Below, piece by piece: positions 1 to 30,071 of a stretch of DNA of 30,071 nucleotides (the first letter of the stretch is position 1; each line of letters starts with the position of its first letter). The stretch is from positions 1 through 30,071 of the forward strand of contig JAWXCN010000070.1 of assembly GCA_034408725.1 (NCBI GenBank), given 5' to 3'. The position numbers and the translations under genes are program-made. A model generated the notes under the pieces. It had not been told where the DNA came from. It made no database searches and was given only the letters and a program-made list of their open reading frames with translations. The stretch is from Candidatus Hydrogenedentota bacterium. Its GTDB lineage: Bacteria > Hydrogenedentota > Hydrogenedentia > Hydrogenedentales > SLHB01.

Positions 1-945
1 AAGTAGTAATGATGGAGCGAGACGGTAGCCGCCGCAGACTTCACGCTTCTTCCAGACCGCATGTGCGCAATAGAGGACAAATGCCGCGCCCGCGATCAAG
101 AACAGCGCGCCCAGGGCATGATGCACCGGCAACCCCCAGGGCAGCCGGCGGATGTGGTCCAATGCGTCCTGCAGGCTTCCCGCAAACACGTTGAAATACG
201 TCGTGAACACGCGCGAGATCGGCGTCCAGGTGATCCAGGCGGTTTCCTTTTCCACGTTTCCGGACTGCACAAAGTGAATCCATAAGGGAATCAGCGCGTA
301 GAATGGCAACTGTACCGCAGTCCACAATGTGATCCATTTAATTTGCCGCGGCCGCGTGATAAGCAGGTATACGCCTTGCGCGAACGGCAACAGCAGCGCG
401 AAGAAATGCGTGAAGCACACAAGGATGGTCGCGGCGATGTTTATGGCCCACCATTTGCGCCGGCCAGACACGCTGGCCTCGTGCAGCGCATACATGGCGA
501 TGGCCGCGAGCAGGAGTGTGAGCGAGTAGTTGCGGATTTCCTGCGACATGTAAATCTGTATTTTAGCCATTGACATGCACAGTGCGGCGGTAAAGCCGCC
601 CACATGGCCGAAGAGGCGCCGGCCAAAGAAATACACCACCGCAATCGCGGCAATTCCGAAGATCACGGAAAGCATGCGCATCCCTACAACGGACGCGAAG
701 CCAAGGTTGTACCAGAGGTACGCCGAACCGTAGTACACCGGGACCGTCAGCGGATCGTGAATGGCTTCGCCGCGGTAGAACTCGAGCAAGGTCGGGCTGT
801 CCAGAAAGGTGTACGTGATGCATTCATCGAACCAGATCGATTCGCCCGAAATACCCCACAGGCGCAGGCCCAATGCCGCGACCAACAATATGATCAATGT
901 TGCCCAATGCGCGGCGCGCATGGGTTCCGGTTTTTGCACGTCCAT
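1..945 (-). CDS. Glycosyltransferase family 39 / PMT-like (GT-C) membrane protein, 3' end runs off the window
   Basis: Not in the ORF track because the stop lies outside the window. Manual translation from ATG 945 gives MDVQKPEPMRAAHWATLIILLVAALGLRLWGISGESIWFDECITYTFLDSPTLLEFYRGEAIHDPLTVPVYY, colinear with the 970..2484 protein (ESIWFDE, PVYY, QEIRNY). GGGGA RBS upstream. Confidence 0.88.
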   Translation of the reverse strand, partial: MDVQKPEPMRAAHWATLIILLVAALGLRLWGISGESIWFDECITYTFLDSPTLLEFYRGEAIHDPLTVPVYYGSAYLWYNLGFASVVGMRMLSVIFGIAAIAVVYFFGRRLFGHVGGFTAALCMSMAKIQIYMSQEIRNYSLTLLLAAIAMYALHEASVSGRRKWWAINIAATILVCFTHFFALLLPFAQGVYLLITRPRQIKWITLWTAVQLPFYALIPLWIHFVQSGNVEKETAWITWTPISRVFTTYFNVFAGSLQDALDHIRRLPWGLPVHHALGALFLIAGAAFVLYCAHAVWKKREVCGGYRLAPSLLL

Positions 946-969
946 TGGATTCCCCGCTACCGCACGACC

Positions 970-2484
970 TTACGCCGCGGCTTTTACTGCTCCCGCAGGC
1001 TCCACCAAGTACAGATACGTATGCCACCTACCCTTAAACAACCATCGGGTGAACTTCAGGTTCTGCTCTTCTGCAACGTCTTCCACATACTCCGGTTCAA
1101 ACCGATCAGGCACCTGAATGAACCAAACCCACACTCGCTGCCCGGCGCTCGCCGCCTCCGCGGCCCGATCAACGAAGTCTTCGCTACCCGAAATCGCTTC
1201 CTTGGGAATGTTCGCGTAATACCGTAACGGCAGCTCTACGGTGTCGAAACACGCGAAGACACGATCACCTTCCCGGAATTCGGCGCGAAGAACCGTGCCC
1301 GTCGAGCGGAAGTCGTGCCGGAGTGGGCGCGCGGAATCCACGAGGTTTCCCGCGAAAATAAGCAGAAGCACTCCGAGCGCGGTATATTGCAAGGCTGGCC
1401 TGGGAATCGCGGCGATTGCACCGCCAACGATGAGATATAACGCGACAGCCGAGTAGAGCACGTACCGTTCGATAAAACAGGGCTGGATGATGCGGCCGAG
1501 AATGAACAACGCCGCGGGCGGCACAAACAACCAGACCAGCAACATCAAAACGGCGCTGGGTTGATACCCCTCACGCGAATCGGTTTTCTCGCGGTATTGG
1601 CGTACGCTATAGGCAATAAACCAGGCGCCGGCGACGAGCATACCCATGCCAAGCAGATGATGGACGGGTATTCCGAACGGCAGCACGCGGACGAAGTCCA
1701 TGGCGTCTTGCAGGCTGCCCGCGAACACGTAGTAGTACGCATCGAACGCACGGCTGAGCGGCGCCCAGGGAATCCAGCCCGTTTCATCCAGTTCGCTTGT
1801 GACAATGGTGCTGATCCATACCGGCATGAGCGCGAGAAAAGGCGCGTGCGCGGCGGTCCACGCGCAAATCCACAGCACGCTTTTCGGGCGCGTGAGCAAC
1901 AGGTAGACGCCTTGCGCGAGCAGGAGCAGCAGCGCGAAAAAATGGGTGTATGCGAGCAGTATGTTTACCGCGACGTTCGCGATCCACCATTTGCGCTGGT
2001 CCGACTGGACGGCGCGCTGAAATATGTACATTGCAATCAACGCCACGAGCATCGTGACCGCGTAGTTGCGAATCTCCTGCGACATGTAAATCTGTAGTTT
2101 TGCGAATGCCATGCAGGCCGCCGCGGCGAGCCCCGCGACGTGGCTGAACATGCGCCGGCCCCAGTAGTACACGCCCGCGACCGCGAGCATACTTGCGAGC
2201 ACGGAGAGCAACCGCACACCAACGATGGACGTGAAACCAAGGTGAAACCAGCCATAGGCCATTGCGTAGTACACCGGCACCATGACAGGGTCGTAAACGC
2301 CCTCCGCGCGAAAGAACGCTATGAGGCTCGGGCTGTCGAGCCACATGTAGGTGACGGCCTCGTCGAACCAGATCGATTCGGTTTGAATGCGAAATACGCG
2401 CACGGCGAGTGCAAGCAGCAGGATTGCTCCAAGCGACGCCCAATGCCAGGCGGTCATTTTTTCGCGCGGATGTTCCACACTCAT
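970..2484 (-). CDS. Glycosyltransferase family 39 / PMT-like (GT-C) membrane protein
   Basis: Polytopic hydrophobic protein with ESIWFDE loop motif, SQEIRNY, YTHFF and ERY. ATG 2484 (MSVEH) is preceded by GAGGA, so it is preferred over the TTG at 2520. Confidence 0.88.
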   Translation of the reverse strand: MSVEHPREKMTAWHWASLGAILLLALAVRVFRIQTESIWFDEAVTYMWLDSPSLIAFFRAEGVYDPVMVPVYYAMAYGWFHLGFTSIVGVRLLSVLASMLAVAGVYYWGRRMFSHVAGLAAAACMAFAKLQIYMSQEIRNYAVTMLVALIAMYIFQRAVQSDQRKWWIANVAVNILLAYTHFFALLLLLAQGVYLLLTRPKSVLWICAWTAAHAPFLALMPVWISTIVTSELDETGWIPWAPLSRAFDAYYYVFAGSLQDAMDFVRVLPFGIPVHHLLGMGMLVAGAWFIAYSVRQYREKTDSREGYQPSAVLMLLVWLFVPPAALFILGRIIQPCFIERYVLYSAVALYLIVGGAIAAIPRPALQYTALGVLLLIFAGNLVDSARPLRHDFRSTGTVLRAEFREGDRVFACFDTVELPLRYYANIPKEAISGSEDFVDRAAEAASAGQRVWVWFIQVPDRFEPEYVEDVAEEQNLKFTRWLFKGRWHTYLYLVEPAGAVKAAA

Positions 2485-2597
2485 GGAAGGTCCTCGTTGC
2501 GGATCGGCGCCCCTGGACAAAAAAAGAAGCTACACAGACGTATGCCTGGCCCGCACGGCTCGTGAGTATACGACGGCCGTGGGACGTAATCACACCG

Positions 2598-3824
2598 TTA
2601 CCTGCGGCGAAGCAGCCTGCGCGCGGGCCGGCGCGGCCCAGGTTTCGGTTTCGCGTCTTCTTTGGATTGGTACAGGGAAAGCACCGGCGGCGCGCCGTCC
2701 CATTCTGAGCGCGGGAGATTGCGGCCCAAGGCCCGTTCGATCGTTTCCAGCGCGGTATGCTCGGCTGGGCTAACGAACGTGATCGCGTCGCCCTCGGCCT
2801 GCGCGCGAGCGGTACGGCCAATGCGGTGAATGTAATCCTCTGCCGTCGGGGGAATGTCATAATTGATGACGTGCGTAATGCCTTCGATATCCAAACCACG
2901 CGCGGCAACGTCGGTTGCGACGAGGATGGAATACCTGCCTTTACGAAACCCATCGAGCGCCTGTTCGCGCAACCGCTGGGAACGGTCGCCATGAATGCAC
3001 GCCGCCTTGTAGCCCTTTTTGTGCAGCATCGTCCCGATACGCTCGGTGCGGTCTTTTGTGCGAAGAAAAATGACGGCGGACGTGATGTTCTGTTCTTCGA
3101 GGATTTTCAGGAGCAGGCGCGCCTTGTCCTCCGGCATGACCGGATACATGAGCTGCCGGACACTGTCAACGGGACGCGCAATGAGCCCAACGCTGATGCG
3201 TTCGGGCTCGTTCATCATCTCCGAGGTTAGCCGCGCGATTTCGTCGGGGAACGTCGCGCTAAACATCATCGTCTGGCGCTCGCGGGGAAGTTGGCGCAGA
3301 ATGCGGCGGATGTCGGGAAGGAACCCCATGTCGAGCATGCGGTCCGCTTCATCAAGCACCAGGATGCGCAATTGGGGAAACGCGACGTTGCCTCGGCCCA
3401 TGTGGTCGAGCAGGCGCCCGGGTGTGGCGACGATTATCTCGCGGCCGCGTTTGAGGTCCTGGGTCTGCTTGTCCATGCCGACGCCGCCGTAGATGGCCGC
3501 GCTGTGCATGTGCAGGGATTTGGCCAAAATCTGGATGACGCGCTCGACCTGGACGGCCAGTTCACGGGTAGGCGTCAGTACCAGCATCTGGTTCCGCGTG
3601 TTGTGCTCCGACGCCAACCGCGTCAATGCCGGAAGCGAAAAGGCGAGCGTCTTGCCTGTCCCCGTCTGCGCCACTGCGATTACGTCACGTCCGGCGAGCG
3701 CGATGGGCATTGCCTGGGCCTGGACCGGTGTAGGGGTAATTATCTGCTGTTCATGCAGGACCCGGAGACACCTCGGGTCGAGTCCGAAATCGTCAAATGT
3801 CATGTAGTCTGAAGGTGCTTTCAT
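2598..3824 (-). CDS. DEAD-box ATP-dependent RNA helicase (RhlE-like)
   Basis: Q motif PTPVQ, Walker A AQTGTGKT, PTRELA, TPGRLLD, DEAD, SAT, ARGLD, HRIGRTAR, and a basic C-terminal tail. Confidence 0.96.
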   Translation of the reverse strand: MKAPSDYMTFDDFGLDPRCLRVLHEQQIITPTPVQAQAMPIALAGRDVIAVAQTGTGKTLAFSLPALTRLASEHNTRNQMLVLTPTRELAVQVERVIQILAKSLHMHSAAIYGGVGMDKQTQDLKRGREIIVATPGRLLDHMGRGNVAFPQLRILVLDEADRMLDMGFLPDIRRILRQLPRERQTMMFSATFPDEIARLTSEMMNEPERISVGLIARPVDSVRQLMYPVMPEDKARLLLKILEEQNITSAVIFLRTKDRTERIGTMLHKKGYKAACIHGDRSQRLREQALDGFRKGRYSILVATDVAARGLDIEGITHVINYDIPPTAEDYIHRIGRTARAQAEGDAITFVSPAEHTALETIERALGRNLPRSEWDGAPPVLSLYQSKEDAKPKPGPRRPARRLLRRR

Positions 3825-3922
3825 CTAGCGTGATGGCTTATGTATTTTCATGCTGCAAACCGCGAGTATACACGGTTAACAGCCATTATGCTAAGCGATT
3901 GAAGTCCGTAGGCATAATGGAC

Positions 3923-4822
3923 CTACGCATCCCCGCTTTCGATAACCGCATGGGTCAATTCATCGATCTCGGCCATCGTCATGCCGCGGGCGCGCTGGAT
4001 TCGGTCGAACCGTTTCTGAAACTGTCCCACCGCGAATTCGGTGAAATCCGATACTTTTAGTTCAAATGGCACGGGATCGTATGAACCAAGGGTTTCTTCG
4101 ACAATGCCAAGCGCCGGACCAATCAGTTCGTTCATGGCGCCCTCGACGACGTCCCACAAGCCGGGATGTTCCGCCATGAGCCGCGACAGCAGGTAGACGC
4201 CATAGGCAATGTGGCGCGCTTCGTCTTGTTTGATGTGGCTAACGCCATCGCGCTGCGCCGGCAGTATCTGGAGCCTGTCACACACGGTGAAGTAGGCGTG
4301 ATAGCCCGTTTCGGCGAGCACGCCTTCGATGATCATGTTATATGTCGCCGATGCCTTGGCCAATGCGGCCGGGGATGAATCGGTGGTTAGCGCGTTCATG
4401 GTGGTGGGCAACACTTCGTAAAACAGATACCGGTAGTTCGGTCCGTGGAAATGGCTGATATCGCCCGTGACGCCCGCAACTTCCGTGAGAAAGCGCTGAA
4501 AGAAATCCACGTGCTTCGCCTCTTCCCACAAGAACGACGTAAGATAAATCTCTTCTTCAACCCGGCCGTCGCGGCCCACGGCGCCGATCAGCGGCAGCAG
4601 ATCGAGAGTCACCGCTTCTTCGCCGGCCTGAAACACAGACGTGAGATGGATCAGCAGCGTCTGCTCTGACTCCGTCAAGCGTTCCCAATCTTCCCTGTCC
4701 TTCGTGAAATCAAAGTCGCTTGGGTTCCACACCCCGATGCGTTTTGCTTTCTCGAACAGCTTCATCGGCGCAAGACTTCGATCCAGACCGCGTGATGTTG
4801 TCGCAAACGTCGCATGTGCCAT
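3923..4822 (-). CDS. R2-like ligand-binding oxidase (R2lox, Mn/Fe ferritin-like)
   Basis: KLFEKAKRIGVWNP, GEEAVTLD, EEAKH, YNMIIEGVLAETGY and DEARH match R2lox metal ligands and the Tyr/Val cross-link positions. Start placed at ATG 4822 after AAGGGAG. Confidence 0.92.
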   Translation of the reverse strand: MAHATFATTSRGLDRSLAPMKLFEKAKRIGVWNPSDFDFTKDREDWERLTESEQTLLIHLTSVFQAGEEAVTLDLLPLIGAVGRDGRVEEEIYLTSFLWEEAKHVDFFQRFLTEVAGVTGDISHFHGPNYRYLFYEVLPTTMNALTTDSSPAALAKASATYNMIIEGVLAETGYHAYFTVCDRLQILPAQRDGVSHIKQDEARHIAYGVYLLSRLMAEHPGLWDVVEGAMNELIGPALGIVEETLGSYDPVPFELKVSDFTEFAVGQFQKRFDRIQRARGMTMAEIDELTHAVIESGDA

Positions 4823-5126
4823 CCGGTCCATCTCCCTTGAGTAATACTGATTCGCCACAAGATCGCAATATTGTACTCTCAGTTGCGCCCACGGCATCAA
4901 GTTGCGCATCTGCCCCGGGCAACATCGAACAAAGGGTGCCTGAAGACGCCACGCTTCTGGCCGCAATTATTGAATTACGCATTACAGACAGTATTCTGCT
5001 TTTTACGCATAGCGTTTAGAATCAATGAGTTACGATAAATCCGCGAATCAATTTGCTTTTTAGCCAAGAATTTTCAATTCCGCCAAAAATAACCACCCGA
5101 AACCCTCCAAATTCCATAAAAAGTGG

Positions 5127-5155
5127 AAGACAACGCCCCCTCATTATGGTATGCT
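5127..5155 (+). promoter_or_regulatory. Putative sigma70 promoter (AAGACA, 17 bp spacer, extended -10 TGgTATGCT)
   Basis: -35-like AAGACA at 5127-5132, TG at 5147-5148, TATGCT at 5150-5155. The predicted start near 5162 coincides with the first hairpin of the structured element. Confidence 0.5.
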
Positions 5156-5161
5156 GCCCTT

Positions 5162-5438
5162 TGCCTCCCTGGAGGCATTTGAACAGTTTAAGCCGTCGGG
5201 GCAGGCGGCCTGCCGCATCTAGTCCTCGCGTTTTGTCGTTGAGATGGCGTTCATCCGAACGGTGCTTTGCCATTCCACTGTTCGGGTGTGGTGCAGCGTC
5301 CTCAACCCGGTTTCGGGCAACGGCGAAATGCGAATGATCGGATACTCAGTGCGGGTGACCGTGACTGCCGTCTTGTACGCCTCCTACGCGTTTCCTCCTT
5401 TCGGAGACGGTAATGGCAGGTTCGCCCCCCGACGCTTA
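5162..5438 (+). ncRNA. Candidate structured non-coding RNA of unrecognised family
   Basis: Nested helices: 5162-5167/5172-5177; a ~24 bp closing stem 5189-5215/5414-5438; 16 bp 5226-5241/5318-5333; 13 bp 5252-5264/5276-5288; 5306-5309/5314-5317; GUGA tetraloop hairpin 5350-5363; 5366-5373/5405-5412. Nearly all non-Watson-Crick pairs in these helices are G-U on the + strand. Confidence 0.7.
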
Positions 5439-5517
5439 TGATAATTTTCCCTCCCGGTTTCATCGCGACGCCGTTTCCCGCTTTACAGTTTTACGCGTAG
5501 CGTGCAATGATGCTTCC

Positions 5518-7149
5518 ATGCCAACCCACCTGCGATCAGTAATCGTTTGCTTTATCGCGGTGTCATCTCTCGCCGAGACGCTGTATAACGGCATCGAGTT
5601 GCCGGCACAGTGGCCACCCGTGGATCGCGCTCCCACGCGCGAACCTATGCCGGTACCCTATCTGAAGAACCCACCGCCAATTATTCCGATTGACACGGGG
5701 CGGCAACTCTTCGTCGACGACTTTCTCATCGAAGCTACGGATCTCAAGCGGACATTCCACGCGGCGGCCTACTATCCCGGGAACCCGGTGATGGCGCCGG
5801 ACAGCGAATGGGAGAATGGCGAGTCGAAGGGATTTCCCGCGCACACGGCGATGGTGTTCAGCGATGGCGCATGGTTCGACCCGCAAGACCAGTTGTTCAA
5901 GATGTGGTACATGGGCGGGTATACCAAATCGACATGTTACGCGGAATCAAAAGACGGCATTCGATGGACCAAACCTGCGCTGGACATCGTCCCCGGTACG
6001 AACATCGTTCAAACGGACCAGCGCGATTCCTCGATCATCTGGCTGGATTTGGAAGAAAAGGACCCGCAACGCCGGTATAAAATGTTTTTCTACAGACGTC
6101 CGCAGGATGACGGCACGTACTCGATCTATTTTTCTGCCGACGGCAAACACTGGGGCGAGCCGTTGGGCAAGTCTGGCCCGACGGGTGATCGCACGACGGT
6201 GTTTTACAATCCGTTTCGAAAGGTATGGGTCTTCAATGTTCGTGGTTACACACCGGAGGTAGGACGTTTCAGGGAATACCACGAAGGACCCGACGTCATG
6301 TCCGCGGCAAATTGGAAGCCCGGCGAGTCTACATTCTGGATCGGCGCGGACACGCTGGACCCGATGCGCGAAGACCTCAAGACTCGCTGTGAATTGTATA
6401 ACCTCGATTGCGTCGCGTACGAAAGCGTGATGCTCGGTCTCTTTTCCATCTGGCGTGGGCAACCCGAAGACCGCGCGAAACCGAACGAGATTTGCGTCGG
6501 ATTCAGTCGCGACGGGTTCCATTGGGATCGGCCCAGCCGCGCGCCGTTCATCCCGGTGTCAGAGAATTACGGCGACTGGAATTGGGGCAACGTGCAATCC
6601 GCCGGCGGCTGCTGTCTCGTCGTTGGCGACAAGCTGTACTTCTACGTCAGCGGCCGGAAAGGCGTGAAGGGATCGACGTCATCGGGTGTGTGCAGCACCG
6701 GTCTTGCCACGCTACGGCGCGACGGGTTCGCGTCGATGGATGCCCTGGGAACCGAGGGCACGCTCACGACACGTCCGGTGAAGTTCACCGGCAAACATCT
6801 TTTTGTCAATGCCGACGCGTCACAGGGCGAAATCCGCGTCGAGATTCTACCCGTGTACTTCCTCGGAGGAAGGTTAGTCATACAACCAGGACAGGAGACG
6901 GCCATCACCGGGTTTGATGCCGCGTCCTGTGTCCCCGTTACAAAAGATTCGACGCGCGCCGGTGTGACCTGGAAATCCGGGGAAGACCTCTCCTCCTTGG
7001 TGGACCAACCGGTCCAGTTCCGATTTCACATCAAGAATGCCCGCCTGTACTCATTCTGGGTCAGCCCCGGCGATTCCGGGGCGAGCAACGGCTTCGTCGC
7101 CGCGGGAGGGCCGGGATTCATGGGCAACATTGATCGAGGCGAGGAATAA
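5518..7149 (+). CDS. Secreted five-bladed beta-propeller glycoside hydrolase-like protein (GH32/GH43 clan-like)
   Basis: Signal peptide MPTHLRSVIVCFIAVSSLA, RQLFVDDFLI, FKMWY, YAESKDGIRW, FSRDGFHWDR, LATLRRDGFASM, and a C-terminal beta-sandwich. The start position is approximate. Confidence 0.75.
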   Translation: MPTHLRSVIVCFIAVSSLAETLYNGIELPAQWPPVDRAPTREPMPVPYLKNPPPIIPIDTGRQLFVDDFLIEATDLKRTFHAAAYYPGNPVMAPDSEWENGESKGFPAHTAMVFSDGAWFDPQDQLFKMWYMGGYTKSTCYAESKDGIRWTKPALDIVPGTNIVQTDQRDSSIIWLDLEEKDPQRRYKMFFYRRPQDDGTYSIYFSADGKHWGEPLGKSGPTGDRTTVFYNPFRKVWVFNVRGYTPEVGRFREYHEGPDVMSAANWKPGESTFWIGADTLDPMREDLKTRCELYNLDCVAYESVMLGLFSIWRGQPEDRAKPNEICVGFSRDGFHWDRPSRAPFIPVSENYGDWNWGNVQSAGGCCLVVGDKLYFYVSGRKGVKGSTSSGVCSTGLATLRRDGFASMDALGTEGTLTTRPVKFTGKHLFVNADASQGEIRVEILPVYFLGGRLVIQPGQETAITGFDAASCVPVTKDSTRAGVTWKSGEDLSSLVDQPVQFRFHIKNARLYSFWVSPGDSGASNGFVAAGGPGFMGNIDRGEE

Positions 7150-7283
7150 AATTTTTTAATCAAAGGTTTGTATGTTTTTGCCACGTAAGTGTTTAGCGGT
7201 GTTCTTGCTTTTATAAACGGGTACAACTATTAGATTGATCCAATGAAAAAGGAAAAGACCCTTTCTTTACTTTACTTTGTGGC

Positions 7284-7355
7284 TAAGAAAAGGAAATGGC
7301 GTTATCTTTATCTTAGCTGTCGTGTAAAATAAAGATAAGGCGCTTTTCTTATCTT
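7284..7355. repeat. AT-rich nested inverted repeat with four TTATCTT copies between convergent genes
   Basis: TAAGAAAAG 7284-7292 / CTTTTCTTA 7343-7351 (perfect) and TTATCTTTATCTTA 7302-7315 / TAAAATAAAGATAA 7325-7338 (13/14). Confidence 0.65.
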
Positions 7356-7424
7356 ACAATCAAGTCTTGTACTGATACTGCGCGCGCCATCCGCCGGCCT
7401 TGAAGTTTTCGAGCTTCATTTGCG

Positions 7425-8621
7425 CTACGTCAACACTTTGCAGATCGCATCGCAGAGCGCATCCATGTTCCCCGGCGTCATCCCCGCAACGTTGATGCGG
7501 CCCGAGCCGACAATGTAGACACCGTACTTTTCCTTGAGCGTGTCAACGTGCGCTTTATTCAAGCCGGAGAAGGAAAACATTCCCTTCTGCGTGGTGAGGA
7601 ACGAAAAGTCTTGTGCGACGCCCTTGGCCTTGAGCGTGTTTACAAACGCCTGGCGCATGCCGGCGATGCGGTCGCGCATTCCCTTTACTTCGCCGTCCCA
7701 CTCCTTGCGCAACGCGGCGTCGTTCAAGATAGTTGTTACGATGTTCGACCCGTGCGCGGGCGGGTTCGAGTAGTTCGTGCGAATCGTCCGCTTGAGGTGG
7801 CTGAGCGCTTTCTGCGCGCTGGATTCAGAATCGGCGACGAGCGTGAGCGCGCCGACGCGTTCGTTGTATAACCCGAAGTTTTTCGAGAACGACGAGCATA
7901 TATATACTTCGAGGCCGCCGGCGAGAAACTGTGACAAACCGCGCGCGTCTTCGCGCACGCCGTCAGCGAGGCCCTGATACGCGAAATCGAATAGCGGCGC
8001 CCAGCCTTGCTTCGCGGCGACCTCCGCGATCGCGTTCCACTCGTTCACTGTCGGGTCCATGCCCGTCGGGTTGTGGCAGCAACCGTGCAGCACGACGAAA
8101 TCGCCCGCGGGCACTTTTTTCAAAGCTTCGAGCATCGGCATGAAATCGAGCTTCCTGCTTCCGGCGTCGTAATACGGATAGTTGGCGACGTTCAGACCCG
8201 ACGCCTGGAAAATGCCAGGATGGTTCGGCCACGTCGGGTCGCTTAGCCACACCGTCGCGCCCGGCTTGAGAAAAGATATGAAATCGCCGGACACGCGCAG
8301 CGCGCCGGTGCCGCCCGGCGTGTGCGCGGTGACGCTCCTTTTGCTCGCGAGAATTTCGTGGCCGCCGCCGAAAAGGAGTTCCTGAACAGCCGCGCAATAC
8401 TCGGCTGTACCGCTGTTTGGATTCACATAGTTCTTCGTCTTTTCCGATGCGAGGATGCGTTCCTCCGCCTTCTTCACGGATTTGAGCACCGGCGTCTTGC
8501 CGTTCTCGTCGCAATAGACCCCAATGCTGAGATTGATCTTGTTCGGGTTTGGGTCTTTTTTAAACGCCTCGCCAATGCCTAGGATGGGGTCAGGCGGCGC
8601 CGTTTCGAGCTGCTCAAACAT
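7425..8621 (-). CDS. aspC: Aspartate/aromatic amino acid aminotransferase (class I PLP)
   Basis: APPDPILG, TPGGTGAL, PTWPNH, HGCCHNPTG, DFAYQG, SFSKNFGLYNERVG (PLP lysine), GRINVAG. Start could also be 8630. Confidence 0.95.
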   Translation of the reverse strand: MFEQLETAPPDPILGIGEAFKKDPNPNKINLSIGVYCDENGKTPVLKSVKKAEERILASEKTKNYVNPNSGTAEYCAAVQELLFGGGHEILASKRSVTAHTPGGTGALRVSGDFISFLKPGATVWLSDPTWPNHPGIFQASGLNVANYPYYDAGSRKLDFMPMLEALKKVPAGDFVVLHGCCHNPTGMDPTVNEWNAIAEVAAKQGWAPLFDFAYQGLADGVREDARGLSQFLAGGLEVYICSSFSKNFGLYNERVGALTLVADSESSAQKALSHLKRTIRTNYSNPPAHGSNIVTTILNDAALRKEWDGEVKGMRDRIAGMRQAFVNTLKAKGVAQDFSFLTTQKGMFSFSGLNKAHVDTLKEKYGVYIVGSGRINVAGMTPGNMDALCDAICKVLT

Positions 8622-8723
8622 GATGATCATTTGCTCCGTGAGGATTGCGTTTGGCGCAGCAGTATAGTCGCGCGCCCTTCGCGCTTCCAACGGATAGGAA
8701 AAACCACAAAAAAGGCGAAGCAG

Positions 8724-8981
8724 TTACTCGAAGCGGAAGTGGACGAACAGCCGTCCGAAGTTTTTTGAATCTTTTTCGACCCGTTGGTACTGGGATTTTA
8801 TGTGGGGCTGTTGGAGGAATTTCAATACGCGTTTCTTGAGCTGGCCCGACCCTTTTCCGGGAATGATTTCGACGGTCCGGATGCGCTTGCGGACCGCGTC
8901 GTCGATGACCCGCTCGAGTTCGCGTTCGATGCTTTGGCTTTTATTGAAGATGTCGTGGAGGTCGAGCGTGATTTTTGACAT
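8724..8981 (-). CDS. Stand-alone Smr/MutS2 C-terminal domain protein
   Basis: LDLH and VEIIPGKGSGQLKKRV motifs in an 85 aa protein. Confidence 0.88.
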   Translation of the reverse strand: MSKITLDLHDIFNKSQSIERELERVIDDAVRKRIRTVEIIPGKGSGQLKKRVLKFLQQPHIKSQYQRVEKDSKNFGRLFVHFRFE

Positions 8982-9000
8982 GGGATGCTTTCACTCTGGC

Positions 9001-10518
9001 TTATACGGGGGACTGTTGCTGTTTGCGCAGGATAGTAAGGGATCGCGCTGGAACGGTCCATTTCGTGCCGGGCACGTCTGAATCTGCCCCGAGGTACGGG
9101 GACGCCGTCTCCACTTCCACCGCGGCGCGGCCATAGTTTGCAAGGACCAGATGCAATTCGCGGTTGGCAAATGCGGACGCGACGACGCCTTTCGGCAATG
9201 GCGCGGAGAACAACGATGAATCGCCAATTTCCAGCCACGCCCAAGTGCCTTCCTCGACCAGCGGCTTGTAGCGCTTGAGCCACTTTGCATGGACCAGGCG
9301 CGTATTCGGATTGCCGGGGACCGCGTCCCACGCGCTGTAGGTATGCAGCTTCGATGGATCGGCCTGATACTGTTTCCATGCGTCGCGACAGCGTTGTAGC
9401 CAGAAGTCGTCGTTGTATTTCACACCCGGCACGAACCCGCGTTCACCCGTGAAAATACGGCCACCCATCGTGACCGGAAACTGCATGTACGGAATAGCAT
9501 GCAGATACGGTTCGTCTTCGGTCTCAATGCTGGTGAATCCCATGTCCAGACAGGGAACGACATAGGGCGCATGGTTTTTCACCGTTTCGCGGAGCGGATC
9601 GGCCTGCGCGACGCCCTCGCCCACCCACAGATAGTCGTAAGTTTTGAGACCGCCCGCCTGCGGTTGTTCGGCGGCGTTGACGTGCAACTTCAGGATGCCG
9701 CCACGGCGTTTCACGTCTGCGTAGATCAGCGCGAGCAGGTCCGCGAACGCGCCATCGTGTTCCGGCGTTTCGTCGAACGCCACAATCTCGTCTTTCGCAA
9801 CGGGCATCGCACGTTTTGCGGCATGCTGATTGGCCAGGTACCCGCCATCGACGTAAAGGCCGTCGGACCCGTATTCATCCATGATCTGCGCGAATTTTTT
9901 GAGTACGAACGCGCGCCAGCCGGGGCTCGCGGGTGAGCAGCGCGCCATGTCCCAATATCCGACGACGAGGAAATCGCCTTCACGGCTCCATTCCTGCCGG
10001 AAATCGGGATCGGTGCGCTGAATGAAGCAGGGCGAGGTGTAGGTGAGGACCTTCATGCCGCGGCCGTGCGCCATCTCAATAAACCGGCGGTAGCCCGCGG
10101 GATTGACTGCGGAATACTTGTTCCCGCCAAACAGACGCAGCGAATCATTCCAATCGTCGAACACCTGAAGAATCTGAATGCCCTCGTCGCGCAGGCGATC
10201 CAGTTCCTGTTCGTCGTACTCGCCGATTTCCCACGGCTTCGTGCTGGGATATTCGCCGAGGTTGTAGCAACACTGCCCCGGCAGGTAGTCGGTAATCAGG
10301 TGCTGGCGCATGCATGATCGAATGGTGCTGGTCGCGATATTCTGCAAGCGACGGCGATGATCTTCTCGAGAATAGTCCCGGAGCAATGAAGGGAGTTGCG
10401 TGTCGGTGGCATCACGGGGCGGTTCAGCAGCCGCAGGCCGTGGTGTCATTCCCCCAATTGCGCCGCCTGCAACGACGGCATGCGTGCCCGTTCTCAGAAA
10501 TGCCCGGCGATTCACCAT
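9001..10518 (-). CDS. Tat-exported hypothetical protein, probable glycoside-hydrolase-like TIM barrel
   Basis: Twin-arginine leader MVNRRAFLR...PAAA, then FIEMAHGRGMKVLTY, CSPASPGWR, YGSDGLYVDGG. GGGGAG RBS before ATG 10518. Confidence 0.7.
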   Translation of the reverse strand: MVNRRAFLRTGTHAVVAGGAIGGMTPRPAAAEPPRDATDTQLPSLLRDYSREDHRRRLQNIATSTIRSCMRQHLITDYLPGQCCYNLGEYPSTKPWEIGEYDEQELDRLRDEGIQILQVFDDWNDSLRLFGGNKYSAVNPAGYRRFIEMAHGRGMKVLTYTSPCFIQRTDPDFRQEWSREGDFLVVGYWDMARCSPASPGWRAFVLKKFAQIMDEYGSDGLYVDGGYLANQHAAKRAMPVAKDEIVAFDETPEHDGAFADLLALIYADVKRRGGILKLHVNAAEQPQAGGLKTYDYLWVGEGVAQADPLRETVKNHAPYVVPCLDMGFTSIETEDEPYLHAIPYMQFPVTMGGRIFTGERGFVPGVKYNDDFWLQRCRDAWKQYQADPSKLHTYSAWDAVPGNPNTRLVHAKWLKRYKPLVEEGTWAWLEIGDSSLFSAPLPKGVVASAFANRELHLVLANYGRAAVEVETASPYLGADSDVPGTKWTVPARSLTILRKQQQSPV

Positions 10519-10667
10519 CAATCTCCCCGAAAGTTTGCGACGTTCGGGAACAGCATACAACGCAATGGTTCCCGGGTTCCCGAAATTCGTTCTCGCGCGT
10601 CCGTATGCGGACATTTCTGGCGGCCGAGAATTGTTATTTGAGACGGATGCAAAATCGGAGACAACCG

Positions 10668-11243
10668 ATGATTACGAAAACTTCGTGGAAAGACTGGCAT
10701 ACACCTATATCTCGGGGGGACGTCACACTCACGGAAGCGCACAGCAGCCTCAAAGCGCTGGGCGCGAAACCGCAGCAGATTCCATTGATGGTGCAGTTGG
10801 TCGAAAACCCGAAGTACGCGATTCCGGGGCTGGACCCTTTTCACGGACGGGTCGACCTTCACATGCACGACATCATCCATATCATCCTGGGGCGCGGGTT
10901 ATTGGCCGAGGACGAGGCGTTCGTGATCGGGTTCACGATGGGCAGCACGAACCGGGTGACAACGACCGAGGAGCGATTGTACTCGCTTGTGTCGAAATAT
11001 CTGTATCCGAAGGTGTATCGATTCACCGATGATTGCATCCGCATTTTCAAGGATGCGACGAAACTGGCGTATATCTCAGACTCGACTCGGCTCGATGAAG
11101 TTGATTTCGACGCGTACATGGATTGGACTTTGGATGACCTCCGTGATGCGATCCATCTCGAACACGATTTGCTGATGGCGTATTACAAGATCGAACACCG
11201 CCGATTCCCGAATCTGAAGGGCAGCGCGCGGCTGTTGGATTAG
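10668..11243 (+). CDS. Hypothetical protein with Coq4-like HDxxH-x11-E metal motif
   Basis: HDIIHIILGRGLLAEDE. GGAG RBS before ATG 10668. The upstream part of the track ORF overlaps the opposite-strand gene and is discarded. Confidence 0.7.
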   Translation: MITKTSWKDWHTPISRGDVTLTEAHSSLKALGAKPQQIPLMVQLVENPKYAIPGLDPFHGRVDLHMHDIIHIILGRGLLAEDEAFVIGFTMGSTNRVTTTEERLYSLVSKYLYPKVYRFTDDCIRIFKDATKLAYISDSTRLDEVDFDAYMDWTLDDLRDAIHLEHDLLMAYYKIEHRRFPNLKGSARLLD

Positions 11244-11308
11244 ATCGCGATATCGAGTGCGCCAGCGGCTGCTACCGCGCTCCATTTTCGAGTTTCTTCC
11301 CCATGAGG

Positions 11309-13108
11309 TTATTTCTCGATAATCAGTTCATCGCGTTTGTTGCCGTCTACATCGTAGGCGCGATAGACGAGGCGGTTCCCATCGATCTGGATGTCCAGCA
11401 CTTGATAGGTGGCGACATTGGTCATTCCGAACTCGATGTACGGCAAATCACCCTGATCGTAAAACTTCGTGCCCGAGACACTGAGCACGTATACCGTCCC
11501 TTCGGCGGGCGACGCCACACGCTGCTCATTCTTCATGGGATACGTGCGTAAATAGGCATGGTCATGGCCTTGCAGCGCCATGTCCACGTGATATTTGTCA
11601 AAGATTGCGCCCCATTGCTTGCGCACTCCAGGATTGTCACGTTTTGCGGAAGACGAATACGCGGGATGGTGGTAGACCATGAACTTCCAGACGGCTTTGG
11701 TATTCGCAAGTTGTTGCTCGAGCCATTCAGTCTGCGTTTCCGGGAGCTGGTTGGAATCGAGCACGACAAAAAGCGCGTTGCTGTATTCGAATGAATAGGC
11801 GCGCTCCGGCCCAATCGTCGCCGGCCCATTCGTGGGCAGCGCGAACTGCTCAAGGTACAATCCGGGATTGTTATTTTGGTATTCGTGATTGCCGAGACAC
11901 GGCACAAGCTGGCGGCGATCGAATATGCCTTCGGCATTTTGAAAGAAAGTGTCCCAGTCATCGCGTTCCGCGCCGCGGTTCACGAGGTCGCCGGCCATGA
12001 TGTAAAATGCGGCATCGGGCCGTTCGCGAAACGCATGATGGATCAGCGAGCCCCAACGGTCGAGGCCATTCTGCGCGTCGCCCATATAGATAAACGAAAA
12101 CGGTACAACTTTTTCCGGCGCCGTGGAGAATTCCGCGAGTTCAGTCCATCCGTCATTCCTGCCGTCACCAACGGAATAGAGATAGGTTGTGCCGGCATCG
12201 AGACCGGTGATGATCGCGGTGTGGCGGTGAATCGTGGTGTCATTCACCAGGGTCGGGTTCGTGAGCGGTTTGGTCTCCGCTTCGATCACGATTGGCTCTT
12301 TGCGCTTGAACGCGTTGAAATCCGCTTTCTTGATGTATTGCACGCGGCCCTGTTTCACCGCCGTGGATGTCCGCCATTGAATTGCCTGCGTCGTCTTGGG
12401 ATCGGCGCTCCACGTAAGGACAATGTGGTCCGGCGTCTCGCTCGCGGGGTGTGGCGTGAACCGGAACAGGTTTACCAACTGGCCTTCGCGTCTGCGGCTG
12501 TTGTCACCGCGCAAGAGCACCGTGCCATCAAGCTCCGCGGGAACTTCGCTTACCTTCAGGTCGTCGCGGTCCGCGTACACCAGCTCGCCGTTTTTCAACG
12601 TGCCGAGGGTGTGGCGGCCGGGGTAAATATTCGAGAGGGCAATCGTCGCGCCGGGGTCGGTTGGTTCGATCGCTACAAAGTAGTGGTCGCCTGCGCCGGT
12701 AAGACTGTTCACGCCAAGCCCGATATGGCCGGCGGGAAAGGACTTCTTCCACGCGTCGAACTCTTTATCGTCCATTTTCATGCGCAATCCGGTTTGCTCA
12801 TAACCATCTTGCGCGAACCAGTACGGTTCCGCGCCCAGCCTCGCGTCGCGTACAACGTAGAGCTCGACAGGCACGTTCACGTCGAATGACAAGTACTCGG
12901 ACGCGAGAACATGTTTTTCATCCGCCGTAAGCGCGGCGTCGACCTGGTCGAGTGTAAGCGTGCCCAAGGACTCAACCGGCAAGGTTGTCTTCAACCGGTC
13001 TATGACGCCCGCTATTGTGTCGTGTACGGATGGATGCTCGCCGACGTGCGCAAAGGCAGTGCAGCAAAACGACATGGCGACGGCGAAACCAGCTACTACA
13101 TGCTTCAT
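11309..13108 (-). CDS. Secreted calcineurin-like metallophosphoesterase (purple-acid-phosphatase architecture, FN3-like domain, long N-terminal extension)
   Basis: Signal peptide, then GDAQ, GDLVN, GNHE, YHHP, GHDH motifs and the PAP N-domain (PDHIVLTW, GLDAGTTYLYSVG). Start could also be 13129. Confidence 0.88.
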   Translation of the reverse strand: MKHVVAGFAVAMSFCCTAFAHVGEHPSVHDTIAGVIDRLKTTLPVESLGTLTLDQVDAALTADEKHVLASEYLSFDVNVPVELYVVRDARLGAEPYWFAQDGYEQTGLRMKMDDKEFDAWKKSFPAGHIGLGVNSLTGAGDHYFVAIEPTDPGATIALSNIYPGRHTLGTLKNGELVYADRDDLKVSEVPAELDGTVLLRGDNSRRREGQLVNLFRFTPHPASETPDHIVLTWSADPKTTQAIQWRTSTAVKQGRVQYIKKADFNAFKRKEPIVIEAETKPLTNPTLVNDTTIHRHTAIITGLDAGTTYLYSVGDGRNDGWTELAEFSTAPEKVVPFSFIYMGDAQNGLDRWGSLIHHAFRERPDAAFYIMAGDLVNRGAERDDWDTFFQNAEGIFDRRQLVPCLGNHEYQNNNPGLYLEQFALPTNGPATIGPERAYSFEYSNALFVVLDSNQLPETQTEWLEQQLANTKAVWKFMVYHHPAYSSSAKRDNPGVRKQWGAIFDKYHVDMALQGHDHAYLRTYPMKNEQRVASPAEGTVYVLSVSGTKFYDQGDLPYIEFGMTNVATYQVLDIQIDGNRLVYRAYDVDGNKRDELIIEK

Positions 13109-13255
13109 GACGAGAGACCCTCGATACATTTTATTCAAACCAGAAAGGGTACCGGATACCGGTGACTGTTTCACCCTACCAGCGGGGGGTTAGGAGGACG
13201 TTAGCGGTACGGGTTCCCGTTGCATATGCCGCTGGGTGCATGCGACGATTGCCGC

Positions 13256-14719
13256 ATGCGGAAGTGGTTGGGATTAGTACCCGTGTTGTTCGTCGTGTTA
13301 CTCACGCGGGCGCACGGCATAGCGGAAGAATCCGTCTGGTATGACGAGGCAGTGAGCGTCGTACTTCTGGATGAGTCCACGCTCGCGGGTTTTCTGGACG
13401 CGTCGCGCGACGTGGACAAGCTGAAAGTGCCGCTGTACTTCGTGCTGGAGTACGCATGGTGGCATGGGATTTCTAAATCGGTCACGGGGCTGCGCTGGCT
13501 CAGTGTATTCATAGCGCTCGGCACGGCTGCCGTTCTGTATGCCTTCACGTTGCGCCTCTGGGGCATATTTCCCGCGGTCGTTGCGGCGCTCTGCTTCGCG
13601 CTCTCGAAACCCTTCCTGTACCACGGCCAGGAAATCCGCATGTATGGCCTGATGTATCTGCTGGCGCTGGGCAGTTGGTTTGCACTCTTCGCCGCAACCC
13701 GCGGACAACGGCGCGCCTGGCACGTGAATGCGCTGCTCAATCTCCTGCTCATTAACACACAACTTCTCGCTGCATTCAGCTTTCTGGCGCAATTCGTTTT
13801 CATCGTCGCGAACGATCCCCGTGCATGGCGGAGATACGTAGCGTGGGTGGCGGCGCAGGGCGCGATCGTTTTGACAATCCTTCCCTGGATTTGGCGCTTC
13901 ACGCCTTATGAAGAAGCAGTAGCCTGGATCGTCGTGCCGCCACCGTCGTTTCTCGTCGAATCGTTCCTCTTCGTGTTGCCGGGCACTAAGTTTGACTGTA
14001 TTGACCCGCTTGAAGGTCCGCGCTGGTGGGGAGCGCTTGCGTTTGGCGCGCTGGCACTCTCTCTCGCGGCTTGCGCGCTGTATCGCGCGCGCGTGGATAA
14101 ACAGGAACGGACAGCCGCGCTGATGCTTGCGATATGGTGCGTTGTGCCGCCGCTCGCGATGTTTGCCGCATCATACGTTGCGGTGCCGTGCTATGTAGAC
14201 CGCTACGCGCTGTACGCGGCGTTTCCGCTGTTCATGCTCATTGGCCGTGGGCTTGCAATTTCGCCGCCAACAACCCGCGCATTTTGCGCGATTTCACTGT
14301 TGGCGCTGGGTATTTTTAACGTGCTAGGCATCGAGCGTCCGATGCGGCCCGTTATGGCCGAGGTTGCCGATCTGATTCGCTTTCACGCCGAAGAAGGCGA
14401 CCGCATCGTAACGCGGGGGATGGGTTACGAGTACAGCCTGTCCGTTTATTACAAGGAAGCCTGGAAGCGCTGGGTGGATTTCAGCGTACCCCTGCGCAGG
14501 TCCGTGCGCGACGTCGAGGCGGGCACACGCACTTGGTTCGTTTTTAACCCACTGGACCCGGATTGGGAACGATGGATGCGGCATCTGAACGAAGGCATCG
14601 AGAAAGGCCGCGTGCAAACGGAGATCGATTCAACAACGCATGGCCCGCAACCGATCCGCGTCATGTTGCTCACCCCAACCGGCGAAACCTGGGAGGGCGC
14701 GCGTCCCCGCGCGCTCTAA
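13256..14719 (+). CDS. Glycosyltransferase family 39 / PMT-like (GT-C) membrane protein
   Basis: ESVWYDE, VPLYF, GQEIRMY, DRY motifs and multiple TM segments. Paralog of 970..2484. Confidence 0.85.
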   Translation: MRKWLGLVPVLFVVLLTRAHGIAEESVWYDEAVSVVLLDESTLAGFLDASRDVDKLKVPLYFVLEYAWWHGISKSVTGLRWLSVFIALGTAAVLYAFTLRLWGIFPAVVAALCFALSKPFLYHGQEIRMYGLMYLLALGSWFALFAATRGQRRAWHVNALLNLLLINTQLLAAFSFLAQFVFIVANDPRAWRRYVAWVAAQGAIVLTILPWIWRFTPYEEAVAWIVVPPPSFLVESFLFVLPGTKFDCIDPLEGPRWWGALAFGALALSLAACALYRARVDKQERTAALMLAIWCVVPPLAMFAASYVAVPCYVDRYALYAAFPLFMLIGRGLAISPPTTRAFCAISLLALGIFNVLGIERPMRPVMAEVADLIRFHAEEGDRIVTRGMGYEYSLSVYYKEAWKRWVDFSVPLRRSVRDVEAGTRTWFVFNPLDPDWERWMRHLNEGIEKGRVQTEIDSTTHGPQPIRVMLLTPTGETWEGARPRAL

Positions 14720-14771
14720 GAAATATGGACTGCGTGGGATAGCAGGCGCGCGAGGACGCGCGCCCTCCCAG
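14689..14771. repeat. REP-like doublet (REPIN-type inverted pair)
   Basis: CTGGGAGGGCGCGCGTCCCCGCGCGC 14689-14714 and its inverted copy 14746-14771 (25/26 identical). Each unit is internally palindromic. Confidence 0.85.
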
Positions 14772-14838
14772 TATCCGTTGCGCTGTCCCCCGCGTATTTG
14801 CGATCATATTCCCTTTCAACTCTGGGGAGATTTTTCCG

Positions 14839-17625
14839 ATGTCCAAAGGCCGCAAGACGATCCATGTTGTGTCGAACTCGCATTGGGACCGCGAGTGGGG
14901 ATATCCGTTTGAGGAGACGCGGCTGCTGCTGCTGGATTTCATGGACAATCTGCTGGCACTGCTCGACAAGGACCCTGAGTTCCATTCGTTCACAATGGAT
15001 TCGCAGACGTTGTGCGTCGAGGATTACCTCGAGCTGAGACCGGAGAAGCGCGCGACGGTCGAAAAACACGTCAAATCGGGACGGCTGATTGTCGGGCCGT
15101 GGTATTCTCTGCCGGAAGAATATCTCGTCAACGGGGAATCGGTTGTGCGCAACCTCGTCGTGGGGCATCGAGTCGCGGAAAGCTACGGCAAAGTCGCAAA
15201 GGTCGGGTACACACCCTTCGGATACGGCCAGACCTCGCAGATGCCGCAGATTTATCAAGGTTTCGATATCGACACCATCATTTTTTATCGCGGCATCAAT
15301 GTGCCCAAGAGCGAATTCATTCTCGAAGGACCAGACGGATCGCGCCTCTTGGGCATGCGGTTCGGCACGATGAGCCGGTTCAGCTATTACATCTATGTGT
15401 ACCGCTATCTGCGTTATGGATCGGACGACGTGTGGGCGCGGTACGACTGGGACCGCGGCGCGGCGCCGTTCCGCCTTGCGCGGGCGGACAAACCGCGCGA
15501 GCACTATCACGTGCTCGACAAGAACATCAAGCAATGGAACGACAAACCCATTCGCGATCAGTTGCTGAAACTGGTGAAGGACGAATCGGAACATTTCACT
15601 ACTTCGCAGATTTGCTGCATGCAAGGATTTGACACAAGCGATCCCGATCCGGAAGAAACGAAGATCATGAAGCTGTGCCAGAAGCTGCTGCCGGAACATG
15701 ACATCAAGTTTTCCGATTTGCAGACGTATATGGACGCGATGCGCAAGGAATTGAAGAACCCCGTCGTGCTTACGGGGGAAAGCCGCGACCCGGGTTCGAC
15801 GGGTAAGTGGACGCATCTCATGGGCGACGTGATCAGCGCGCGCACACGCCTCAAGCGCGCGAACCACAAGGCGGAGGTCGCGCTTCAACGCCTCGCGGAG
15901 CCGTGGAGCGCGATCGGCTCGATGAACGGCGGCGAGTACGTGAAGACCGCGATCGACAAGTGTTGGAAACTGCTGCTGCAGAATCATCCGCATGACACGA
16001 TCACCGGCGCGGGCGTGGACCAGATGGAAAAGGATTCGCTGTTCCGCTTCGATCAGATTTGCATCATCAGCGACGGCCTCGCGCGGCGCGGCATGGGCGC
16101 GGTGCAAATCGCGATTGATAATTCTGACCTGTCGCCAAAGGACAGCGTGCTGACCGTGTTCAACCCCTGCCCGTTCCCGCGTAGCGGGGTCGTGTCCGCG
16201 TATATCGATATGCCCGGAAACATGGGCTACGACGCATTCAGCATTTGCGCGCCGGACGGCAAGAAAGTGTCGCGCATCCAGCGGAAGGAACAGTTCGAGT
16301 GGGGCACGCTGGTGCGGAACCTGCAAGATATTTCGATTGAGCTGAATTCGCAGCGCGTGCTCTGCCACATCGAAGTCGAGGACATCCCCGCATTCGGATA
16401 CAAGACCTTCCACATCGTGCGCGAGGAGAAGTGGCAGTACGAACCGGGATCGCTTGCGGTCGAAACGAACGTGATCGAAAACGAATTTCTGCGCGTACAG
16501 TTCAACAGCGACGGCACGCTTGATGTCACGCACAAGGAAACGAAACAGACCTATAGCGGTCTGCACTATCTCGAAGATACCGGCGAGACGGGCCATTCAT
16601 GGATTCACATGGAGCCGCACAACAATCAGACGATTACGTCCCATGGGTTTCCGTGCGTGATTGCGCTGGAAGAGGCCGGGCCGCTGCTGGCGCGGGTGCG
16701 TGTCGAGTATCACATGGACATTCCGATTGGCATCGACGACGAACTTACCGATCAGTTTCGCGGCGACGCCATGGACCACACGAGCCGCACAAAAGAGCGC
16801 CGCAAACTTGTCGTCACCAGTCGCTTCACCCTGCGCGCGGGACAGCGGCGGCTCGATGTAACGACGTCGCTCGACAACCAGTGCAAGAACCATCGCCTGC
16901 GGGTGATGTTTCCCACGCGGTTGAAAACGAACCAGACGATGTCGGAAGCAGCGTATGACGTCATCGCGCGCGATATCACGGTTAAAAAAGGCAATGCGTA
17001 CTACGGCAAACCGAATCCGCAGTACCCGATGTACCGCTGGGTGGACATGAGCGACGGCAAGAAAGGGTTCGCAGTATTGAACACGGGCATCCGCGAATAC
17101 GAAGCGCTGGACAATAAGGAGCGTACGCTCGGCATCACGTTGTTCCGCGCGTTCACGTATCGGAACTGCCCGATCTTCGGGCGGTGGGAAGTGCATCCTG
17201 AAATGGAACTCGCGCAGTGCATTGGGCCGCACGAATGGACCTACAGCATCTACCCGCACAAAGGCGACTGGACCAACGGCGTCTACCGCGAAGCTGAAGA
17301 ACTCAACCTGCCGCTCGATCCCGCGCAGTGCGGTCCGCACAAGGGCTCGCTGCCGAAATCGCTCAGCTTTCTAACGGTCAGCGGCGGCAACGTCCAACTC
17401 ACCGCGTTCAAACAACATGAAGACCGGCCAGGCTCGTTTACCGTCCGCGTGTTCAACCCCGAATCCAAACCCACAACCGCCAAACTAACCTTCCCCAAAC
17501 CGATCAAGAAGGCGTGGCTCTGCAACCTCAACGAAGAACGCCGCAAAGAACTAACACCGGCGGGGAAGACGGTGACCGTGGCGCTGGGGAAGAAGAAGAT
17601 TGGGACGGTGGAGGTAAGATTCTAA
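14839..17625 (+). CDS. Glycoside hydrolase family 38-like protein (alpha-mannosidase/MngB-like)
   Basis: SHWDREW zinc motif, GRLIVGPWY, GESVVRNL, QNHPHDTITG, VFNP, NHRLRVMFP, ITLFR, NLNEE. Confidence 0.92.
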   Translation: MSKGRKTIHVVSNSHWDREWGYPFEETRLLLLDFMDNLLALLDKDPEFHSFTMDSQTLCVEDYLELRPEKRATVEKHVKSGRLIVGPWYSLPEEYLVNGESVVRNLVVGHRVAESYGKVAKVGYTPFGYGQTSQMPQIYQGFDIDTIIFYRGINVPKSEFILEGPDGSRLLGMRFGTMSRFSYYIYVYRYLRYGSDDVWARYDWDRGAAPFRLARADKPREHYHVLDKNIKQWNDKPIRDQLLKLVKDESEHFTTSQICCMQGFDTSDPDPEETKIMKLCQKLLPEHDIKFSDLQTYMDAMRKELKNPVVLTGESRDPGSTGKWTHLMGDVISARTRLKRANHKAEVALQRLAEPWSAIGSMNGGEYVKTAIDKCWKLLLQNHPHDTITGAGVDQMEKDSLFRFDQICIISDGLARRGMGAVQIAIDNSDLSPKDSVLTVFNPCPFPRSGVVSAYIDMPGNMGYDAFSICAPDGKKVSRIQRKEQFEWGTLVRNLQDISIELNSQRVLCHIEVEDIPAFGYKTFHIVREEKWQYEPGSLAVETNVIENEFLRVQFNSDGTLDVTHKETKQTYSGLHYLEDTGETGHSWIHMEPHNNQTITSHGFPCVIALEEAGPLLARVRVEYHMDIPIGIDDELTDQFRGDAMDHTSRTKERRKLVVTSRFTLRAGQRRLDVTTSLDNQCKNHRLRVMFPTRLKTNQTMSEAAYDVIARDITVKKGNAYYGKPNPQYPMYRWVDMSDGKKGFAVLNTGIREYEALDNKERTLGITLFRAFTYRNCPIFGRWEVHPEMELAQCIGPHEWTYSIYPHKGDWTNGVYREAEELNLPLDPAQCGPHKGSLPKSLSFLTVSGGNVQLTAFKQHEDRPGSFTVRVFNPESKPTTAKLTFPKPIKKAWLCNLNEERRKELTPAGKTVTVALGKKKIGTVEVRF

Positions 17626-17747
17626 AACGACGGGGCGGTACGCAACACTTATTCGGTATCGGCTGTGTTTGTACCTCGCGCCTAATACTCGTAAGCTGTA
17701 CCTTATTACAGAGCAAGCGTAATTCAGCTTTAGAAGGGAAACAGTTT

Positions 17748-19460
17748 ATGGCCAAAGCGGAAGCGAGTGTAGAAGAATTGGTGGGCATGATTAAACGAGG
17801 AGAGTTGCGGCTTCCTGAAATGCAGCGTCGATATGTTTGGCGATCAACACGGGTTCGGGACTTGCTCGATTCACTGTATCGGGGTTATCCCTCCGGCGCA
17901 ATACTCTTGTGGGAGACCGACGAACATGTTCCACTGCAAGACTTCGCTGTGGCGCAAGACGAGAGCAGTTTTCAAAATACACGCCTACTACTGGACGGGC
18001 AACAACGCTTGACATCGCTATCCGCCGTGATTCGTGGTGAGCCCGTCAGTGTGCGAGGAAGAAAAAAACCGATTGAATTGCTATTTAATCTCGATCATCC
18101 CGAGGAATTAACCGTAGTGACCGAGGTTGACGATCAACTCGACGACGACAATGAAGAAGATGATGACTTAATCGAAGACGAGGCAGATTCGTCGGAAAGC
18201 GAATTGGAACGTCGATTCAACCAAATGACCTTCGTTGTGGCAACAAAGAAATTAGAACAACTGCCGCAATGGGTGAAGGTGTCAGAAGTATACAAAGCGG
18301 ACGCGGATGCCCCTTTCTTGGAGCGGGCTGGTGTCGAAAAAGTAAGTGATCCCCGATACACGAAATATAGCCAACGTCTGGCTCGACTTCGAGGAATACG
18401 CAAGTATATGTACCGGATGGACGTACTTGAACGCGGGCTTTCATACGACGAAGTCACTGAGATATTTGTACGCGTAAATTCACTTGGAGCAAAGCTTCGG
18501 AGTTCTGATTTGGCTCTTGCGCAGATTACGGCAAAATGGCGCAATTCGTTGAAATCATTTCAGGAATTTCAGCATACCTGTGCCAAAGCGGGTTACGACC
18601 TTGATCTTGGGCTTCATTTGAAGAATCTAGTTGTATTTGCTACAGGTCAATCCAGGTTTCTAACGGTTGGCCGGATACCGTTAGATAAATTGCAATCATC
18701 ATGGAAGGAATGCTGTCAAGGAATGGAGTTTGCCATGAACTTTTTGAAGAGCAATGTCGGCATGGTAAGCCCGGTACTTATGTCGTCACCCTACCTGATG
18801 GTTACAATTGCCTATTTCGGTCATATGCGCAAATATAAGCTAACCAAAGACGAGTCGTATGGACTACGATATTGGGCGCTGGCGTCCAATGCAAAGGGGC
18901 GTTACTCGCGAGGCTCGAGTGAGTCCATACTCGATCAGGATTTGGCTATAATTCGTCAAGGTAGCGGAACAAAGGAACTTATTGACCGCTTGCGACTGCA
19001 GTTCGGTCGGCTTGATATTACTGCTGAAGAGCTTGAAGGCCGCAATATGCGTAGCGCGCTATTCAAGACAATGTTTCTGGCTTTTAGGGCGGCGGGTGCG
19101 ACGGATTGGAATTCTGCACTTGCGATTTCATTGGAGCATCACGGAACTCAGCATAGTTTACAGTTTCATCACATCTTTCCAAAGGCGGTGCTTAAAAGAA
19201 AATTACGCACAGCAAGAGAAGCTGATGACATCGCGAATCTAGCGTTCATTGGAGGGAAAACCAATCGCACCATCAGCAATAAGGCGCCGGTGGATTATCT
19301 TCCCGCATTTATTGAAAAGGCGGGTAGAAGAGCTTTTGAAGCACAATGTATTCCAACTGAAGCGAAAATTTTGGCATTGGACAGCTATGATGAGTTTCTT
19401 GTTGTCCGCAGGAAACGTATTGCTGATGCGTTGAATAGTTTTCTCGGCAACTCACCATGA
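17748..19460 (+). CDS. DUF262 + HNH-type C-terminal domain protein (GmrSD-like restriction/defence nuclease)
   Basis: LPEMQRRYVW, DSLYRGYPSG, LLDGQQRLTS, IFVRVNSLG, C-terminal HHIFP...IANL...TNRTISNKAP. Lower GC than its neighbours. Start at ATG 17748 after GAAGGG. Confidence 0.88.
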   Translation: MAKAEASVEELVGMIKRGELRLPEMQRRYVWRSTRVRDLLDSLYRGYPSGAILLWETDEHVPLQDFAVAQDESSFQNTRLLLDGQQRLTSLSAVIRGEPVSVRGRKKPIELLFNLDHPEELTVVTEVDDQLDDDNEEDDDLIEDEADSSESELERRFNQMTFVVATKKLEQLPQWVKVSEVYKADADAPFLERAGVEKVSDPRYTKYSQRLARLRGIRKYMYRMDVLERGLSYDEVTEIFVRVNSLGAKLRSSDLALAQITAKWRNSLKSFQEFQHTCAKAGYDLDLGLHLKNLVVFATGQSRFLTVGRIPLDKLQSSWKECCQGMEFAMNFLKSNVGMVSPVLMSSPYLMVTIAYFGHMRKYKLTKDESYGLRYWALASNAKGRYSRGSSESILDQDLAIIRQGSGTKELIDRLRLQFGRLDITAEELEGRNMRSALFKTMFLAFRAAGATDWNSALAISLEHHGTQHSLQFHHIFPKAVLKRKLRTAREADDIANLAFIGGKTNRTISNKAPVDYLPAFIEKAGRRAFEAQCIPTEAKILALDSYDEFLVVRRKRIADALNSFLGNSP

Positions 19461-19486
19461 TTGTTGCACCACCGAAAATCTCGGGT

Positions 19487-19498
19487 GTCACGCCGCAA
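19487..19498 (-). pseudogene. Possible 4-codon remnant of the HEPN/DUF86 toxin start (TTG CGG CGT GAC = M/L-R-R-D)
   Basis: Overlaps the MNT stop in the way MNT-HEPN pairs are typically coupled. The downstream sequence has no HEPN similarity. Confidence 0.45.
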
Positions 19499-19796
19499 AG
19501 ATGACCTCTGCATCCGCGAGGATTTCATCTCGGAGGGATTCTTTGAGGCCTTTCTTAGGCACGAGATCAACCTCGCGGCCCAGGACTTCGCTCAATTCTT
19601 CAGTGGCTCGCGCAAGCGCCAGCAGGCCCACCTGCGCACACGGTTCGAATTCGACAAGCAGATCGATGTCGCTCTCCGGGTTGAAATCCTCCCGTAGCGC
19701 CGACCCAAAAAGCGACAGCTTCGTGATTCGGTTCCGCCTGCACGCGGTGATAATCTCGTCGAGGGGCAGCTCAATTGCCGATTTGTTCATAGCCAT
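19488..19796 (-). CDS. Minimal nucleotidyltransferase (MNT/MntA-type antitoxin)
   Basis: LFGSALREDFNPESDIDLLVEF (GSx10DxD) and LGREVDLV in a ~100 aa protein. Confidence 0.92.
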   Translation of the reverse strand: MAMNKSAIELPLDEIITACRRNRITKLSLFGSALREDFNPESDIDLLVEFEPCAQVGLLALARATEELSEVLGREVDLVPKKGLKESLRDEILADAEVIFAA

Positions 19797-19814
19797 TTCC
19801 TAGCTTCACGAACC

Positions 19815-19823
19815 ATTGTACCA
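19815..19823 (-). promoter_or_regulatory. Extended -10 promoter element TGGTACAAT upstream of the MNT gene
   Basis: Matches TGnTAnnnT about 20 nt upstream of the start codon. Confidence 0.55.
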
Positions 19824-19994
19824 CGAGGTTACTTTTCCTCACATTCACCCATTACTTTGGCGCGGATAAGTGTTGAAGCATGGCAAAATTTTTGAAAGGA
19901 AGCTTGCGCGATGCGCGGTTACTCCTGAATAAAGTACAATGGCTCCGTCGGAACGTTTTGTCGATTGCTTTCACGTGAGAGAAGGATTTCAGTA

Positions 19995-20216
19995 ATGGGT
20001 AAAGCGACTGTCGCTCAGAGGACGCAAGAAGAACTCAAGTCAATGCTCAGCGACCTCATTGATCAGAAGCTGATGGAGATCCTGGGCGATCCCGATGAAG
20101 GGCTGGTTATGCGGAAAGCCTTCAGAGACCGTCTCATTCGCCAGAGGAAGGCAGTTGCCAAAGGTGAGCGCGGAGTATCGTCTGCTCAAGTAAAAAAGCA
20201 CTTAGGCATCGTTTGA
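19995..20216 (+). CDS. Small putative antitoxin (RelE/ParE-partner type, GDPDEGL motif)
   Basis: 73 aa. LIDQKLMEILGDPDEGL and a C-terminal 'VSSAQVKKHLGI' resembling the typical RelE-partner ending (compare YEEFRKELGL at the window edge). TACAAT at 19935-19940 upstream. Confidence 0.65.
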   Translation: MGKATVAQRTQEELKSMLSDLIDQKLMEILGDPDEGLVMRKAFRDRLIRQRKAVAKGERGVSSAQVKKHLGIV

Positions 20217-20231
20217 GGAGCATCCACCGCC

Positions 20232-20420
20232 ATGGATAAACCAAGATTCGTGTATTGGCAGGATGACGATATGTGGTTGGGGTATCTTGAGGAATACCCA
20301 AACTACATGACGCAAGGCGAAACTTTTGAAGATTTGCAGAAACACGTATTTGATATTTATCAAGATGTCAGTACAGCCAAAATACCGCATGTGCGGCGAG
20401 CAACCGAACTGCCGATATGA
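20232..20420 (+). CDS. hicB: HicB-family (UPF0150) antitoxin
   Basis: WLGYLEEYPNYMTQGETFEDL, the HicB RNase-H-like signature (PxxxTQGxTxEE). Confidence 0.85.
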   Translation: MDKPRFVYWQDDDMWLGYLEEYPNYMTQGETFEDLQKHVFDIYQDVSTAKIPHVRRATELPI

Positions 20421-20457
20421 AACGGATAGGGTAAAGGAAAATCGAGAATATCACTAG
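20417..20457 (+). pseudogene. Putative joined remnants of hicA 5' end (MKRIG*) and higB 3' end (..EYH*)
   Basis: ATGA overlap with the hicB stop gives ATG AAA CGG ATA GGG TAA (20417-20434). GAA TAT CAC TAG at 20446-20457 sits directly before the higA RBS, and HigB proteins typically end in DYH*. Confidence 0.55.
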
Positions 20458-20469
20458 GAGTCGGTGAAC

Positions 20470-20772
20470 ATGGCCCGCAAACTAAAGCCGGTGCATCCTG
20501 GGGAAGTCTTACTTGAAGAATTCCTCAAGCCGATGGCGCTCAGCCAGAACCGGCTCGCGCTTGAGATCGGTGTGCCTGCGCGTCGCATCAACGAAATCGT
20601 CCTGGGCGATCGCCGTATTACAGCCGACACCGCGCTCCGTCTTGCGCGCTACTTCGGCAACTCTGCCCAATTCTGGCTTGGGCTGCAGATGGACTACGAC
20701 CTCGATACCGCGGAAGACACACTCGGCAGCCGCATTCAGCGCGAGGTCCGCGTCCGCACCGCCCGCGCGTAA
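20470..20772 (+). CDS. higA: HigA-family antitoxin (XRE HTH)
   Basis: PVHPGEVLLEEFLKP, RINEIVLGDRRITADTALRLARYFGNSAQFWLGLQMDYDL. AGGAG RBS before ATG 20470. Confidence 0.95.
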   Translation: MARKLKPVHPGEVLLEEFLKPMALSQNRLALEIGVPARRINEIVLGDRRITADTALRLARYFGNSAQFWLGLQMDYDLDTAEDTLGSRIQREVRVRTARA

Positions 20773-20797
20773 CTTCCTCCTCGATTCAGAATCCCTA

Positions 20798-20871
20798 CTT
20801 CGCGCTCTTTGTATGCTTTCGCGGCAACCGCACGCGCATTTCCTTCGTGTCCTTCGCGCCTTCGTGGTGAA
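20798..20871. repeat. Two degenerate CTTCG-periodic repeat units between convergent TA genes
   Basis: CTTCGCGCTCTTTGTATGCTTTCGCGGCAA (20798-20827) and CTTCGTGTCCTTCGCGCCTTCGTGGTGAA (20843-20871). Confidence 0.6.
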
Positions 20872-20909
20872 TTCTGAAGTGCAACGCCGTCGACTACGGA
20901 GTAGGACGG

Positions 20910-21113
20910 TCAGTCGCTCGAAACGTCAAGTGCATTTAACACCTGACGAACAATCTTGGGATGTAGAATTCGCGCACCATGAAACGGCACGACGACGCGA
21001 GCAGTTGCCTTTGATGTAGATTCGGTGGCTGCCTTGTGTGCGACCAAGACAAACCCGCCGCCAAGCAGCAAACGTTCGGCCTCCGGTGCAGTCAGCCGAG
21101 GGGCTTTAGGCAA
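20910..21113 (-). pseudogene. hicA: HicA-family toxin with compensating internal frameshifts that remove the GSH motif
   Basis: TTG start overlaps the hicB end. PKAPRLTAPEAERLL and RVVVPFHGARILHPKIVRQVL are in frame, but RTQGSHRIYIKGN is encoded in a different frame at 21001-21042. Confidence 0.8.
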
Positions 21114-21330
21114 GAGTGACCTCAAGCGAGGTCGTCAGGATTTCCTTGCTCAAATACTGTACGCGTTCATCCGCGTCCAACGTAGACAAATAAAGATCGG
21201 CCGCCTCGCGCAGGTTCGCGATTACTTCCTCCAGCGTGTCGCCCTGCGTTTGGCATCCCGGCAACTCTGGACAATGTGCGTAATACCCCTCATCGTCTTT
21301 CTCGATGATTCCCGAAACCTTGTATTTCAT
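21106..21330 (-). CDS. hicB: HicB-family antitoxin
   Basis: IIEKDDEGYYAHCPELPGCQTQGDTLEEVIANLREAADLYL. GGAGG RBS before ATG 21330. Confidence 0.93.
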   Translation of the reverse strand: MKYKVSGIIEKDDEGYYAHCPELPGCQTQGDTLEEVIANLREAADLYLSTLDADERVQYLSKEILTTSLEVTLA

Positions 21331-21459
21331 CGCAAAACGCCCTCCGGCCAAACTTTCTCAAACCATCATGTACCCAAGTCAACAACAATTCAATTTGTGA
21401 CTCCACCGCATCGTCAACCATTTCCGCTTCGATTTTGTTGGAAACTGTAACATTGTGGG

Positions 21460-22016
<557 letters not shown>

Positions 22017-22017
<1 letters not shown>

Positions 22018-22238
22018 TACCTAAGAGTACCGCTTTCAGGAGTAAGCTGCACGACAGTAACGTCACTGAGAAACGAACGAATGCGATTCTCAGATTCGGT
22101 GTTCAAGTTGGTGTAGGAAAGCAATTCTAGTTCAGAGATAATTGAAACAAAGTAATCGGCTGGTTCGAGGGGCTGTGCAAGGCGGTCCGCTAGATGGTAC
22201 AGGACAATGTTGGTATCGAGCAGGCGCTTCAACCCCAT
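22017..22238 (-). pseudogene. vapC: C-terminally truncated PIN-domain (VapC) toxin
   Basis: MGLKRLLDTNIVLY...SIISELELL, ending at 73 aa. It lacks the C-terminal DAxI and TxD acidic motifs, and its stop overlaps the DHFR-family ATG (TAATG). Confidence 0.82.
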
Positions 22239-22444
22239 TCGCCCCGAACTCGGAGTTGATATTCCAACGGATCTTCCGTCAGCGTAAGGCAACCCCGGTA
22301 AGAATTCAGGTCGGTTGTGCATGGCTCGGTGCTGCCGCCGTTGGCGAGGATTTTTTCGATTTTAAGCCAGTCGGCGTAACCGATCTGCACGGCTACCGGG
22401 CGATCTTCGTCGTCTCGCACGATGTGTTTGCGAATGCTTTCCAT
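22229..22444 (-). CDS. Putative VapB-type antitoxin
   Basis: 71 aa, ending DPLEYQLRVRGEW as is typical of PIN partners. Overlaps the vapC start. Confidence 0.78.
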   Translation of the reverse strand: MESIRKHIVRDDEDRPVAVQIGYADWLKIEKILANGGSTEPCTTDLNSYRGCLTLTEDPLEYQLRVRGEWG

Positions 22445-22461
22445 TTGCGTACCTCAAGTTC

Positions 22462-22470
22462 ATTGTAGCA
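22462..22470 (-). promoter_or_regulatory. Extended -10 element TGCTACAAT upstream of the vapB-like gene
   Basis: TGnTACAAT followed by a GAGG RBS and ATG 22444. Confidence 0.55.
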
Positions 22471-22518
22471 TGGATGGCACATAACGCTCTTCGATTTTCA
22501 TCGATTCGTGACCGATTT

Positions 22519-24159
22519 CTACTCGTTTGCCAAATCCCATTTCGCCGCGGCTCTTGGTACCCGTTCCCGAATTTCCTGAAATTCGTTTATGTGGTTCGTT
22601 GCAGGTCGCCCGGTTTCTGGCCATGCGTATTCCACTTTTCGCATTGCGCTGAATAATTCAGGTTCGTTAGCGCGGGGGTGGGCGTAGTAGTAGTGGAGGT
22701 CGTCGGGGGTTTGGCCGTAGGCGGCGATCAGGGTGAAGTTTTTGGTGGCGACGTATTGGCGGAGGACATGGACCATGTCGGACCAGCCTGGGAGGCCGGT
22801 GGGGCCTGAGTAGTGCGGCGGGTCGTAGGCGTGAAAGACGATCAGGTCGGGATCGAAAGTTTCCAGATATTCGAATGTAACGGTCCCGGATGTGGCGATG
22901 GTGTAGTCGTTGAGGCCCCAGGTGTCGAGCGTTTTCCATTCGGAGTATAGCGGCAGGAGTCCGGCTTCGCTGGTGGCTAGCCGATAATTTTTGTTTTTGT
23001 ACGCGTGCAATAGCTTGCCCATCGGGGCGCGGCCGTCCGCGTGGTGTGTCCAGTCATCGCGGACGACTTGGAAATAGGTCAGCGCGCCAATCAAAAACAC
23101 TGCGATTGCGGCTGTAGTCAGACGAGACCGATTCACGTCGATTCTTTCGGTTTCGCATAGTACCGCGCGCATGGGTATTGGCCAAGCCATAAGCGCCATC
23201 GGCAGTAGCGCGTATTGGAAGCGTCCCGCAAAATTCATTTCGTTGGATACGAGAATGAAGCATGCGGCAAATCCCAGGATGGGAATCGATGCGGCGAGCG
23301 TGGCTCTTCGCGTGTTGCGCGAAAACAGGCCGATGGCGAACAGCGGAAGCAGCGGCAGGGTAAATTTGACGGTGTTGAAAACGGAGTCCTTGATTCCCGC
23401 GGGGTGCAGCGCGCCGCCGCCCTTTTTGTAGAACGGATTGGGCAGGGGATGGCCGAAGTATTGCCAGCGCGAGAGAAAATACGCGAGGCCCAAGGCGCCG
23501 AATATCGCAAAAAAAGAAATCATCACGGGCGCGGATCGCTTCACGCCAATGGCCACGACGATGCTAATCAACATGAGCGCGGCGAGGAGCACGCCTTCGG
23601 GTCGCACGAGGCCGGTCAGCAACGAGAGGATTGCGAATGCTATTGACCATGCGCGCGACGTTGAACCATTCATGATAATGAGGGCGCACGCCCATGCGCC
23701 CGCGGCGCAATCCGCAAATACCGGCGCGCCAAAGTATGTGCTGATATACGCGGTGGCGGGTCCCGCGACAAGATAAATGCTCGAAGCGAGCGCCGCCGAC
23801 CATGGTGCGCGATGCACCTTCCTCACAGTGACATAGACGATGCAAGCCGTAACAACATGCGCGACGGTTATCAAACCGCGTGTCGCCGTTTCCAGCGCGA
23901 TGCCCGCATACGTCAATGCCGCGACCGCGATCATGAACAGGAAATCCGTTGCGCCATCCACAGGCGGATCGCCGATGTTCCACACGACGCCGTGCCCGTT
24001 TGCGACGTGTTGCGCGTAGCGCATGAGCATGGCGGCGTCTTCTGCGGGTGGCAAGGAAAAATCGACGATGAGGTACGCGTGCGCCAACGCAGCCACCGCA
24101 ATCAGCGCGACCGACATGCTTTCCCCCGCTCGCATAACGTCCTTCCGCGTGAGGTTCAA
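22519..24159 (-). CDS. GT-C fold membrane glycosyltransferase (AftB-like)
   Basis: EDAAMLMRYAQHVANGHGVVWN...VDGAT, RPEG, YFGHPLPNPFYKK, GRF, EAGLLP, DTWGLND, with many TM helices. Start uncertain. Confidence 0.75.
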   Translation of the reverse strand: MNLTRKDVMRAGESMSVALIAVAALAHAYLIVDFSLPPAEDAAMLMRYAQHVANGHGVVWNIGDPPVDGATDFLFMIAVAALTYAGIALETATRGLITVAHVVTACIVYVTVRKVHRAPWSAALASSIYLVAGPATAYISTYFGAPVFADCAAGAWACALIIMNGSTSRAWSIAFAILSLLTGLVRPEGVLLAALMLISIVVAIGVKRSAPVMISFFAIFGALGLAYFLSRWQYFGHPLPNPFYKKGGGALHPAGIKDSVFNTVKFTLPLLPLFAIGLFSRNTRRATLAASIPILGFAACFILVSNEMNFAGRFQYALLPMALMAWPIPMRAVLCETERIDVNRSRLTTAAIAVFLIGALTYFQVVRDDWTHHADGRAPMGKLLHAYKNKNYRLATSEAGLLPLYSEWKTLDTWGLNDYTIATSGTVTFEYLETFDPDLIVFHAYDPPHYSGPTGLPGWSDMVHVLRQYVATKNFTLIAAYGQTPDDLHYYYAHPRANEPELFSAMRKVEYAWPETGRPATNHINEFQEIRERVPRAAAKWDLANE

Positions 24160-24277
24160 TTACATTCCGGTATTAAAAACAGTGGTCCCCTGAAATTCAA
24201 TACCAGTTTGAATGAATCGGTCTTGTGCGCGGCACCATTGTGAATGCGCCAAACAGGATTGTTGCCGTGCTGCGTTC

Positions 24278-25666
24278 TCAGAAATCCGGCGCGTAATGGA
24301 TATCCAGGTCGCTCACCGCATCTCTGCTTCGCAGCACGACATTTGACGACCAAGTCACAATTGAGCGATTTCCGCGATCGGTTGTGATATCCGGTAAACC
24401 GTTGGCTCCGCTCTCCCGATCCGCGTCTCGATTCACCTGCAACGGGGATGTCCACGTTAAGCCGGTGTCGCTTGATGTCGAAATGAAGACGTCGAAACGA
24501 TCGGGTGTCGGACTGGGGAGTCTGCGATGGTGGTGCCATACTACGGAGAATGTCTTCCGGCCGTCGCTTGCGACTTGCGGAAAACCGACAAGATTCTGTA
24601 CATTGATGTCCGCGATATCCAACTTAACCGGGGAGCTCCAACTCGCGCCGGCGTCTGTTGACCCACATGCAAGAATGACTTCACCCCCTTCAATGCCAAT
24701 TCCTACAATCCGTCGCATCCACACGGCAACGAACTTGGCTTTTCCCGCGGAAGCGATTCGGACAGTAAAATCGTGGTCGGTTGATACATCCGTTGTCGCA
24801 TCTGAATTCAGTACCTGGGGCCCCGACCATGTCGTGCCGAAGTTCGAGGTTCGAGCGGCAACAATCTCGAAGTCGCCGCCGAACTGGCTTTCGTTGGCAA
24901 ATTCTTCAGACCAGACGACGATCCAGTTTTTGCGCTCGTCCACGGCTACATCGGCGAATATCCCAAGTTCGTCGCCGCCGCCACTACCGGGACTGCGCCG
25001 CTTGGTCCAGTGTGCTCCGTTGTCCTTCGAGCGCGCGTAATATGTCACGTCGTCATTGTCGTCATTTTGACCGGACCATACTGTCATCCATCGGCCTAAT
25101 CGATCTGTGGCGATTCGCGGATTGGAATCAGTATCGAAATCGATCCGGGCATTCGAATTGACGAAGACCGGTTCTGTCCATGTTTCGCCGTTATCCGTTG
25201 ATTGCGCGGCGAGTATGTCCAAGTCAGTACCGAATCTGCCGCGCGCGCTCCAGACAACGATCCACGCGCCGCGGCCGTCCGTCGCGATATGGGGGCTGTT
25301 CAACTGGGATTGGGCATCTACCTCGGTGTTGTCGCTTAGGGCGGCGGGAGGGCTCCAGGTATCTCCGTTGTCTACCGAGCGCGCAAACAGAACGTTGTCT
25401 TCGCTTTCCAAGGTTCCGTCCAAGGGGTCCGTCGAATTCCAAATAGCGATCCAGGTCCCCTCGAAATCCGTGGCCATTTGAACAAAAATATCGTCGCCAG
25501 AATCGGTTTGCGCGTTCGTATTGAGTTCGGCCTGGGGTGCAAAAATCTTTTGGGCGAACGCCGCGGGGACCGCAAATGCGAACATGAGCAACGCCGTTGC
25601 ACAGCCTCCAAGCAAGAAGTTCATTGGCGCGCGCGGTGCGCGGTGAGCCATAGTGTCTATGGGCAT
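24278..25666 (-). CDS. Secreted BNR/Asp-box repeat beta-propeller (sialidase-family fold)
   Basis: Signal peptide and six Asp-boxes: SVDNGDTW, STDNGETW, SKDNGAHW, TSNFGTTW, STDAGASW, SSDTGLTW. Start may be further downstream (MNFLL). Confidence 0.85.
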   Translation of the reverse strand: MPIDTMAHRAPRAPMNFLLGGCATALLMFAFAVPAAFAQKIFAPQAELNTNAQTDSGDDIFVQMATDFEGTWIAIWNSTDPLDGTLESEDNVLFARSVDNGDTWSPPAALSDNTEVDAQSQLNSPHIATDGRGAWIVVWSARGRFGTDLDILAAQSTDNGETWTEPVFVNSNARIDFDTDSNPRIATDRLGRWMTVWSGQNDDNDDVTYYARSKDNGAHWTKRRSPGSGGGDELGIFADVAVDERKNWIVVWSEEFANESQFGGDFEIVAARTSNFGTTWSGPQVLNSDATTDVSTDHDFTVRIASAGKAKFVAVWMRRIVGIGIEGGEVILACGSTDAGASWSSPVKLDIADINVQNLVGFPQVASDGRKTFSVVWHHHRRLPSPTPDRFDVFISTSSDTGLTWTSPLQVNRDADRESGANGLPDITTDRGNRSIVTWSSNVVLRSRDAVSDLDIHYAPDF

Positions 25667-25796
25667 TGGGCGCCTTCCCTTCGACTTTTATAGAATGCCT
25701 ACCGGTTTATCGGCATATTTTCATAGATATGCTCGACAACCTAGCAGTATCTGCCCGAATCCCGGTTATGTCAATTAAAAAAGGAGGGAAATAGAC

Positions 25797-26480
25797 TCAA
25801 CCCTCCCCAGCCAGTCGCTTGACCTTAATGTTTTTATACCAGCAATCACTGCCATGATCTTGGAGGCCGATATACCCTTTTTTGGGGTGGGTGCTGAACC
25901 GGTGGTCGAACTTGTGGGCGCTGCCGTCAGGACGTTTGTTTGGTTCGGTAAACTTGGAGAGGTCGCATTCATTGACTTTTTCGCCATTCAGCACGACGGT
26001 AATGACGGGGCCTTTGCAGGTGATCTCGATGTGGTTCCATTCTCCGGCAGGCTTCATCGTGTTTTTGGTGGGCTTTGATAGATCGTAGATCGCGCCGGTA
26101 TCGACGTAGCCGGCTTCGGTGGTGTCGTCGATGGCGATCTCGATACCGTTCCACCCGACGTCCTTTCCGGGCAACGGCGTGAGCGGGAACGTGCGCACGA
26201 AAATCCCGCTGTTGCACTTCGGGCTGATCTTGAAGTCGAGCGCAAGGGTGAAATCGGCGAAGGGTTGACTGTACGTCATCATGTATCCGCCGCAGCCGTG
26301 CGAATTGATGGCGCCGTCTTGAATGGGCGTATTGCTTTCGCGCCCTTCCGGTGTGGTCCAGCCGTCGAGCGATTTTCCGTCAAAAAGCAGAATCCAACCT
26401 GCGCCCTTTTCCGTCGAGGAAAGCGTGTTTCCCGGTGCCGACAGCATGAAGAACGTTGCGAACATTGTGAAAATTGTCAT
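25797..26480 (-). CDS. DUF1080 (3-keto-glycoside hydrolase family) protein
   Basis: GWILLFDGKSLDGW, NSGIF, GAIYD, GEWN, GYIGLQDHG, YKNIKVK. Confidence 0.92.
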   Translation of the reverse strand: MTIFTMFATFFMLSAPGNTLSSTEKGAGWILLFDGKSLDGWTTPEGRESNTPIQDGAINSHGCGGYMMTYSQPFADFTLALDFKISPKCNSGIFVRTFPLTPLPGKDVGWNGIEIAIDDTTEAGYVDTGAIYDLSKPTKNTMKPAGEWNHIEITCKGPVITVVLNGEKVNECDLSKFTEPNKRPDGSAHKFDHRFSTHPKKGYIGLQDHGSDCWYKNIKVKRLAGEG

Positions 26481-26501
26481 TGCGTAATCCCGGTAAGTAA
26501 G

Positions 26502-27230
26502 CTAATAAGACCGGTGGTGGATTGCACCTTCCAGGAAATACCAACTAGACCGGCGAAGCAGAATGCCTGCTGCATGCATTTTGTCTAACACAAACTTTGT
26601 AAAAAAGCCGACCTCGAGAACTTCTTCGTGCGATTCGGCAAGAACCAACCACGTCGTCTTGTTTCCCGCCGTGCTTATATACGCATAGGATATTTTGTCT
26701 GCGCCATCATGAAGAAGTGCAGCGGACAACTGGCGCCGCCACTTTTCAACGAACTCTTTCTGCGCCGATACAGCTATCGGCAGTCTTGTAAAGGCATAAA
26801 AAACGTCCCGGCTTTGAAGCCGGTTTCTAATCGTATAGTCCAACCCATTGTCGATGTCATCAGCGGTCCATTTCTGTTCAGATATCTGTTTTTGTCTACG
26901 ACTCCGTAATACCGATAGTTCGTGGTCTTCTCCGATTATTTTCAGACACAATGCGAGACACTCAGCGCAGATGCAGACATTTTTCTCGACAATCCTGGCG
27001 ACCTCCGGTTCCACTTGTCCACAGAACGAACACGGTTGCTGCGACACTGCTCCGCCAGCTACTTCCCGGGGCTCATCTGATTTGCTGGCAGAAGTAATTG
27101 CGGAGGCATATTTGACCACACACGCATCGCAAATACTTATATCTGGGCCTGCGATTAGCTTTGCCACCTCGATAGATGCCTTCCCGCAAAAATCGCAGGC
27201 AGTTATGCGGGCAATCTTTTCTTCCTGCAT
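26502..27230 (-). CDS. Tandem ClpX C4-type zinc-finger protein with unknown C-terminal domain
   Basis: CDFCGK...LIAGPDISICDACV and CSFCGQ...ICAECL. Start at ATG 27230, since the track ORF's upstream extension overlaps the neighbouring gene. Confidence 0.82.
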   Translation of the reverse strand: MQEEKIARITACDFCGKASIEVAKLIAGPDISICDACVVKYASAITSASKSDEPREVAGGAVSQQPCSFCGQVEPEVARIVEKNVCICAECLALCLKIIGEDHELSVLRSRRQKQISEQKWTADDIDNGLDYTIRNRLQSRDVFYAFTRLPIAVSAQKEFVEKWRRQLSAALLHDGADKISYAYISTAGNKTTWLVLAESHEEVLEVGFFTKFVLDKMHAAGILLRRSSWYFLEGAIHHRSY

Positions 27231-27265
27231 TCCTGCGATCCTTTCTGCAAAGCTCAAACAATCAC

Positions 27266-28540
27266 CTACGCTGTGTACACCTTTTCCTCTTCCGCGTTCC
27301 ACAGCTTCGTCTTGCTTTGGCGATATGATTCCACCGCCATCTTGATTGCTACCATCGTCGATGCGCCGAGTTCGACGTTGCAGAACGTCGGGCCGAGGCC
27401 GCGGATGGCGTCAATGAAATTGCCTTCCATGTCGCGGCGCGATTCGAGCGGGATACGGACTTCGTCCTTGCCTTCGTTCGCGGCTTTGAATTCTTCTTTG
27501 AAGTCGCCGTTGCCCTGCAGGAACGGTTCCCCGCCGAGTTCCATCGTGCCGTGCTTGCCGTAGATGCGATCGGGGATACCCGCGTCGTTCGTGAGCGTGC
27601 TGACGAGGAACATGGACCACTCGCTCGGGTAGTCTGCGGTCATGAGGAACGTGTCGGGTATGTCTCTGCCGTCTTTCTCAACGTATAACCCACCCGTTGC
27701 GCTGACGCGTTTTGGATATTCGCCGTTGGGTCCCGCAATGGTGAGCAGGAACGGCGCGAGTTTGTGGTACAGCAAGTCGGTAGCGACGCCGCCGTTGTAC
27801 GGCCAATATTTCCGGAAGCGGAAGAAATGGTCCGGCGTCCACGGAATTCTTGGCGCAAGGCCCCATTCCCAGCCGAGCCACATGTCCCAGTTGATGTAAT
27901 CATCGCCGGACTTGTCTGGCCCTGCGGTCGGGTCGACCTGCTGATGCTCGTTGAACAGGCAGGTGCGCGCATTGCGGTTGTACGCACCGTGCGCCCACGT
28001 CACCTTGCCGATGCGCCCGGCGCGAACGGCGTCGCCGCCTTTCCAGAACGAATCGTTGCCGGTTCCCTGCGGCCCGACCTGAAACACGCGATCGGAATTG
28101 CGCACGGCGTTCCGCAATTCGATCGCCTGCTCGACGGTATGGGTCATCGGCTTTTCACAGTACACGTGCTTACCCGCTGTGATTGCGTCCATGGCGATCT
28201 TCGCGTGCCAATGGTCGGGCGTCGCGATGAGCACGGCGTCAATGTCGGTGCGTTCGAGTAGTTTGCGGTAGTCGCCATAGCCCTCGCCCTGGCAGACGCC
28301 CTGAGCGCGCGCGATGCGCCGCTGGTAGACGTCGCAGACCGCGATAACCTCTACGTTGTCCGCCTCGCCGCGCTGCACGAGGCTGCCGACGTGCCCGGTG
28401 CCCATGCCTCCGCAGCCGACAACGGCGAAGTTGATGCGGTCGTTTGCGCCGAGTGCAGCGGACGGCGCGAGTGATATCGCGGCTGCGGCAGACGCCGTTT
28501 TCAAGAAGGAGCGTCTCGATTGCCCACTGTGAAAACTCAT
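27266..28540 (-). CDS. Tat-exported Gfo/Idh/MocA family oxidoreductase
   Basis: SRRSFLK leader, VGCGGMG, IATPDHWH, GKHVYCEKP, NWDMWLG. Confidence 0.94.
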   Translation of the reverse strand: MSFHSGQSRRSFLKTASAAAAISLAPSAALGANDRINFAVVGCGGMGTGHVGSLVQRGEADNVEVIAVCDVYQRRIARAQGVCQGEGYGDYRKLLERTDIDAVLIATPDHWHAKIAMDAITAGKHVYCEKPMTHTVEQAIELRNAVRNSDRVFQVGPQGTGNDSFWKGGDAVRAGRIGKVTWAHGAYNRNARTCLFNEHQQVDPTAGPDKSGDDYINWDMWLGWEWGLAPRIPWTPDHFFRFRKYWPYNGGVATDLLYHKLAPFLLTIAGPNGEYPKRVSATGGLYVEKDGRDIPDTFLMTADYPSEWSMFLVSTLTNDAGIPDRIYGKHGTMELGGEPFLQGNGDFKEEFKAANEGKDEVRIPLESRRDMEGNFIDAIRGLGPTFCNVELGASTMVAIKMAVESYRQSKTKLWNAEEEKVYTA

Positions 28541-28590
28541 TGTGTCGGTCCCCTATTTCATCACCGCTGATACAAACAATGGCGCCAGGT

Positions 28591-28785
28591 TTAAAAGATT
28601 CGAGCGAGCACGGCTTCAGCCTGTTGTGTGGTAACAGTTGGGAAGTCATCGAGAAACTCATCGATGCTGTCTCCCGCTTCCAGATAATCAATGAAGGTTT
28701 TAACTGGCACTCGCGTTCCCGAGAAAACAGCGATTCCGCCCAGGATGTCTGGGGAGCGTTCAATGACTGATGTTGAATCCGGCAT
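28591..28785 (-). CDS. DUF433-family antitoxin (possibly slightly truncated), no partner toxin
   Basis: PDILGGIAVFSGTRVPV...LEAGDSIDEFLDDFPTV. GGAG RBS, and TGTTACCAT extended -10 at 28819-28827. Confidence 0.88.
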   Translation of the reverse strand: MPDSTSVIERSPDILGGIAVFSGTRVPVKTFIDYLEAGDSIDEFLDDFPTVTTQQAEAVLARIF

Positions 28786-28870
28786 GGAATTCTCCGAGGA
28801 ATTAGTGTCCTCACAACCATGGTAACAAGCAAACGACTCGCCATCAATTCAACTTGGTGCATGGAATGCG

Positions 28871-29020
28871 GACTATTTGGACTGCGGTAGCGGAGCGGGT
28901 AGCGCAGACACCGCTTTGGCTGTTTAGGGGCGACGGCTTCGTGCGCGCAGGGTAAGGGGTAGACCAACTTTGATAAACAGCCAAAGCGGCGCCTTGGGGG
29001 CCGCCGCAGTCCAAATAGTC
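28871..29020. repeat. 150-bp nested inverted-repeat element (REPIN/MITE-like)
   Basis: Perfect 17-bp outer IR GACTATTTGGACTGCGG 28871-28887 / 29004-29020 and perfect 16-bp inner IR CCGCTTTGGCTGTTTA 28911-28926 / 28974-28989. Confidence 0.88.
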
Positions 29021-29036
29021 TTCCTACTATAACCGG

Positions 29037-29719
29037 CTACTCGAAAAACTCCCATTGATTCAAGTAGGTAATGCCCTCGGCAAGATGCCAATTGGGACTG
29101 CGCAAGAGCACTCCTGCTTCTTGCATGCGTTCGGTAACCAGTTTAATTGCATCGCCGAGTTTCGATGGTGGCGTCCGCCATTCACCCACAACGTGCCAAC
29201 CCGTCCTTCCCCCTAGAGTAATGCCCGGGACAAAAGTGATTTTGATGAGACCATCCAAAGCTAGCGCGGCGGCGAACTGCTTTTGCCATCGATCCACAAA
29301 CTCCTGTTCATGTCGCGCCGAAATGGAGAGGCGAGCATACGTTCGATGTGCGGGCTTGAAGCGCAGCTTTTCCACTGCAGCACGGAGCAGAATGCCTGGA
29401 TCGACTGGTCTTCCAAGCGATGTGTCACAATTTCGAGGCATAGCGCTAAGCATTCGTTACAAATATTGGCGTTATTACTGGAAAGCAAATGCTGTACTTC
29501 GGAACTCGACTTTCCGCAGAAGGAACAAGATGAACTCGGATTGTTCTCGACGCTCGCATCGATCGTGGTTTCAGTCGAGACAAAAAGATACGCCGCGAAT
29601 TTGTCCACGCACGCATCGCAGATAAAGCAATCCGGGCCAATGATCAGTTTTTGGACTTTATCCACCGGTGTACCGCAAAAAGTACATGCCTGTATAGCGT
29701 TTTCGCTCATCGGTTTCAC
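29037..29719 (-). pseudogene. Second tandem ClpX zinc-finger protein, split across two frames
   Basis: The zinc fingers lie in ORF 29261..29719. The C-terminal domain homologous to 26502..27230 lies in ORF 29037..29453. The frame switch is near 29400-29425. Confidence 0.8.
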
Positions 29720-29755
29720 GACCAGAACCTCGTCTCAAGTTTTATCGTGTTCGCG

Positions 29756-30010
29756 CTATCGGTATATCTCTTTGCGATGTCCGGCTCTGATGACAACTAC
29801 GACCAACTTCTTGTCATAGATTTCATAGAGAATGCGATAATCACCAACACGGATACGGTAGGTAGCGTGGCCGGCGAGTTTTTGGCTTCCCGCGGGTCGT
29901 GGGTCATTAGCAAGGGCAAGGATGTGAGTATCTATTCTCTTTGAAATCTCAACGTGCAGCGCACGAAGGTCGCGGCGCGCGCGCCGGGAGATTTCGACCT
30001 TATAATCCAA
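29756..30010 (-). CDS. relE: RelE/ParE-family toxin, apparently intact
   Basis: YKVEISRRARRDL, DPRPAGSQKLAG, YRIRVGDYRILYEI, GHRKEIYR. Confidence 0.93.
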   Translation of the reverse strand: MDYKVEISRRARRDLRALHVEISKRIDTHILALANDPRPAGSQKLAGHATYRIRVGDYRILYEIYDKKLVVVVIRAGHRKEIYR

Positions 30011-30013
30011 TGC

Positions 30014-30071
30014 CTAAAGGCCGAGTTCTTTTCTGAACTCTTCGTATGGCGTTGGATCGAGTCCTTCTGCT
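30014..30071 (-). CDS. C-terminal end of the RelE partner antitoxin (partial)
   Basis: Manual translation ...AEGLDPTPYEEFRKELGL*, ending 3 nt before the relE start. Confidence 0.7.
   Translation of the reverse strand, partial: AEGLDPTPYEEFRKELGL

Follow-up and report, generated by a model that had tools for sequence, protein, structure and literature searches.

Staphylococcus aureus RNAIII and the RsaE/RoxS-type sRNAs are large or multi-hairpin RNAs whose C-rich loops pair with the Shine-Dalgarno regions of several mRNAs. RNAIII is closed by long-range helices and also encodes a peptide. 6S RNA, a housekeeping-type, structured non-coding RNA of a few hundred nucleotides, is abundant and has its own promoter. 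The alphaproteobacterial alpha-r14 and alpha-r15 RNAs (NfeR1, AbcR-type; 'cuckoo' RNAs) are trans-encoded sRNAs that have their own promoter and carry an ultraconserved anti-Shine-Dalgarno motif where several of their hairpins are unpaired (PMC10746234). The published description gives them three hairpins with one CCUCCUCCC apiece, and pairing with the start regions of mRNAs is predicted for them (PMC10746234).

The RNA described here lies in a window of 30,071 nt, the whole contig stretch that was analysed, from a Hydrogenedentota assembly (the source genome, G000). Its host belongs to the Hydrogenedentota, whereas alpha-r14 and alpha-r15 are found in Alphaproteobacteria; it is 277 nt in length, is closed by a long stem, and has a multi-helix arm that covaries as well as two CCUCC(U) motifs. 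Motif and architecture thus differ from alpha-r14/alpha-r15, and the Rfam models of those RNAs match nowhere over the RNA body. RNAIII, RsaE, and RoxS come from another phylum and share neither sequence nor model similarity with this RNA, which, unlike the peptide-encoding RNAIII, contains no conserved open reading frame. It resembles 6S RNA (RF00013) in being a structured non-coding RNA of similar size class with its own promoter-like element; however, 6S RNA is a rod with a central bubble, whereas the Hydrogenedentota RNA is branched and does not match RF00013. In size and degree of structure it also goes well beyond typical anti-Shine-Dalgarno sRNAs, and part of it matches the 16S tail; it may therefore reveal the coupling of a complex RNA fold to the control of ribosome binding.

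To our knowledge, the Hydrogenedentota have no cultured, genetically studied member, and a full-text literature search found no paper on non-coding RNAs of this phylum. The RNA provides the Hydrogenedentota with a first covariation-supported RNA family, with a conserved promoter-like element and a defined architecture.

A structured RNA with a promoter-like element

The 5' end of the modelled RNA (Table 1) was inferred from the promoter-like element; the 3' end, which is uncertain, was placed where the closing stem finishes. In the alignment of homologues, conservation declines outside both 5162 and 5438. The minimum free energy (MFE) of the plus strand is -127.6 kcal/mol, compared to -101.6 +/- 4.9 kcal/mol for 200 dinucleotide shuffles (z = -5.32), and none of the 200 shuffles folded equally well. 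The initial annotation, which had been made from the letters of the DNA alone, had proposed comparing both strands; the minus strand reached a z of only -2.32, with 1 of 200 shuffles equally good. Eight of the 14 homologues were submitted to the same shuffle test. Seven gave plus-strand z values from -2.6 to -4.7 and minus-strand values from 0 to -3.0, the plus strand being better in each, and the truncated homologue from genus g17 gave no folding signal on either strand. No reading frame within the RNA is kept among the homologues, which bears out the earlier impression that the region holds no convincing protein ORF.

Transcription would begin at a conserved, sigma-70-like extended -10 promoter. 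An extended -10 (TGG TATGCT, 5147-5155) that places the start at the first hairpin had already been noticed, and it is part of a pattern (RAGAC[AT], 17 nt ending in TGn, TAnnnT) that is kept in all 14 homologues, with the first hairpin beginning 5-7 nt downstream. This RAGACW-type element is absent from the output of a generic promoter scan, which lists two other sites instead, its score of 8 of 12 being below the scan minimum of 9. A consistent intrinsic terminator after the closing stem was not found in a terminator scan or in the homologue alignment; a hairpin follows the RNA in some g6 copies, and a U-run only in G004.

We consider it very probable that 5162-5438 of the plus strand is a real, new, and independently transcribed RNA gene. 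As a stand-alone gene, it would encode a structured small RNA of about 277 nt that falls outside every described family. The proposal of an undescribed non-coding RNA with its own promoter is supported by the lack of an Rfam match, the single copy per genome, the covariation, and contigs in RNA libraries, each given below.

Table 1. Positions in the window of the RNA, its promoter-like element, and its structural parts.
Feature	Position	Strand	Basis or remark
Promoter-like element	5118..5155	+	pattern kept in 14/14 homologues; putative function
A-tract of promoter-like element	5118-5122	+	
-35-like AAGACA	5127-5132	+	
17-nt spacer ending in TGG	TGG at 5147-5149	+	
-10-like TATGCT	5150-5155	+	
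RNA as modelled (277 nt)	5162..5438	+	fold z, covariance model, conservation edges
P0, 5' hairpin UGCCUC/GAGGCA	5162..5177	+	G000 fold
P1 closing stem, 5' strand	5189..5208	+	pairs with 5422-5438
P1 closing stem, 3' strand	5422..5438	+	fold and covariation table
P2, 5' strand CCGCAU	5213..5218	+	pairs with GUGCGG 5349-5354; family-wide long-range helix
Long arm overall	5226..5333	+	G000 fold and covariation
P3	5226-5241 / 5318-5333	+	
P4	5246-5251 / 5295-5300	+	
P5	5252-5264 / 5276-5288	+	loop CUUUGCCAUUC 5265-5275
Bulge UGGUGC	5289-5294	+	long arm
Side hairpin P6	5306-5309 / 5314-5317	+	long arm
GUGA-tetraloop hairpin, doubtful	5347..5367	+	G000 MFE; overlaps P2 3' strand
3' domain	5366..5412	+	most conserved block of the RNA
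Enclosing stem CCGUCUU / GAGACGG	within 5366..5412	+	
Hairpin A, ACGC / GCGU, loop CUCCUAC	loop 5381-5387; CCUCC 5380-5384	+	
Hairpin B region with CCUCC	5394-5398	+	
CCUCCUUUC, match to 16S 3' tail	5394-5402	+	
GCGUUUCCUCCUUU, candidate seed	5388-5401	+	

Architecture and covariation

Helices are described as in the G000 fold unless stated otherwise. In the predicted RNA, a hairpin at the 5' end precedes the long closing stem, and two arms would branch from this stem. One is long and covaries (P2-P5 and the side hairpin); the other, the 3' arm, is short and nearly invariant. All helices named in the initial annotation recur in the fold. The 24-bp closing stem (5189-5215/5414-5438) is present, in four segments; the continuous 16-bp helix corresponds to P3, and the 13-bp helix with its cap CUUUGCCAUUC to P5. 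At least eight G-U pairs had been claimed, and the fold holds 13. The stem around the pyrimidine-rich part exists (5368-5374/5404-5410), although with 7 bp rather than the 8 that had been counted. The GUGA hairpin (5351-5354/5359-5362) forms in the G000 fold, but it is confined to part of one genus: the GUGA loop occurs in 3 of 14 MFE folds, and the hairpin is 79% paired with covariation absent.

Covariation among the homologues, whose absence had been named as a reason to abandon the proposal, is present. For the 59 pairs of the model, 90.3% of the cells pair, compared to 34.5-44.9% when the partner is slid, and double (compensatory) changes occur in 25 of the 59 pairs, compared to 6-11 in the slid controls. 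None of 500 shuffles reached the covariation score. Along the long arm, double changes affect 6/7 pairs in helices 3-4, 6/8 in helix 5, and 7/11 in helix 6. In P1 (helix 2), 91.6% of the cells are paired and 3 of 12 pairs are doubly changed; in P0, 3 of 8 model pairs are. The sequence of P0 differs in most genera (GAAUGUAG / CUGCGUUC), and a hairpin is found at its place in 13 of 14 MFE folds, the exception being the g17 copy.

The long-range helix P2 is paired in 90.5% of its cells, compared to 34-54% in slid controls, and has one pair that is doubly changed in seven sequences; forcing it in the G000 fold costs 5.3 kcal/mol. Both the GUGA hairpin and the inner 7 bp of the closing stem, which are genus-specific, compete with P2 (5213-5218/5349-5354). 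The helices of the 3' domain (8-10) are invariant across copies and give no covariation signal. Because they never vary, the fold of the 3' arm is predicted from energy alone, and GGAGACGG has two exclusive pairings, with CCGUCUU or with CGUUUCC. A pseudoknot search among runs of conserved complementary columns returned only short invariant options, such as GAGG of the P0 loop with CCUC.

Distribution

Full-length homologues were found in 14 of 135 Hydrogenedentota species genomes, one per genome, and the carriers are confined to four genera of one family. A pattern search gave the same picture for the order (14/133 genomes with one copy each, and 0/79 in 12 other families), and the covariance model (R1) recovers the same 14 of 135 genomes in the phylum, with 213.5 bits in G000 and 119.9-283.7 bits in the 13 others. 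G000 itself carries one full-length copy. Many genomic copies would have pointed to a MITE; with one copy per genome, the RNA is not a repeat.

Seven weak R1 matches in other genera (19.2-26.4 bits) were set aside as spurious. They have only the 5' hairpin and closing stem in common with the RNA, and six of the seven lie fully within open frames of at least 340 aa. Records from Lachnospiraceae and Rhodospirillales and three metagenome contigs (L075, L077, L078), which share the 21-mer of the 3' domain only, were regarded as chance matches. The covariance model could serve to annotate the RNA in metagenomes and metatranscriptomes.

The 3' domain and a candidate target

Over 46 nt, the 3' domain is 94-96% identical to that of genus g6, and 13 of 14 copies carry the 21-mer at 5388-5408 (Y at 5402) unchanged, the remaining copy having a single mismatch. 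Loop A is predicted to be unpaired with a mean probability of 0.65-0.8, and loop B with one of 0.75-0.99. A conserved seed that is predicted to be accessible, as in the class of trans-acting sRNAs, is therefore present.

Within G000, perfect complementarity to the 3' arm extends furthest at a 14-nt site located 2 nt upstream of an ATG. This site forms the ribosome-binding region (AAAGGAGGAAACGC) of the first gene in a tandem array of small, clade-restricted lipoprotein-like genes (contig C246, 6834-7241) and is perfectly complementary to the candidate seed. About 0.8 such perfect 14-nt complements are expected by chance in a genome of this size, by calculation. The 18-mer AAGGAGGAAACGCACATG occurs exactly in 8 of the 14 RNA-bearing genomes and with one mismatch (a G-U wobble) in two more; it is exact in none of the 119 genomes that do not carry the RNA. 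For each of the four genera, leader and RNA are predicted to pair over 11-15 bp, with energies of -22.6 to -25.4 kcal/mol, as compared to -12.0 to -15.6 kcal/mol for the 16S tail. Kept complementarity to a start region, which characterizes trans-acting sRNAs, was found as predicted pairing for this one candidate only.

Between genera g1 and g6, target positions -35 to -1 are identical at 26 of 28 sites, whereas identity is 39-48% in the leader upstream of them and about 50% in the coding start. The control, a single aminotransferase gene, has only 7-15 of 35 identical positions from -35 to -1, with 67-78% identity at the coding start. The conserved island of the target leader also holds GUAGGGUGCA, which seed pairing does not explain.

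The lipoprotein family is present in 15 of 54 genomes of the bacterial family, and 12 of the 15 carry the RNA, a shared distribution that is confounded by common descent. The other three (G027, G034, G121) are 76-91% complete assemblies in 710-920 contigs in which the RNA was undetected, the search yielding only matches of at most 22 bits. Conversely, no lipoprotein match was obtained in the RNA-bearing G117 and G118, even though the 18-mer is present in G117 at the edge of a contig.

Other pairings were set aside. A second contact between loop A and GUAGGGUGC of the target leader would be topologically awkward beside the seed helix, and this pairing is not kept in G000, G001, G002, and G003. 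The next-best complements in G000, two 13-mers to loop A, are not start regions; the one on contig C202 is situated between a stop codon and a terminator-like hairpin, and the one on C259 is inside an ORF. A duplex-energy scan of 3456 start regions gave no enrichment over internal windows (means -24.5 and -25.4, respectively). Its gene calls were crude (the first ATG of ORFs of at least 150 aa), and small genes were missed because only ORFs of that length were called.

From these sequence comparisons we propose that the RNA would act in trans. The CCUCC arm would bind particular mRNAs at their Shine-Dalgarno and spacer region, and this pairing would block 30S binding and repress translation. 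In favour of this mechanism, the conservation of the RNA is highest in the 3' arm, the CCUCC loops of this arm are predicted to be accessible, and RNA 5394-5402 shares CCUCCUUUC with the 16S tail of G000, a genome that relies heavily on Shine-Dalgarno sites. We regard a base-pairing regulator that works through the CCUCC arm as an evenly balanced proposition. The lipoprotein-like mRNA, which would be contacted by RNA 5388-5401, is the best candidate; that it is the direct target is possible but less likely than not, and this assignment is tentative. The sRNA seed and the lipoprotein leader nevertheless form a concrete, testable pairing. A 277-nt RNA of several covarying helices far exceeds the needs of a 14-nt seed, and this is a point against the proposed mechanism.

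Other modes of action

The structured RNA may instead act through a protein or the ribosome and not by pairing with mRNAs, be it as a scaffold, a sequestering decoy, or a catalytic RNA; we consider this doubtful, though it is the most serious competitor. The invariant 3' arm, the GCCAUUC loop, and the UGGUGC bulge might then be protein or tertiary contacts, which we likewise hold to be rather unlikely. Size and the covarying multi-helix build beyond what a seed-bearing sRNA needs are in line with such a role, and the invariance of the entire 3' arm, stems included, suits recognition of both sequence and shape. The GCCAUUC loop and GGUGCA bulge are conserved and accessible (mean unpaired probability 0.8-0.99), and no mRNA partner is proposed for them. 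A GGUGCA-like word is also found in the target leader, and both change to GGGAC in g17, as would fit a shared partner; however, this parallel change is a single case. Against a protein partner, neighbouring genes differ among genera, so that no protein gene is consistently linked to the RNA, and there is no likeness to any protein-binding Rfam family. The CCUCC loops and the conserved complementary start region would also be left unexplained.

Two further readings return to the resemblance between the 3' arm and the 16S tail. In the first, which we judge improbable, the RNA would be a trans-acting switch or 16S-tail mimic whose large arm senses a ligand, a protein, or temperature and toggles the 3' arm. 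A toggle between the two exclusive pairings of GGAGACGG might expose or hide two anti-Shine-Dalgarno sequences that compete with the 16S tail, which we consider similarly improbable. If true, this would be a structured RNA that regulates translation initiation in trans, analogous to 6S RNA and transcription.

In the second reading, slightly less probable still, the RNA would imitate the 16S 3' tail in a general way: present in abundance, it would compete with ribosomes for Shine-Dalgarno sites throughout the transcriptome or sequester a factor recognizing the tail. By analogy, its role in translation would be like that of 6S RNA in transcription, and this too seems quite improbable. The 16S rRNA of G000 ends in GGAUCACCUCCUUUCU, and one of the two CCUCC motifs is identical to this tail over 9 nt (CCUCCUUUC). 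G000 relies heavily on Shine-Dalgarno sites, the motif being present at -12 in 322 of 3456 starts versus a background of about 27. Contigs of the RNA in soil and sediment metatranscriptomes, where the hosts are rare, hint at abundance, but contigs give no level, and abundance is only hinted at. Moreover, CCUCC with a U-run is a short motif that many sRNA seeds contain, and the flank before the CCUCC of the RNA (GCG UUU) is unlike the CA flank of 16S rRNA. A general regulator of translation would also be expected to be more widespread than four genera.

Genomic context

The initial annotation had kept a large leader RNA as an alternative. A cis-acting leader or riboswitch for the downstream gene (5518-7149) would agree with the same-strand gene that follows the RNA in G000, G001, and G002, and with an ATG at 5413 of G000 that is preceded by GGAG and in frame with this gene. 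However, same-strand downstream genes occur in these three loci only. At 10 of the 14 loci the RNA is followed by an aminotransferase gene that converges on it from the opposite strand (the upstream gene is divergent), and the RNA is therefore very probably a gene of its own rather than a leader. The other 13 copies lack the ATG at 5413, sequence past 5438 is not conserved, and riboswitch families gave no match. A cis-leader is thus very improbable, and the reading is close to refuted.

Comparison with known RNA families

A scan of the whole window with the 4227 models of Rfam 15 gave no match at the family gathering cut-offs; a significant hit had been named as grounds for assigning a known family, and the RNA stays undescribed. 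When matches with E up to 10 were considered for 4900-5600, four weak ones appeared, two of which touch the ends of the RNA. The ar15 match (5427-5492, 21.2 bits versus a cut-off of 40) lies mostly downstream of the RNA and is not conserved; the Tombus_5 match (5049-5180, minus strand) has 15.9 bits versus 43. ARAGORN reported neither a tmRNA nor a tRNA within the window.

The 6S gene of G000 lies on another contig (C106:714-896, RF00013, 82.1 bits), which rules out the divergent 6S RNA that the earlier reading had left open. RNase P (RF00010, contig C142, 319.9 bits), tmRNA (RF00023, C79, 197.6 bits), and SRP RNA (RF00169, C247, 55.2 bits) were likewise found elsewhere in G000. A divergent universal RNA, a repeat or MITE, or a chance-folding DNA palindrome is refuted: the size ranges of 6S, RNase P, tmRNA, and SRP RNAs do overlap that of the RNA, but all four are encoded elsewhere in G000 above Rfam cut-offs, and the RNA is single copy, folds unequally on the two strands, and shows compensatory changes.

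Matches in RNA libraries

The libraries listed as containing the RNA comprise 17 runs from 13 studies, 15 of them recorded as RNA. Four runs from four studies were examined and provided five contigs of 153-206 nt, all inside 5176-5405. Identity to the RNA is about 88-94% in the four contigs whose alignment spans most of the contig, and the loose ends of the contigs are also RNA-like sequence. These are assembled contigs from close relatives, which are blind to ends, strand, and level, and DNA carry-over is possible. The expectation of transcription is thus borne out to the extent that contigs occur in RNA libraries, but they come from close relatives only and not from the source organism. No contigs covered the flanks (4950-5175 or 5406-5650) at 80% likeness; this says little, since conservation is lower in the flanks than within the RNA.

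Of the contigs, three, which come from two studies, stop at 5403-5405. We rejected these shared ends as an end of the RNA and attribute them to branching of the assembly graph at the edge of the invariant block.

Folding of the RNA and covariation among its homologues

The interval 5162-5438 on the + strand (277 nt as modelled) has a minimum free energy (MFE) of -127.6 kcal/mol, against -101.6 +/- 4.9 for 200 dinucleotide-preserving shuffles, none of which folded as well (z -5.32). Its reverse complement reached a z of only -2.32. The initial annotation had described an RNA of ~275 nt lying almost entirely in nested helices; every helix it named was found in the fold from this genome (G000), with 13 G-U pairs where at least eight had been counted. 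The stem around the pyrimidine-rich domain is also present, at 7 bp instead of the 8 bp described. In eight of the 14 known copies, each compared with 60 shuffles, the + strand gave z-scores of -2.6 to -4.7 in seven, all of which folded better than their minus strands (0 to -3.0). The exception, from genus g17, lacks the 3' closing strand as cut by the covariance model R1 and gave no folding signal on either strand.

R1 was built from 14 sequences and has 281 positions and 59 pairs. Standard pairs fill 90.3% of the cells of the model-guided alignment, compared to 34.5-44.9% after sliding the 3' partners by one to three columns. Changes on both sides occur in 25 of the 59 pairs, versus 6-11 in the slid controls, and the covariation score was reached by none of 500 shuffles; the homologues therefore do covary. 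Fitting the alignment to R1 somewhat favours the structure; the same compensatory pairs were present in earlier alignments made with MAFFT only. The closing stem contributes support, but most of it comes from the long arm, where 19 of 26 pairs in helices 3-6 have double changes. The longest open frames vary in strand and frame and no conserved peptide was found among the copies, in agreement with the earlier statement that no convincing protein ORF is present.

The inner 7 bp of the closing stem and the GUGA hairpin, both part of the G000 fold, are not general across the family, and each competes with helix P2. P2 is 90.5% paired family-wide, with one pair showing double changes in seven sequences; forcing it in G000 costs 5.3 kcal/mol. 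The GUGA tetraloop hairpin of the initial annotation is present in the G000 fold, but its loop appears in only three of 14 MFE folds, and the hairpin (79% paired) has no covariation.

Conservation is by far the highest in the short 3' arm, which keeps 94-96% identity between genera that are about 60% identical overall. Because it never varies, its fold (helices 8-10) is beyond confirmation by covariation. Within it, GGAGACGG can pair with either CCGUCUU or CGUUUCC, and these pairings are mutually exclusive. Among the MFE folds of the 14 copies, the loop CUCCUAC is shown in nine and the loop UCCUUUY in six, one copy showing both.

Features of the RNA and of the genes discussed (positions in the window unless a contig is named)
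Feature	Position	Strand	Remark
P0, 5' hairpin		+	family consensus
Joiner between P0 and P1		+	family consensus; conserved, single-stranded
P1, closing stem	5189-5208 with 5422-5438	+	family consensus
P2	5213-5218 with 5349-5354	+	family consensus; part of long arm
P3 and P4		+	family consensus; long arm
6-nt bulge UGGUGC	5289-5294	+	family consensus; long arm, conserved
P5 with conserved loop GCCAUUC		+	family consensus; long arm
P6, side hairpin		+	family consensus; long arm, sequence differs from genus to genus
Short 3' arm	5366-5412	+	family consensus
Closing stem	5189-5215 with 5414-5438	+	G000 fold; 5+7+5+7 = 24 bp
Continuous 16-bp helix	5226-5241 with 5318-5333	+	G000 fold
13-bp helix capped by CUUUGCCAUUC	5252-5264 with 5276-5288	+	G000 fold
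GUGA-capped hairpin	5351-5354 with 5359-5362	+	G000 fold
7-bp stem enclosing pyrimidine-rich part	5368-5374 with 5404-5410	+	G000 fold
Promoter-like element	AAGACA 5127-5132, 17 nt ending TGG, TATGCT 5150-5155	+	promoter of the initial annotation
Secreted-protein gene	5518-7149	+	G000; between the RNA and the aminotransferase
Aminotransferase	7425-8690	minus	G000; follows the secreted-protein gene
Lipoprotein-like genes	contig C246:6834-7241 and 7418-7813		G000; loci L139, L150

Distribution

A BLAST search of 60 related genomes recovered the whole RNA in all four other genomes of the genus (72-83% identity) and, in four genomes from other genera, the best-conserved blocks of it. Among the 133 genomes of the order, the 21-nt core GCGTTTCCTCCTTTYGGAGAC (5388-5408) is present in 14, G000 being one of them, and each has exactly one copy. 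They belong to a single family, f1: G000 and 4/4 others in its genus g1, 6/6 in g6, 2/3 in g9, and 1/1 in g17. None of 79 genomes from the 12 other families of the order contained the core, and a reversed control pattern had zero matches in the same search.

A scan of bacteria and archaea with one genome per species returned 13 stretches, eleven of them the same Hydrogenedentota sequences; the two others are unrelated records with only the 21-mer in common. Of five metagenome stretches, one has a core identical to that of the window, one is identical to the related genome G003, and three were chance matches. With R1, these 14 genomes were recovered again, at 119.9-283.7 bits, in searches of 133 genomes of the order and 135 of the phylum. 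Seven further matches of 19-26 bits in other genera (loci L094-L100) cover the 5' hairpin and closing stem only and are regarded as spurious, six of the seven lying inside long open frames. In these loci a hairpin precedes GCCG.CGGG.(C)AGGCG, an arrangement also seen at the RNA 5' end.

Promoter, gene context, and expression

The extended -10 promoter proposed earlier is omitted by a generic promoter scan because its score, 8 of 12, falls below the threshold of 9; two other sites were given instead. The pattern RAGAC[AT], 17 nt ending TGn, TAnnnT is kept in all 14 copies, the first hairpin begins 5-7 nt after it, and an A-tract lies upstream in 13. These comparative data support the proposed promoter, which would place the start at the first hairpin.

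The upstream gene is divergent (encoding a ribonucleotide-reductase-small-chain-like protein in 8/14 loci), and in 10/14 a class I/II aminotransferase gene, convergent with the RNA, comes next downstream. We therefore consider the RNA its own transcription unit and reject the large leader RNA once offered as an alternative. The aminotransferase lies directly 3' of the RNA in 10 of the 11 loci other than those of G000 and its relatives G001 and G002. Only these three have a same-strand gene there, encoding a ~540-aa secreted protein that matches no Pfam family; in G000, read-through into it from the RNA promoter is possible. In G000 only, GGAG (5403-5406) stands 6 nt before an ATG at 5413 that shares its frame with the 543-aa ORF downstream (5413-7149), whose signal peptide begins at 5518. 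This ATG is missing from the other 13 copies and is thus taken as coincidence.

Sampled words of the stretch occur, a few in each, in 17 runs from 13 studies, 15 of them on record as RNA. The four runs examined, from four studies, yielded five contigs, 153-206 nt long and derived from close relatives, all wholly inside 5176-5405. Four align over most of their length at ~88-94% identity and the fifth over its last 30 nt only; the unaligned ends are also RNA-like sequence. The contigs are a hint of expression only, as ends, strand, and level are beyond them and DNA carry-over is possible. Among metatranscriptome contigs, three (two studies) share an end at 5403-5405, inside the invariant block; this probably reflects assembly-graph branching and not an RNA end.

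Comparison with known RNAs

That this is a real and new RNA gene we hold with high confidence. An Rfam 15 scan of the whole window found no family at its cut-off, as expected of the novel RNA proposed, and a permissive scan of 4900-5600 gave four weak matches, none covering the RNA body. One of the sub-threshold matches was to the alphaproteobacterial ar15 sRNA model (5427-5492; 21.2 bits against a cut-off of 40, E 0.062); it corresponds to a hairpin, just 3' of the RNA, that has CCCUCCC in the loop, and it is not kept in the other genomes. In the G000 assembly (5.17 Mb, 280 contigs, 92% complete), the genes for 6S, RNase P, tmRNA, and SRP RNAs all score above their Rfam cut-offs and lie on contigs other than that of the window, where no tRNA or tmRNA was found. 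The RNA is thus none of tmRNA, RNase P, or SRP, as first judged, and the divergent 6S RNA held in reserve is rejected. It is single copy in G000 (five other matches span 15-42 nt, E of 1.4 or more), unlike a MITE. The results presented here rule out, or come close to ruling out, each of four rivals: a chance fold, a repeat, a divergent universal RNA, and a leader or riboswitch.

Full-text literature searches, with subscription journals outside their scope, turned up no publication dealing with non-coding or structured RNAs in Hydrogenedentota, and reported anti-Shine-Dalgarno (anti-SD) sRNAs with CCUCC from other phyla only. Alphaproteobacterial anti-SD sRNAs are the closest known RNAs in mechanism, together with RNAIII-type regulators. 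The RNA falls outside both groups, since no model matches it and motif, architecture, and phylum differ. It is a new covariation-supported RNA family with a fold unusually elaborate for an anti-SD regulator.

The 3' arm and its proposed action

CCUCC occurs twice in the 3' arm, at 5380-5384 and 5394-5398, with predicted mean unpaired probabilities of 0.65-0.8 and 0.75-0.99, respectively. The G000 16S rRNA has the 3' end GGAUCACCUCCUUUCU; nine bases of this anti-SD tail recur at RNA 5394-5402 (CCUCCUUUC). G000 uses Shine-Dalgarno sites: of 3456 crude gene starts, 322 have GGAG, GAGG, or AGGA beginning at -12, over a background of ~27 per position. RNAIII and RsaE are among the sRNAs with anti-SD seeds. 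By analogy with such sRNAs, we infer that the 3' arm may pair with ribosome-binding sites, which would block translation initiation. The alpha-r14 family, described in PMC10746234, is another example of sRNAs with such seeds. With moderate confidence, we read the RNA as a base-pairing regulator acting via its CCUCC arm.

A serious alternative, if a somewhat unlikely one, is that the RNA acts on a protein or ribosome: it is far larger and more structured than a seed requires, and GCCAUUC and UGGUGC, both conserved and accessible, are without a proposed partner. The boldest reading the data allow, a general mimic of the 16S tail, seems improbable.

A candidate lipoprotein target

For the base-pairing regulator, we searched G000 for exact complements of RNA 5374-5406. 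The longest, the 14-nt AAAGGAGGAAACGC at C246:6818-6831, ends 2 nt before an ATG. The gene that follows encodes a 135-aa lipoprotein-like product (signal peptide with lipobox-like LAVGC, no Pfam family) and is the first of a tandem array of paralogues. Chance predicts 0.8 matches to a 14-mer, so one match is about as expected; the conservation pattern around the site is beyond this prediction. The 18-mer AAGGAGGAAACGCACATG is exact in 8/14 RNA-bearing genomes, has a single G-U-compatible change in two more, and is exact in 0/119 genomes lacking the RNA. The g9 orthologue keeps 15 bp with a one-base bulge, and the g17 orthologue 11 contiguous Watson-Crick bp (15 pairs in the duplex fold). Predicted duplexes of the RNA with these leaders range from -22.6 to -25.4 kcal/mol, whereas those of the 16S tail with them lie at -12.0 to -15.6. 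A broad scan of duplex energies gave no useful information.

Between g1 and g6, the lipoprotein start region (-35 to -1) is identical at 26/28 positions, whereas identity is 39-48% in the remaining leader sequence and ~50% over the first 135 coding bases. In the single control gene used, the aminotransferase, the same region has 7-15/35 identical positions even though the coding start is 67-78% identical. The conserved island also holds GUAGGGUGCA, which the seed pairing (RNA 5388-5401) leaves unexplained.

The lipoprotein-like family (~130-150 aa, without a Pfam family) forms tandem arrays of 1-6 paralogues (arrays in L101, L104, L107) and is restricted to six genera of f1; within each array, the strongly conserved start region is confined to the first gene. 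It occurs in 15 of 54 f1 genomes, 12 of which have the RNA, a joint distribution confounded by common descent. The three others, all fragmented, have no detectable RNA, and two RNA-bearing genomes have no lipoprotein match, one of them with the 18-mer at a contig edge. We tentatively propose the lipoprotein leader as a direct target of the RNA.

The RNA bulge UGGUGCA (5289-5295) resembles GGGUGCA just 5' of the lipoprotein-leader Shine-Dalgarno site (L102, L103, L105, L156), and in g17 both words are GGGAC. In this single case, the bulge and leader words, identical and not complementary, might point to a shared binding partner.
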